In this document: in pieces, positions 1 to 64,000 of the stretch
Numbering within the stretch: the first letter of the stretch is position 1
Layout: every line of letters begins with the position of its first letter
Assembly (NCBI GenBank): GCA_019416935.1
Contig: DXWI01000013.1
Coordinates: 2,351 to 66,350, forward strand
Origin: Clostridiales bacterium
GTDB lineage: Bacteria > Bacillota > Clostridia > Christensenellales > CAG-138
Direction of reading: 5' to 3'
DNA length: 64,000 nt
Program-made: the position numbers and the translations under genes
The notes under the pieces: model-generated
The model's database searches: none
What the model was told of the DNA's origin: nothing
What the model saw: only the letters and a program-made list of their open reading frames with translations

Positions 1-491
1 CTCCATTCCCTGGCACAGGTCACCGCCAAATCCTCTCCATCCCGCCGGGGAGAAAGCGTCCGCACATTTTGGCGCACGGCGCGCCATGTCATCCGGATTT
101 TGAGTGGAAAAGCCAGCGCAAGAACGGCCTGTATCCGATCCGGATTGCTCGCTGCGCTCAAAGCCCCGAGCAGGCCGCCCATCGAGTGTCCCACGAGCAC
201 AATGCGATCATAATCCGCCCGCAGCGCATCGATCCGCGTCTCGAGTTCCCGCAGCCATTGTCGATCGTCCGATGCGAAAAACGTGGCAGCATCGGCCTCG
301 TGGCCGGGCAGCGTCACGGTGAACGCTTCATAGCCGCAGCGCGCCGCAACCGGCAGCAGCCACGCAAACTGTCTGGGGCTGCCCATAAACCCGTGGCAGA
401 ACAGGACAGCACGCTGAAGCGGAGAAACCGCTTCGGCGTGCTGCAATGCGCCGGACAGTATATCGTTTTTTTCCTTTTGATCCTGCGTCAT
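1..491 (-). CDS. alpha/beta hydrolase (esterase/lipase-like), 3' end beyond window edge
   Basis: Own minus-strand translation from the ATG at 491-489: MTQDQKEKNDILSGALQHAEAVSPLQRAVLFCHGFMGSPRQF...DRIVLVGHSMGGLLG. It has an HG oxyanion motif and a GHSMGG nucleophile elbow. It is absent from the ORF track because it runs off the window. Its ATG overlaps the TGA of the upstream gene. Confidence 0.75.
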   Translation of the reverse strand, partial: MTQDQKEKNDILSGALQHAEAVSPLQRAVLFCHGFMGSPRQFAWLLPVAARCGYEAFTVTLPGHEADAATFFASDDRQWLRELETRIDALRADYDRIVLVGHSMGGLLGALSAASNPDRIQAVLALAFPLKIRMTWRAVRQNVRTLSPRRDGEDLAVTCAREW

Positions 492-1516
492 AGCTTCTGG
501 AGCTTCATATCGCCCGGGCGTACCCAGCCGATATGGCGGAACAGCGCGTCAAACAGCAGCGTGATCGCTGCCGGCAGCACAAAATGGAACACGACGATCA
601 GCAGCAGGATCATCCAACCGGAATGCGTACCGCCCATAGCGTCAAACGCCTGCAGCTGGCCCACAAGGCCCGCCGTACCCATGCCCGCGCCATAGGAGGT
701 GTTGGTCATGCCGAGCACAGCCGTTGAAATCGGGCCGAGCACGGCGGATGCGAGCGTCGGTGCGAGCCAAATCTGCGGCCGGCGCATGATGTTCGGAAAT
801 TGCAGCATCGAGGTGCCGACGCCCTGAGACAGCAGCCCCCCAAGACCGTTGTCCCGGTAGGAAGCAACCGCAAAGCCGACCATCTGGCAGCAGCAGCCGA
901 TGCACGCTGCGCCCGCGGCAATGCCGTCGATGCCGATGGACATGCAGATGGCAGCCGAGGAAATCGGCGCTGTCAGGGCGAGCCCCACGACCACGGACAC
1001 CACGACGCCCATCGGTATGGGCTGCAGCTCGGTCGCGGTGTTGACGAATGCGCCGAGCGCCGTCATAAAGCGGTTCACACCGGGGCCGACAAAAATACCG
1101 ATCAGCCCGCCCGCAGCGATCGCGGCAAACGGCGTCAAAACGATATCGACCGGCGTTTTTCCGGAAACCAATTCCCCGATCTCCGCACCGACCACCGCGC
1201 TGATATACGCGCCGATCGGCCCGCCGAGCGCATAGCCGATCGTGCCGGTTGCGGCAGAGGAGAACAGCACCAGGGGCTTCACCTTCATGCCCCAGGCAAC
1301 GCCTACGCCGATGGCTGCACCGGTCGCGGCGCTGATGTTCGGCAGCGCGCTGATGATCGTCTCCGCCCCTGCAAGGAACGGCAGTTTGAACAGCTGGCCG
1401 ATGATCGTACCGATAATGAGCGATGCGAACAGGCCGAGCGCCATGCCGCCCATGGCGTCGATAAAATACCGCTTGAACAGCCGCTTTACCACCGCAGAGA
1501 ATCCATTTCTACCCAT
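488..1516 (-). CDS. stand-alone PTS EIIC_2-family membrane protein
   Basis: ORF 488..1630, trimmed to MGRNGFSAVVKRLFKRYFIDAMGG, which follows the RBS GGAGAAAGG. It is polytopic and Gly/Ala-rich and resembles the PTS_EIIC_2 family from memory. Confidence 0.7.
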   Translation of the reverse strand: MGRNGFSAVVKRLFKRYFIDAMGGMALGLFASLIIGTIIGQLFKLPFLAGAETIISALPNISAATGAAIGVGVAWGMKVKPLVLFSSAATGTIGYALGGPIGAYISAVVGAEIGELVSGKTPVDIVLTPFAAIAAGGLIGIFVGPGVNRFMTALGAFVNTATELQPIPMGVVVSVVVGLALTAPISSAAICMSIGIDGIAAGAACIGCCCQMVGFAVASYRDNGLGGLLSQGVGTSMLQFPNIMRRPQIWLAPTLASAVLGPISTAVLGMTNTSYGAGMGTAGLVGQLQAFDAMGGTHSGWMILLLIVVFHFVLPAAITLLFDALFRHIGWVRPGDMKLQKL

Positions 1517-1658
1517 TTTCCATTCCTTTCTCCCGCCGCCGCCCGGCAGCGAATCACCAGCTTCCCAGTTTTGGGGTGCTTGCATACATACCGTTTCCAC
1601 CCATCGCGTCCGCGCTTGTGCGGCGCGCAAGCGTGCGCGCGCAGCCGGCCAACGGTTC

Positions 1659-2201
1659 TCACTTTTGGCGGAAACGAAGCTCCACGCCGCTCTTCGCCGC
1701 CATTTGCCGAAAGATCAGCGCGGCATGTGCCGCACGATCGGCAACCGGCTTTTGCATAAGCGACTCGTCCCCGTTCAAGAGCGAAACGGCCTCCCGCAGC
1801 TCCGAAATGGGGAGCAGAGACACACCTGCGACAAAAAAACGCTTGCGTCTACCGTCGTTGTATCCATCCAGCAGCGCTTTCAAAACCACCATCCGCTCAT
1901 TGAGTTCGAGCATATACGCATCGAGGTCGCTGCTCGCCCGCTCCGCATCCTTAGCCCGATTGCGGCGAATGACGAAGGAATCGCCGGTATCCCATGCCGC
2001 ATATTCTGCACATGGGTACTGTGCACACTGCCAGCAATACGCAACGTGACCGTGCTCCATGGCGCAGCGCGCGATTCGGCACGACTGGTTCCCCGGCCCG
2101 CCGCCGCAGCCGGGGCAATACCCGCCGAGCTGCATTTGGCACAGCCCGCAGTTGAGGCCGCAAAGCGACAGCAGCAGGTTCTCCCGCACACCCCCCTTCA
2201 T
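1659..2201 (-). CDS. DUF3795-like Cys-rich protein
   Basis: ORF 1659..2426, trimmed to MKGGVRENLLLSLCGLNCGLCQMQLGGYCPGCGGG. It has CxxC clusters typical of DUF3795. The start is uncertain; an alternative lies at 2321. Confidence 0.6.
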   Translation of the reverse strand: MKGGVRENLLLSLCGLNCGLCQMQLGGYCPGCGGGPGNQSCRIARCAMEHGHVAYCWQCAQYPCAEYAAWDTGDSFVIRRNRAKDAERASSDLDAYMLELNERMVVLKALLDGYNDGRRKRFFVAGVSLLPISELREAVSLLNGDESLMQKPVADRAAHAALIFRQMAAKSGVELRFRQK

Positions 2202-2328
2202 GAATGCGATTGATGCCTTTCCAAAGCGTTTCCGCTTTATTATAAGGAAAATGCTGCCGAAACACAAGCGCTTCAAGATCGGCTGCACGGAATGTTTTCG
2301 AAATTGCGGTCCATAAGGCATCGTGCCG

Positions 2329-2358
2329 TTGCATGAGCGGGCGACGATATGGTATGAT
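2329..2358 (+). promoter_or_regulatory. putative sigma-A promoter of dnaX (TTGCAT-18-TATGAT)
   Basis: TTGCAT at 2329-2334 and TATGAT at 2353-2358, about 29 nt upstream of the dnaX ATG. Confidence 0.35.
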
Positions 2359-2386
2359 AGATTGAAAAGTTTTGGGAGGCCAAGCA

Positions 2387-4030
2387 ATGGCATACCGTGC
2401 ACTCTATCGAAAATACCGGCCCACAAAATTCTCTGAGGTTGTCGGTCAGGACCATATTACCACCACGCTGCAAAACCAGATTGCAACGGGGCATGTTGCC
2501 CACGCCTATCTGTTCTGCGGCACGCGCGGCACCGGCAAAACCAGTACCGCGAAGATCTTTGCCCGCGCCGTCAACTGCCTCTCCCCCGAGGGCGGCGAGC
2601 CCTGCGGTCATTGCCATGCCTGCGAGGTCGCGCTGGACGCCGGCAACCCCGATATTACCGAAATCGATGCCGCAAGCAACAACGGCGTCGATGATATCCG
2701 TGCGCTCATCGAAAAAGCGCACTATGCGCCTCTGCAGCTGCAAACGCGCGTGTTCATCATCGACGAGGTGCATATGCTGTCCACCTCGGCGTTTAACGCG
2801 CTGCTCAAGACGCTCGAAGAACCGCCCGCGCACATCCTGTTCATTCTGGCTACGACGGAGCCACAAAAGCTCCCAGCGACCATCATTTCCCGCTGCCAGC
2901 GGTACGACTTTCACCGGCTTTCCATCCAGGACATCGTGCGCAATCTCAAAAGCGTGCTCCAGCGCGCCGGCGCATCCATCGATGAGGAGGGTCTGCTTCT
3001 GATTGCGCGCTCCGCCGACGGTGGTATGCGCGACGCGCTGTCCCTCGCGGACCAGTGCCTCGCCTTCTGCGGGGATCATGTTTCGGCAAAGGACGCATAT
3101 GACGTACTCGGCAGCATGGAACAGAGCTTCCTGTTCGACATGGCCGGAGCGCTCCTCGCCTCCGATGCGGCCAAGTCGCTGCACATGCTCGACGGCATCG
3201 TCCGCGGCGGGCGCGACCTCACGGTGTTCTGTCAGGATCTGTCCGCACACATGCGCGCGCTGCTGCTCGCAAAGACCTGCGGCCGCTGCGAGGATCTGCT
3301 GGACTGCACGAGCGACGCCATGGACCGCTATCTCGACCAGGCGGAGGGATGTTCGCACGCGCGGTTGCTGCTGTCGCTGCAAACGCTGCTCGGCGTACAG
3401 GGAGAGATGCGCTATCTGCCCTCGCCGCGCATGGCGCTCGAAAGCGCTCTCGTGAGCATTTGCAGGCCGGAGGACAACAGTTCGCTCCTCGCTCTGGAGG
3501 CCCGTCTCGACCGGTTGGAACAGCATGGCCTTCCGGCAAGCGCCGCGCCAAGGCCCAGCGAGCCGTCCGTACAGACCGCCGCTTCCGCTGCGGCGCCCGC
3601 CGTGCCGACCGTTCCGACGCCTTCGGCGCCGGCATCCAGCGCTGTACAGGAGCCGGCGAGCCCAGCGCAGGCTGCCGAGCCGTCGCCCGCGCCAACGGGC
3701 CGGAGCGATATGCGATGGAGTGCAGAATCGCTGTGGAGCGCAGCGCTTGATGAGCTCAAAAAACAGAACATCCTCATACACGCTATGGCAACCCCGGGCG
3801 TTGCCCAAAACCTGACGGACGATATGCTGACCGTGATCTTCCCCGAAACGCGCGTCACGCAGTACAACAGCATGTGCGCCCCGGTCAATCACAACAAATT
3901 GCAGGCGATCGTTTCGGCTTTGCGCGCCGGCACCGGCATCACGTTTATCAAGGGACAGGTTGCGCCCGTCTCACCGGAAACGGAGGCGCGGGCGAGAGAA
4001 ATTTTTGGCGACAAGCTCATCATTGAGTAA
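2387..4030 (+). CDS. dnaX: DNA polymerase III subunit gamma/tau
   Basis: MAYRALYRKYRPTKFSEVVGQDHI...FCGTRGTGKTSTAKIFA (Walker A), Zn module CGHCHAC, RBS GGGAGG. It sits in the conserved dnaX-ybaB-recR order. Confidence 0.95.
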   Translation: MAYRALYRKYRPTKFSEVVGQDHITTTLQNQIATGHVAHAYLFCGTRGTGKTSTAKIFARAVNCLSPEGGEPCGHCHACEVALDAGNPDITEIDAASNNGVDDIRALIEKAHYAPLQLQTRVFIIDEVHMLSTSAFNALLKTLEEPPAHILFILATTEPQKLPATIISRCQRYDFHRLSIQDIVRNLKSVLQRAGASIDEEGLLLIARSADGGMRDALSLADQCLAFCGDHVSAKDAYDVLGSMEQSFLFDMAGALLASDAAKSLHMLDGIVRGGRDLTVFCQDLSAHMRALLLAKTCGRCEDLLDCTSDAMDRYLDQAEGCSHARLLLSLQTLLGVQGEMRYLPSPRMALESALVSICRPEDNSSLLALEARLDRLEQHGLPASAAPRPSEPSVQTAASAAAPAVPTVPTPSAPASSAVQEPASPAQAAEPSPAPTGRSDMRWSAESLWSAALDELKKQNILIHAMATPGVAQNLTDDMLTVIFPETRVTQYNSMCAPVNHNKLQAIVSALRAGTGITFIKGQVAPVSPETEARAREIFGDKLIIE

Positions 4031-4073
4031 ACGATGAAGGGCAAATAACAGATTCGATTTGGAGGTTTGAACG

Positions 4074-4409
4074 ATGGCAAAAGGCGGATTCCCCGGAATG
4101 GGCGGCGCAAACATGCAGCAGTTGATGCGGCAGGCACAGAAGATGCAGCAGGATATGCTGCGTAAGCAGGAGGAGCTGCAATCGCGTGAGTTTACGTCCA
4201 CATCGGGCGGCGGCATGGTCACCGCAACCGTAACGGGCGCGAAGGAGCTCACGAATCTCACGATTTCCCCCGACTGCGTGGATCCCGACGATGTGGAAAT
4301 GCTGCAGGATCTGGTGCTGGCTGCGGTCAACGGTGCGCTGCACGAAGCGCTTGAAACGACCGAGCGCGAGATGGGCAAGCTGACCGGAGGAATGAACCTC
4401 GGTCTATGA
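4074..4409 (+). CDS. ybaB: YbaB/EbfC nucleoid-associated DNA-binding protein
   Basis: 111 aa: [28 protein letters not shown]...; RBS GGAGG at 4061. It lies between dnaX and recR. Confidence 0.95.
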
Positions 4410-5005
4410 TCACCATTGAACCCATCAACAAGCTCACAACCCAGCTCTCCCGTCTGCCCGGCATCGGCCAAAAGACGGCGCAGCGCCTTGCGTATCATAT
4501 TCTCGGCATTCCCGAGTCTCAGGCCACGGAACTGGCGGAGGCCATTTTGGATGCGCGCCGCAGCGTACACAACTGTCCGATCTGCGGCACCTATACGGAT
4601 GTGGAGCCATGCGCCATTTGCAGCGATGCGCAACGCGACGGCAGCACGCTCTGCGTAGTCTGCGAGGCGCGCGATGTGACGGCAATGGAAAAAACCCGCG
4701 AATACCACGGCAAATACCATGTGCTCCACGGCGTGCTCTCGCCGATGGACGGCGTCGGCCCGAACGATATCCGCATCAACGAGCTGCTTACGCGCGTCAA
4801 GGACGGCAGCGTGCGCGAGGTGATCCTCGCGACCAATCCGGACGTGGAGGGTGAGGCAACCGCCTCCTATATCGCACGCCTGCTCAAGCCCATGGGGATC
4901 ACCTGCACGCGCATTGCTCACGGCATTCCCATCGGCGGGAACCTGGAATATACCGACGAGGTAACGCTTGCCAAGGCGCTGGAAGGCCGCCGCAGCATGC
5001 TGTAA
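4406..5005 (+). CDS. recR: recombination protein RecR
   Basis: [20 protein letters not shown] helix-hairpin-helix, C4 zinc finger CPICG...CAIC, and a Toprim region. ATGA overlap with ybaB. Confidence 0.95.
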
Positions 5006-5015
5006 GGAGCTCACC

Positions 5016-5429
5016 ATGAAGATCGTTGTCATCGACGGACAGGGCGGCAAGATGGGCAGCGCGCTCATCGAACGCATCAAATCCGCGCTGCCGGAACACA
5101 CCTGCATCGCCGTGGGTACCAACAGCATCGCCACCGCCGCCATGCTGCGCGCGGGCGCGGACGCGGGCGCCACCGGCGAAAACCCGGTCATTGTGAACGT
5201 TCGTGACGCGGACGTGGTCGCGGGGCCCATCGGTATTCTCGCGGCCAACGCGCTGTATGGCGAGATCTCCCCCGCCATGGCCTGCGCCGTTGCCGAGTGT
5301 CCGGCGGTCAAGCTGCTTTTGCCCGTGAACCGCTGCAACAACATCGTGATCGGCGTTCGGGAACAGCCGCTGTCGGAATACCTGAAGGAAGCGGTGCAGC
5401 GCATCGCCGCCCTCTCGCAAGCAGAATAA
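5016..5429 (+). CDS. DUF3842-like protein
   Basis: ORF 4968..5429, trimmed to MKIVVIDGQGGKMGSALIERIK after the RBS AAGGAG. It resembles the DUF3842 proteins that commonly follow recR in Clostridia. Confidence 0.65.
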   Translation: MKIVVIDGQGGKMGSALIERIKSALPEHTCIAVGTNSIATAAMLRAGADAGATGENPVIVNVRDADVVAGPIGILAANALYGEISPAMACAVAECPAVKLLLPVNRCNNIVIGVREQPLSEYLKEAVQRIAALSQAE

Positions 5430-5433
5430 ACGG

Positions 5434-5502
5434 ATGCGCGGGAATCCCCGCGCGCATTGCTTTGGACAGACTGCCATCCGTTATGCGGATGGCAGTCTGT
5501 CC
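5434..5502. terminator. two tandem hairpins between convergent genes (bidirectional terminator region)
   Basis: 5434-5457 (GCGCGGG/CCCGCGC core) and 5464-5502, a perfect 17-bp stem GGACAGACTGCCATCCG/CGGATGGCAGTCTGTCC with loop TTATG. Confidence 0.5.
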
Positions 5503-5539
5503 ATCACAGGGCTTTGTTCAGCCACGAACCGAGCGGCCA

Positions 5540-6478
5540 TCAATCGAGCAATGCGTCGCAGGGGTCCAAATAGGGTTCCAGATGGCCGGAACGGATACAT
5601 TCGTCATGCGTCATCGCATAAAATGCCAAGTCCCCCCTGTCCCACGTCGGGTCGGCGTATGCCCATGCGCCGTTCAGCCACAGCCGGTTCCACTCGTGTT
5701 CGCCGTCGGCAATGCCGTCCGAATCCAGGTCCACGCTGCCGCCGACCAGATAGCAGGGAATGCCCGCCTGTGTGAGCAACAGTTGATACAGCTCCGCATA
5801 TGTTTGACAATATGCGCTTCCCGTTGTCACCGCGTCGTAAACCGTCAGACGCATGTCGAGCACATACCGTAAATTTTCGACCACCCACAAAAACAGCGCT
5901 TCGGCCCATTCCTCCGGAGACGCGCCCGCACGGCATTGTGACAAGGCTTCATTGATGCGTTCCGAAAACGCGCCGATCAAGGCAAGATGCGTCTCCCGCC
6001 CATACACATAGCGAATCGTGAGGCAGCCCGTATCGTCTACATATTCAAACGGGCCCTCCCCCTCAAAGAACTTCGCATCATACAACAGCATTTTTGGCGC
6101 ATACAGCGCGTGAATCGTGCGCTCTACGCGCGCAAAATCTGTCCTGCCAGACAACTGCACGCTCGTTTCCCCCGTCTCGATGGCCGCAATCACCGCATAA
6201 TAATCGCAAAGCGCATCGCCAAGGAACGCCTTCGCATGCTCCGGCAGGCGAAGCGGATCATAGACCGGCCGCTCGCGCAACACGGGTCCCGCCGTAACGT
6301 CGGTTTGAACATCGGGCGCGGGTTCCGGCGTCATGACGGTTTCCAACTCCACCACGCGCTGTGGGGCGGCTGTCGTCGGCGTCGGGGGCCGACTCTGCGC
6401 AGGAACGGCACAGCCGCACGCAGCCGGCAGCAAAACCGCGAGCAGCGCGCACAAGGGGCGCAGCTTTTGCTTTCTCAT
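5540..6478 (-). CDS. transglutaminase-like lipoprotein
   Basis: Trimmed to MRKQKLRPLCALLAVLLPAACGC (lipobox). It has a Cys-His-Asp core (GSAYCQTYAELY..., GEHEWNRLWLNGAWAYADPTWD). Its ATG overlaps the mutY TGA. Confidence 0.8.
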   Translation of the reverse strand: MRKQKLRPLCALLAVLLPAACGCAVPAQSRPPTPTTAAPQRVVELETVMTPEPAPDVQTDVTAGPVLRERPVYDPLRLPEHAKAFLGDALCDYYAVIAAIETGETSVQLSGRTDFARVERTIHALYAPKMLLYDAKFFEGEGPFEYVDDTGCLTIRYVYGRETHLALIGAFSERINEALSQCRAGASPEEWAEALFLWVVENLRYVLDMRLTVYDAVTTGSAYCQTYAELYQLLLTQAGIPCYLVGGSVDLDSDGIADGEHEWNRLWLNGAWAYADPTWDRGDLAFYAMTHDECIRSGHLEPYLDPCDALLD

Positions 6479-7488
6479 GACAGGCATACCCGATAGGCCG
6501 TCGGCAACGCGTGTACCGCCTCGTCCATCCATGTCCATCCCGCCGGCAGAACCGGCAAATCCACCTCCACCGCACAGACGTGCATCCGCCATTCGACATG
6601 GGTAAAGATATGCCGCTGCTCATACAGCCGCCACTCGCCGAGCGGCCGCGCACCCCACGCATCCAACTGCCGCGCCATCGCATCGGTGTCCAGTACGCCC
6701 GCCGCATCCGGGAGCTGCCAGAGCGAGGCCAACAGGCCCGTAGCCGGCCGTTGGTACCCGGCGATCGCATGGCCGGATCGCAGCACAAACACCGTTTTCT
6801 CCTCAATGCGCCGCGCCTTTTTCCCGCGCTTGACCGGCAGTGCGGCGGCGGTTCCCGACGCGTGCGCAAGGCAATGCTCCCGGATGGGGCAGGCCGCGCA
6901 ATGCGGAAGTCCGTTTGGCGCACAGACCGTTGCGCCAAGCTCCATCAACGCCTGATTGAATGCGCCCGGCTCGTCCTTTGGCATGGAAGAAAGCAGCGTT
7001 TCGCGCACCCGCCGTTTGACAGCGGCGTCCAGAATATCGGAAGGGTCGTTCCTGAGGCGCGCCATCACGCGCAGTACATTCCCATCCACCGCGGGCACGG
7101 CAATGCCGTAGGCAATCGAGGCAATCGCTCCGGCGGTGTACTCGCCGACGCCGGGCAGCGACAGCAGTGCATCGTAATCCTCCGGCAATCGGCCGTCAAA
7201 CACAGCGACGACCCGTTGGGCGGCGAGATGCAGATTTCGCGCACGGCTGTAATATCCGAGCCCCTCCCACAGTTTCAGCAAGCGCTGTTCATCGACATCC
7301 GCAAGCGCATGCACATCCGGCAGAGCGTCCAAAAAGCGCGTGTAATAGCCGCGCACGGCCTCCACGCGCGTCTGCTGCAGCATGATTTCGCTGACCCATA
7401 TGCGATAGGCGTCCTTCGTTTGCCGCCACGGCAGCGCACGCGCGTTGTCGCGATACCACGCCAGCAGCCGTTCCATCCAAGTTTCCAT
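6475..7488 (-). CDS. mutY: A/G-specific adenine DNA glycosylase
   Basis: METWMERLLAWYRDNARALPWRQTKDAYRIWVSEIMLQQTRV, HhH-GPD region, and a Cys cluster CAPNGLPHCAACPIREHC. The start at 7488 fits a leaderless promoter. Confidence 0.9.
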   Translation of the reverse strand: METWMERLLAWYRDNARALPWRQTKDAYRIWVSEIMLQQTRVEAVRGYYTRFLDALPDVHALADVDEQRLLKLWEGLGYYSRARNLHLAAQRVVAVFDGRLPEDYDALLSLPGVGEYTAGAIASIAYGIAVPAVDGNVLRVMARLRNDPSDILDAAVKRRVRETLLSSMPKDEPGAFNQALMELGATVCAPNGLPHCAACPIREHCLAHASGTAAALPVKRGKKARRIEEKTVFVLRSGHAIAGYQRPATGLLASLWQLPDAAGVLDTDAMARQLDAWGARPLGEWRLYEQRHIFTHVEWRMHVCAVEVDLPVLPAGWTWMDEAVHALPTAYRVCLS

Positions 7489-7494
7489 GGAAAC

Positions 7495-7503
7495 AGTATA
7501 CCA
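7495..7503 (-). promoter_or_regulatory. extended -10 (TGGTATACT) 6 nt upstream of the mutY ATG; leaderless candidate
   Basis: The minus strand reads TGGTATACTgtttccATG. There is no Shine-Dalgarno sequence between the -10 and the ATG. Confidence 0.4.
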
Positions 7504-7518
7504 CAAACCGCAAATCCA

Positions 7519-7527
7519 TGGTATAAT
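7519..7527 (+). promoter_or_regulatory. extended -10 (TGGTATAAT) for the TIGR01440 gene
   Basis: TGGTATAAT at 7519-7527, back to back with the mutY -10. RBS AGGGAAG precedes the ATG at 7551. Confidence 0.45.
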
Positions 7528-7550
7528 GGATGCAATTTGCAGGGAAGAAG

Positions 7551-8129
7551 ATGACGAAAACCATGGATCTGACAAGCATTCGTAGACAGGCGGCCGAGGC
7601 CGCCCGTCTACTGATACAGGCGGCCGCGCCCAAGGGCGGCGAACTCTGCGTAATCGGCTGCTCAACCAGCGAAGTCGTGGGAGAACGCATTGGTTCCGCC
7701 TCCAACGCAGACGTTGCCAAGGCCATTATGGACGGCCTGCTTCCCGTGCTGCGCGAGGCCGAGGTATATGCCGCCGTGCAGGGCTGCGAGCACATCAACC
7801 GCTCGCTCTGCGTGGAGCGCGACTGCATGGAGCGGTATCACCTCGCTGAGGTATGGGTGGAGCCGTGGCTGCATGCCGGCGGTGCGTTCTGCACCGAAGC
7901 GGCGGAGCGTTTTACCGACCATGTGATGGTCGAAGATCTGCGCGGGCAGGCCACACTCGGCATCGACATCGGCGGCACGCTCATCGGAATGCATATGCGT
8001 CCGGTCGTCGTGCCGGTTCATGCCGCCCTTCGACAGATTGGGAGCGCGGTTTTGATCCTCGCAAAGTCACGTCCGCGTTACGTTGGCGGTCCTCGCGCAC
8101 ACTATCCGTCGCAGGCCGCGCCCCGCTGA
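7551..8129 (+). CDS. TIGR01440/UPF0340 family protein (YwlG-like)
   Basis: GELCVIGCSTSEVVGERIGSA...VQGCEHINRSL...GIDIGGTLIGMHM aligns by eye with B. subtilis YwlG. Confidence 0.85.
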   Translation: MTKTMDLTSIRRQAAEAARLLIQAAAPKGGELCVIGCSTSEVVGERIGSASNADVAKAIMDGLLPVLREAEVYAAVQGCEHINRSLCVERDCMERYHLAEVWVEPWLHAGGAFCTEAAERFTDHVMVEDLRGQATLGIDIGGTLIGMHMRPVVVPVHAALRQIGSAVLILAKSRPRYVGGPRAHYPSQAAPR

Positions 8130-8213
8130 GGCGCAAATGCCCGAAAACTGATTGCAAAATTATGAATTTTTTGCCGAATACACACTATTTTGGGCATTTA
8201 TTCATAATTATGT

Positions 8214-8243
8214 TTGCAATCTTCTGGCAACATGATCTATAAT
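8214..8243 (+). promoter_or_regulatory. putative strong sigma-A promoter (TTGCAA-18-TATAAT)
   Basis: TTGCAA at 8214-8219 and TATAAT at 8238-8243 in an AT-rich patch. The next start codon is about 260 nt downstream. Confidence 0.5.
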
Positions 8244-8249
8244 ATACAT

Positions 8250-8510
8250 GGTATCCGCGATTCGGGTCTGTGGTTGTAAATCGATGCCAGTCGCAGGCAA
8301 AACGATCCACGTAAGCGAACGAAATAGTCCGTGAGCATGGTGCGGCTTAGACGTTAGTCCAACCGGTGTGTTTCACATGCCGAGAGAGTCAGTAGTGGGG
8401 AGCGACATGCTTAGGAGCGAACCCTCCAGTTGGCGGGTGTGGGGTCAAAGACCAGGTCAGCCGAAAAACGGGTGCCAAAAAACCAATTTTTGAAGGGGAA
8501 AGAAAACAAC
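8250..8510 (+). promoter_or_regulatory. long ORF-free 5' leader / candidate structured RNA upstream of the zinc-ribbon gene
   Basis: About 260 nt between the predicted promoter and the ATG at 8511, with no credible ORF. It is GC-balanced with several complementary segments. I could not match it to any riboswitch or RNA family I know. Confidence 0.3.
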
Positions 8511-8786
8511 ATGTTCGAGGACAAGATTCTGGTTTGCAAGGATTGTGGCGCGCAGTTTACGTTCACCGCAGGTGAGCAGGAGTTCTACGCAGAGAAGGGT
8601 TTCCAGAATGAACCCGTTCGCTGCAAGGCTTGCCGTTCCAACCGCAAGACCCAGCGCACAGGCGGAGAGCGCGAAATGTACGATGCGATCTGCGCAGAGT
8701 GCGGTGCTCCCACCAAAATCCCGTTCGTTCCGCGCAACGACAGACCGATCTACTGCAGCAACTGCTTCCAGAACCACAAGCGCTAA
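8511..8786 (+). CDS. zinc-ribbon protein (CxxC-x17-CxxC repeats)
   Basis: MFEDKILVCKDCGAQFTFTAGEQEFYAEKGFQNEPVRCKACR...AICAECGAPTKIPFVPRNDRPIYCSNCF. RBS GAAGGGGAAAG. Confidence 0.85.
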   Translation: MFEDKILVCKDCGAQFTFTAGEQEFYAEKGFQNEPVRCKACRSNRKTQRTGGEREMYDAICAECGAPTKIPFVPRNDRPIYCSNCFQNHKR

Positions 8787-8854
8787 CACCTGTCTCTTGT
8801 CTTGGCCGGTCGTTTCGGCGGGCAATTCATGGAGAAACCCATCCTGATCACAGC

Positions 8855-8886
8855 ATACCGGCAGTCAATCGACTGCCGGTATTTTG
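8855..8886 (+). terminator. rho-independent terminator
   Basis: Perfect 12-bp stem ATACCGGCAGTC/GACTGCCGGTAT with loop AATC, followed by TTTTG. Confidence 0.8.
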
Positions 8887-9136
8887 ATATTTGCTTCTAT
8901 ATTCACTTTCTCATCTGCCGAACGGAAGCATGCGTTTTGCTTTGACGCAATCTGCCGCACGATCTCCTGTCGCGGAATGCTGCGCTGTCATTTTGCGAAT
9001 CGCAGCCTGCACTCCACCGCGAAAAGATTGAAAGGTACCGTGCGTGTCGGCATGGTTCACAACTTCCGGACTGCGCATCGACGCGCTCGGCGCAATCGCT
9101 TCGAGCCCTCCCCTTTGCTTCCGGTCTGCGCTGCCA

Positions 9137-9589
9137 TCAATGCTCGGCACGCTTTGCGTCCTCGCTGGTCTGGTGCACGGTGCCGTGCGGATGATGCGGC
9201 GGCGCATACACGGAGGATAGCTTCAGCGGGCCGTCGCCGGTGTTGACAATGTTGTGCCAAGTGTTGCAGGGGACGAACAGGGCATCGCCGGCGAACAGGC
9301 ACCAGTGCGTCTCCAGCCGGGCGCGGCAGCAACCCAGCTCGACCATGCACTGCCCCTCCTCCACGCGAATGTATTGATCGGTCTCCGGATGCACCTCAAG
9401 ACCGATTTCACCGCACGGCGGAATACACATGAGTGTCATCTGCAAATGGCAGCCGGTCCACAGCGCTGTACGAAACGCTGCGTTCTGCCTTGCGGTTCTG
9501 CAAATCGGGACGGCGAACGGTACCGGTCCACGGTCAAATGTCAGACTGCGATGGGGAAAGCTACGCTTCCCTGATAGATTTTTGCGCAT
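9137..9589 (-). CDS. cupin domain protein
   Basis: Trimmed to MRKNLSG after the RBS AAGGAAG. Cupin motifs: FRTALWTGCHLQMTLMCIPPCGEIGLEVHPETDQYIRVEEG...VPCNTWHNIVN. Confidence 0.8.
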   Translation of the reverse strand: MRKNLSGKRSFPHRSLTFDRGPVPFAVPICRTARQNAAFRTALWTGCHLQMTLMCIPPCGEIGLEVHPETDQYIRVEEGQCMVELGCCRARLETHWCLFAGDALFVPCNTWHNIVNTGDGPLKLSSVYAPPHHPHGTVHQTSEDAKRAEH

Positions 9590-9724
9590 ACCATTCTTCC
9601 TTTCAGCAGCGGTTATTTCATGCTGCATACTATGCTGCATTCGGCCCGCCGCGTTCTATTTCCATGGCGGTACGAGCATTTTGTTATGCGCTATCGCTTG
9701 AATTTGTTGTCTTTGACCGAAAGT

Positions 9725-9751
9725 TAAAAAGAAGCGCCCTTAAGAGCGCTC
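9725..9751 (-). terminator. putative terminator after the creatininase-family gene
   Basis: The minus strand reads GAGCGCTCTTAAGGGCGCTTC followed by TTTTTAAC. Confidence 0.5.
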
Positions 9752-9776
9752 CGAATTCTGTATCCCGTTCTATTGC

Positions 9777-10547
9777 TCAGTGAGCGGCCGTCCCTTCATG
9801 AAATACTTCCGAAAGAAACGCCGCAACCGCGGTTACGCCACACTCGATGAGCTCCCTGCCCTTTTCGGCGGAGGCCGCTGTGGTGTCGCCCCACGCGCCG
9901 CCTTGGCAATAGGCGCGGAAATTGCTGTACGTCCGAAACGGCGTTCCGTTCCAGCGACTGACCGCCTCCAGCCCCGGCAGGGGCTTTTCGCATGCCGCCC
10001 GTTCCATGCGCATCTGTTCGCCGCACAGCGCCAACGCAACGCTCGTAATCAGCTCGGCGCCATGGCCGCGTCCGTTCTGCTGGTCTGCGAGCAGCTCGCC
10101 GCCGCGCATGCCCACGGCCGCCCACCAGTCCGCCGTTGCAGCGGCATATCCCTGCGCCGTCAACCGGCGGCACACGGCTGAAGCAGCAAAGCCATTGAGC
10201 GAATGGACGTTCAGGAACAGCACCGCGCGCGCACCGCAGGTTTGCAGCAGCGAGGATGCCACGGCATATATATAGGCCTCCAGTGCATCGACCGGCACGT
10301 GCACCGTACCGTCCATGCCGCAAAACTCAGCGGTATCCCCATAGGGGATCGCCGGCGCAACGAGACAGCCCGTGCGCCGCGCAATCAAGGGGGCAACAGC
10401 CTGCGCCACCGTCAAATCCAGCCCCACCGGCCCGTGCGCGCCCAGAATCTCGATCGACGCCAACGGCAGGATGATTGCGGGCGCTTTGGCCGCTCGCGCT
10501 CTGATATCCGCAGCGGTCAGTTTTTGCAGCATGCATTCCTGTTCCAT
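9777..10547 (-). CDS. creatininase-family amidohydrolase
   Basis: PAIILPLASIEILGAHGPVGLDLTV...AIPYGDT...LFLNVHSLNG is typical of PF02633. RBS GGGAG lies 7 nt upstream. Confidence 0.85.
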   Translation of the reverse strand: MEQECMLQKLTAADIRARAAKAPAIILPLASIEILGAHGPVGLDLTVAQAVAPLIARRTGCLVAPAIPYGDTAEFCGMDGTVHVPVDALEAYIYAVASSLLQTCGARAVLFLNVHSLNGFAASAVCRRLTAQGYAAATADWWAAVGMRGGELLADQQNGRGHGAELITSVALALCGEQMRMERAACEKPLPGLEAVSRWNGTPFRTYSNFRAYCQGGAWGDTTAASAEKGRELIECGVTAVAAFLSEVFHEGTAAH

Positions 10548-10560
10548 TCGTCCGCTCCCT

Positions 10561-11595
10561 TCAATCGCGCGGCTTGATCGCGACCGGCTTGCCCGTCATC
10601 GCCGATTGTGTCACGGCCAGCGCAACATCCATCGAACGGCAGGCGTCCGGAATATCGCTGCGAACCGGCGTACCCAACCGGATGGCGTCGATGAATTCGT
10701 TCCACTCCTCATGGAACGGATGGTGATCGACCGAACCGGAGTTGGGCTCGATCATGGGCAATTCGACCCAATCGTTCTGCTGCGGGAACAACGATTTGGA
10801 ATAAAGCTTGCCGTTGCGGATCGCGCCGCCGGTACCAAGCAGATCGATATTGAACTGGTAGGGGAACGCCAGTCCATCCAGCGAGGCCGACATGCGGCCC
10901 ACGCTGCCGTTGCAGAAGCGCACCGATGCGGAGATCGTCGTATCAAAGTCAAAATCGGGCCGGCCCGGACTTGCAAACGCACACACCTCCGCCACCTCGC
11001 CGTTGAGATAGCGCGCAGCGTCCGCCGCGTGGCAGCCGCCGGTGATCATCGCGCCGCCCGCAAATTCGCGCTTACGAATCCAGGGATAGCTTGAGAAAGT
11101 GGGCTTGATGCCGTGCCAGTAATCCGTACCGGCGTAATACACGTCCCCGATCGCGCCGGATTTCACCAGTTGTTTGAGGTTTGCCACGAGCGGCACCCAG
11201 CGAATCAGGAAACTGACCACCGTTTTTTTATCGGTTTTCACCGCAGCATGATACAGCGCGTCCGTTTCCTCGGGCGTAATGCCGACCGGCTTTTCCAAAA
11301 CAAGGTGTTTGCCGGCATTCAGCGCGAGAAGGCTCTCTTTCGCGTGCAGATAGTTGGGCATGCACTCGACCACGATCTCGACCGCCTCGTTATCCAACAT
11401 GTCTTCATAACGGTCGTATGCCTTCGCGCCGGGCGCGACCCGCTCGATCAGCGCCTGCGCCTTCTCGACAGAGCGACCGCAGACCGCCGCCACATAGACA
11501 TACGGATTATCCCGGATTGCCTCCGCGTGCTGCACGGCGACCTGACCGGTCCCGCGGATGCCAACACCTAGCAACCCCTCTCGAAACTGTGCCAT
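10561..11595 (-). CDS. Gfo/Idh/MocA family oxidoreductase
   Basis: N-terminal Rossmann fold LGVGIRGTGQVAVQHAEAI and ECMPNYLHAKESLLALNAGKHLVLEKP. Confidence 0.9.
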   Translation of the reverse strand: MAQFREGLLGVGIRGTGQVAVQHAEAIRDNPYVYVAAVCGRSVEKAQALIERVAPGAKAYDRYEDMLDNEAVEIVVECMPNYLHAKESLLALNAGKHLVLEKPVGITPEETDALYHAAVKTDKKTVVSFLIRWVPLVANLKQLVKSGAIGDVYYAGTDYWHGIKPTFSSYPWIRKREFAGGAMITGGCHAADAARYLNGEVAEVCAFASPGRPDFDFDTTISASVRFCNGSVGRMSASLDGLAFPYQFNIDLLGTGGAIRNGKLYSKSLFPQQNDWVELPMIEPNSGSVDHHPFHEEWNEFIDAIRLGTPVRSDIPDACRSMDVALAVTQSAMTGKPVAIKPRD

Positions 11596-11596
11596 A

Positions 11597-12361
11597 TTAT
11601 TTCACCTCAAGCATGTTGTAGATATCGAGGGAATATCTGCTGAACTCCGGCAGCAGCTTCTGTTCCAGCGTTCTTGGGCGCGGCAGATCGATCTCAACCG
11701 CGCCGACCATGCGGGACGGGCGCGCAGAGAGCACCACAACGCGGTCGGACAGGAACACGGCCTCGTTGATCTCATGCGTGACAAACAGAACCGTTTTCTT
11801 CGCCTCGGCCCAGATGCGCAGCAGCTCAAAATTCATCTTCTCGCGCGTGATCGCATCCAAAGCGCCGAAGGGTTCGTCCATCAGGATGAGCTTCGGATCG
11901 TGGATCAATGCGCGCGCAATCGAAACGCGCTGCTGCATGCCGCCCGACAGCTCATTGGGATAGCAGCGCTCGAAACCCTTCAGGCCGACGAGCTCCAACA
12001 ATTCCATGGCGCGGGAGACATACTTCTTCCGGTCTAGCTTCAAAATTTCAATGGGCAGCAGGACATTATCGATCACCCTGCGCCAATCGAGCAGCAACGC
12101 CTTCTGGAAGACGAAGCCGACCTCCTTCTGCGGATCGAATTCTTCTTTATCAACGATCAACTCGCCGGAGGTCTGTGGCATGAGACCCGCGATGATGCGC
12201 ATCAGCGTGGTCTTGCCGCAGCCGGACGGGCCGACAATGCTTACAAATTCCTGAACTCCTACGTCGAAGGACACGCTGCCAAGCGCCTCGAGCTCGCCCT
12301 CGCGGGTGGTATAGACCTTTTTCAGGTTACGGATCGACAACAGCGTCTTTTTCTCTTCCAT
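11597..12361 (-). CDS. ABC transporter ATP-binding protein (NitT/TauT-type)
   Basis: Walker A GPSGCGKTT, signature LSGGMQQRV, Walker B LILMDEPF. Confidence 0.9.
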   Translation of the reverse strand: MEEKKTLLSIRNLKKVYTTREGELEALGSVSFDVGVQEFVSIVGPSGCGKTTLMRIIAGLMPQTSGELIVDKEEFDPQKEVGFVFQKALLLDWRRVIDNVLLPIEILKLDRKKYVSRAMELLELVGLKGFERCYPNELSGGMQQRVSIARALIHDPKLILMDEPFGALDAITREKMNFELLRIWAEAKKTVLFVTHEINEAVFLSDRVVVLSARPSRMVGAVEIDLPRPRTLEQKLLPEFSRYSLDIYNMLEVK

Positions 12362-12398
12362 GATGACCGCTCTTTCTATCAGCTTCTGTTTCGTGGAT

Positions 12399-12427
12399 GC
12401 TGCGCCGCCGCAGTACGGCGGCGCAGC
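12399..12427 (-). other. intra-operon stem-loop after the binding-protein gene
   Basis: Perfect 12-bp GC-rich stem GCTGCGCCGCCG/CGGCGGCGCAGC with a 5-nt loop and no U-tract. Confidence 0.5.
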
Positions 12428-12451
12428 GCTTCCGGTTGGATTTAGGGAATG

Positions 12452-13537
12452 TTATTCCATCTCAAAGTTGGTGTACGGGGTTTCCGGCAGGAAGCTCGCA
12501 TCGTAGATTTCTTCCACACCGAAGCTCAGCTCGGTCTGGTAGTTGTTGACCAGATCGTAGGTCTGCTGCATCTTGGCCGGATCAATGTAGCCAATGCCGT
12601 TGTCCTTGTAGTTCTGCGTCTTGAGGAACTTGTACTCAATCTGCAAGGATTTGAGCAGGTCGTCCTTGTTGATGGAGTGATACTTGGACAGAATCTCAAT
12701 GGCTTCTTCGGAGTTGTTCAGCGTATACTCCCATGCGCGGTACGTTACATCGAGGAACGTCTTGAGCATTTCGGGATCGTTGGCGATGGTTTCATCGCTG
12801 GCGATATAGGAATGCGCATAGCACTGGAAGCCATAGTCCGCCCACAGGAAGTTGCTGAAGCCGCCATCCGGAATGGCGCTCTCAAAGTTCGGATATCCGG
12901 TGAGCAGTTCGAACACGACGTCCGCATTGTGCGAAGCCAGCGCGGAAACCTTGGCCGTGGACTCGATGTTGACAAATTCAACACTGTTCGGATCGACGCC
13001 GATCATGGCGGCGAATGCCGGCCACATGACCTTATGGCCATCGGTCTCGGGAACGGCGACCGTCTTGCCGACGATGTCCGCCGGGGAAGTCATGCCGCTG
13101 TCATCCCAGAAGTACATGGAGTTGGGATGGTTATCAAAGATGATGCCGATGATCTTCGCCTTGGCGTCCTGCGCACGATACTGGAACACGACGGGCGCAT
13201 CCGCAATGGCGATGTCGGCCGTACCGGCGTCGATGGCCGTCACGGAATAGCCGGAGCCCTGACCGATGATGATGTTGACGTCAAGACCGGCTTCCTTGTA
13301 CCAGCCCTTATCCAGCGCCACGTAGTACGGGCTGTGGTCGGCGGCGATGGTCCAGTTCAGCAGGAAGTCCACCTTCTTGAGTTCTTCGGGTGCATCCGTG
13401 GGATCGGCGGGCTCGGTTGCAGGCGCGTTGGTGGCCTCGGGTGCATCGGTCGGGTCTGCGGGCGCATTTGTCTGTGCGCAGGCCACCAGACTGACGGCCA
13501 TCGCCAGAACCAGCAGCAGTGACAACAGTTTCTTCAT
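12452..13537 (-). CDS. ABC transporter substrate-binding lipoprotein, NMT1/THI5-like
   Basis: Trimmed to MKKLLSLLLVLAMAVSLVACAQ (lipobox) after the RBS GGAGGA. NMT1-type core: LLNWTIAADHSPYYVALDKGWYKEAGLDV. Confidence 0.9.
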   Translation of the reverse strand: MKKLLSLLLVLAMAVSLVACAQTNAPADPTDAPEATNAPATEPADPTDAPEELKKVDFLLNWTIAADHSPYYVALDKGWYKEAGLDVNIIIGQGSGYSVTAIDAGTADIAIADAPVVFQYRAQDAKAKIIGIIFDNHPNSMYFWDDSGMTSPADIVGKTVAVPETDGHKVMWPAFAAMIGVDPNSVEFVNIESTAKVSALASHNADVVFELLTGYPNFESAIPDGGFSNFLWADYGFQCYAHSYIASDETIANDPEMLKTFLDVTYRAWEYTLNNSEEAIEILSKYHSINKDDLLKSLQIEYKFLKTQNYKDNGIGYIDPAKMQQTYDLVNNYQTELSFGVEEIYDASFLPETPYTNFEME

Positions 13538-13652
13538 GATCGTTCCTCCTTCATAGTTCTTTGGTTTTGTTTTGTTCTCTCCTGCCGATGCTTGCCGCAG
13601 CATCCGCCGCAGCACCGGCGAAGATATTTGGAAATCGTGAACGCATCGTTGA

Positions 13653-14474
13653 TTATGCGTCCACGCGCTCCTTCACAAAGTTCCACGGCATCAGCAGGCG
13701 CTCAGACAGCGAAACCAACAGATACATGCCCCAGCCGAGCATGCTCATCATGATCAGCGATGCGAACATCGGCGGCGTGTCCATGGTGAGCTGCGCATTG
13801 ACGATCACATAGCCAAGGCCCTTATCCGAGGCGATCAATTCGCCCACGATCACGCCCATGATACACAGCGAGCTGCTGATCTTAAGACCGGAGAAGATAT
13901 AGGGCAGCGCGCCGGGCAGTTGGATTTTGAACAGGATCTGCCAGCGGTTTGCGCCCAGATAACGCACCAGATCGATCAGCTGCCGGTCCTGCGCGTTGAG
14001 GCCGGTCACGGTGTTGATGACCATCGGGAAAAAGCTGATCAGGAACGCAATGAGCACGTTGGTCTTGAGTCCGTAACCGATCCAGATCAAAAGAATCGGC
14101 GCGATGGCAATCATCGGCAGGGAACTGATGAAAATGAATGCTGGCATCAGGATGTTCTGCACCGCCTTCGACCAGACGATCAGGATGGCCAGCGCAATGC
14201 CGCCGGCGGCGACGACCGCAAAGCTGATGGCATACTCCTTGAGCGTGACCAGAATGTTGAGCGCCCAATGATAGTTGGCGTCCGGCTGCGGTACGAACAG
14301 GTGGTAGAATGCGCTCGACGGCGTGCAGAGGAACGCCTCCTGCACTTGGAACACGCGCACAAGCACCTCCCAGATGACGAGGAACAGCACGATGGAAATG
14401 ATGTTCTGCAATCCCTTCATGGGCTTTGCGCCATGCTTGGGCAGCATGCTGCCCTTCTGAACCTTACTCTTCAT
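13653..14474 (-). CDS. ABC transporter permease
   Basis: BPD_transp_1-type permease with an EAA-like loop DLVRYLGANRWQILFKIQLPGALPY. Confidence 0.9.
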   Translation of the reverse strand: MKSKVQKGSMLPKHGAKPMKGLQNIISIVLFLVIWEVLVRVFQVQEAFLCTPSSAFYHLFVPQPDANYHWALNILVTLKEYAISFAVVAAGGIALAILIVWSKAVQNILMPAFIFISSLPMIAIAPILLIWIGYGLKTNVLIAFLISFFPMVINTVTGLNAQDRQLIDLVRYLGANRWQILFKIQLPGALPYIFSGLKISSSLCIMGVIVGELIASDKGLGYVIVNAQLTMDTPPMFASLIMMSMLGWGMYLLVSLSERLLMPWNFVKERVDA

Positions 14475-14477
14475 GGA

Positions 14478-15272
14478 CTATTCCTCCAGTTCCGTTCTGT
14501 TCGCCCACGGCATGCACAGATGCTCTGCAACCGAGATCATGCGGAAGAACAGCAAGCCGATGGCCGCCAGCAAAAGCAGGCAGGCAAACATGGTCGCCAT
14601 GTCGATGTTGGCCTGTGCGGAACGCAGCAGACGGCCCAGTCCGCTCTTGGATGCAATGAACTCGCCGACAATCGAGCCGGTGACGCACATGGTCGCGCTC
14701 GTTTTGATGCCCGCGAACAGATGCGGCAGCGCATTGGGGATACGGATCTTTACGAAAATCTGCGCCTTGGTCGCGCCGAGATACCCCACCAGATCCAACA
14801 GGTTGTCGTCGATCTCGATGAGCCCCGTCACCGTATTGATGACGACAGGGAAGAACGCAACCAACACCGCAACGAAGATATTCGTTTTAAGGCCATAGCC
14901 GAACCAGAGCAGGAACAGCGGCGCAAGCGCGATCTTCGGGATGGAGTTAAGCAGTACGATCACCGGCATGATGAGCTTGTTGAGCGGCTTGGACCATGCG
15001 ATCAGGAGCGCCAGCAGCACGCCGGCCACCAGCGTGACCAGAAAGCTGAGCAGAATTTCGCTCGCGGTCGTGCCGATGTTGAGCCACCAGTTGTTCTTCG
15101 CGGCCATAGCCGGATCGAACAAACTTTTGAACACCAGCAGCGGCGAGGGCAGCACATATTTCTTGATGTGAAAGATTTCAATGGCTCCCTGCCAGATGCC
15201 GAGCACAGCCAGTACGCCGACAATCTTCCAGAGAACGGACTTTGCGCGCCGGAACGTCTTGGACTTTTTCAT
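14478..15272 (-). CDS. ABC transporter permease
   Basis: Paralogue of the neighbouring permease, with DLVGYLGATKAQIFVKIRIPNALPH. Its ATG overlaps the TGA of the upstream gene. Confidence 0.9.
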   Translation of the reverse strand: MKKSKTFRRAKSVLWKIVGVLAVLGIWQGAIEIFHIKKYVLPSPLLVFKSLFDPAMAAKNNWWLNIGTTASEILLSFLVTLVAGVLLALLIAWSKPLNKLIMPVIVLLNSIPKIALAPLFLLWFGYGLKTNIFVAVLVAFFPVVINTVTGLIEIDDNLLDLVGYLGATKAQIFVKIRIPNALPHLFAGIKTSATMCVTGSIVGEFIASKSGLGRLLRSAQANIDMATMFACLLLLAAIGLLFFRMISVAEHLCMPWANRTELEE

Positions 15273-16666
15273 GCTTTCTCCCCCTCCGCTTCCGCAGCCT
15301 GTCGGATCTCTTCAAGCCGGTACCCAAACCCGGTGCAGCCGAGCGATTCCAGCGAAACGCAGCCGTGATTGCGCTTGTACAGACCGGGATGAATGCGTGC
15401 CTCGTCGCGCGAGGCGTCCGGACAGAACTGCATGGAATTGACCTCCACGCCCATGATCGTGCCGGCGTTGGCAGCGAGCAGAACGTGCGGTATGATCGCC
15501 AGACGCGGATTCGTCAAATCCTGCACCATGATGGCCATGCCGTGCTGCCGCGCCCAACAGAGCGAGAGCATCGCGCCGGTCAGCGTTTTGCAGGTCTTGA
15601 GCGCGACGCCGTTCCAGCCCAGCGCATAGCCCTGCGCCACGAAGCGCCAGTCGTGCGCGCTCTCGTCCATGAGCAGGAGCTTGCGCCCGCTGACCGCGTG
15701 CACATCGATGCGATGCTTCTCGAGATCATAGGGAAAGGGCTGCTCGACATACAGGATGCGGTCGAAGATCGCTGGCTCCTCCGCCTTGAGACGGTCAAGC
15801 ATATCGCATACATACTCCGGTTCTTCCACGGTGCAGTTGAAATCCGTGGTCAGGTTTTCGATATTCTTTTTCAATGCGATACGACCAACGCGGACAATCC
15901 GCTCGTAATCCCAGGCTGCATCGTTTCCGGTCAGCTTGATCTTGAGGTTTTTCAACCCATCGCGATCGATCCAGTCCTCCAAAAGGACGGGGTACGCATC
16001 CCTCGGTTCCTTGCCGGTCAGGTCGTCCACGGTCAACGGATCCTTGCCGCCGACGAGATGGCACGCGGCGATCGAGGTCGGCGCCTTGCCACGCGGCACG
16101 AGATACGCCTCCGGATACCGGCCCTGAAACGCGGAACGGTATTCCTCCGTATAATAAGCAGACAAATCCCGATTCATGTACCTGGCGTTGAAGCAGTCGA
16201 ACACGGGAATTTGGTGGAGCTTTCCATACGCGTCATAGAGCGCCAGATCGAACGCCGAGCAGCACACCAGCGCCGCCAGATACGGCATCTGCTCCGCCTC
16301 GGGTCGATTTGCGTTCTCTTTGGTCAGGCATTCGCCAAGCCGCGCCTCGAGAAAATGCGCGCCGATCTCCATCGGATGGCCGACGGTGGTTTCCTGCCGC
16401 CATGCCGCGCCCAGCGTCGTGCAAAAGGCGCGCATCCGCTGCACGCGCGTTTTCTGGGACAGCTCGCTCGGCCAGCTCCATGCGGCGGCCAGCGGCGTTT
16501 CGCCGTGTCCGCAGGCGGTGCGCCCATCCTCGCCCTGCAGGGTCACGCGCACAAGCACGGTTTCCCCGCCGGTTGACACTTCATGTCCGAATTTGAGCGG
16601 CACACGGTTGTCGTACCGAAAAAACGCGGTCGTTACATCCACAATAGCAGCATTCATTCCATTCAT
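15269..16666 (-). CDS. enolase-superfamily enzyme (muconate-lactonizing/racemase-like subgroup)
   Basis: KIKLTG (KxK), TTDFN, YVEQPFP, LLMDES and ALKTCK fit the enolase-superfamily metal ligands and acid/base lysines. RBS GGAG. Confidence 0.8.
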   Translation of the reverse strand: MNGMNAAIVDVTTAFFRYDNRVPLKFGHEVSTGGETVLVRVTLQGEDGRTACGHGETPLAAAWSWPSELSQKTRVQRMRAFCTTLGAAWRQETTVGHPMEIGAHFLEARLGECLTKENANRPEAEQMPYLAALVCCSAFDLALYDAYGKLHQIPVFDCFNARYMNRDLSAYYTEEYRSAFQGRYPEAYLVPRGKAPTSIAACHLVGGKDPLTVDDLTGKEPRDAYPVLLEDWIDRDGLKNLKIKLTGNDAAWDYERIVRVGRIALKKNIENLTTDFNCTVEEPEYVCDMLDRLKAEEPAIFDRILYVEQPFPYDLEKHRIDVHAVSGRKLLLMDESAHDWRFVAQGYALGWNGVALKTCKTLTGAMLSLCWARQHGMAIMVQDLTNPRLAIIPHVLLAANAGTIMGVEVNSMQFCPDASRDEARIHPGLYKRNHGCVSLESLGCTGFGYRLEEIRQAAEAEGEKA

Positions 16667-16774
16667 GGGCTTACTCCGGTTCTATAATTCTCTGGTGGGG
16701 TGTTGAGAAATTTCAGTCGGTATGGATTCCATCCGATCGGTCGTCTACACCATTTTCGTTTACTGTGTATGGTT

Positions 16775-16803
16775 ATGGTAACACGATGCGTTTAATTTGT
16801 CAA
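16775..16803 (-). promoter_or_regulatory. putative promoter of the catabolic operon (TTGACA-17-TACCAT)
   Basis: Minus strand: TTGACA (16803-16798), a 17-nt spacer, TACCAT (16780-16775). Confidence 0.45.
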
Positions 16804-16818
16804 CCACGTGGACAAAAT
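16795..16818. promoter_or_regulatory. candidate operator (imperfect palindrome around CCACGTGG)
   Basis: ATTTGTCAACCACGTGGACAAAAT has a central perfect CCACGTGG flanked by TTTGTC / GACAAA. It overlaps the -35 of the operon promoter in the divergent region shared with the ROK regulator gene. Confidence 0.3.
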
Positions 16819-16883
16819 ATTCCTGATACAACAAATAATATGGCAATGAACTGAAAGTTTGCGGCCAAACCGTCTTTTTTCGG

Positions 16884-16912
16884 TTGTGTGGCTGCAAAAA
16901 CTTCGATATAAT
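16884..16912 (+). promoter_or_regulatory. putative promoter of the ROK regulator (TTGTGT-17-TATAAT), leaderless geometry
   Basis: TATAAT at 16907-16912. The ATG at 16920 lies 7 nt downstream with no SD. Confidence 0.4.
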
Positions 16913-16919
16913 GACAGGT

Positions 16920-18164
16920 ATGGAAATGTTGTCAAAACAAATCGAACAGCGAAACCAGAACAATGTTTTACAATGCATCGAGCAGGCCGGGGAAATCTCC
17001 CGCGCGGGCGTTGCCAAGCAGTTGGGACTCAGCCGCACCACGGTATCAAGCGCTGTTGCACGGCTGCTGGAGGCCGGGCTGGTATGTGAAGCCGATCAGG
17101 CGGATCCTTCTCAGAGCCGCGGCCGGCCCGGTATCCCGCTGTCGCTGACCACGGACATCTGGTACGCCGCCGGCGCGGCGTTGATCGACAATGAGATGCT
17201 GTTTGTCCTGACCGATTTGCGCGGCCGCATTGTAGACCGGTTGGCCGTTCCCGTAACGGACGGAACGTCGGACTCGTTCCTTCGCGCGCTTTCGGATGGA
17301 TTTGAGACGATCGTTGCCCGCTGTCCCGGCAAGCTGCTGCCCATGCTCGGCGTCGGCTCGCCCGGTATGATCAACCACGGCCGGATCTTCTGGGCGTCGG
17401 ATATGGGTTGGGAAAACATTCCCATCTCCGATCATCTCATGGGCGCGCTGGGGCTTCCCTCCACCGTGGTCAACCGCCACTGGGCAAGCTGCCTGAGTGA
17501 ATACCACTTTGGCGTCGGCAAGGGCATCCAAAGCCTCATCTATGTGGGTATCAGCACCGGTATTGCGGCCTCCATCATCCTTGACGGCAAGCTGTTCACC
17601 GGCGCATACCACAACGCGGGCGAAATCGGCCATACGGTTGTGAACCGAAACGGCCCGCGATGCAGCTGCGGCCGGCGCGGGTGCCTGCACGCCATCGCTT
17701 CCGAGCTGGCGCTGCGCAAGCATGTCAGCGAATACTATATCGCCCACCCCGGCCCGGCCGCCGTGCCGGATCCGCTGTGGGCGACCGTTCAGACGGGCGA
17801 CCAGCCAGATATACATTCCATCTGCCGCGCCGCGGCAGCGGGGCATCCGGTGGCGCTCTCCGAGCTGCAAACCGCAGCGCTGTATCTGGGTCTATCGATC
17901 AGTAATTTGACCAGCATGTTCAACCCGCAGTGCGTCATCGTCGGCGGTTCGCTGATCGATCACGGCGGAAAGCTGCTGACCGATCTGATCATCGACAGCG
18001 TGCGCGCGCACGGCAGCGCCGACACGCTCGACGCCGTTGAAATACGCCCCTGGTCGCTCGGCCGCTATTCCGGCGCGCTCGGCGCGGCGCGGTTGGTGCT
18101 CGATCAAAAGCGCACGTTAGCGACGTCCCGCATGCCGTCGGAGGATGCGCGGACCCCAGCCTAG
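16920..18164 (+). CDS. ROK family transcriptional regulator
   Basis: MEMLSKQIEQRNQNNVLQCIEQAGEISRAGVAKQLGLSRTTVSSAVARLLEAGLV (wHTH) plus a ROK sugar-kinase-like domain with CSCGRRGCLH. Alternative starts at 16911 and 16926. Confidence 0.85.
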   Translation: MEMLSKQIEQRNQNNVLQCIEQAGEISRAGVAKQLGLSRTTVSSAVARLLEAGLVCEADQADPSQSRGRPGIPLSLTTDIWYAAGAALIDNEMLFVLTDLRGRIVDRLAVPVTDGTSDSFLRALSDGFETIVARCPGKLLPMLGVGSPGMINHGRIFWASDMGWENIPISDHLMGALGLPSTVVNRHWASCLSEYHFGVGKGIQSLIYVGISTGIAASIILDGKLFTGAYHNAGEIGHTVVNRNGPRCSCGRRGCLHAIASELALRKHVSEYYIAHPGPAAVPDPLWATVQTGDQPDIHSICRAAAAGHPVALSELQTAALYLGLSISNLTSMFNPQCVIVGGSLIDHGGKLLTDLIIDSVRAHGSADTLDAVEIRPWSLGRYSGALGAARLVLDQKRTLATSRMPSEDARTPA

Positions 18165-18262
18165 GCGCGGCTGTATCCCTGAAGGTGCAGCGGCGGTCCG
18201 CGCGTCGGGTTTTGTTCCGGCCGTTTTGGACGGCATGCCCGTCCGTATACTGCAATCAAAAT

Positions 18263-18305
18263 AAACACGCCCGTTTTTCCAAGCAAGAGGGGCGTGTTTT
18301 TGTTT
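18263..18305 (+). terminator. rho-independent terminator
   Basis: AAACACGCCC...GGGCGTGTTT stem followed by TTGTTTGTTT. Confidence 0.7.
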
Positions 18306-18419
18306 GTTTCTGTATTGGTTTTATAAAACGGCCTATTTGGAGGCGCTGCGGCAGATGCACTCCGGCTTTTATGCCGGTCGTCAGGGGTGATATCGGGAAG
18401 CGGTGCCCCTCCCCGCTCC

Positions 18420-19364
18420 TTACATTTGATCCAGATACGCCGCGCCGATGGTACCCGCCGTGTTGCCGAGCGCCGCCCTTTCAATGGGCGGTACGCCGAT
18501 GACGCTACTGGCAAACACATATCGCGGCGCTTTTTCCCGGATGGGGTCGAGCAAAAAATCGCCGGCGCCGGACAATCCGCCGCCAATGAGCACCATTTGC
18601 GGACGAAAGATGCTCACAAATCCCCCAATGCCGTTGGCAACATAGTCGGTATACCGGTCGACAACGCGAAGCGCCGTTTCATCGCCCGTTTTTGCGCAGT
18701 CGATCACAAGCTTGCCCGTAACCGCGCCCTCTTCGGCCGCTGCCGCATGCAGCGCGGATTCCGGGTGCGCGGCCATTGCATCCCTGGCCTGACGGATCAG
18801 CGCAGTCACGGAAGCGTAGGATTCGAGGCAGCCGTTGATGCCGCAGGTACAGGGATAGCCCCCCGCAGTCAACGGCGTATGGCCAAGCTCCGCGCCCATG
18901 CCATCGGCGCCGCAGAACAGCTTTCCGTCAAGGATGACGCCGCCGCCCACGCCCGTGCCAAGCGTCAGCATGATGACATTGCGGCAGCCCTTCGCCGCGC
19001 CGGCAATCGCCTCGCCCGCAATGGCGCAATTGGCGTCATTGCCGATATAAACGGGTGCCGGCAGACGCTTCTCCAGTTCTTCGCGCAGCGGCACGTCACG
19101 CCAGTTGGTGTTGCCGGAAAACACCAGCCGCCCCGTGCTCGGGCTGATGCGGCCCGGCGTGCCGATCCCGACGCAGGGAAAATCCCGCACGCTGAGGCCG
19201 GCCTGTTCCGCAACCGTCTCTGCCGCTGCTGCAATGTCTGCCACCACGCGTAAAAACCCGTCCTCCGTCGGTCTGGAGTGTTGGCAAACGATGCGATGGT
19301 TTTCATCCACGACGCCCGCCTTGATGGTGGTTCCGCCCAAATCGATACCAATCCGATACTGCAT
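18420..19364 (-). CDS. ROK family sugar kinase (glucokinase-like)
   Basis: Trimmed to MQYRIGIDLGGTTIKAGVV after the RBS GGGGGAG. Also GNDANCAIAGE and the zinc motif CTCGINGCLESY. Confidence 0.85.
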   Translation of the reverse strand: MQYRIGIDLGGTTIKAGVVDENHRIVCQHSRPTEDGFLRVVADIAAAAETVAEQAGLSVRDFPCVGIGTPGRISPSTGRLVFSGNTNWRDVPLREELEKRLPAPVYIGNDANCAIAGEAIAGAAKGCRNVIMLTLGTGVGGGVILDGKLFCGADGMGAELGHTPLTAGGYPCTCGINGCLESYASVTALIRQARDAMAAHPESALHAAAAEEGAVTGKLVIDCAKTGDETALRVVDRYTDYVANGIGGFVSIFRPQMVLIGGGLSGAGDFLLDPIREKAPRYVFASSVIGVPPIERAALGNTAGTIGAAYLDQM

Positions 19365-19653
19365 ATCAATCTCCCCCCGCTTTCCGGTTCTTCTATCATG
19401 CCCATGCGCTCGGCCTCCCAGCCGCAGAGCGCCCGATGCGCATATCGTTCTCCGAATCGAATGCCTGTTTTGCCTATCATTCCGGTTCCATGTTTGTTTC
19501 TCAGCTGTTCCGGCAGCAGCGCCTTTGTCTTTGCAGGTGAGCCGGCCGGACAATCCGTTTGAAAGCGAGCGCTTTCGTTTTTCTCTCATATGGCGCGGCC
19601 GCAAGCGCCTCGCACACCAATACGCCAAAGCACCTATTATTTTACAATAATAT

Positions 19654-19689
19654 ACGGTATGCCGCAACCCGCTTGCCGCAGCATACCGT
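19654..19689 (-). terminator. putative terminator
   Basis: ACGGTATGC...GCATACCGT outer stem with an inner GC stem. On the minus strand it is followed by a T-rich run, TATATTATTGTAAAAT. Confidence 0.5.
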
Positions 19690-19713
19690 TCGTTTTAGTT
19701 ATATGGTCCGGCC

Positions 19714-20043
19714 TCAGTCCCAGTCGATCAGACCGGACTCCTCGAGATATTCCTCGCTGTAATCGAGGAAATCCTCGGCAAAACGCATGGCGTACATCTT
19801 ATGCTCCGGAAACGCTTCCATCAATGCGGCCTGCACCCGTTCAAACGCCTCGTCGTCATCGTATACGCCGCCGTCGAGCACGCCGCTCTTCTCCATATAG
19901 TCCTGCTCCGCCTGCTGTGCTCTCGCAACCATTGCGTCGAGATCCACGCCGTCGAGCACCAGAAAATCGCCCTGCTCGCGGAATTTGGCCAGGATATAGG
20001 CGCGCGCCGCCGCCGCATCGAATACCGCTTCGTTCTGTTCCAT
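19714..20043 (-). CDS. hypothetical acidic protein
   Basis: 109-aa ORF directly downstream of pepF (10-nt gap), very Asp/Glu-rich. No family recognised. Confidence 0.55.
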   Translation of the reverse strand: MEQNEAVFDAAAARAYILAKFREQGDFLVLDGVDLDAMVARAQQAEQDYMEKSGVLDGGVYDDDEAFERVQAALMEAFPEHKMYAMRFAEDFLDYSEEYLEESGLIDWD

Positions 20044-20053
20044 CGTTATCTCC

Positions 20054-21832
20054 TTATTTCAAAAGTTCGCACAGTTCATCCACGCCGCGCTCAAACACCT
20101 CGAGCGCCGAGACAATGCTGTTCTTATCGGTCAGATCCACGCCCGCGTTCTGCAACAGGCGGATCGGATAATCGCTGCCGCCGCTCGAGAGAAACTCGAG
20201 ATACCGCGGCGTTCCGTTGTTCTCCAGAATGTCCCTCGCAAGAGCCGTGGCCGTGCAGATGCCGGTGGCATACTGGTACACATAGAACGCATTATAAAAA
20301 TGCGGAATGCGCATCCACTCGCTGGCAATATCCTCGTCCACAACCACGCCGTCGTAGTACAGCTCGTTGAGCTTGCGGTAGACGTCGTTCAGGCTCTCGA
20401 CCGTCAGCGGCTCTCCGTTCTCCGCCATGCGGTGTGCCTTGAGTTCAAACTCGGCAAACATCGTCTGGCGGAAGCAGGTCGTGCGATAGCTCTCGAGCTG
20501 TTGATTGAGCAGGTAGGCACGCTTGACCCGGTCGGTCTCCTTGCCGAGCAGGTACTGCATCATGAGCGTTTCATTGACGGTGGAAGCGACCTCCGCGACC
20601 ATGATCTTGTAATCGGCGGTCTCGTACGGCTGCTTCTCGTTGGAATGGTACGAGTGCATGGCATGGCCGAGCTCGTGTGCCAGCGTGAACGCATGGTCTA
20701 CATTGTCCTGATGGTTGAGCAGCACGAACGGATGTACGCCATAAACGCCCCATGAGAATGCGCCGGAGGTCTTGCCGGCATTCTCGTACACATCGATCCA
20801 ATGGTTGTTGTACGCCTCATCGAGCAGCTCCCCATAGCGCTCTCCCAGCGGCTTGAGCGCCGTCTTCACGAGCGTCTTGGCCTCCTCGTAGTCCATCGGC
20901 ATGGCGCAGTCCGGCACGATGGGCGTATACAGATCGTACATTTCAAGCTGATCGAGCCCGAGCATGCGCTTACGCAGCTCCAGATATTTTTGCAGTGCGG
21001 GCAGCTTTTCATGCACTGCCTCGATGAGCTGCTCGTACACCGCGACCGGCACGTTGTTACCGTCCAGTGCAGCCTCGAGCGAGCCGGCATATCCACGCGC
21101 ACGGGCACGGAACACATCCGCCTTGACGGACGCGGCATACGTTGCCGCGATGGTGTTACGGACGCTGCGATACGCCTTGTACAATCCGCGGAAAGCATCG
21201 CAGCGCACGCGGCGGTCGGCGCTTTCCAGCAGCAGGCCGTAGGTGCTGTGTGTCAGCTTGATCTCCTTGCCGTTTTCATCCACTACCGTTCCAAAATCCA
21301 GGTCCACATCGGACAGCATGGTGAACGCATTGTCCGCGCCGCCGAGCGGGTCCTCCGCCATGGCCAGAATGCGCTCCTCCGCGGCGCTGAGCGTGTGTGC
21401 GCGCTGCCGGTCGAGATCCTGCAGGAAGAATCGGAAGGACTTGAAGCGCGGCTCCTCTGCCCAGCCAAGCAGCGTTTCCGGGTCAATCGACAGGATTTCC
21501 GGCTGGACGAACGATGAGGCCGCCTGCGCGGCGATGATGGTCTGCATGGCCCGGTCGGTCATGCCCTGATATGTGGAATTGCCGTTGTCGGTGTCCTTGT
21601 GCAGGTGCGCATAGGTATAGATGAGCAGCAGCTGCCGGTCGGCGTTGCTCTGCAGCTTCAGCAGTTCGAGCAGCGTGTCCGCGCTCTCGCCGAGCCGCCC
21701 GCGATAGCTCTCAATTCTCTCAATGTTCCTCTGTGCCTCAAGGAGCGCCTGCTCCCAAGCGGCGTCGCTCTCAAAGATATCCGTCAACCGCCACTGGAGC
21801 TGCGGATCCATTTCCTGACGGGTTTTTGACAT
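20054..21832 (-). CDS. pepF: oligoendopeptidase F (M3B)
   Basis: Trimmed to MSKTRQEMDPQLQWRLTDIF after the RBS AAGGAGG. HELGH zinc motif. Confidence 0.9.
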   Translation of the reverse strand: MSKTRQEMDPQLQWRLTDIFESDAAWEQALLEAQRNIERIESYRGRLGESADTLLELLKLQSNADRQLLLIYTYAHLHKDTDNGNSTYQGMTDRAMQTIIAAQAASSFVQPEILSIDPETLLGWAEEPRFKSFRFFLQDLDRQRAHTLSAAEERILAMAEDPLGGADNAFTMLSDVDLDFGTVVDENGKEIKLTHSTYGLLLESADRRVRCDAFRGLYKAYRSVRNTIAATYAASVKADVFRARARGYAGSLEAALDGNNVPVAVYEQLIEAVHEKLPALQKYLELRKRMLGLDQLEMYDLYTPIVPDCAMPMDYEEAKTLVKTALKPLGERYGELLDEAYNNHWIDVYENAGKTSGAFSWGVYGVHPFVLLNHQDNVDHAFTLAHELGHAMHSYHSNEKQPYETADYKIMVAEVASTVNETLMMQYLLGKETDRVKRAYLLNQQLESYRTTCFRQTMFAEFELKAHRMAENGEPLTVESLNDVYRKLNELYYDGVVVDEDIASEWMRIPHFYNAFYVYQYATGICTATALARDILENNGTPRYLEFLSSGGSDYPIRLLQNAGVDLTDKNSIVSALEVFERGVDELCELLK

Positions 21833-21894
21833 GGTTTTCCTCCTTGAAAATTTTGGTTTATTTTTTTTAATGATAGCACGTTTCTTTCGCCGTG

Positions 21895-22146
21895 TCACCC
21901 CGTGATGCGGGTATTTGCCTGCATTTCGACAAACCATTTTGGATCTTCATAGTAGAGATACCGTTCCCTGCCGCCGATCAGGCAGCGATAGCGCAGACCG
22001 GTTCCGCCTGCTTTGAGACTCGCCGCACGGCGCACATCCGTCACGCGGTCGACCGGAAAGCGCCGGCCGTCCTCCCAGATGATACACAGCGGTCTGAGCC
22101 CGCCGCCCTCATCGAACCGGGCTTCCACCGCAACATACTGTTTCAT
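21895..22146 (-). CDS. small conserved-looking protein translationally coupled to dinB
   Basis: 83 aa. Its ATG overlaps the dinB TGA (ATGA at 22143-22146), and a strong SD GGAGGAGG sits inside the dinB 3' end. Confidence 0.6.
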   Translation of the reverse strand: MKQYVAVEARFDEGGGLRPLCIIWEDGRRFPVDRVTDVRRAASLKAGGTGLRYRCLIGGRERYLYYEDPKWFVEMQANTRITG

Positions 22147-23408
22147 GTTTCCTCCTCCGCAATCGTTCGCCGCCAGCCAGCCGGGTGGATCGTGTTCTCC
22201 TCGCGCGGATTCAGCCCGCCGATATCCGTATCGGTCAGGAAGATCGCCCGACCGATGCTGTGATACCCAAAGCGCCGCCGGATGTCGTCCACCGCCGCCT
22301 CGGCGCGGGCCGCGCGGTCGCGCGCCGCCTCATCCTCAAACAGGGAGAGCTGTGACGGCGCATGCGGGCCAAGCAGCTCCGATGTGCCGACAGACAGGCT
22401 CCTCACCGGCGTCTGCCAATGATAGTTTGCCCGAAACAGCGCCATAGCAAGCGCGGCAAGCTCCATCGTCAAATTGCTCGGTTTTTCGAGCTTTGCCTGC
22501 CGCGTAAAGGAGAACAGTCCGGCGTCGCGCACGGACAGATGCACCGTGCGCGCCCGCTGCCCATTGGCGCGCAGCCGCGCCGCGACCGATTCGCACAGCA
22601 TGGTGATCGTCAGATATACATCCTGCTCACAGGTCAAATCGCGCGGCGTTGTGACGCCGTTTCCGATCGACTTTGCCTCCCGCTCCGCATCCATTCGCTC
22701 CACCGGCACGCTGTCCCGACCGTTTGCAAAGTCATGCAGCATCAGCCCGACCTTGCCAAAGTGCGACTTGAGCACCGCCGCGGGCATTCCGGCCAGTTCC
22801 CCAATCGTATCCACGCCCATGCGGCGAAGCTTTTCGGTTGTGGCTCTGCCGATATACAGCAAATCGGAGACCGGCAGCGGCCAGACCTTTTCGCGATAAT
22901 TCTGCGGCGTGATCAGCGTAACAGCGTCGGGCTTTTTCATGTCTGATCCCAGCTTTGCAAACACCTTGTTGGGCGCAACGCCGATCGAAGCGGTAATGCC
23001 CAATTCGGTTTTAACGCGCAGACGAATTTCATCGGCAATGCGGCGGGCATCGGCAAAATTGTTCGTGATCGCCGTCACATCAATCCAGTTCTCATCGAGG
23101 CCGAACGCCTCGACCCGGTCGGAATATTCGGCGTAAATCTCTCTGCCGAGGCGGGAAAAGCGCTGGTAGGCCGGAAAATCCGGCTGGACGGTGACGAGCG
23201 CCGGGCACTTTTGGCGTGCCTGCCAGATGGCCTCCCCCGTTTTGACGCCGAAGCGCTTGGCCGTCTCGTTCTTGGCAAGAATGATCCCGTGGCGCGCTGC
23301 CGGATCGCCCGCGACCGCCACCGGTCTGCCGCGCAGCGCCGGGTCGAGCAGACATGCGACGGAGGCATAAAACCCATTGAAATCCGCGTGCAGAATCCTT
23401 CGTTCCAT
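22143..23408 (-). CDS. dinB: Y-family DNA polymerase IV
   Basis: MERRILHADFNGFYASVACLLDPALRGRPVAV...; the second ATG was chosen because AAGGAG lies 7 nt upstream of it. Confidence 0.9.
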   Translation of the reverse strand: MERRILHADFNGFYASVACLLDPALRGRPVAVAGDPAARHGIILAKNETAKRFGVKTGEAIWQARQKCPALVTVQPDFPAYQRFSRLGREIYAEYSDRVEAFGLDENWIDVTAITNNFADARRIADEIRLRVKTELGITASIGVAPNKVFAKLGSDMKKPDAVTLITPQNYREKVWPLPVSDLLYIGRATTEKLRRMGVDTIGELAGMPAAVLKSHFGKVGLMLHDFANGRDSVPVERMDAEREAKSIGNGVTTPRDLTCEQDVYLTITMLCESVAARLRANGQRARTVHLSVRDAGLFSFTRQAKLEKPSNLTMELAALAMALFRANYHWQTPVRSLSVGTSELLGPHAPSQLSLFEDEAARDRAARAEAAVDDIRRRFGYHSIGRAIFLTDTDIGGLNPREENTIHPAGWRRTIAEEET

Positions 23409-23427
23409 CCCCATGCTCCTTTGTTCT

Positions 23428-23449
23428 CATACGAACATTTGTTCGTATG
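23428..23449 (-). promoter_or_regulatory. LexA (SOS/Cheo) box
   Basis: Perfect palindrome CATACGAACATTTGTTCGTATG with a GAAC-N4-GTTC core, between the -10 and the dinB RBS. Confidence 0.8.
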
Positions 23450-23454
23450 CCTTT

Positions 23455-23482
23455 ATTATAGCCCATTCACCAAGAAAGTCAA
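23455..23482 (-). promoter_or_regulatory. dinB promoter (TTGACT-16-TATAAT)
   Basis: Minus strand: TTGACT (23482-23477), a 16-nt spacer, TATAAT (23460-23455). Confidence 0.6.
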
Positions 23483-23524
23483 TGGGTAATTTTTTACAGT
23501 TTTGAAAAGGCGTTGCATGAGGAA

Positions 23525-23553
23525 TTGCTTTTTCCCATACGGTATGCTATGTT
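23525..23553 (+). promoter_or_regulatory. putative promoter (TTGCTT-17-TATGTT), leaderless geometry
   Basis: The -10 ends 6 nt before the ATG at 23560. No SD. Confidence 0.35.
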
Positions 23554-23559
23554 TGACCC

Positions 23560-24393
23560 ATGAAGAGATTTGTTTTGTTGTTTCTGTGCGTCGCCTGCCT
23601 GTTGTGCGGCTGCCGCCACGGCGGCGGCACATTGAACGTGCACGTGTTTTCCATCGGACAGGCGGACAGCATCCTGCTGACAGACGGCGGCGCGTCGGTG
23701 CTCATCGACACCGGAGAAAAGGATGATGGCGGACAGATTGCGGATTCGCTGTCCGCGCTCGGTATCGACCGGATCGACCTGCTGATATTGACCCACTTCG
23801 ATAAGGATCATATCGGCGGCGCGCCGGAGCTGCTCTCGCGCGTGGCGGTCGATCGCGTGCTGACGCCCGCCTATACGCCGGACAGCAAGCGCTATAAAAA
23901 GCTTCTCGAAGCGCTGGATCAGGCCGGACTCACCGCGCAGCAGCTGGCCGCGGATACGTCGCTGTCGGTCGGCGGCATGGCGCTCGATATCTGGACACCC
24001 AAAGCGGCCTATGCGGCAAGCGACGCTGCGGAACAGGCGGACACGGACAACGATCAGTCGCTCGTCGTGCGGCTGGCCTTCGGCGATACCCGCCTGCTGC
24101 TCCTTGGCGACGCAGAGGATGCGCGCACCGAAGAACTGCTCGGCGGCGGCTATGACCTTGCCTGCGACATTCTCAAAATACCGCATCACGGCCGGTACCA
24201 TGCGACCAGCGGCGCGCTGCTCGACGCGGCCGCTCCCGCCTATGCGCTCATCACCGACTCCACGAAAAACCCGGCTGAAACCGACCTGATCGCGCTGCTC
24301 GACGCACGCGGTATTCAAACGATGCGCACCATGGACGGCGATCTGGTCCTTACCATACAGGGCGGCCGGATCACCGCCGCGATCGATCGCTGA
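23560..24393 (+). CDS. MBL-fold metallo-hydrolase lipoprotein (ComEC C-terminal-domain-like)
   Basis: Lipobox LLCGC; VHVFSIGQADSILL...LILTHFDKDHIGG...KIPHHG. Confidence 0.8.
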   Translation: MKRFVLLFLCVACLLCGCRHGGGTLNVHVFSIGQADSILLTDGGASVLIDTGEKDDGGQIADSLSALGIDRIDLLILTHFDKDHIGGAPELLSRVAVDRVLTPAYTPDSKRYKKLLEALDQAGLTAQQLAADTSLSVGGMALDIWTPKAAYAASDAAEQADTDNDQSLVVRLAFGDTRLLLLGDAEDARTEELLGGGYDLACDILKIPHHGRYHATSGALLDAAAPAYALITDSTKNPAETDLIALLDARGIQTMRTMDGDLVLTIQGGRITAAIDR

Positions 24394-24555
24394 GTGCGGC
24401 AGCGGCGGACGCCCGCTGCCCCCGGCGAAAAATCGGGTTTTCCTTGCAAACGGCAGTATCCACAATCAAGATGCACGGTCGTCTTTTCAAATGATTGCCG
24501 GACAGCAGCGCCGTATGGATGTGCAGTGCATACCCGCAGCAAAAGGAGTTTGGAT

Positions 24556-25440
24556 ATGAAAAAATGTTTTGCCTCCCTGCTCTGCCTGATTTTGAGTCTG
24601 CCCCTGTTGGGATGTGCCGATTTGCCTCCGATTGAAGCGACGCCGACGCCCGCGAATGCGGAACCGTCTCCCGCTGCAAGGGATTCTCTGATCACGGTGC
24701 ATTCCGGGGGGGACAGCATCGAGCCGTATATGCACTTTTCCTACTCAAGCACATGGATGGGCGACGGGTTTTTAGCGGCTGACGGTACGCCGCTTCAGTG
24801 GGAGCTTTCCGAATTGGCCGGGGCGGAAGCACTCCCCGCACTGACTTATGCGGAAGACTTCTCCGTGACATATGCGGAGAACGTGCGCTTTTCACAAATT
24901 CTGCTGTTCAGCGATGAAACGACGCAGCTGGATACCCTGTATGATGTGAATGACTTATCCACGCTGGATGCGGGGTTCTATTATGCCGGCATTGCAATCG
25001 ATGTGCGGGGAATCCATATCGCCGAGGCCGACGCCTATGAGCACAGCGGATGGGTGTGTGCGTTTATTCTGCGCGTAGAGAAGGGCTTGCCGGACATGCC
25101 CGAACTGCGTGGCTGCTTCGACAGCGGCAGCATGGATATCGACGGCGACGGCGTAATCGAGGATTACACGATAGGCTATGGCCCGACATCCGGGCTGTTC
25201 ACCTACGGCATACGCGCGTGTGTAAACGGAGAGCCGAAATACTACAACCTATACAACAGTGACGCTTACAGGACGATACGCTTCGAGCAGGCGGCGGATG
25301 GCAGCGTTTTCCTGTTGACGCAGGAGCAGTCGGGCAGTACAAAGGCGTTCGCCGTCTCCGTTGAAAACGGGAACATCGTATTGACCGGAGAGGGCGGCGG
25401 TGTCGAGGCGTATTGGGGTCCGCAGGGCGCAGGAAAGTGA
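24556..25440 (+). CDS. hypothetical lipoprotein
   Basis: Trimmed to MKKCFASLLCLILSLPLLGCADL after the RBS AAAGGAG. No family recognised. Confidence 0.6.
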   Translation: MKKCFASLLCLILSLPLLGCADLPPIEATPTPANAEPSPAARDSLITVHSGGDSIEPYMHFSYSSTWMGDGFLAADGTPLQWELSELAGAEALPALTYAEDFSVTYAENVRFSQILLFSDETTQLDTLYDVNDLSTLDAGFYYAGIAIDVRGIHIAEADAYEHSGWVCAFILRVEKGLPDMPELRGCFDSGSMDIDGDGVIEDYTIGYGPTSGLFTYGIRACVNGEPKYYNLYNSDAYRTIRFEQAADGSVFLLTQEQSGSTKAFAVSVENGNIVLTGEGGGVEAYWGPQGAGK

Positions 25441-25552
25441 TGGTTCTCATGGCTTGAAACCCGCTGCGCACGAACGGAGCCGACAGCGCGCTTCTGCATT
25501 GTTCCCATCGTGAAATACAGCGGAAGCGGAGAGGCCCCCTTTGCGGGGCCGT

Positions 25553-25900
25553 CTATCGTAAAACTTTATCGAGCGGCTTCCCTTTTGCGAGTTCGTCGAT
25601 CAGTTTATCCAGATACCGAATCTCCCGCATGAGCGGTTGCTGCACGTCCTCCACCCGCACGCCGCATACCGTACCTCGAATCTGAAGCCGGTTTTCATTG
25701 AGATGCGGAGCGCCGTCGAAAAACTCCCGGTATGTGATGGCCGAATTCGCCAGAGTTTCGAGCTGTTCCCGGCCATACCCCGTCAGCCAACAAATCACGG
25801 TGTTCACTTCCTCCCGCGTTCTCCCCTTTTTCACGGCTTTATTTACCAGCAGCGCATATACCTTTAAAAACGGCATGCGGTATACCTTTTCTTGATCCAT
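25553..25900 (-). CDS. DUF2200 family protein
   Basis: MDQEKVYRMPFLKVYALLVNKAVKKGRTREEV...VCGVRVEDVQQPLMREIRYLDKLIDELAKGKP matches DUF2200 from memory. Confidence 0.8.
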   Translation of the reverse strand: MDQEKVYRMPFLKVYALLVNKAVKKGRTREEVNTVICWLTGYGREQLETLANSAITYREFFDGAPHLNENRLQIRGTVCGVRVEDVQQPLMREIRYLDKLIDELAKGKPLDKVLR

Positions 25901-25975
25901 GCGTCCCCTCTTTCCCCGCAGCCGGCGGCTTCGGCCCGGGATCAACCGCCCCGGCGGCCGTCCGCGCGATACGGC

Positions 25976-27284
<1,309 letters not shown>

Positions 27285-27316
27285 AGAAAACGCCTCCTTT
27301 GCTCTATACCATGGAT

Positions 27317-27325
27317 AGTATAGCA
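27317..27325 (-). promoter_or_regulatory. extended -10 (TGCTATACT) upstream of the CopZ-like gene, overlapped by an inverted repeat
   Basis: The minus strand reads TGCTATACT. The inverted repeat CTATAC-N8-GTATAG spans 27304-27323. Confidence 0.4.
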
Positions 27326-27376
27326 CAAAGAAGGCGAATTTAGTTTTACAAACTCATCATTTGTTGGAAAATATCG

Positions 27377-27574
27377 TTAACAACCGCAGGTGCGTACCGT
27401 CGAACCGCAGCCGCAGCCGCAGTCGGAGTCATGGCCGCCACAGTTGCAGAAACGGGAAAGCAGCAGAATCCAGATCAAGCTGTCGCAGGTGTTTCCATCA
27501 TTGTCCAGCAGGAGCAGCAGGATAATGATCCACCACATGCTATTTCCGCCGCAGAAATTGTTCATACAACCCAT
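27377..27574 (-). CDS. small Cys/Gly-rich protein with two hydrophobic segments
   Basis: 65 aa: MGCMNNFCGGNSMWWIIILLLLLDNDGNTCDSLIWILLLSRFCNCGGHDSDCGCGCGSTVRTCGC. Strong RBS GAGGAGG 7 nt upstream. Confidence 0.6.
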   Translation of the reverse strand: MGCMNNFCGGNSMWWIIILLLLLDNDGNTCDSLIWILLLSRFCNCGGHDSDCGCGCGSTVRTCGC

Positions 27575-27676
27575 AAAGAAACCTCCTCAAAGTGTTTTTG
27601 TCGCCAACGGCTGCGCGCCGCCGGATACTGTATACTACGCGATTGGCAAAAACCTTGTGCTTGTCCGCCTCCGACC

Positions 27677-27705
27677 TTGACAAAACGGCATTTCTACCCA
27701 ATAAT
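27677..27705 (+). promoter_or_regulatory. putative glyQS promoter (TTGACA-17-AATAAT)
   Basis: TTGACA at 27677-27682 and AATAAT at 27700-27705. This leaves a leader of only about 65 nt. Confidence 0.5.
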
Positions 27706-27773
27706 ATATGGGTGATAATTTTCAAATTGGCTATGTCCGGTTTTGTTGGAAATTTGAGGAGGGAAAAACAGTT

Positions 27774-29162
27774 ATGGCAGTGGAAAAGACGATGGACAAG
27801 ATCGTTTCGTTGTGCAAGGGACGCGGCTTTATCTTTGCAGGCAGCGAAATTTACGGCGGCCTCGCGAACACCTGGGACTATGGCCCGCTCGGCGTAGAGT
27901 TTAAGAACAACGTCAAAAAGGCCTGGTGGCGCAAGTTTGTACAGGAAAGCCCGTATAATGTGGGCATGGACGCCGCCATTCTGATGAACCCCGAGACTTG
28001 GGTGGCCAGCGGCCATGTGGGCGGCTTTTCCGACCCGCTGATGGACTGCAAGGCCTGCAAAGCCCGCTTCCGCGCCGACCAGCTCATCGAAGCGTATGCC
28101 AGCGAGCACGGCATGGACGTGCGCCCGGACGGCTGGTCCAACAAACAGATGGAGCAGTTTATCGTGGACAACGGCATCGTCTGTCCCGAGTGCGGCAAGG
28201 CTGAGTTCACCGGCATTCGCCAGTTCAACCTGATGTTCAAAACGTTTCAGGGCGTGACCGAAGATACCGCCTCCGAGCTGTATCTGCGTCCGGAGACCGC
28301 GCAGGGCATCTTTGTCAACTTCCGCAATGTGCAGCGCACCACGCGCAGGAAGATCCCGTTCGGCATTGCGCAGATCGGCAAATCCTTCCGCAACGAGATT
28401 ACGCCCGGCAACTTCACGTTCCGCACCCGCGAATTTGAGCAGATGGAGCTGGAGTTCTTCTGCGAGCCCGGCACTGACCTCGAGTGGTATGCCTACTGGA
28501 AGGACTACTGTAAGAACTTCCTGCTGTCGCTCGGCATGCAGGAGGCGCACATCAAGCTGCGCGAGCATGAGCAGGCCGAGCTCTCGCACTACAGCAAGGG
28601 CACGACGGACATCGAGTTCCTGTTCCCGTTCGGCTGGGGCGAGCTCTGGGGCATTGCAGACCGCACGGACTTTGACCTGAAATCCCATGCCAATCACAGC
28701 GGCGAGAACTTCGAGTATCAGGATCCGTTCAATGGCAAGAAGTACGTTCCCTACTGCGTGGAGCCTTCGCTCGGCGCGGATCGCGTAGCGCTCGCCTTCC
28801 TGTGCGAAGCCTATGACGAGGAGACGCTCGAGGGCGGTGACACGCGCACGGTGCTGCGCCTGCACGGCGCGCTCGCGCCCTACAAGGCCGCAGTGCTGCC
28901 GCTGTCCAAGAAGCTGAGCGAAAAAGCCTCCGAGGTTTATGCGCAGCTCTCCAAGAAGTACATGATCGATTATGATGAAACCGGCTCGATCGGCAAGCGC
29001 TATCGCCGCGAGGATGAGATCGGCACGCCGCTTTGCATCACGGTGGATTTCGACACCGAAACCGATGGCTGCGTGACCATCCGCGACCGTGACACCATGG
29101 AACAGGTGCGCGTTCCCATTGCAGAAATCGGCGCGCACATTGAGCAGAAGATCGATTTTTGA
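27774..29162 (+). CDS. glyQS: glycine--tRNA ligase (single-chain class II)
   Basis: [40 protein letters not shown]...; class II motifs; RBS GAGGAGGG. Confidence 0.95.
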
Positions 29163-29175
29163 CGACCCGCCATCT

Positions 29176-29210
29176 GCTCCCGCCGACACACGGCGGGAGC
29201 ACTTATATTT
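29176..29210 (+). terminator. putative terminator
   Basis: GCTCCCGCC/GGCGGGAGC 9-bp stem followed by ACTTATATTT. Confidence 0.45.
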
Positions 29211-29221
29211 GAGGAAACGAA

Positions 29222-30073
29222 ATGGATTGGTTCATAGATATCCTTTTGGACGCGCTGATCGACTGTGCAAAGCTGGTGCCGTTTCTGCTGGCCACGCTCT
29301 TTTTAATGGAGTATTTGGAGCATCGCGCGGCAGACCGATTCCTGCACGCAGTACAGAGCGCCGGCCGGTTTGGTCCCCTGCTCGGCGCGGGACTCGGCTG
29401 TCTGCCGCAGTGCGGCTTTTCCGCCGCATGCGCACAGTTGTTCAACGGCGGGCTGGTTTCCGCCGGTACGCTGGTTGCGGTTTTTCTGTCCACATCGGAT
29501 GAAGCGGTGCCGATTCTGCTCGGCCATACGGATCAGCTTGGTACGGTCGGCCTACTGCTGCTCGCAAAGGTCTGCGTCGCATTGATCGCGGGATTTACCG
29601 TGGACGCGGTGTGGAGCCATGCCCGCCAGCACGCGGCGTATGCGGCCGTTGCCGGCGAGCATGAGTGCGAGTGTGAGCGCGGCGCGTCGGTCGGCCGCAT
29701 CCTGATCGAAGCCATCAAGCGCACGCTGTCCATCCTGCTGTTTCTGTTTCTGTTCTCATTGGCGCTCGGCCTGCTGATCGAGTGGATCGGGGAGGAACAG
29801 CTTGCCGCCTGCCTGCTGCCCGGCCCGTTCCAGCCGCTGCTTGCGGGATTGTTCGGCTTCATCCCGAACTGCGCCGCCTCGGTGCTGCTGACGCAGCTGT
29901 ATCTCGACGGCATGATCTCCTTCGGTTCCGCGGTGGCCGGGCTTTGCACGGCGTCCGGCGTAGGCCTGTTGGTGCTGCTTCGCGGCAAGCATCGGCTCAA
30001 GACCTACGCAATTCTGCTGGGGAGCATCTATGCCGCGGCCGTTCTGGCAGGGCTCCTGCTGCAATTATTGTAA
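29222..30073 (+). CDS. putative 10-TM heavy-metal exporter (ArsP_2/DUF2899-like)
   Basis: MDWFIDILLDALIDCAKLVPFLLATLFLMEYLEH...LGCLPQCGFSAACAQLF...LSTSDEAVPILL matches that family from memory. Confidence 0.7.
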   Translation: MDWFIDILLDALIDCAKLVPFLLATLFLMEYLEHRAADRFLHAVQSAGRFGPLLGAGLGCLPQCGFSAACAQLFNGGLVSAGTLVAVFLSTSDEAVPILLGHTDQLGTVGLLLLAKVCVALIAGFTVDAVWSHARQHAAYAAVAGEHECECERGASVGRILIEAIKRTLSILLFLFLFSLALGLLIEWIGEEQLAACLLPGPFQPLLAGLFGFIPNCAASVLLTQLYLDGMISFGSAVAGLCTASGVGLLVLLRGKHRLKTYAILLGSIYAAAVLAGLLLQLL

Positions 30074-30076
30074 ACC

Positions 30077-32281
30077 ATGCAGATTACGGGTACGATTCAA
30101 TCCATCATCTACCGCAGCGCCGACACCGGCTGGACGGTGCTGGAGATCGCGGGCGACGAATCCGAACGGGTTTCCGTTGTCGGCGTTCTTCCCCTGTGCA
30201 GCGTGGGCGAGCGGGTGGAGCTAACCGGAAATTTTACAACGCATCCGCGCTATGGTCGGCAGTTCAAAGCGCAGTCCTGCACCACGCTTGCGCCCGCAAC
30301 GCTGCAGGCGATCGAAAGCTACCTCGGCAGCGGCATCATCAAGGGCATCGGTGCATCGACCGCACGGGCCATCGTCACTCATTTTGGGATGGATACGCTC
30401 GACGTCATGGATCATACGCCGGAACGGCTGACGGAGATCGCCGGCATCGGCAAAAAACGCTGCGCGATGATCACGCTCTCCTATCAGGAAAACCGCACGA
30501 TGCGGGATATACTGCTCGCGCTGGAACCCTATGGCGTCACGGTCAATCAGGCATGGAAGCTGTACCGCATCTACGGCGCGTCCTGCCTTGCCCGCATTGA
30601 AGAAAACCCGTACCAGATCATCGCGGACGTTGACGGCATTGGTTTTATTACGGCCGACCGCATTGCGCAGAAGGTCAACGGTTTTTCGTTCGATTCCCCC
30701 GCCCGCCTGCGCGCGGGATTGTTCTATGCGCTGACGCAGGCGCGCAGCGAATTCGGCCACACCTATCTGCCGCGGCAATCGCTCATCAGCTATACGCAAA
30801 AGCTCCTCGGCGTGCCGGAGGAGCCGCTTGCGGACGCACTGGACGATCTGATCGGCGCGCGCGAGGTCGTCTACCAGATGGTGGACGATGTGGACGGCGT
30901 GTTTCTCCCGCGATTGCACCGCATGGAGAATGAAATTGCGCAAAAACTGCTCAAGCTCGCGCTGCCCCCGATTGAAAACCCGTTTTTAGAAGCGGCTGCC
31001 GCCTCTCCCTGGGGCGGTTTACAGCTTGCTCCGCAGCAAGCGGAGGCCGTTCGGTTGGCCATGACGCAGGGCGTACTCGTCATCACTGGCGGCCCCGGCA
31101 CGGGTAAGACTACCATCATCCGCTGCATTACGGAAATTCTGATGGACATGCAGATGGAGTTCGCGCTCTGTGCGCCAACCGGGCGCGCCGCCAAGCGCAT
31201 GACCGAGGCCACCGGCTGCGAGGCCAAGACGCTGCACCGGCTGCTCGAGTATGTGCCGGGCGAGGGGTTCCAGCGCCATGCCGACAACCCGCTCTTTTTC
31301 GATATGATTATTGTCGACGAGGTGTCGATGGTCGACGTTCCGCTGTTCCACGCGCTGCTATGCGCGATCCCGGAGGGCACGCGGCTGATCATGGTTGGTG
31401 ACAGCGACCAGCTTCCCTCCGTCGGTCCGGGGGATGTGCTACGCGACATCACCGCGAGCGACGCCGTGCGCGTCGTGCGCCTGACGGAAATTTTCCGGCA
31501 GGCACAGCAGAGCCGCATCGTCACCAATGCGCACCGGATCAACGCGGGCAGCATGCCGCTGCTCGAAAGCGTTCCGGACTGTGACTTCCGATTTGAGGAG
31601 ATGCCTTCGCAGGAGCAGGCGCTGCAACGCGTGCTCGAGCTGTGCGTTCGTCCGGATGCGAGCTTACAGACCGGTGAACCGCTGCTCGACATGCAGGTGC
31701 TTGTCCCGATGAAGAAGGGGCCGCTTGGCGTACACAACCTGAACGTACAGCTGCAGGCCGCGCTCAACCCGCCCGCGCCGGACAAGGCCGAGCACACCTT
31801 TGGAGAGATGACGCTGCGGGTCGGGGACAAGGTCATGCAGGTGCAGAACAACTATAAGGTCGAATGGACGCGCCGCGGTGTTGCCGGCACCACGGTAGAG
31901 GGACAGGGTGCGTTCAACGGCGATCTTGGTACGGTCTATCGCATCGACAACACCTCCCGCCGGCTATCCATCCTGTTTGACGACGACCGGCTTGCACACT
32001 ACGATTTTACGCAGTCGGACGAGCTTGACCTGGCCTACTGCATCTCGATCCACAAGAGCCAGGGCAGTGAGTTTCCCATTGTCATTCTGCCGCTGTGCGG
32101 CGGGCCGCCGGTGCTGCTGACGCGCAACCTGCTGTATACGGCGGTGACGCGCGCGCGCAGGCAGGTGGTCTGTATCGGGCGGCGCGATACGATTGCCGCA
32201 ATGGTGGAGAACAACCGTGCCCAGCGCCGCTACACTGCGCTGAGCGTACGCCTCCGCGAATGGCAGGCGCTTTTGTCATGA
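30077..32281 (+). CDS. recD2: RecD2-type SF1B ATP-dependent DNA helicase
   Basis: Walker A GGPGTGKTT; IVDEVSMV; VGDSDQLPSVGPG; C-terminal SH3/2B regions. Confidence 0.9.
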   Translation: MQITGTIQSIIYRSADTGWTVLEIAGDESERVSVVGVLPLCSVGERVELTGNFTTHPRYGRQFKAQSCTTLAPATLQAIESYLGSGIIKGIGASTARAIVTHFGMDTLDVMDHTPERLTEIAGIGKKRCAMITLSYQENRTMRDILLALEPYGVTVNQAWKLYRIYGASCLARIEENPYQIIADVDGIGFITADRIAQKVNGFSFDSPARLRAGLFYALTQARSEFGHTYLPRQSLISYTQKLLGVPEEPLADALDDLIGAREVVYQMVDDVDGVFLPRLHRMENEIAQKLLKLALPPIENPFLEAAAASPWGGLQLAPQQAEAVRLAMTQGVLVITGGPGTGKTTIIRCITEILMDMQMEFALCAPTGRAAKRMTEATGCEAKTLHRLLEYVPGEGFQRHADNPLFFDMIIVDEVSMVDVPLFHALLCAIPEGTRLIMVGDSDQLPSVGPGDVLRDITASDAVRVVRLTEIFRQAQQSRIVTNAHRINAGSMPLLESVPDCDFRFEEMPSQEQALQRVLELCVRPDASLQTGEPLLDMQVLVPMKKGPLGVHNLNVQLQAALNPPAPDKAEHTFGEMTLRVGDKVMQVQNNYKVEWTRRGVAGTTVEGQGAFNGDLGTVYRIDNTSRRLSILFDDDRLAHYDFTQSDELDLAYCISIHKSQGSEFPIVILPLCGGPPVLLTRNLLYTAVTRARRQVVCIGRRDTIAAMVENNRAQRRYTALSVRLREWQALLS

Positions 32282-32931
32282 GCGGCCGTGTGAAGCGGGC
32301 GCTTCTGGATGCGCTGTATCCGAACGGCTGCGTTTGCCCATTATGTATGGCGGAGACGCGTCTCGGCAGCGACGGGCTTTGCGGCAGTTGCCGCGCGGCG
32401 CTTCGTTACTGTGCCGCTCCGGTCTATGCGGAGCCGCTCGACGGGCTGACGGCCGCCTTCCTATACGCCGATCCCATGCGGTCGGCGGTTCTGCGGCTCA
32501 AGTACGGCAAGGCCACCTATCTTGCGGACTTCTTTGCCGCGCATATCTCCATCCCCGATCACTGGAAGATCGACTGCATGATTCCCGTACCGCTCCATTG
32601 GTTCCGCGCTTTCCGGCGCGGCTATAACCAGAGCGAAATGATCGCACAGGCGCTTTCGGAGCGCTATATAGGGCTGCCCGTTCGTGCCGACCTGCTGCGG
32701 CGCATCCGCGCTACGCCATCGCAGACGAATCTGGACGCTGCGGCACGCAGGAAAAATGTGCGCGGCGCTTTTGCTGCCGATCCGTCGGTCAAGGGCCTGT
32801 CCGTTCTGCTTATCGACGATGTGGTGACTACGCACGCCACGCTGACCGCCTGCGCAGCACAGCTCAAGAAAGCGGGCGCCGTCCGGGTCTACGCAGCCTG
32901 TGCCTGTGCTGCCGGTGAGCCGCGCACCTAA
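32278..32931 (+). CDS. comFC: ComF family protein (phosphoribosyltransferase domain)
   Basis: N-terminal Cys4 (CPLC...CGSC) and PRT motif VLLIDDVVTTHATL. ATGA overlap with recD2. Confidence 0.8.
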   Translation: MSGRVKRALLDALYPNGCVCPLCMAETRLGSDGLCGSCRAALRYCAAPVYAEPLDGLTAAFLYADPMRSAVLRLKYGKATYLADFFAAHISIPDHWKIDCMIPVPLHWFRAFRRGYNQSEMIAQALSERYIGLPVRADLLRRIRATPSQTNLDAAARRKNVRGAFAADPSVKGLSVLLIDDVVTTHATLTACAAQLKKAGAVRVYAACACAAGEPRT

Positions 32932-33032
32932 AGGGGCGTTGACGCCAGAACGCAGCGATTCCCAGCGGCGGCCATACCGCATGCACTTGCAAAAACGTCC
33001 CGCCATGGCGCATCGTGCGTTGCTTTCCTTGG

Positions 33033-33293
33033 TCAACACTCCTCATCGTGGCACTTGTATTTTCGATAGGTCGCCTGTCCGCCGCGGATATGCCGCTCCG
33101 CTTTGTTGACGTCCAGCACGCGGCGCACCTGCGCTGCCATGCCGGGGTTGAGCAGAAGCAGCCGCTCGGAGACGTCCTTGTGGACGGTTGACTTGCTGAT
33201 CTTGAATACGCGCGCTGTGTCGCGGACGGTCGCGCCGTTTTCAATAATATATGCTGCCGATTGAAAGATGCGCTCCTCGATATAATCGTGCAA
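33033..33293 (-). CDS. spoIIID: sporulation transcriptional regulator SpoIIID
   Basis: (TTG)HDYIEERIFQSAAYIIENGATVRDTARVFKISKSTVHKDVSERL...HIRGGQAT closely matches B. subtilis SpoIIID. RBS GGGGGGA. Confidence 0.9.
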   Translation of the reverse strand: MHDYIEERIFQSAAYIIENGATVRDTARVFKISKSTVHKDVSERLLLLNPGMAAQVRRVLDVNKAERHIRGGQATYRKYKCHDEEC

Positions 33294-33378
33294 TGCATTG
33301 TCCCCCCATCGAACCTTTGCTAAAACGTATGAGGAGAACGGCCGCGATAGTACAAAATAGGGAAAAGGAGGTGCGCTT

Positions 33379-33906
33379 ATGCACCAGATCTATATCGAAC
33401 GAACGCTTTCCGGCGCCATATTGGACATTGGCGGCGGCGGCGAGGGGATCATCGGCCGGGTCTATGGCCGCCAGGTTACCGCGATCGACCGTCTTGCCGA
33501 AGAGCTGGCCGAAGCGCCGGACGGCCCGATCAAGCTCGTGATGGATGCGCGCTCCCTCGCTTTTTGCGACGGCTGCTTTGACCATGCCACCGCGTTCTTT
33601 TCCTTTCTATTTATGTCCGGAGACGACCACGGCGCGGTCGCGCGCGAGGTGTTTCGCGTTTTGCGGCCGGGCGGCCGCTTCCTGATTTGGGACGCTGCCT
33701 TTCACGAGGCAAACCCGTTCCTGATCGACCTTGCCATTCATGCGGCAGGGCAGACCGTCCGCACCACCTATGGCGTTGTACGGGACGACCGGCAGAGCAT
33801 AGAGCAGCTCGCCGCTGCCGTCCGGCAGGCCGGCTTTTTGCTTGAGCATACGAGCATCGACGAACCGGCTTTCTTTATGGAGTGGAAAAAACCGGAACGG
33901 CATTGA
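33379..33906 (+). CDS. class I SAM-dependent methyltransferase
   Basis: Motif I ILDIGGGGEG and post-I/II motifs ...VLRPGGRFLIWD. RBS AAGGAGG. Confidence 0.8.
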   Translation: MHQIYIERTLSGAILDIGGGGEGIIGRVYGRQVTAIDRLAEELAEAPDGPIKLVMDARSLAFCDGCFDHATAFFSFLFMSGDDHGAVAREVFRVLRPGGRFLIWDAAFHEANPFLIDLAIHAAGQTVRTTYGVVRDDRQSIEQLAAAVRQAGFLLEHTSIDEPAFFMEWKKPERH

Positions 33907-34003
33907 CAAACGGCTCCGAATACGGTTTCTGCGCATCGTTCATGCGCCCTGCATCCCGTCCTCTAAAAAATCTTTTCCTGCAAATGGCACCGCATTCCCG
34001 TTT

Positions 34004-34038
34004 GCCTGCGTTTTCAAAAAAGCGCAGGCTTTCCTTTT
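34004..34038 (+). terminator. rho-independent terminator
   Basis: GCCTGCG/CGCAGGC stem followed by TTTCCTTTT. Confidence 0.55.
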
Positions 34039-34129
34039 CGCCTGAAACGGCGCATAAATACATCGTGTTGGCAAAAACTACTGGGGAAACCAAATCCAAT
34101 TGGAAAATGCAAACGTTGGCACGGGAGGA

Positions 34130-34684
34130 ATGGCATTGAAAGCAACCGGAATTGTAAGGCGCATTGATGAACTCGGGCGGGTCGTGATCCCCAAGGAGAT
34201 ACGCCGCACACTGCGCATCCATGAGGGAAGCCCATTGGAAATCTTTACAGACCATGAGGGCGGCATCATTCTCAAAAAATATTCGCCGGTCGGGGAGCTG
34301 GCTGCCTTCGCCGCAGAGTTTGTCAGTACGCTGCATCAGATGTTTGGACACAGCGCATTGATCTGTGACAAGGACATGGTCGTAGCCTGTGCCGGAAGCT
34401 GCAAAAAGGAGCTGTCCGACCAGCCCATTTCCGTTGACGTGGAGCAGGCAATCCTTGCGCGCATGCTGGTGCTGCAGGACACGGAAAACGGAACGATCCG
34501 GCGTCTCACGGAGAAGTGCGACCAGACGCCTGCCGCGCTGCTGCTCGTACCCATCATTGCCCAGAGCGATGCGATCGGCGCGATCATTCTGTTCTCGTTC
34601 GAACCGCAGGCCGTCATCGGCGAGCCGGAGAGCAAGACCTGCCAGACCATCGCCGCGTTTCTGGCGCGGCAAATGGAGGCATAG
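34130..34684 (+). CDS. spoVT: stage V sporulation protein T (AbrB-type regulator)
   Basis: (MA)LKATGIVRRIDELGRVVIPKEIRRTLRIHEGSPLEIF plus a GAF-like C-terminus. The TTG at 34136 gives the canonical MKATGIV N-terminus with GGGAGGA 6 nt upstream, so the true start may be 34136. Confidence 0.88.
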   Translation: MALKATGIVRRIDELGRVVIPKEIRRTLRIHEGSPLEIFTDHEGGIILKKYSPVGELAAFAAEFVSTLHQMFGHSALICDKDMVVACAGSCKKELSDQPISVDVEQAILARMLVLQDTENGTIRRLTEKCDQTPAALLLVPIIAQSDAIGAIILFSFEPQAVIGEPESKTCQTIAAFLARQMEA

Positions 34685-34841
34685 CGGCGGCCGCTCCGCC
34701 GGGCAAAGCGCACGGTGGGTTTGAACGGTTGCCGCACCCATAGCGCATGCCATGAGCTGTTTTTGCAGAGAGCAGAAAAGCAGCGGGAGCACTTACATTC
34801 CCGCTGCTTTGTTCGTTTTACGGTCGCCGCGTGCCGCCCGT

Positions 34842-36383
34842 CTATGCGCTCACGCCGGCCTGCCGGATCGCCGCAAGCGGCGTGCCGCCCATCATGAGTC
34901 CCATTTCCTCAATGGTTGTCTCGGACGGCGTGACAATGCCCATGATCTGCCCTTCATACATGACCGCAATCCGATCGGAGAGCTTGAGCACCTCCTCCAG
35001 CTCGGTCGAAACCAGCAGAACGCCGATGCCGTTGTCCCGCTGCTCTATGATCTTTTTATGGATATACTCGATCGCGCCGACGTCCAGCCCGCGCGTCGGA
35101 TGCATCGCGATGAGCAGTTCCGGCTGCCGGCTGATTTCACGCGCAACGATGACCTTTTGCTGGTTTCCTCCGGAGAGGTTCTGCGCCAGTTCAAAACGGC
35201 CAGGCGTCTTGACGCCAAAATCATCGATCAGCTTTTCGCTGTACGAATCAACGCGCTTCCAGTCCACCATACCGAACGTTCCGAACTCGCGCTTGTAATA
35301 ATCCTGCAAAATGAAGTTTTCGCGCAGCGGCATCGGCATAATCAGGCCGGTCTTTTGCCGATCCTGCGGGATATGCGATACGCCGTGCTTCATGATGTCT
35401 CTGGTGCTGCAATGCAGCAAATCCATCTGCCCGTAAACGGCCTTTCCGCTATTGGCGTGCCGCATGCCCGTCAGACACTCCACCAGCTCGGATTGTCCGT
35501 TGCCATCGACGCCAGCAATGCCAAGGATTTCGCCCGCATGTACGGTCAGGTTCACGTCGTCAAGCACGTTTACCTCCGAATCCTTGCGCCGAAGCGTCAG
35601 ACCCTCGACCGCAAGGATCGGCTCGCCCGCCTGTTGCTGCTTCCGATCCACGCTGAAGTTGACCTCGCGACCAACCATCAAGCGCGCAAGATCGTTGACG
35701 GAGCAATCCTCGATGTTATAGGTGCCGCAGGTGCGCCCCATGCGCAGCACCGTCACGCGGTTGCTGATCTCCTTGACCTCGTTGAGCTTATGGCTGATGA
35801 ACAGTACCGTGAAACCGCTGTCGGTCAGGCTGTGTACCATGTTGAACAGTTCTTCCGTCTCCTGCGGCGTGAGCACGGCCGTCGGTTCATCGAGGATCAG
35901 AATGCGCGCGCCGCGGGAGAGCGCCTTGACGATCTCCACGCGCTGCCGCTGGCCAACCGACAAATCACCCACCTTGGCAAACGGATCGAGATTCAGATTG
36001 TACTTCGTAGCGATTTGCTTGATCCGTTCCGCGGCCGTTTTCAAATCGAGCCGCAGGCCGCCCGCATCATGCGCGCCGATGAGACAATTTTCCACCACGC
36101 TCATCGTCGGTACCAGCATGAAATGCTGGTGCACCATGCCGATACCCATTGCCATGGCGTCTTTAGCGGAAGCAAACGATACCGGCTTGCCCTCGATCAA
36201 GATCTCTCCGGCGGTCGGTTTGTACAGACCGCAAAGCACGTTCATGAGCGTACTCTTGCCCGCGCCGTTTTCACCGAGGAGCGTATGCACCTCGCCCTGC
36301 TCCACGGTCAGGCAAACATCCGCATTGGCCAGAACGCCCGGGAACTGCTTGTAGATATGCCGCATTTCCAAAATCGTTGCCAT
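34842..36383 (-). CDS. ABC transporter ATP-binding protein, duplicated ATPase (BMP/nucleoside-type importer)
   Basis: Trimmed to MATILEMRHIYKQF. Two NBDs: GENGAGKST, LSVGQRQRV, LSGGNQQKV. Confidence 0.9.
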   Translation of the reverse strand: MATILEMRHIYKQFPGVLANADVCLTVEQGEVHTLLGENGAGKSTLMNVLCGLYKPTAGEILIEGKPVSFASAKDAMAMGIGMVHQHFMLVPTMSVVENCLIGAHDAGGLRLDLKTAAERIKQIATKYNLNLDPFAKVGDLSVGQRQRVEIVKALSRGARILILDEPTAVLTPQETEELFNMVHSLTDSGFTVLFISHKLNEVKEISNRVTVLRMGRTCGTYNIEDCSVNDLARLMVGREVNFSVDRKQQQAGEPILAVEGLTLRRKDSEVNVLDDVNLTVHAGEILGIAGVDGNGQSELVECLTGMRHANSGKAVYGQMDLLHCSTRDIMKHGVSHIPQDRQKTGLIMPMPLRENFILQDYYKREFGTFGMVDWKRVDSYSEKLIDDFGVKTPGRFELAQNLSGGNQQKVIVAREISRQPELLIAMHPTRGLDVGAIEYIHKKIIEQRDNGIGVLLVSTELEEVLKLSDRIAVMYEGQIMGIVTPSETTIEEMGLMMGGTPLAAIRQAGVSA

Positions 36384-36393
36384 ATGCCGCACC

Positions 36394-37320
36394 TCACCCT
36401 CTCTTGTACGGCTTTCCAAGCGCGGCCGGCGCCACAGCGCTGCGCGCGAACATGGCCAGCGCGATCACGGTAAGCACGTACGGAATCATCGTTAGGAAAT
36501 TATACGGGATGTTGGACCCGGTCACCATCAGGATATTGGCCAACACGTTGCCGCCCATGAAGATCATGGCGGCGGCCATAATGCCGGTCGGCTTGTAACG
36601 GCCGAAGATCACGGCTGCCAGAGCGATATATCCGCGGCCGGACACCATCTCCTCGGAGAACGAGTTCAGCAGGCCGGTCGATAAAAATGCGCCGCCCATG
36701 GCGATGATGGCGCTACCGACGATTGCAGCAAGATACTGCGTCCTTGCAACATTGATGCCGAGCGTGTCGGACACCTTCGGGTTTTCGCCAACGGAGCGCA
36801 GGTTGAGGCCGGACTGCGTTCGGAACAGGTAGTACGAGATGATGGGCACGAGCAGAAACGCAATGTATACGATGGGCTTCTGCTGGAAGAACGCCTCGCC
36901 GATGATCGGAATGTCCTTGAGCAACGGAATGGCGAGCACGTCGAACGTATCGATGGACGCGTTGTTCGTCGCAACGCCGAATATGATGCGGTACAGCGTT
37001 GCCGAAAGTCCGGAGCCGAGCACGTTGATCGCCGCGCCGACAACCGTCTGGTTCGCGCGCAGCGTAACGGTCAACAGCGCAAACAGCGCACCGATCAATG
37101 CGCCAGAAACGATTGCGCACAACAGGCCGAGCCACACGTTGCCCAGATAAAAGGAGCCAACGACCGCTACGAGCGTCGCAATCAGCATCGTGCCCTCTGC
37201 GCCGATGTTGAGCAGGCCCGCGCGGTTGATGAGCAGCAGGCCAAGTCCCGCCAGTAAAATCGGAGTTGCCATGCGGATATCGGAAGCCAGATAGCTGCCG
37301 ATCATTTGTACCAAGTCCAT
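36394..37320 (-). CDS. ABC transporter permease (BMP-type importer)
   Basis: Trimmed to MDLVQMIGSYLASDIRMATPILLAGLG. Branched-chain/ribose-type permease fold. Confidence 0.88.
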   Translation of the reverse strand: MDLVQMIGSYLASDIRMATPILLAGLGLLLINRAGLLNIGAEGTMLIATLVAVVGSFYLGNVWLGLLCAIVSGALIGALFALLTVTLRANQTVVGAAINVLGSGLSATLYRIIFGVATNNASIDTFDVLAIPLLKDIPIIGEAFFQQKPIVYIAFLLVPIISYYLFRTQSGLNLRSVGENPKVSDTLGINVARTQYLAAIVGSAIIAMGGAFLSTGLLNSFSEEMVSGRGYIALAAVIFGRYKPTGIMAAAMIFMGGNVLANILMVTGSNIPYNFLTMIPYVLTVIALAMFARSAVAPAALGKPYKRG

Positions 37321-37322
37321 CT

Positions 37323-38438
37323 TCAGCACTCCTTTCCCTCTGCCGTTACGTTCTTCTGTTCCATCGCTGCTTTCTTGAGCCGGTGCTCGTTCCAAATCTC
37401 CAGCAGCATCTGGCTGGCGACCACGGCAATGATCACCAGCGCCTGCATGACCGCGACGATGGAGTTCGGCACCTTCGCCCGCATCTGCATGCGCGTGCCG
37501 CCGGCCCGGAATGCGCCGAACAGCAGCGCGCCGAACACGATACCGAGCGGCGAGTTCATGCCGATCAGCGCGACGGCGATACCGTCAAACCCGTAGCCGG
37601 GCGAGAACAGCGGGAACAAGCGTCCCTGTACGCCCATGATCTCGCTGGCGCCCGCAAGGCCCGCCAAACCGCCGGCGAGGAACGTAACGAGCAGGATGTT
37701 GCGGTCGGTATTGATGCCCGAATAGAGCGCCGCCTGACTGTTCAGGCCGGAAACGCGCACCTCATAGCCCTTCTTGCTGCGCCACAAAAACGCCCAGAAC
37801 AGGAAAACAAACAACAGCCCGACCACGAACCCCCAGTGTGCTCTGGTGCCCGGCATGATGGGGCCGAACGTCGCCGTGGCAAGCAGCGGGCTGGTTTGGC
37901 AGTTGATTCCGGGCGGCTCGATCATCGGGCCGTTGACCATAAACTCAATGAAATTGATGGCAATGGTATTGAGCATCACGGTGGTGATGATCTCCGACGC
38001 ACCGAAGCGTACCTTCAGCCATCCGGCGAGCAGGCACCACAGACCGCCGCCGATAAAACCCGCCGCAATGCACAGCGGTATATGCAGCACGGTGGGTAGA
38101 TTTTCCAAGTAAATGCCGACGGCTGCCGCAAACAGCGCGCCCATATACATCTGTCCCTCCATGCCAAGGTTCGTCAGACCGCAGCGGTTTGCCAGCGCAT
38201 AGCTCATGCCGGTGAACAGCAGCGGCGTCATTTTGACGAGTGTCTCGGCAAAATCGTTTGTGCTGCCGAACGCGCCCTCAAGCAGCGCCGCAAACGCCTT
38301 GAGCGGATTGATGTCCATGAGCGCAATCAGCACCATGCCAAGGACCAATGCGATGACAATCGCGGAACCGGAAACGATCAGCTGCTGAAGAAAGCGCTCC
38401 AGCATCGCCTTCGTCTTTACGGAATCGATTTTCTTCAT
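37323..38438 (-). CDS. ABC transporter permease (BMP-type importer)
   Basis: 371-aa polytopic paralogue of the following permease. Confidence 0.88.
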   Translation of the reverse strand: MKKIDSVKTKAMLERFLQQLIVSGSAIVIALVLGMVLIALMDINPLKAFAALLEGAFGSTNDFAETLVKMTPLLFTGMSYALANRCGLTNLGMEGQMYMGALFAAAVGIYLENLPTVLHIPLCIAAGFIGGGLWCLLAGWLKVRFGASEIITTVMLNTIAINFIEFMVNGPMIEPPGINCQTSPLLATATFGPIMPGTRAHWGFVVGLLFVFLFWAFLWRSKKGYEVRVSGLNSQAALYSGINTDRNILLVTFLAGGLAGLAGASEIMGVQGRLFPLFSPGYGFDGIAVALIGMNSPLGIVFGALLFGAFRAGGTRMQMRAKVPNSIVAVMQALVIIAVVASQMLLEIWNEHRLKKAAMEQKNVTAEGKEC

Positions 38439-38543
38439 GCCTACTATTACCTGCTTTCCATTCCTGTGTCCATCCCAAACAACGGGGCGCCGGTTTTCTC
38501 ACACGGCGCCCCACATCCAGTTCAAATGCGGAACGCAGGGGAA

Positions 38544-39548
38544 TCAATAATCGCCGAGCTTTCCTGCATACAGATCGTCAATGAACGTTTCGATGGCTTC
38601 CACTTTCTCTTTGGGAAGCTTCTCGTCCCAGCCATGCCAATCGGACACCAGCGTGCCGTTGTCTCCGAGGTCGTAGATGACCATGCCGTTCTTCCAAGTG
38701 CCGTTGAGAATGGATTCAAATACATCCACATAGATGGACGGATAGTTGCGCATGACGGACAGCACAATGGCGCCCGGCGCGAGCGAATACTGGTCGCCGT
38801 TGAAGCCAAGCGCATACACGCCCTTCTCCTCCGCTGCGAGCAGGCAGCCGATCTGCGCGCTGTTGGCGGATGCGGAGATCACATCGTATCCCTGACTGAT
38901 GTAGGAGAGCGCGATCTCCTTGCCCTTGTCCTGATCGGTCAGCGTGCCGAGATAGTCTGTGGTGGCCAGCGCGTCGGGATTGGTCAGGTGTACGCCCTCC
39001 TCAATGCCGGAAACGATGTCCGTAATCGCTGGAATATCCTGACCGCCGAGGAACACGACCTTGTCCGTTTCCGTCAGGATTCCCATGATGCCGCCGATGA
39101 CGATGCCCATATTGACCGGACCGACATAGGCGAGGTTCGGGATATCCGGGATGTTGATGTTCGCAGCGTCCTCGACCTTGAAGCCGTAGGAGAGGCAGAA
39201 CATCGTGTTCGGATACTGTTCCGCCAGCTCGGTCACATTGGATTCAAACTGCGAGCCGTGAACGATGACCATGTCATACTCATCGTCACCATACATGCGG
39301 ATATAGCCACTCATGTCGGAGACGGCGATATTCTCAATGTACTCGAGTTCCGTACCGTATTTTTCCGAGATGGCCTTGACGGATTCGTAGCAGATTTGGT
39401 TCCAGCCGTTATCCGTGATGACGCCGGAGAGCAAAGCGACAACCTTCATGTCCTTCTCCCCGCCCGTCTGGTCGTCCGGGGCTGAGGCGCAGCCGGTCAT
39501 GGCAAAAACCAGAACCGCTGCCAGCAACAGAGCAAAAACCTTCTTCAT
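38544..39548 (-). CDS. BMP family (PnrA/Med-like) substrate-binding lipoprotein
   Basis: Trimmed to MKKVFALLLAAVLVFAMTGCAS after the RBS AAGGAGGAAG. LLSGVITDNGWNQ is typical of the Bmp family. Confidence 0.9.
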   Translation of the reverse strand: MKKVFALLLAAVLVFAMTGCASAPDDQTGGEKDMKVVALLSGVITDNGWNQICYESVKAISEKYGTELEYIENIAVSDMSGYIRMYGDDEYDMVIVHGSQFESNVTELAEQYPNTMFCLSYGFKVEDAANINIPDIPNLAYVGPVNMGIVIGGIMGILTETDKVVFLGGQDIPAITDIVSGIEEGVHLTNPDALATTDYLGTLTDQDKGKEIALSYISQGYDVISASANSAQIGCLLAAEEKGVYALGFNGDQYSLAPGAIVLSVMRNYPSIYVDVFESILNGTWKNGMVIYDLGDNGTLVSDWHGWDEKLPKEKVEAIETFIDDLYAGKLGDY

Positions 39549-39845
39549 GTGTTTACTTCCTCCTTTTGCTTTTCTGCAAACAAACAGATTGATCCGTTTG
39601 CTATCCAACGTCCTCAGACGGTAGGATTTGTAAAGAGCCGCCACCGGAAGCCGCGCATGTGTCCGTTTCTATCCCAGATAAAACCGAGTGCTTTTTCTGA
39701 AAGCCGCCCTGCGGCGCTTTCCCGTTCCGTTTTGTCGTTTCAATGGGTTTGTTTCTTTGAGATCCTGTTTGTAACGTGATTGTATCTATTAATATAACAT
39801 GGGCATTGCGGAATGGCAAGTGCAATTTATGCTGTGCATATGAAT

Positions 39846-48067: not shown

Positions 48068-49093
48068 ATGAAACGTGCATTTTTGCATTTCCTGCGCGTC
48101 CTTGCCGGATTGCTGTCGTCTGCGGCGTTGCTTACCCTGACCGGATGCGAGGGCAAGGCCGAGCGCAATCTGTTCGCTCTGGACACCTATATACAACTGA
48201 CCGCCTACGGACGCGGCGCTTCCGCTGCACTCGCGGACTGCGATGCGGAAATACAACGGCTGGAAAGCCTGCTTTCCGTCACAAGGGTTGGCGGCGATGT
48301 CTTTCGGATCAACCAAGCAAACGGCGCGGCTGTTTCGGTCGAGCCGGAAACCGCTGCGCTGCTGTGGGAAGCACGCCGTCTCGCCGCGCTGACGGACGGC
48401 GCGTTTGACCTGACGGTCTATCCGCTCATGCGGCTCTGGGGGTTCGGCAATTCCCCGGCGGTGCCGGAACCGGCCGCCATTGCGGCGCTTCTGCCGCTCG
48501 TGGATGCCGGGCGGCTCTCTGTCGACGGCGTTGAGATTGCACTGCCCGCCGGCGCCGGCATCGACCTTGGCGGCATTGCAAAGGGCTATGTCTCCGACCG
48601 GCTGGCGGCGCTGCTGCAATCACGCGGCATCGAGAGCGCGATGCTGACGCTGGGCGGCAACGTGCATGCGCTCGGCAGCAAGCCCAATGGCGACGCATGG
48701 CGCGTCGGCATACAGGACCCTCGGGATGCAAACGCCGTTGCCGGCGTGATCGATGCGCGCGATTGCGCCGTGATCACCTCCGGCAGCTACCAGCGCTATT
48801 TTGAGGAGAACGGCGTCCGATACCATCACATTCTGAACCCCGCAACCGGCTACCCGGCAGACAGCGGGCTCTGCTCGGTGACGGTCATTGCAAAAAGCGG
48901 TGTGGAAGCCGACGCGCTCTCCACCGCGCTGTTCGTGATGGGCGCGGAGAATGCCATCGCCTTTTGGCGGCAGTACGGCGGCTTCGCCTTCGTTCTCATC
49001 ACAACGGACGGAGAACTTCTGTATTCGGAAAACGCGCCCTTCTCCGCCGCCGACGGCTACGCCGCGCGCCCGGTTCCCGCTTCGGCTTCCTGA
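48068..49093 (+). CDS. apbE: FAD:protein FMN transferase (ApbE) lipoprotein
   Basis: Trimmed to MKRAFLHFLRVLAGLLSSAALLTLTGC (lipobox). ...DLGGIAKGY...TSGSYQRYF. Confidence 0.88.
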   Translation: MKRAFLHFLRVLAGLLSSAALLTLTGCEGKAERNLFALDTYIQLTAYGRGASAALADCDAEIQRLESLLSVTRVGGDVFRINQANGAAVSVEPETAALLWEARRLAALTDGAFDLTVYPLMRLWGFGNSPAVPEPAAIAALLPLVDAGRLSVDGVEIALPAGAGIDLGGIAKGYVSDRLAALLQSRGIESAMLTLGGNVHALGSKPNGDAWRVGIQDPRDANAVAGVIDARDCAVITSGSYQRYFEENGVRYHHILNPATGYPADSGLCSVTVIAKSGVEADALSTALFVMGAENAIAFWRQYGGFAFVLITTDGELLYSENAPFSAADGYAARPVPASAS

Positions 49094-49121
49094 ACAAGCG
49101 ATTTTTTCGGAGGAACGATTC

Positions 49122-49769
49122 ATGCTTACGAAGAAAAACCCGGTAGTGATTCTTGCCGCAGCGGCATTGATCCTGATTGGCGCGGCGCTGCTTCTCTTTC
49201 GCCTTACACCGGTCGGAAACCTGGTTCCGCAGAGCACGCCCGTCCCCTCCACACCCCCGCCGTTTTCAGCGGGCGCAGCCTTTGAAACGCTCCCGATGAG
49301 CGATTTCGTTGTGACGGGCGACGCCGGACAGACCAGCCTGTTCGATCTGCTCGGAAAGCCGGTGCTCGTGCATTTCTGGAACGGCGACAGCGATGTTGCG
49401 CTGGAAGAACTGCAGGCGCTGGAGCGGGCATATCAAGACTTTGGCGAGAACATTCAGTTTCTGGTGATCCATACGCGCGGCGCGCAGGACGAGGACGCGG
49501 CAAAAGCGCTGTTTCTCCGACAGGCGTTTACGCTCCCGCTCTACTTTGATGCGGACGGGAGCGCAAGAGAAGCCTGCGGCGCAGCGCAGGCTCCTGCTAC
49601 CTATTTTATTGATGCGGAAGGATTCGTCGCCGCAGCGTCCGAAACGGCAATCAATGAGGATGCGCTGCAATTCGGGCTGTCGCTGCTGGCTACGCGCGCA
49701 CCGCTTTCCTGGGATGCTTCCGCTGGCCTGGACGCCACAACTGCACCAGAAGCACAGCCGCCAGCATGA
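49122..49769 (+). CDS. thioredoxin-fold (TlpA/redoxin-like) membrane-anchored protein lacking the CxxC motif
   Basis: Trimmed to MLTKKNPVVILAAAALILIGAALLLF after GGAGGA. At the usual FWASWCxxC position it reads HFWNGDSDVA. Confidence 0.7.
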   Translation: MLTKKNPVVILAAAALILIGAALLLFRLTPVGNLVPQSTPVPSTPPPFSAGAAFETLPMSDFVVTGDAGQTSLFDLLGKPVLVHFWNGDSDVALEELQALERAYQDFGENIQFLVIHTRGAQDEDAAKALFLRQAFTLPLYFDADGSAREACGAAQAPATYFIDAEGFVAAASETAINEDALQFGLSLLATRAPLSWDASAGLDATTAPEAQPPA

Positions 49770-50616
49770 GCGCACAACCGATCACCTCGCGCCCGCTCAT
49801 CGTTTCATGCAGCAGCAGCACGCCGGCAAGCGCCGCGAACACGGACTCGAGGCTCATAATCAGCGAGGCAACCGGCGCCGGCACATGGCGTTGGGCAAGG
49901 ATCTGCAGCGTATAGGCTACGCCGCAGGACAGAATGCCGACAAACAGAATCGGCTGCCATGCCGCGAGCACAGCGGATACGGTCGGGTTCTCCAGCAGCA
50001 GCGCCGGAATCAGCCCCAGCGCGCCGGCCACAACGAACTGGATGCAAGACAGCGCAACGCCGTTCACAACCGGCGAATAGTGGTCGATGAGCAGGATCTG
50101 CACCGCAAAGCACACCGCACAGCACAGCACATACAGATCCCCCGTCGAGACGGTGAACCCCTCCTTCATGCAGAGCAGATACATGCCCGCCAGCGCAACC
50201 GCCGTGCCGATCCATGTGGCAAGGCCGGGGCGCTTTTTCAGCGGAATGGAAAAGATCGGGACGAGCACGATGTACAGCGCCGTAATGAAACCGGCTTTGC
50301 CCGCCGTTGTCTCCTCAATCCCGAACTGCTGCAGATTGCCGGCAAGGAACAGTGCTGCGCCGCACAGCACACCGCCGACGACGAGTTTTCGGCCGCCGAG
50401 ATCCATGGGCCTGCCCATGCGCCGGCTGCGGCAAACGGAAACCGCAAGCACCGGCAGCAGCGTTGCCGCGCCGATCAGAAAGCGCACCGCGTTAAACGTA
50501 AAAGCGCCGATGTACTGTCCCGCAATCCGCTGCGCCGCAAACGCGGTGCCCCAGATGAGTGCCGTAAAAAGGAGCATCGCAATGCCCCGCCATTTCAATC
50601 GTTCCTGTGTGCTCAT
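49690..50616 (-). CDS. DMT superfamily (EamA) transporter
   Basis: Trimmed to MSTQERLKWRGIAMLLFTALIWGTAFAAQR. Two EamA repeats. The start fits the leaderless promoter at 50624-50652. Confidence 0.85.
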   Translation of the reverse strand: MSTQERLKWRGIAMLLFTALIWGTAFAAQRIAGQYIGAFTFNAVRFLIGAATLLPVLAVSVCRSRRMGRPMDLGGRKLVVGGVLCGAALFLAGNLQQFGIEETTAGKAGFITALYIVLVPIFSIPLKKRPGLATWIGTAVALAGMYLLCMKEGFTVSTGDLYVLCCAVCFAVQILLIDHYSPVVNGVALSCIQFVVAGALGLIPALLLENPTVSAVLAAWQPILFVGILSCGVAYTLQILAQRHVPAPVASLIMSLESVFAALAGVLLLHETMSGREVIGCALMLAAVLLVQLWRPGQRKHPRKAVRA

Positions 50617-50623
50617 GTGCATC

Positions 50624-50652
50624 ATTATACATATTTCGGTATGATAATTCAA
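50624..50652 (-). promoter_or_regulatory. near-consensus promoter (TTGAAT-17-TATAAT), leaderless geometry
   Basis: Minus strand: TTGAAT (50652-50647), 17 nt, TATAAT (50629-50624), then 7 nt to the ATG at 50616. No SD. Confidence 0.55.
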
Positions 50653-50707
50653 CAGATTTCTTGTTTCTCCCTGTATAAGTGTTCTTCGTTTGAGAGATTC
50701 TAACGCC

Positions 50708-51421
50708 ATGTGGATTGATTTGTTAAAAGTTTTGGGGACCTCCATCGGGTCAATCATCGTATTGTTTTTGCTTGCGCACCTGATGGGCAACAAGCAAATC
50801 TCCCAGTTGTCCATGTTTGACTACATAGTGGGCATCTCGATCGGTTCGATCGCGGCAGAGATGGCCACCGAGCTGGAAGCCCCGCTGCACTCGCTTCTGG
50901 CCATGGTCGTCTACGGACTGATGGCCTTTTTGATCTCCGTCGCAACCAGCAAATCGCTGAAACTGCGCCGGTTCGTGACCGGCAAACCCATCCTGCTCAT
51001 GGATCAGGGAAGGATCTACCGGGATAACCTCAAGCGTGCACGATTGGATCTGACGGATTTTTTGACGCTTTGCCGCGTTTCCGGCTATTTCGACCTCGCC
51101 GCCATCAAGACTGCCGTCATGGAGTGCAACGGAACGTTGAGTTTTTTGCCCGTTTCTACGCTGCGCGCCGCACAGCCGGCCGATTTTGAGCTGTATCCAA
51201 AGCAGGAGCTGCTGTTTGAAAATGTCGTCCTGGACGGCGTGCTGATGCGCGGCAATCTCCAGGCAACCGGCTTTGACGAGCTGTGGCTGCGCGCCCAGCT
51301 CAAGCTGCGCGGCTACAGCAGCTACCGGCAGATCCTGCTGGCAACCTGCGATACGGAGGGTACGCTGACGGTATATCCCATGGATGCAAAAGCGCCCGCC
51401 AACTGGAATCCGTTTGAATAA
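50708..51421 (+). CDS. DUF421 (YetF-like) membrane protein
   Basis: MWIDLLKVLGTSIGSIIVLFLLAHLMGNKQISQLSMFDYIVGISIGSIAA. Confidence 0.85.
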   Translation: MWIDLLKVLGTSIGSIIVLFLLAHLMGNKQISQLSMFDYIVGISIGSIAAEMATELEAPLHSLLAMVVYGLMAFLISVATSKSLKLRRFVTGKPILLMDQGRIYRDNLKRARLDLTDFLTLCRVSGYFDLAAIKTAVMECNGTLSFLPVSTLRAAQPADFELYPKQELLFENVVLDGVLMRGNLQATGFDELWLRAQLKLRGYSSYRQILLATCDTEGTLTVYPMDAKAPANWNPFE

Positions 51422-51463
51422 CCGCCGGGTCGATCAGCGCCCCGATAGGCTGCGCTGCCGTCA

Positions 51464-51730
51464 CCTGAAAGGAGCGTCCCCTTGAAGGGGACGCTCCTTT
51501 CAGGTTGTCAAAAAAGTGACGATGTGAACCGCTCCGCCGGTTCGCGCACGCATATGATGCAGGAAGAACCACGGGATCTGTCAAAAACGGCGGCATGCAC
51601 GCCGGTTTTGACACCTTGCGGGTAGGTTTGCAGCGTCAAACCTACCCGTGTATCCCTGCTGTAGCAGGTATCCCGTCAAAAAACACAGTTTTTTGACGGT
51701 CTGAGCGTCCCCTTGAAGGGGACGCTCCTC
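51464..51730 (-). repeat. multi-hairpin intergenic element, copy 2 (inverted relative to copy 1)
   Basis: Hairpins at 51464-51504, 51580-51612, 51619-51648, 51655-51668, 51673-51699 and 51703-51727. The reverse complement aligns along the whole length of 46384-46636. Confidence 0.7.
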
Positions 51731-51837
51731 TCTTTCTGGCGAAATAAAATAACCAAATATGCCCCCGCCCGCTTGACCGCAAGCTAGGGATGGAGCACCA
51801 TCAAGCAACGGTTGTTGACCGGCAGAGAGCGCAGGCC

Positions 51838-52851
51838 CTACGCCTTGTAGGAATCGAACCCCATTTTGTGATAGACCTTGCGGATCGTCTTTGTCGCCGC
51901 CTTACGCGCCTTCTCCGCGCCAAGCGCAAGCATATCGGTCAAATACTGGCGATCATCCTGCAGGATACGGCGGTATTCGCTTTGAATCGGCTCCAGCGTG
52001 GCAACAACCGCATCGGCAACGGAGGATTTGAGCGCGCCATAGCCCTGCCCGGCGAACGAGGCAACCGCCTCATCCATTGTTTTGCCCGCGGTAGCGCAGT
52101 AGATGGAGAGCAGATTGTAGACGCCCGCGCGCTCCGGATCGGCGGTGATCTCGCCCAGGCTGTCCGTGACGGCCCGCTTGATCTTGCGCACGATGGCGGC
52201 CGGATCGTCCATCATGGAGATGAACGCGTTCGGATTGGGATCGGACTTACTCATCTTAGCGGTCGGCTCCTGCAAGCTCATGATGCGCGCGCCAACCTTG
52301 GGAATATACGGCTCCGGCACCACAAACGTATCGCCATAGGCCTTGTTGAACCGGATTGCAATGTCGCGCGACAGCTCGAGATGCTGCTTTTGATCCGCGC
52401 CGATGGGCACAAGATCGGTCTGATAAAGCAGGATATCCGCCGCCATCAGCACGGGATAGGTGAACAAGCCCGCGTTGATATTGTCGGCGTGCTTTGCGCT
52501 CTTGTCCTTGAACTGAGTCATGCGGTTGAGCTCGCCCATATAGGTGTGGCAGGAAAGGACCCATGACAACATGGCGTGCTCCGGCACATGCGACTGCACG
52601 AACAGCGTCGATTTTTGCGGGTCGATGCCGCAGGCGATGAACAGCGCGGCCGTCTCAATCGAACGTCTGCGCAGCACGGACGCCTCCTGGCGCACCGTGA
52701 TCGCATGCTGATCGACAACGCAGTAGAACGCATCCACATCGCCCTGATCCTGCATGGCGACAAAGTTGCGCAGCGCGCCAACATAGTTGCCGAGCGTGAG
52801 CACGCCCGACGGCTGTATGCCGGAAAACACGATCTTTTTCTTCTCTTCCAT
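51838..52851 (-). CDS. trpS: tryptophan--tRNA ligase
   Basis: [23 protein letters not shown] (HIGH-like region) and KMSKS. RBS GGGGAGG. Confidence 0.95.
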
Positions 52852-52887
52852 CTGGGTTTCCTCCCCTGTTCCCTGCTTTGAAATGCG

Positions 52888-52915
52888 CTTTGCCGGCGTT
52901 TTTGCGCCGGCAAAG
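52888..52915 (-). other. stem-loop between rnpB and trpS
   Basis: CTTTGCCGGCG/CGCCGGCAAAG 11-bp stem with only a weak U-run after it on the minus strand. Confidence 0.4.
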
Positions 52916-52925
52916 CAAAACCAAT

Positions 52926-53270
52926 TGCGAGCAAGCCGTAAGCCGAGTTCTGTCTAAGGACGGCCATCTATCTCTGTCCCGCCGTCACCGGCGGGCTCAT
53001 GCGATTACCGGGAGCGTAGCGGGCCGCTATTGAATGCTCCCATTCCAATCTTGCACCGAGTGGGGTTTACAGGACGGTCAAGTCGCCATGCCGTCGGTGA
53101 GCTCTTACCTCGCCTTTCCACCCTTACCGCACCGAATTGATGCGGCGGTATCTCTCTGTTGCACTTTCCTTGGAGTCGCCTCCACCTGACGTTATCAGGC
53201 ACTCTGCCCTGCGGTGCTCGGACTTTCCTCCCCGCCCAAACGGGAGGGGCAGCCGTCTGTCTTACTCGCA
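52926..53270 (-). ncRNA. rnpB: RNase P RNA, bacterial class A
   Basis: The minus strand contains GGGGAGGAAAGUCCGAGC, GGGCAGAGUGCCUGAUAACGUCAGG, GUGCAACAGAGAG, GGUAAGGGUGGAAAGGCGAGGUAAGAGCUCACC, GUAAACCCCACUCGGUGCAAG and ACAGAACUCGGCUUA in the E. coli M1 RNA order. The P1 helix UGCGAGUAAG/CUUGCUCGCA sets the ends. Confidence 0.92.
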
Positions 53271-53278
53271 AACCATAT

Positions 53279-54001
53279 TCAACCGATCTCCGCGTACAGA
53301 ATTCTGCCGCAGTTCTCGCACTCGATGACCGCTTCCGGCGCCGTCAGGCGCTTGAGCACGACCATCGGCAGCGACATGTTGCACCCGGAGCACTTGCCGG
53401 CATCCACCTTGACGATGGGAACCGTATGGTGCTGCTTGGCGCGGCGGTAGCGGGCCATCAACTGCGGATCGAGCGTCTTTCCAATCTCCTCCAGTTTCTT
53501 ATCGAAAGCCGCGATGTCGGCCATGCTGTCGTCGCGTTCCTTTTCGCAGACCGCACGGAGCTGATCATATTCCTTTTTGTTCTTATTATATTGCTGTCCC
53601 GTTTTGCGGTACTCATCCACTGCTGTTTCCAGCTCCGTGAGCAGTGCCTTTGCTTCGCGGCTTGCTGCCGCGATCTCACGGTTGAGCCGCTCAATATCGC
53701 CGCGCAGCTCGGTCATCTCCTCAGCGGTGCTCTCCTCATCCTGCCGCATGGTTTCCAGCTCGCCATGCTCCAATTCGAGCTGATTCTCCAGCTGCTCCGC
53801 TCTGTCCGTCAGCCGCTTTGCCTGTGCTGCGCGGGTTTCCAGTCCTTCCATCAGTTGATTGAGGGTTGTCTGTTGCGTTTTAAGCGCTTTATGCAGACGG
53901 TTCAGCTGCATGCGCGACGGCGTCGAGCGGATGGCATTTTCCAACTGCTCCTTTTGCAGCTCCGTCTCCTGATACGCAAACAAGGCGTCAAGTTTTGACA
54001 T
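53279..54001 (-). CDS. COG1579 coiled-coil protein with C-terminal C4 zinc ribbon
   Basis: Trimmed to MSKLDALFAYQETELQ. Long coiled coil, then CSGCNMSLP...CENCGRILY. Confidence 0.85.
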   Translation of the reverse strand: MSKLDALFAYQETELQKEQLENAIRSTPSRMQLNRLHKALKTQQTTLNQLMEGLETRAAQAKRLTDRAEQLENQLELEHGELETMRQDEESTAEEMTELRGDIERLNREIAAASREAKALLTELETAVDEYRKTGQQYNKNKKEYDQLRAVCEKERDDSMADIAAFDKKLEEIGKTLDPQLMARYRRAKQHHTVPIVKVDAGKCSGCNMSLPMVVLKRLTAPEAVIECENCGRILYAEIG

Positions 54002-54011
54002 ATCGCACCTC

Positions 54012-54776
54012 CTATAGACGTCTTTGCGGAGAGGCCTCCGCAAGCGTTACATAATATTGTACATCATTTTGGAGCGTCTGTAAACGGGCAATCAGCGCCG
54101 GCAGTACAACACGCTCCGTTTCATAATGGCCGCAGGTGAGCACATTCATCCCCAATACCGCAGCCGCGAGCGCCTCGTGGTGTTTGCACTCCCCCGTCAC
54201 AAAAACATCCGCTCCCGCGGTGGCGGCGACCGCCACATCCGAGCCGCCGCTGCCGCCCACGAGCGCGACCGTGCGCACCGTCGCCGCCGGTTCGCCGGTT
54301 GCCATCGCCGTACAGGAGAGCGCCCGCTCGGTTTTTGCGGCAAATTCTTTGAGCGTCATCGGTTCTCGAAGCCGGCCGATCCGGCCAAGGTTCTCCGGCG
54401 GAAGCGGCCGCACGTCGATCAGCTCAAGCCGCTCGGCCAACGCGTCGTTCACGCCGTGCTCCGCCGCGTCGAGATTGGTGTGCGCGGCATACAGGCCGAC
54501 GCCGCTTTGTATCAGGCGGTAGATCGCCGCAGTGTCCGGGTGATCTCTGAGCATCCGCTTCACGCCGAACAGCATGACCGGATGATGCGTCAGCACCAGA
54601 TCCACCTTGAGCCGCGCCGCCTCCTGCGCAACGGCCACGCTGCAATCCAGCGCGACCAGCACGCGCCGAATTTCCTCCGTCGCGGGACTGACAAGCAGCC
54701 CCACGTTGTCAAAATCCATCGCCAGCTCCGGCGGCGCTATCCGCTCCATCGCCGCAACAAAGTCGTTCAACAGCAT
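54012..54776 (-). CDS. Nif3-like dinuclear metal centre protein
   Basis: MLLNDFVAAMERIAPPELAMDFDNVGLLV...LVLTHHP...AHTNLD...GHYETE. Confidence 0.88.
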   Translation of the reverse strand: MLLNDFVAAMERIAPPELAMDFDNVGLLVSPATEEIRRVLVALDCSVAVAQEAARLKVDLVLTHHPVMLFGVKRMLRDHPDTAAIYRLIQSGVGLYAAHTNLDAAEHGVNDALAERLELIDVRPLPPENLGRIGRLREPMTLKEFAAKTERALSCTAMATGEPAATVRTVALVGGSGGSDVAVAATAGADVFVTGECKHHEALAAAVLGMNVLTCGHYETERVVLPALIARLQTLQNDVQYYVTLAEASPQRRL

Positions 54777-54778
54777 GG

Positions 54779-55498
54779 TCAATCCTCCCAATGATCCAAA
54801 ATGGCCTGCATCTGCGCCGCCCTTTCAACGAGGCGCACTCCCCCTTCCGTTCCCCTCGCCGTTTGCAGCCGGAGCAGGCATTGCTCCAGCTTCCGCTTCG
54901 CCAGCAGCGGCAAAAGCGGCTCCCTTTTGAAAAACGCGCGATAGCCAACCTGAAAGCAGTCGGTGGGGAAACCCTCCGGCCAGTCATCCCGCATCCCGTC
55001 GCAAGGCGGCAGGACGGAGAACACCTGATAGAGCCGTCCCGCGTCCCGCACGACCCGATCCTCCTTCACGCGATAGCCGTGCTCATACAGATAGCGGCGG
55101 ATGTCCTCCTCGGCGCGCATCGGCTGTAGCACCAACAGCCGCGCGCCCATGAGCGGCTGCTCGCAGGCGTCCAGTAGCCGTGCCATCAGCGTACCGCCCA
55201 TGCCCAGCATGGCCACCGCATCGGCCTCGCCGCTTTGCAGCACGGACAGCCCGTCGCCGCAGCGCAGATCGATACGGTTTGCAACGCCGACAAAGCCGGA
55301 TAGTTTTTTCGCCTTTTCCAACGATGGGGCGCTCACATCCGCTGCAATACACCGGTCACAGGCGTCCCGCTGCAGCAGCGCGCAGCTCAAGCGTCCGTGA
55401 TCACAGCCAATATCCGCAATGACCCGCTGCCTGCCGAGCAGTTCCGCGGCGGCAAGCAGCCTTGGATGCAGCGAGATTCGGCGCATTTCTTCCAACAT
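54779..55498 (-). CDS. trmK: tRNA (adenine(22)-N(1))-methyltransferase
   Basis: Trimmed to MLEEMRRISLHPRLLAAAELLGRQRVIADIGCDHGRLSCALL. The start fits the leaderless promoter at 55505-55534. Confidence 0.85.
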   Translation of the reverse strand: MLEEMRRISLHPRLLAAAELLGRQRVIADIGCDHGRLSCALLQRDACDRCIAADVSAPSLEKAKKLSGFVGVANRIDLRCGDGLSVLQSGEADAVAMLGMGGTLMARLLDACEQPLMGARLLVLQPMRAEEDIRRYLYEHGYRVKEDRVVRDAGRLYQVFSVLPPCDGMRDDWPEGFPTDCFQVGYRAFFKREPLLPLLAKRKLEQCLLRLQTARGTEGGVRLVERAAQMQAILDHWED

Positions 55499-55504
55499 AG
55501 CGAT

Positions 55505-55534
55505 ATTATACCATCGACCGGCAGGCGCATACAA
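55505..55534 (-). promoter_or_regulatory. putative trmK promoter (TTGTAT-18-TGGTATAAT), leaderless geometry
   Basis: Minus-strand TATAAT (55510-55505) ends 6 nt before the ATG at 55498. Extended TG present. No SD. Confidence 0.5.
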
Positions 55535-55701
55535 GGGCTTTGCCGCATGGCGCGGGCGCTGCGGGGCGGCGGGCCGCTGCCCCGCTGCCGGTATTCGCCG
55601 TACCGATCGGCGGGCGGTCAAGCGGCGCTGTTTGTATGCGCGCTTCGCTGCATCATTCCCCCCCTCACGGCTCGCCGCTGCAAACGAAGGCAACGAGTTG
55701 G

Positions 55702-55729
55702 AAAAACCGGCGGCAGTGCCGCCGGTTTG
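55702..55729 (-). terminator. rho-independent terminator after the aminotransferase gene
   Basis: The minus strand reads AAACCGGCGGC-ACUG-CCGCCGGUUU followed by UUCC. Confidence 0.6.
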
Positions 55730-55821
55730 TATCGATTCTATGGCTGTATCACCGCAATTTACACGCACGGCCGGCGGATAATTTCCATAGAAACCCGCTT
55801 GAGCCGTGCCGAAACTCCCGA

Positions 55822-57093
55822 TTACCGTTCCAACAGCTTTTCGAGCGCCGCAAGACGCAGGCAGGTGCAGAACAGCTCCATCGCCTTCGTCAACTCCGGC
55901 AGCGTCGGATAGGAGGGTGCGATGCGGATGTTGCTGTCGCGCGGATCCACGCCGTACGGGAAGGTCGCGCCGGCGCCGGTCATCGTGACGCCCGCCTGTT
56001 TGCACAGCGCCAGCGTTCGTTTGGCCGTACCGGGCATGGCGTTCAGGCTGATGAAATAGCCGCCGCGCGGCCGGTTCCAGCTCGCGATGCCGGTCGGCGC
56101 CACGGTCCGATCAAGCTGTTCGAGCACCGCGTCAAACCGAGGCTTGAGCATCGCCGCCTGCCGCTTCATATGTTCGAGCGTTTGGGCCTTGTTTTTCAAA
56201 AAACGCACATGCATCAACTGATTGACCTTGTTAAAGCCGATGGTCTGGAACGTGAGCATGCCGAGCAGATAGCGGATATTGTCCTCGCTTGCCGCAATGC
56301 AGGAAACGCCGGCGCCCGCAAACGTGATCTTCGACGTGGAAGCAAACTCATAGACCCGATCCGGATTCCCGTTTTCAGCGCACAGGCCGAGCATCTCGGT
56401 AAACGGCACGAACTCGCCCTCAAACTCGTGGATGCAATACGCATTATCCCACATCAGCGCAAAGTCTGGCGCCGCCGTCGGCATGGCGGCGATGCGGCGG
56501 CAGGTTTCCTCGCTGTACACATAGCCGTCCGGGTTGGAATATTTCGGCACGCACCACATCCCCTTCACAGCGGGGTCCCGTACCAATCGCTCCACCTGCT
56601 CCATATCGGGGCCATCCGGGCCGATGGGTACGGAGATCAGTTCCACGCCGAAGGATTGCGTCAGATTGAAATGGCGGTCGTAGCCGGGACATGGACAAAG
56701 GAACTTCACGACGGGCTCCTTTGACCACGGGCGCGGGCTGTTCTTGAGGCCGTGCGTAAATGCCTTGGCGATCAAGTCATACATCAGATTCAGGCTCGCG
56801 TTGCCGCCGATCACCACGTTTTCCGGACGCACGCCCAGAATTTCGGCAAACAGCGCTTTACAGGACGGCAGCCCGTCCAGCCCGCCATAGTTTCTTACGT
56901 CTATGCCGTCGCAGATAAAATTTCCATCGTCGAGCGTGCGCAGCATTGCATTGCTCAGGTCGAGCTGCTCTGCTGACGGCTTTCCCCGCGCAAGATTGAG
57001 CGAAAGGCCAAGCGTGCAGTACGCCTCATACGCGGATTTGGTGCGCGCATACTCCTCTTCCAGTTGACCATGATTCATTTGACTGTACTGCAT
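55822..57093 (-). CDS. PLP-dependent aminotransferase (class I/II fold)
   Basis: MQYSQMNHGQLEEEY...; PLP-lysine region STSKITFAGAG. The second ATG was chosen because GAGGAG lies 9 nt upstream. Confidence 0.85.
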   Translation of the reverse strand: MQYSQMNHGQLEEEYARTKSAYEAYCTLGLSLNLARGKPSAEQLDLSNAMLRTLDDGNFICDGIDVRNYGGLDGLPSCKALFAEILGVRPENVVIGGNASLNLMYDLIAKAFTHGLKNSPRPWSKEPVVKFLCPCPGYDRHFNLTQSFGVELISVPIGPDGPDMEQVERLVRDPAVKGMWCVPKYSNPDGYVYSEETCRRIAAMPTAAPDFALMWDNAYCIHEFEGEFVPFTEMLGLCAENGNPDRVYEFASTSKITFAGAGVSCIAASEDNIRYLLGMLTFQTIGFNKVNQLMHVRFLKNKAQTLEHMKRQAAMLKPRFDAVLEQLDRTVAPTGIASWNRPRGGYFISLNAMPGTAKRTLALCKQAGVTMTGAGATFPYGVDPRDSNIRIAPSYPTLPELTKAMELFCTCLRLAALEKLLER

Positions 57094-57448
57094 GCCTGTC
57101 ATCTCCTCAAAAAAATATATTTTTCATTGTGCATCAAATGCTGCGGTTTGTCAAGAGAGCGAATATGGTTTTCCTCTTTTTCCAAGCAGCAGCCGCACCG
57201 CCGGCAGAGAAGCGCGGCAAAAGCCGGCCGCCCTTTCGGAATATGCCCCGGACGTTCATCCGGTCCGCAGGACGATGCTGCTCTTATGTTTCAAACGAAT
57301 GCATTGCCGCAGAAAAACGCGTTTGTGCTGCCGCTGCGCGGAGGTTCGATCTCGCGAAATGTTTCGTTTTTCTGGCGCGCCCGAAATTTCCCGGCGCGTT
57401 TTGGATATCCTATTGAGGAATACTGATGGAAAGAGCGAGGAATGGAAC

Positions 57449-58540
57449 ATGGCAAAACGAATCAACTCCACGCCGCGTGCGGACGGCTTCCGAATGCCCG
57501 CGGAATTCGAGCGGCAAAAGCAGATCTGGATGCTCTGGCCCGAACGGCCCGACAACTGGCGGGACGGCGCCAAGCCGGTGCAAAAGGCATACGCCGAGGT
57601 GGCGAAGGCCATCGCGCAGTTTGAACCGGTCACCATGTGCGTCTCGTACGGACAGTATGCGCACGCCAGAAACGTTCTGCCGCCGGAGGTTCGCGTGGTG
57701 GAAATGTCCAGCAACGACGCCTGGATCCGCGATTGCGGCCCCACTTTTTTGACGGACAGCCGCGGCACGGTGCGCGCCGTTGACTGGGAGTTCAACGCAT
57801 GGGGCGGCCTTGTGGATGGGCTGTACTTCCCTTGGGATGCGGATAATGCAGTGGCGCAGAAGGTCTGCGAGATCGAAAACGTGGACACCTACCATACCCC
57901 CGGCTTTGTGCTCGAGGGTGGCTCCATCCATGTGGACGGCGACGGCACGATGCTTACAACCGAGATGTGTCTTCTCTCTGAGGGCCGCAACCCACACATG
58001 AACCGCGCAGAAATTGAAAAAATGCTCTCCGATTACCTCATGGTGGACAAGGTCATCTGGATCCGTGACGGCATCGATCCGGACGAAACCAACGGCCACA
58101 TCGACGACGTGGCCTGCTTTATCCGCCCCGGCGAGGTTGCCTGCATCTGGACGGAGGATGAGGCCGACCCGTTCTATCAGGCGTGTCAGGATGCCTACAA
58201 CACCCTCTCGGAGGCCACCGATGCACGCGGCCGCAAGCTCAAGCTGCATAAGCTCTGCATGCCGAAGCAGCGCGTCACGATTCAGGGCGATTTTGCGATC
58301 GACAGCGTGGAGGGCACGCTTCCGCGCGAGGACGGCGATATCTGCATCGCTTCCTATATGAATTTTCTCATCGTCAACGGCGGCGTGATCGTACCCCAAT
58401 ACGGCGACGAAAACGACGCTCTGGCGCTCAAGCAGATTCAGGCCATGTTCCCCGATCGCAAAGCGGTCGGCGTATATTCGCGCGAGATCGTCTACGGCGG
58501 CGGCAATATCCATTGTATCACGCAGCAGCAGGCGGAGTAG
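57449..58540 (+). CDS. aguA: agmatine deiminase
   Basis: MAKRINSTPRADGFRMPAEFERQKQIWMLWPERPDNWR...AWIRDCGPTF...GGGNIHCITQQ (catalytic Cys). Confidence 0.92.
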   Translation: MAKRINSTPRADGFRMPAEFERQKQIWMLWPERPDNWRDGAKPVQKAYAEVAKAIAQFEPVTMCVSYGQYAHARNVLPPEVRVVEMSSNDAWIRDCGPTFLTDSRGTVRAVDWEFNAWGGLVDGLYFPWDADNAVAQKVCEIENVDTYHTPGFVLEGGSIHVDGDGTMLTTEMCLLSEGRNPHMNRAEIEKMLSDYLMVDKVIWIRDGIDPDETNGHIDDVACFIRPGEVACIWTEDEADPFYQACQDAYNTLSEATDARGRKLKLHKLCMPKQRVTIQGDFAIDSVEGTLPREDGDICIASYMNFLIVNGGVIVPQYGDENDALALKQIQAMFPDRKAVGVYSREIVYGGGNIHCITQQQAE

Positions 58541-58599
58541 CCGCCCTCCGGTCCGGCCTCCGGCCGGACCGAATGACCACCATTTTCGGGAGGTAAACA

Positions 58600-59958
58600 A
58601 TGGAACAAACGAAAAGCGTAAGCCTGATGAAGAGCATACTCTTCACCATATGCAGCATACTGGTGCTCGATACCTTTGTCGCGCCGGCGATCATCGGCGT
58701 TTCGTCCATCACAATCTGGATCATTACGGCCGTGGTTTTCTTCATTCCCTACGGCCTGCTCTCCAGCGAACTTGGGAGCACCTATCCGGATGACGGCGGT
58801 ATTTGCAGTTGGGTCGACCGGGCATTCGGCGAACGGGCCGCGGTCATGACCGGCTGGTATTACTGGGTCAACGTCGCATTCTGGATGCCGGCGGTGTTCG
58901 TCGCCTTCGCCTACTGGTTTTCCTATGCGTTTGCGCCGGGCGCCTCCAATCTGGTGCTCGCCGCCATCGCGACGCTCATGTGCTGGCTGATCGTATGGGT
59001 TGGCATTCGCGGCGTGGAGCTGTCCGTCACGGTTTCGAGCATTGCAGCCATATGCAAGGTCGCAGTGCTGCTGCTGTTCGGGTTTCTGGGCATTGCATAC
59101 GCCATCAAATTCGGGCTTGCAAACGATTTTTCCCTGAGCAGCTTCATGCCCAGTCTCGGCAACACCACGCAGTATATCGCGGTCATCGTCTACAATTTGC
59201 TTGGTTTTGAGCTGATCGGTTCGATCGGTTCCCAGATACACAATCCGGGCAAGACCATCCCGCGCATGACCGTTGTCTCCGGCGCGATCATCACCGCCAT
59301 GTATGTGTTCGGCACATTTGGCATTCTGGCCGCAGTACCGGCGGCAAACGTCGATACGGTGGACGGGTTCTACTTCGCACTGGAGGAGCTGTGTACGGTG
59401 TTCGGCCCTGCCGGGAAGGCAGTATTCTATGTGGTCATCGTCATCGCAATGCTCACGCTCGTATCCAACATGGTCTCCTGGACGCTTGGTGCAAACGAAG
59501 CGCTCATCGCCGCCAACCTCGATCGGCGCTCCAAATTCCTTGGGCACCGCAGCCGCAAATACGGTACGGCGGACAATTTGTACCTGGTCATGGGCGTTCT
59601 TGCGACCGTGCTCATCGTGCTCAACTTCGCGCTCTCCGGCGATGCAAACGACATCTTCTGGACGATTCTGGCCTTCAGCACGCTGATCTTTCTGCTGCCG
59701 TATCTGTTCATGTTCCCGGCCGCCGTACGGCTTCGGTACAAGGACCCGCATACCGAGCGGCCCTATCGCGTTGGCGGCCGTGGCAACGCAGGCATCTGGG
59801 TCTGCATGCTCCTGTGCGAGCTGTGCGTGCTGACGGCGATTGTGTTCCTGTTCAAGGATGCGGCGCCGGGCTTCCCGCGCTGGATGCTCATCATCGGCAC
59901 GATTTTGACAACGGTCGCCGGATGGTGGCTGTATCGCGCCGGGCACAGGGCGCGCTGA
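58600..59958 (+). CDS. APC family amino acid/polyamine permease (candidate agmatine:putrescine antiporter)
   Basis: 452-aa polytopic protein; SELGSTYPDDGGICSWV is typical of the APC family. RBS GGGAGG. Confidence 0.85.
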   Translation: MEQTKSVSLMKSILFTICSILVLDTFVAPAIIGVSSITIWIITAVVFFIPYGLLSSELGSTYPDDGGICSWVDRAFGERAAVMTGWYYWVNVAFWMPAVFVAFAYWFSYAFAPGASNLVLAAIATLMCWLIVWVGIRGVELSVTVSSIAAICKVAVLLLFGFLGIAYAIKFGLANDFSLSSFMPSLGNTTQYIAVIVYNLLGFELIGSIGSQIHNPGKTIPRMTVVSGAIITAMYVFGTFGILAAVPAANVDTVDGFYFALEELCTVFGPAGKAVFYVVIVIAMLTLVSNMVSWTLGANEALIAANLDRRSKFLGHRSRKYGTADNLYLVMGVLATVLIVLNFALSGDANDIFWTILAFSTLIFLLPYLFMFPAAVRLRYKDPHTERPYRVGGRGNAGIWVCMLLCELCVLTAIVFLFKDAAPGFPRWMLIIGTILTTVAGWWLYRAGHRAR

Positions 59959-59968
59959 CACGCCGGGC

Positions 59969-61771
59969 ATGAAGCGCATCGGCACCGCCCTGCGGGCATT
60001 GCTGCTGCTGTTGCTGGCAGCAATCGCCCTGTGGATCGGTTTTTCCGGTGGATTGGTCGGGCGGCTTGCCGCCGAAAACGCGGGGCTGAACGCAGCCGCC
60101 GCGCTAAAAAACACCGGCATACGGCTCGGCCCGCTCTCGCTGCTGCCGCCGGTCGTGGCTATTGCGCTTGCAATCCTGACCCATGAGGTGCTGACCGCCC
60201 TGCTGGCCGGTGTAATCACCGGCGAGGTGATGCGCTTTCTGCTTCTGGGCAAGGGCGGTTTGCTGAACGGGCTGAGCAGCGTTTTCAACAGCACGGTGGA
60301 CGGCATCATCACGGTTGTCTCCGACCGGTTCAACAGTTCGGTGATCCTGCTCTGCCTGATGATCGGCGGGCTTGTGGCGCTGATTCGGAGTGCCGGCGGC
60401 TTTCTTGCGCTGGCGGAACGGCTTTCAAGGCGCATCCGCTCCGCCCGCGGCGCGCAGCTCACCGCCCAGCTTCTCGGGCTGATGCTCTTTTTCGACGACT
60501 ATGCCAATGCGCTGATCGTCGGCCCGGTGATGAGTCCCATCACCGACCGGCAGGGCGTGAGCCGAGAAAAGCTCGCGCACATCGTCGATTCGACCGCCGC
60601 GCCGGTGGCCGGCATCGCCGTCATTTCGAGCTGGATCTCCGCAGAGCTGGCCGCCATCGAAAGCGGCCTGGCTATCGCGGGGGTGCAGGCCTCGGCATAC
60701 AGCATGTTTCTCGGCAGTATCCCGTTCTGCTTTTATAATCTCTTTGCGCTGATTCTGCTGTTTTTCAGCATTCTGCTGCAACGGGAATATGGGCCGATGC
60801 TGCGCGCGGAGCAACGGGCACGGGCGGGGCAGCCGGTCAAACCGGCCGGCCGGGATACCGGAGCCACCGGCGCCATTTTCGGCGCGGATTCCGACGGGGC
60901 AAAGCCGGGCAGCGTACTGTCCGCCATCGTACCGGTGGTGCTGCTGTGTCTGGCCGCAGTGATCGGCTTCTATTTGGACGGCCGTGCGGCCGCGGTTGAC
61001 AACGGATTGCTCGCTCCCGATGCGCCGCTGAGTATGCAGACTATCGCCATCGCCTTCAGCGCGGCGGATACCATCACCATTCTCGTGCGCGCCACGCTGA
61101 TCGCAAGCGCCGTTGCGCTGTGCTTCGGCATCCTTACAAGGGCGTTCCGCTTCGTGAAGGGTGTGGAAATCTGGGTATCCGGCGCTTCCGGGCTGCTTGT
61201 GACCGGCATCATCCTCTGCCTTGCGTGGTCGCTCTCCGGCGTTGTGTCACAGCTTGGAACGGCTTACTATCTGGTCGAACTAGTGACGCTGCACCTACCG
61301 TATTGGTGCATTCCGGCGCTGATCTTCATCACCTGCTGCGCCATTTCGTTCGCAACCGGCAGCTATGGCTGTATGCTGATCGTCATGCCGATGGCTGTGC
61401 CGGTAGCCTATGCGTCGGCCGGTCTGGCCGTTGCCGCCCTGCCCCATCCGGAAGGCTTTTTATCCGCCTGCATTGCGGGCGTGCTTTCCGGAGCAATCTT
61501 CGGAGACCACTGCTCCCCCATCACGGACACGACGATTCTCTCGTCCATCGGTGCGGGCTGCGGCAACATCGACCATGTGCACACGCAGCTTCCCTATGCG
61601 CTGACCGCTGCGCTCATCGCCGCCGGCGCCATGCTGCTCTCCGGTCTGGGCGTGCCCGCATGGGTTTGCCTGCTATCGGGCAGCGTACTTTTGGCGGGCG
61701 CGCTGTTGTTGCTGGGAAAGAAGCCTGCCGCCCCTACTCTACAACCAAAAGGAAAGGAAAACAGAACATGA
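59969..61771 (+). CDS. Na+/H+ antiporter NhaC family protein
   Basis: 600-aa polytopic protein; [15 protein letters not shown] and [15 protein letters not shown] motifs of the NhaC family. Confidence 0.85.
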
Positions 61772-62784
61772 ACCACAAGGATTTTATCGACACCAATGCG
61801 CTGACCAAGACGGAGCTCATGGACATCATTGAGCTGTCCATCGAGCTGAAAAACTGCATCAAAAATGGCTATTACCCGCCGCTGCTCAAGGATATGACGC
61901 TGGCCATGATCTTCCAGCAGTCGTCCACCCGCACGCGCGTTTCCTTTGAAACGGCCATGCAGCAGCTCGGCGGTCACGCGCAGTACCTCGGGCCGGGCAT
62001 GATCCAGCTCGGCGGCCATGAAACGATCGAGGATACCGGCCGGGTGCTCAGCCGCCTTGTCGACGTGGTGATGGCGCGGGTCATTTCGCACGACACCATC
62101 GTGGCGCTTGCAAAGAGCTGCACCGTACCGGTGCTCAACGGCATGAGCGACTACAACCATCCGACGCAGGAGATCGGCGACCTGATTACAATCGTCGAAA
62201 ACCTACCGCAGGGCAAGAAGCTCGAGGAGTGCAAGGTCGTATTCGTAGGGGACGCTACGCAGGTGTGCGCCTCGCTCGGCTTTATCTGCACAAAGCTCGG
62301 ACTGCATTTTGTCCACTACGGTCCACCCACGCATCAATTGGGCGAGCAGCACAAACGCATTATGGAGGAGAACTGCAAGCTCTCCGGCGGCTCGTGGCTG
62401 GTCACGGATTCGCGCGACGCGGTGCGCGGCGCCGACTTTATCTATACAGACGTGTGGTATGGTCTCTATGAGAACGAAATGCCCAAGGAGGAGCGCGTGC
62501 GCGTGTTTCACGACTTTCAGGTTAACCGCGAACTCATGCAGCTTGGCAATCTCGGCTGCAAATTCCTGCACTGTCTTCCGGCCACGCGCGGCGAGGATGT
62601 CACCGACGAGGTGGCCGATTCCGCCGTTTCTCTCTGTTGGGAGGAGGCCGGCAACCGGTTGACCGCCATGCGCGGCCTGCTGGTCTACTTTACACGCCAT
62701 CTGCCAAAGCCGACAGATCTGCAAAAGGCGGCGGCGCAGGAACGGCTGCAGCGTTTTTTGATTTCGCGCGGTCTGTGCGATTGA
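61768..62784 (+). CDS. ptcA: putrescine carbamoyltransferase
   Basis: STRTR, HPTQ and HCLP motifs. [11 protein letters not shown] replaces the ornithine SMG loop, and there is a C-terminal helical extension after GLLVY, as in Enterococcus PTC. ATGA overlap with nhaC. Confidence 0.85.
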
Positions 62785-62927
62785 ATCCTGTCCGGCACAT
62801 CCTTGCAGGGATGACGCCTTGACGTTTCCCGTCCGGCGGCGGTGCGCTGTTCGCGCTCAATACCACGATTGGGGCTGGCTCGCATCAAGGACCGGTTGGA
62901 TACGATCAAAGCATAGATGAATCATTT

Positions 62928-62966
62928 GATCCGACGCACCGCATGCGGCGGTGCGTCGGATCTTTG
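62928..62966. terminator. bidirectional terminator hairpin
   Basis: 15-bp perfect stem GATCCGACGCACCGC/GCGGTGCGTCGGATC followed by TTTG, between convergent genes. Confidence 0.75.
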
Positions 62967-63010
62967 CTGAACGTATTCATGTCGGCCAGATATGCGCATG
63001 CCATCGGCCT

Positions 63011-63568
63011 CTATTTCCGCTTGCTGCAAAACATGGCGCCCGTGACCTGCTGCATGGCCTGGATGGTCATAACCGTCTTGGGATCTGCGGTGAGCAACAA
63101 CTTTCGGATCAACGGGATGTCCCTGCGCCTTGCGGTAATCAGGATGGCTGTGCGTTCGGCACCCTGCATGCCCTCTGCGGGAATGATCGTCAGAGCCTGC
63201 CCCTTTTCACGCAGCAGCGTCGCAGCTTTTAGTGCCGCCGCCTTGTCCATAAACACGCCGGTGATGGAGCAAAATCCAAGCGCCAGCTTTTCTTCCATGA
63301 CGGAGCCCAACACATTTCCGAGCGCAAAAGCGCATACGAGGACGACGACTTTTAGTGGGTCCGAGGCAAATCCGGTCAGCACGGTGCCCGTAATACACAG
63401 CCAAAAGGTATATTCAAACAGCGCTACAATGGCACCGGGCAGCCGCTGTCCCTTCAGAATCAACTGCGAGCGCAGGGAGGCAAGCGCTACCTCCACCAGC
63501 TTTCCGAAGAAAATGAACAGGTAGACGTAGATTGATGAACCCATCAAGAAGTTCGCAATTTGGTTCAC
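63011..63568 (-). CDS. UPF0316/DUF2179 membrane protein (YebE-like)
   Basis: LVEVALASLRSQLILKGQR...FALGNVLGSVMEEKLALG... plus a C-terminal DUF2179 domain. The GTG start at 63568 overlaps the upstream stop; an alternative ATG lies at 63544. Confidence 0.8.
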   Translation of the reverse strand: MNQIANFLMGSSIYVYLFIFFGKLVEVALASLRSQLILKGQRLPGAIVALFEYTFWLCITGTVLTGFASDPLKVVVLVCAFALGNVLGSVMEEKLALGFCSITGVFMDKAAALKAATLLREKGQALTIIPAEGMQGAERTAILITARRRDIPLIRKLLLTADPKTVMTIQAMQQVTGAMFCSKRK

Positions 63569-64000
63569 AGTGTATCACCCGCCCTTGCCGGCACGACCGG
63601 CAAACGGTTGATCCGGCAAAAATACTGGTAGAACCGGTTGATCACCGGGCCCTGCGCGGTACCGGCAAGCAAGCCGGTCAAGTCGAGCAAAATCCGCTGC
63701 ATGGTTTCGTTGGAAAAGTATTTGAAGGCGATATTGCCCCAGCGCGGGAACACTTCGCCATGGTCGAAATAATCCCAGTAGGACAGGGTACAATCCGTTG
63801 GCAGACAGATCCGATAGCGATCGTGGGCTTCGACCGTTCCGTTTTTACACTGCTCTCCCCAGCAACTCTCCTTCACCATAAAGGCGCCTAAAATGCGCCG
63901 CTCCCGCTCCGCGCCGCTCTCCGGCAGTCCCGTCAGCAGGCAGGCGGAATTCGGCTTGAGCCGATCGGGAATACGCGGCTGCCCTTTACAGGCGCCCCGT
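63565..64000 (-). CDS. hypothetical protein, 5' end beyond window edge
   Basis: Own translation shows the frame of ORF 63565..63879 stays open to position 63999 (...RGACKGQPRIPDRLKPNSACLLTGLPESGAERERRILGAFMVKESCWGEQ...). No family recognised. Confidence 0.55.
   Translation of the reverse strand, partial: RGACKGQPRIPDRLKPNSACLLTGLPESGAERERRILGAFMVKESCWGEQCKNGTVEAHDRYRICLPTDCTLSYWDYFDHGEVFPRWGNIAFKYFSNETMQRILLDLTGLLAGTAQGPVINRFYQYFCRINRLPVVPARAGDTL

Follow-up and report, generated by a model that had tools for sequence, protein, structure and literature searches.

Group IIC introns home to intrinsic terminator stem-loops, which they recognize by structure. For IS1272 and TnSha1, which belong to the IS1182 family, insertion into terminator hairpins without sequence specificity has been described (PMC4923244). 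Both delete the stem-loop that they target, IS1272 deleting or replacing it without any duplication (PMC4923244, PMC5678879). In the model for IS1272 a hypothetical pathway is drawn by which attack on the 5' feet of a cruciform is expected to duplicate the stem-loop (PMC5678879, Fig. 13, pathway b). Here we describe two intervals in a 64,000-nt stretch of DNA, the whole of which was analysed and is called the window. Both are likely to have arisen by insertion of members of a single family of small transposable elements, non-coding and non-autonomous, that is found in uncultured Christensenellales. The element is multicopy, polymorphic for its insertions and bounded by terminal inverted repeats, it targets terminators, and it leaves a direct duplication of the size of the target structure.

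Results

Two inverted copies between convergent genes

An earlier note on the window had pointed to two inverted copies that align end to end. This was borne out: the reverse complement of 51464-51730 aligns over its full length with 46384-46636 (+) at 83% mean column identity. The junction and loop strings that were said to be conserved were found as described, and the loop differs as had been noted (ACGTTG versus ACGCTG). The homologous core comprises about 205 nt (46406-46611 versus 51706-51500, 76-79% identical, BLAST E=2e-40 within the window). The outer 25-30 nt or so of each interval are non-homologous between the copies and form a copy-specific palindromic hairpin on both sides of the core. 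The following features were assigned.

46384..46409 (+), copy 1, left duplicated host terminator hairpin GAGCCCGGCGAACTTTCGTCGGGCTC, direct repeat family D14
46410..46609 (+), copy 1, element core, nhmmer against the 18-copy profile E=1e-62
46413-46439 (+), copy 1, perfect 12-bp hairpin that follows the left end AGGCC
46444-46457 (+), copy 1, hairpin 2
46464-46493 (+), copy 1, hairpin 3
46500-46532 (+), copy 1, GTCAAAA hairpin 4
46542-46573 (+), copy 1, GGTTC...GAACC region
46595-46609 (+), copy 1, right end CTTTTTCAACAGACT
46610..46635 (+), copy 1, right duplicated terminator hairpin GAGCCCGGCGAACTTTCGCCGGACTT, family D14
51703..51727 (-), copy 2, left-end-side hairpin GAGCGTCCCCTTCAAGGGGACGCTC (minus strand), family D7, terminator-like site
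51497..51702 (-), copy 2, element core, nhmmer against the 18-copy profile E=8e-66
51472..51496 (-), copy 2, right-end-side hairpin, family D7, inverted repeat I10
51728..51740 (-), 13 nt GCCAGAAAGAGAG (minus strand) beside the left-end-side hairpin of copy 2
55669..55777 (+), third, decayed element fragment, profile positions 62-170, found by BLAST and nhmmer (E=1.4e-8)

On the minus strand the core of copy 2 starts with AGACC, continues with the left-end hairpin (51699-51673) and ends in CTTTTTTGACAACCTGAAAG. Its right-end-side hairpin together with the flanks makes up a 21-bp perfect palindrome (51463-51505). The hairpins flanking both copies score as terminator-like sites. The site at the right hairpin of copy 1 is predicted at 46614-46631, and this hairpin is followed by a T-rich tail and separated by 14 nt from the stop codon of the phosphofructokinase (PFK) gene. 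The decayed fragment lacks the left end and is situated in the spacer between aminotransferase and TrmK genes.

Each copy is situated between convergent housekeeping genes: copy 1 has a VCA0040-like gene and PFK as neighbours, copy 2 a DUF421/YetF gene and the gene for tryptophanyl-tRNA synthetase (TrpRS). The 4.8 kb between them codes for PFK, ApbE, an AhpC-like protein, EamA and YetF. A Pfam search with 28 window ORFs returned housekeeping genes only and no transposase domain. Two long ORFs, 3971-5404 (-) of 477 aa and 13920-15368 (+) of 482 aa, had no Pfam match at E<=0.01 and are putative genes. The closest named relative is a Candidatus Aphodomorpha MAG, and an ENA metagenome contig is near-identical to the window. 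RNase P RNA and raiA RNA were the only Rfam matches in the window: raiA RNA at 8257-8469 (+) with 180 bits, and bacterial RNase P RNA class A at 52924-53268 (-) with 266 bits, about 70 nt upstream of the TrpRS start codon. Between the terminator at 46203-46231 and the left hairpin of copy 1 a non-coding segment of 152 nt was noticed (46232-46383, strong predicted fold, -51.8 kcal/mol), for which the sister strains have only about 48 nt and which is repeated in none of the fetched loci.

A multicopy family with conserved ends and modular interiors

Scanning for further members was performed with the pattern of the left-end hairpin, CCGTCAAAAAAC-NNN-GTTTTTTGACGG. In metagenomes 29 loci were found, mostly in two assemblies, each of uniform coverage. 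These hold about 20 full-length copies, which are on contigs of the same species (Ca. Aphodomorpha-like, Christensenellales) and 72-97% identical to the window copies. The genome scan gave 95 loci; among the 80 matches listed, at least 50 were located in one Christensenellales MAG and at least 13 in a second, and other loci were in MAGs labelled Oscillospiraceae, Ca. Apopatocola and Peptococcaceae. Viral contigs were without a match in three motif scans. A looser left-end scan of these contigs produced 112 matches, which is about the chance number by our own estimate, with one real copy (L177). A BLAST search of annotated plasmids and phages with copy 1 was likewise negative.

The elements are 150-350 nt long, those of the window subfamily about 200 nt. 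All subfamilies have in common the left end nAGRCC-GTCAAAAAAC-NNN-GTTTTTTGAC-GG and the right end TTTTTTGACA-NNCTG(A). The ends form imperfect 16-nt terminal inverted repeats, nAGRCCGTCAAAAAAC on the left and GTTTTTTGACA-NNCTG(A) on the right, and doubling of the left repeat creates the perfect 12-bp hairpin. The ends alone are conserved across subfamilies, the interiors in other genomes being unrelated to those of the window. Each interior is a string of hairpins that is modular and varies with the species. The window subfamily has five GTCAAAA motifs, of which the left-end hairpin and hairpin 4 contain two each and the right end one. In most of the 18 aligned copies all six frames are interrupted, no ORF is conserved and none is open across them, which agrees with the earlier note that selection is not on a peptide.

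Truncated relics akin to the decayed window fragment were present in L020 (2158-2264), L032 (578-658) and L042 (6620-6700). L074 (6880-7460, minus strand) contains an array of a lone left-end hairpin and two truncated elements with small unrelated hairpins in between. This suggests repeated insertion at targets regenerated by earlier insertions. A left-end hairpin without an identified element body directly follows a gene end in L040, L041 and L044; possibly it is a relic, or else a unit of its own. In L026 and L102 the left-end hairpin abuts further conserved structured sequence, and these two look like other subfamilies. Copies in L003, L016, L018, L021, L025, L028, L029, L035 and L043 are truncated where the contig or the stored locus ends. 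L003 and L018, both of them whole contigs, break off within the element, which fits a repeat that disrupts short-read assemblies.

Filled and empty sites in close relatives

In the loci L004-L009, of which the TrpRS is 96% identical and the gene order that of the window, the element is absent at both sites. The TrpRS-DUF421 spacer measures 154-225 bp in these loci versus 416 bp in the window, and the PFK-VCA0040 spacer 137 bp versus about 457 bp. After PFK, L004 and L006 have a single hairpin GGAGCCCGGCATCGTTTTGCCGGGCTCC, as against two closely related hairpin copies around the window element. A clean empty site was found in L140, with 99% identical TrpRS, where the TrpRS-DUF421 spacer contains one hairpin and no element. 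It reads ...TTATTTC/GAGCGTCCCCTTGAAGGGGACGCTC/CTTTCAGGTG..., and the window has that hairpin, the element and that hairpin again. With the element profile, nhmmer gave no match in the empty loci L140 and L004-L009. The same insertion as copy 2 occupies the orthologous site in L019, which is from a second assembly.

The empty site of L140 also lacks the 13 nt 51728-51740 present in the filled site. They read GACAGAAAGAGAG in L019 and resemble the tail of the element right end. Since L140 shares flank variants with the filled L019, its state may be a loss and not the ancestral one. The loop of the hairpins flanking copy 2 is TTCAA in both window copies, and TTGAA in the filled L019 and the empty L140; the central loop base has flipped together in both hairpins, by gene conversion or by hairpin inversion. 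In L009 (about 2990-3070) the TrpRS-DUF421 spacer exceeds that of L004, L006 and L007 by an insertion of about 70 bp that looks like a duplication and is unrelated to the element.

The whole target hairpin is duplicated

The best direct repeat between the two flanks was located in 51 elements, structural information not being used. All 51 have flanking direct repeats that are specific to the locus, and no intact copy lacks such a duplication of the local stem-loop in its entirety. The repeats keep constant offsets from the end motifs, with modes of 6 nt ahead of GTCAAAAAAC and 5 nt past TTGACA. Among the 42 elements with clean boundaries, repeat length is 17-34 nt with a median of 25, and it correlates with the span of the hairpin (Pearson r=0.90), the repeat being longer than its hairpin by 0-1 nt in 28 of the 42. 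Because repeat length tracks hairpin span, the target stem-loop is duplicated as a whole whatever its size. It is the hairpin, and no fixed stagger, that determines how long the duplication is (17-34 nt); a single subfamily and a single genome cover this full range. Asymmetric loops recur in the same orientation, which shows the duplication to be direct rather than of the fold-back type. In 28 of the 51 repeat pairs 1-5 mismatches were counted, as expected of old duplications that drift apart.

No sequence relationship exists among the targets, almost all of which are hairpins flanked by A-rich and T-rich stretches. Within the five flanking bases A makes up 58% upstream and T 61% downstream, as expected of rho-independent terminators, which are often bidirectional. 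The target palindrome often runs 3-5 A-T pairs beyond the duplicated segment. As a consequence, simple cutting at the base of a fully extruded cruciform does not explain the exact cut positions.

Fragments resembling the right end (GACAG.., TTTTGACAGGC, CTGACAAGCG) were seen just outside the left hairpin in window copy 2 and L019, L017 and L031a (L031 5286). Another lies beside the single hairpin of the 'empty' PFK site of L004 (near 16000). Such fragments outside the left hairpin are not predicted by a single clean insertion; they may be left over from previous insertions at this hot spot, or else result from the mechanism as a by-product. Among the fetched loci no convincing excision footprint, i.e. 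two hairpin copies with a short remnant in between, was detected. L046 was considered as such a footprint and rejected, as it is an internal tandem repeat of another subfamily.

These data bear on the possibility that the element derives from the IS1202 group or from a Cas1-type integrase (a ruler like that of casposons or CRISPR), with long staggered cuts of fixed length and a mere preference for terminators. Cas1 integrases duplicate a palindromic repeat, the length of which is similar to that of the present hairpin duplications. The duplications of 16-28 bp made by the IS1202 group likewise speak for this origin (PMC10132070). We nevertheless hold it to be far-fetched. The duplications found here vary between 17 and 34 nt within a single subfamily and genome, following the size of the hairpin, the ends are nAGRCC...NNCTG(A) as opposed to the 5'-TGT...ACA-3' of the IS1202 family (PMC10132070), and neither a Cas1 nor a TnsB-like gene was seen.

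Pairing is maintained in the hairpins

Compared with shuffled sequences the two window copies fold strongly (z = -9.7 and -11.4). In the alignment of 18 copies 93.6% of the cells of the named hairpins are paired, versus 38-45% after the partners have been shifted out of register. Changes on both sides affect eight pairs, of which the 12-bp stem has six and the GTCAAAA stem two. The observed covariation score was reached by 0 of 500 shuffles and by no slid register, and homologous hairpins are still paired in the distant subfamilies L063 and L074. Pairing is maintained. Together with the absence of a conserved ORF this implies that it is a hairpin-forming nucleic acid that is maintained and not a peptide. 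Some G.U pairs occur on the top strand of the element; they are weak evidence for strand-specific folding, as the structures were derived from the same sequences.

The earlier note had described a 12-bp stem that differs by three pairs between the copies, CTTGCAGGTTTG/CAAACCTGCAAG versus CGGGTAGGTTTG/CAAACCTACCCG, and indeed all three differences are compensated. It had also proposed that covariation be followed in more homologues, and in the 18 aligned copies compensated changes are seen too. The replacement of all five pairs of the inner stem, on the other hand, did not hold, as it arises from comparing the stems out of register. In register, compensation is confined to column pair 120-134 (A-T to G-C); at pair 118-136 the G-C of copy 1 corresponds to a C/T mismatch in copy 2, and the other three pairs are identical. 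The conclusion that the fold is under selection stands in so far as a hairpin-forming nucleic acid is maintained, but not in the sense of a conserved RNA gene.

A free-standing gene for a structured small RNA, duplicated and insulated by terminators and with the RNA fold as its functional product, would account for the covariation in hairpins 3 and 4 with its high proportion of paired cells, for the very negative folding scores, for the lack of a conserved ORF, and for several G.U pairs on the given strand that are A/C mismatches on the other. Such a gene is very improbable. It would be missing at the orthologous loci of strains with 96-99% identical TrpRS, and would exist in dozens of copies per genome, bounded by terminal inverted repeats, always at terminators and with flanking duplications specific to each locus. 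Truncated relics exist, and between subfamilies only the termini are conserved, the interiors being unrelated. No sigma-70-like promoter was predicted within or adjoining either window copy. Rfam at gathering and permissive thresholds, searched with the window copies and 13 loci of other subfamilies, gave no match to the element, group II introns included. A closing RNA stem formed by the two flanking hairpins was considered and rejected, because these hairpins are host-derived and drift independently.

In palindromic DNA, compensated changes alone are no pointer to RNA. They may also stem from selection on a substrate of transposition in single-stranded or cruciform form, from the exchange of whole hairpin modules or from templated correction between the arms. 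Pairing may accordingly be maintained by a role of the RNA (e.g. in the stability of an extended 3' UTR), a role of single-stranded or cruciform DNA, exchange of modules or self-correction of palindromes. The last two would leave the fold without any selection, palindromes being corrected by arm-to-arm templated repair and hairpin modules being swapped by recombination. In agreement with this, hairpin 3 has given way entirely to an unrelated hairpin GGCAGAGCCTG.., or has been supplemented by it, in L017, L018, L023b, L027 and L031a, hairpin-4 variants occur in mosaic combinations with hairpin-3 variants, and the central loop base of both hairpins around copy 2 differs jointly between the window and L019. 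Even so, an unselected fold appears rather unlikely, since three positions of hairpin 3 show three Watson-Crick pair types with few broken intermediates and pairing of homologous hairpins extends across distant subfamilies. It would moreover be compatible with a mobile element and does not replace that explanation.

Compensated changes in an interior that consists almost entirely of hairpins, and the perfect subterminal hairpin on the left, would also suit mobility by way of a single-stranded intermediate, in which an HUH enzyme (IS200/IS605 or IS91-like) or an RNA-mediated process recognizes the terminator hairpin in single-stranded form, in the manner of group IIC introns. The single strand would in that case need the internal hairpins. 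The target is defined by structure and not by sequence, and the bias of G.U pairs towards one strand gives a hint that folding is strand-specific. Known single-strand transposons and group IIC introns, however, leave their target unduplicated, whereas here the whole stem-loop is directly duplicated. The terminal inverted repeats are typical of double-strand DDE substrates, the Rfam search yielded neither a group II nor another ribozyme match, and no HUH or RT gene was seen near any copy in the genomes, which were partly sampled. We therefore regard a single-stranded route as improbable.

A possible mode of insertion and the search for a partner

For the preferred explanation, a non-autonomous transposable element, the following course of events can be proposed. 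A transposase supplied in trans would bind the GTCAAAAAA motifs and link the ends of the element to the target stem-loop at its two symmetric feet. In the simplest case, the target palindrome would be extruded as a cruciform, placing both feet side by side. As the feet of a cruciform are adjacent regardless of stem length, an enzyme of fixed geometry would give a duplication of variable length. Gap repair would then copy the stem-loop on both sides and so rebuild the terminator at each flank. The five GTCAAAA motifs would suit a multi-site arrangement for binding of the transposase. Because the inner sides of the hairpins adjoin element sequence and no T tract, transcripts from the flanking genes probably pass through the element and terminate at the distal hairpin, and the element would form part of 3' UTRs.

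In about 1 Mb of element-rich loci, on fragmentary MAG contigs, no autonomous partner was found: apart from the window copies no pair of ends 0.4-6 kb apart encloses an ORF. Insertion sequences are often missing from such assemblies. Searches among the fetched loci for looser end pairs and for repeated transposase-like ORFs also gave none. The only ORF-enclosing pair of ends is that of the two window copies themselves, around housekeeping genes. A composite transposon made of the two inverted copies was rejected, because the enclosed genes are housekeeping genes that are syntenic in strains with neither copy.

It is tentatively suggested that this is an undocumented mode of transposition, in which a possibly new transposase attacks both feet of the stem-loop, the duplication comprises the whole hairpin, and two terminators and targets are regenerated per insertion. 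If so, the elements would be near-neutral passengers of 3' UTRs that build arrays of hairpin, element and hairpin, formally analogous to repeat-spacer units.

Discussion

That the target structure sets the length of the duplication would mean that the enzyme reads the shape of the DNA (a cruciform or hairpin foot) and neither a sequence nor a fixed ruler. This would explain how terminators can be saturated by a mobile element without disruption of genes or of termination. The elements provide a natural data set of hundreds of insertions, each with its own copy of the target, for working out the cut positions. They also matter for annotation: they would extend 3' UTRs in Christensenellales, they break metagenome assemblies (many copies are at contig ends), and because their stems covary they can be mistaken for structured RNA genes.

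In several respects the elements resemble bacterial MITEs (Correia, RUP, BOX, Chunjie, QMITE), which are likewise small, non-coding, multicopy and intergenic and have terminal inverted repeats (reviewed in PMC10969869). Strong secondary structure and truncated variants are shared as well, and so, probably, is co-transcription with neighbouring genes (PMC10969869). Except for the missing partner, the structural definition of a MITE applies. Known MITEs, however, make short duplications of a fixed 2-10 bp (PMC10969869), whereas here the duplication is a whole hairpin of variable length. The MITE SPRITE is itself terminator-like, but the host terminator is not duplicated. Palindromes of the REP/REPIN-RAYT type, of 20-40 nt, follow one genome-wide consensus and flank a RAYT gene. 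The flanking hairpins described here are specific to the locus and have no consensus in common, but the conserved left-end hairpin does occur alone in L040, L041 and L044.

Among elements with long duplications the IS1202 group (ISNCY) is comparable, with 16-28 bp (PMC10132070). In that group the length is fixed for each IS, the ends are TGT...ACA and no hairpin target is reported (PMC10132070); the two defining features, fixed length and TGT...ACA ends, are not found in the present elements. CRISPR spacer integration and casposons, which depend on Cas1 integrases, are also comparable (PMC4940900, PMC5137440). The likeness lies in a staggered attack at the two borders of a partly palindromic unit followed by fill-in. 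The arrangement of unit, insert and unit, regeneration of the target and the possibility of arrays are also shared. In those systems the target is a specific repeat or gene end and the duplication has a fixed length; the present loci showed no Cas1. The ribozymes known as group IIC introns measure several hundred nucleotides or more and insert downstream of the hairpin in a defined orientation and without duplication. The present elements differ from them by their length of about 200 nt and by the lack of a ribozyme match in Rfam.

To leave a full copy of a hairpin on each side is a rarely documented target mark for a transposon. Duplication of a whole terminator is not mentioned in a recent review of prokaryotic MITEs (PMC10969869), and the literature searched gave no description of it either. 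For the IS1182 family itself the situation may be different. ISfinder gives direct repeats of 0-60 bp for this family, a range that would fit these elements. Duplicating members may thus already be catalogued, which tempers the claim to novelty.

The closest parallel is offered by IS1272 and TnSha1. In common with these, the target is a stem-loop or rho-independent terminator without a consensus in its primary sequence, insertion takes place at the foot of the hairpin, and the hosts are Firmicutes. The partial terminal duplications of IS1272L recall the right-end-like fragments outside some of the left hairpins described here. IS1272 is an autonomous IS of 1.9 kb with a DDE transposase, whereas the present elements measure 150-350 nt, have no ORF and are without a partner among the sequences searched. 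Unlike IS1272, by which the stem-loop is deleted, they keep the target stem-loop intact and duplicate it on both sides. By analogy, the behaviour can be described as IS1272-like targeting of hairpins with the opposite outcome for the target, and it would constitute the duplicating counterpart of the stem-loop-replacing insertion of IS1272.
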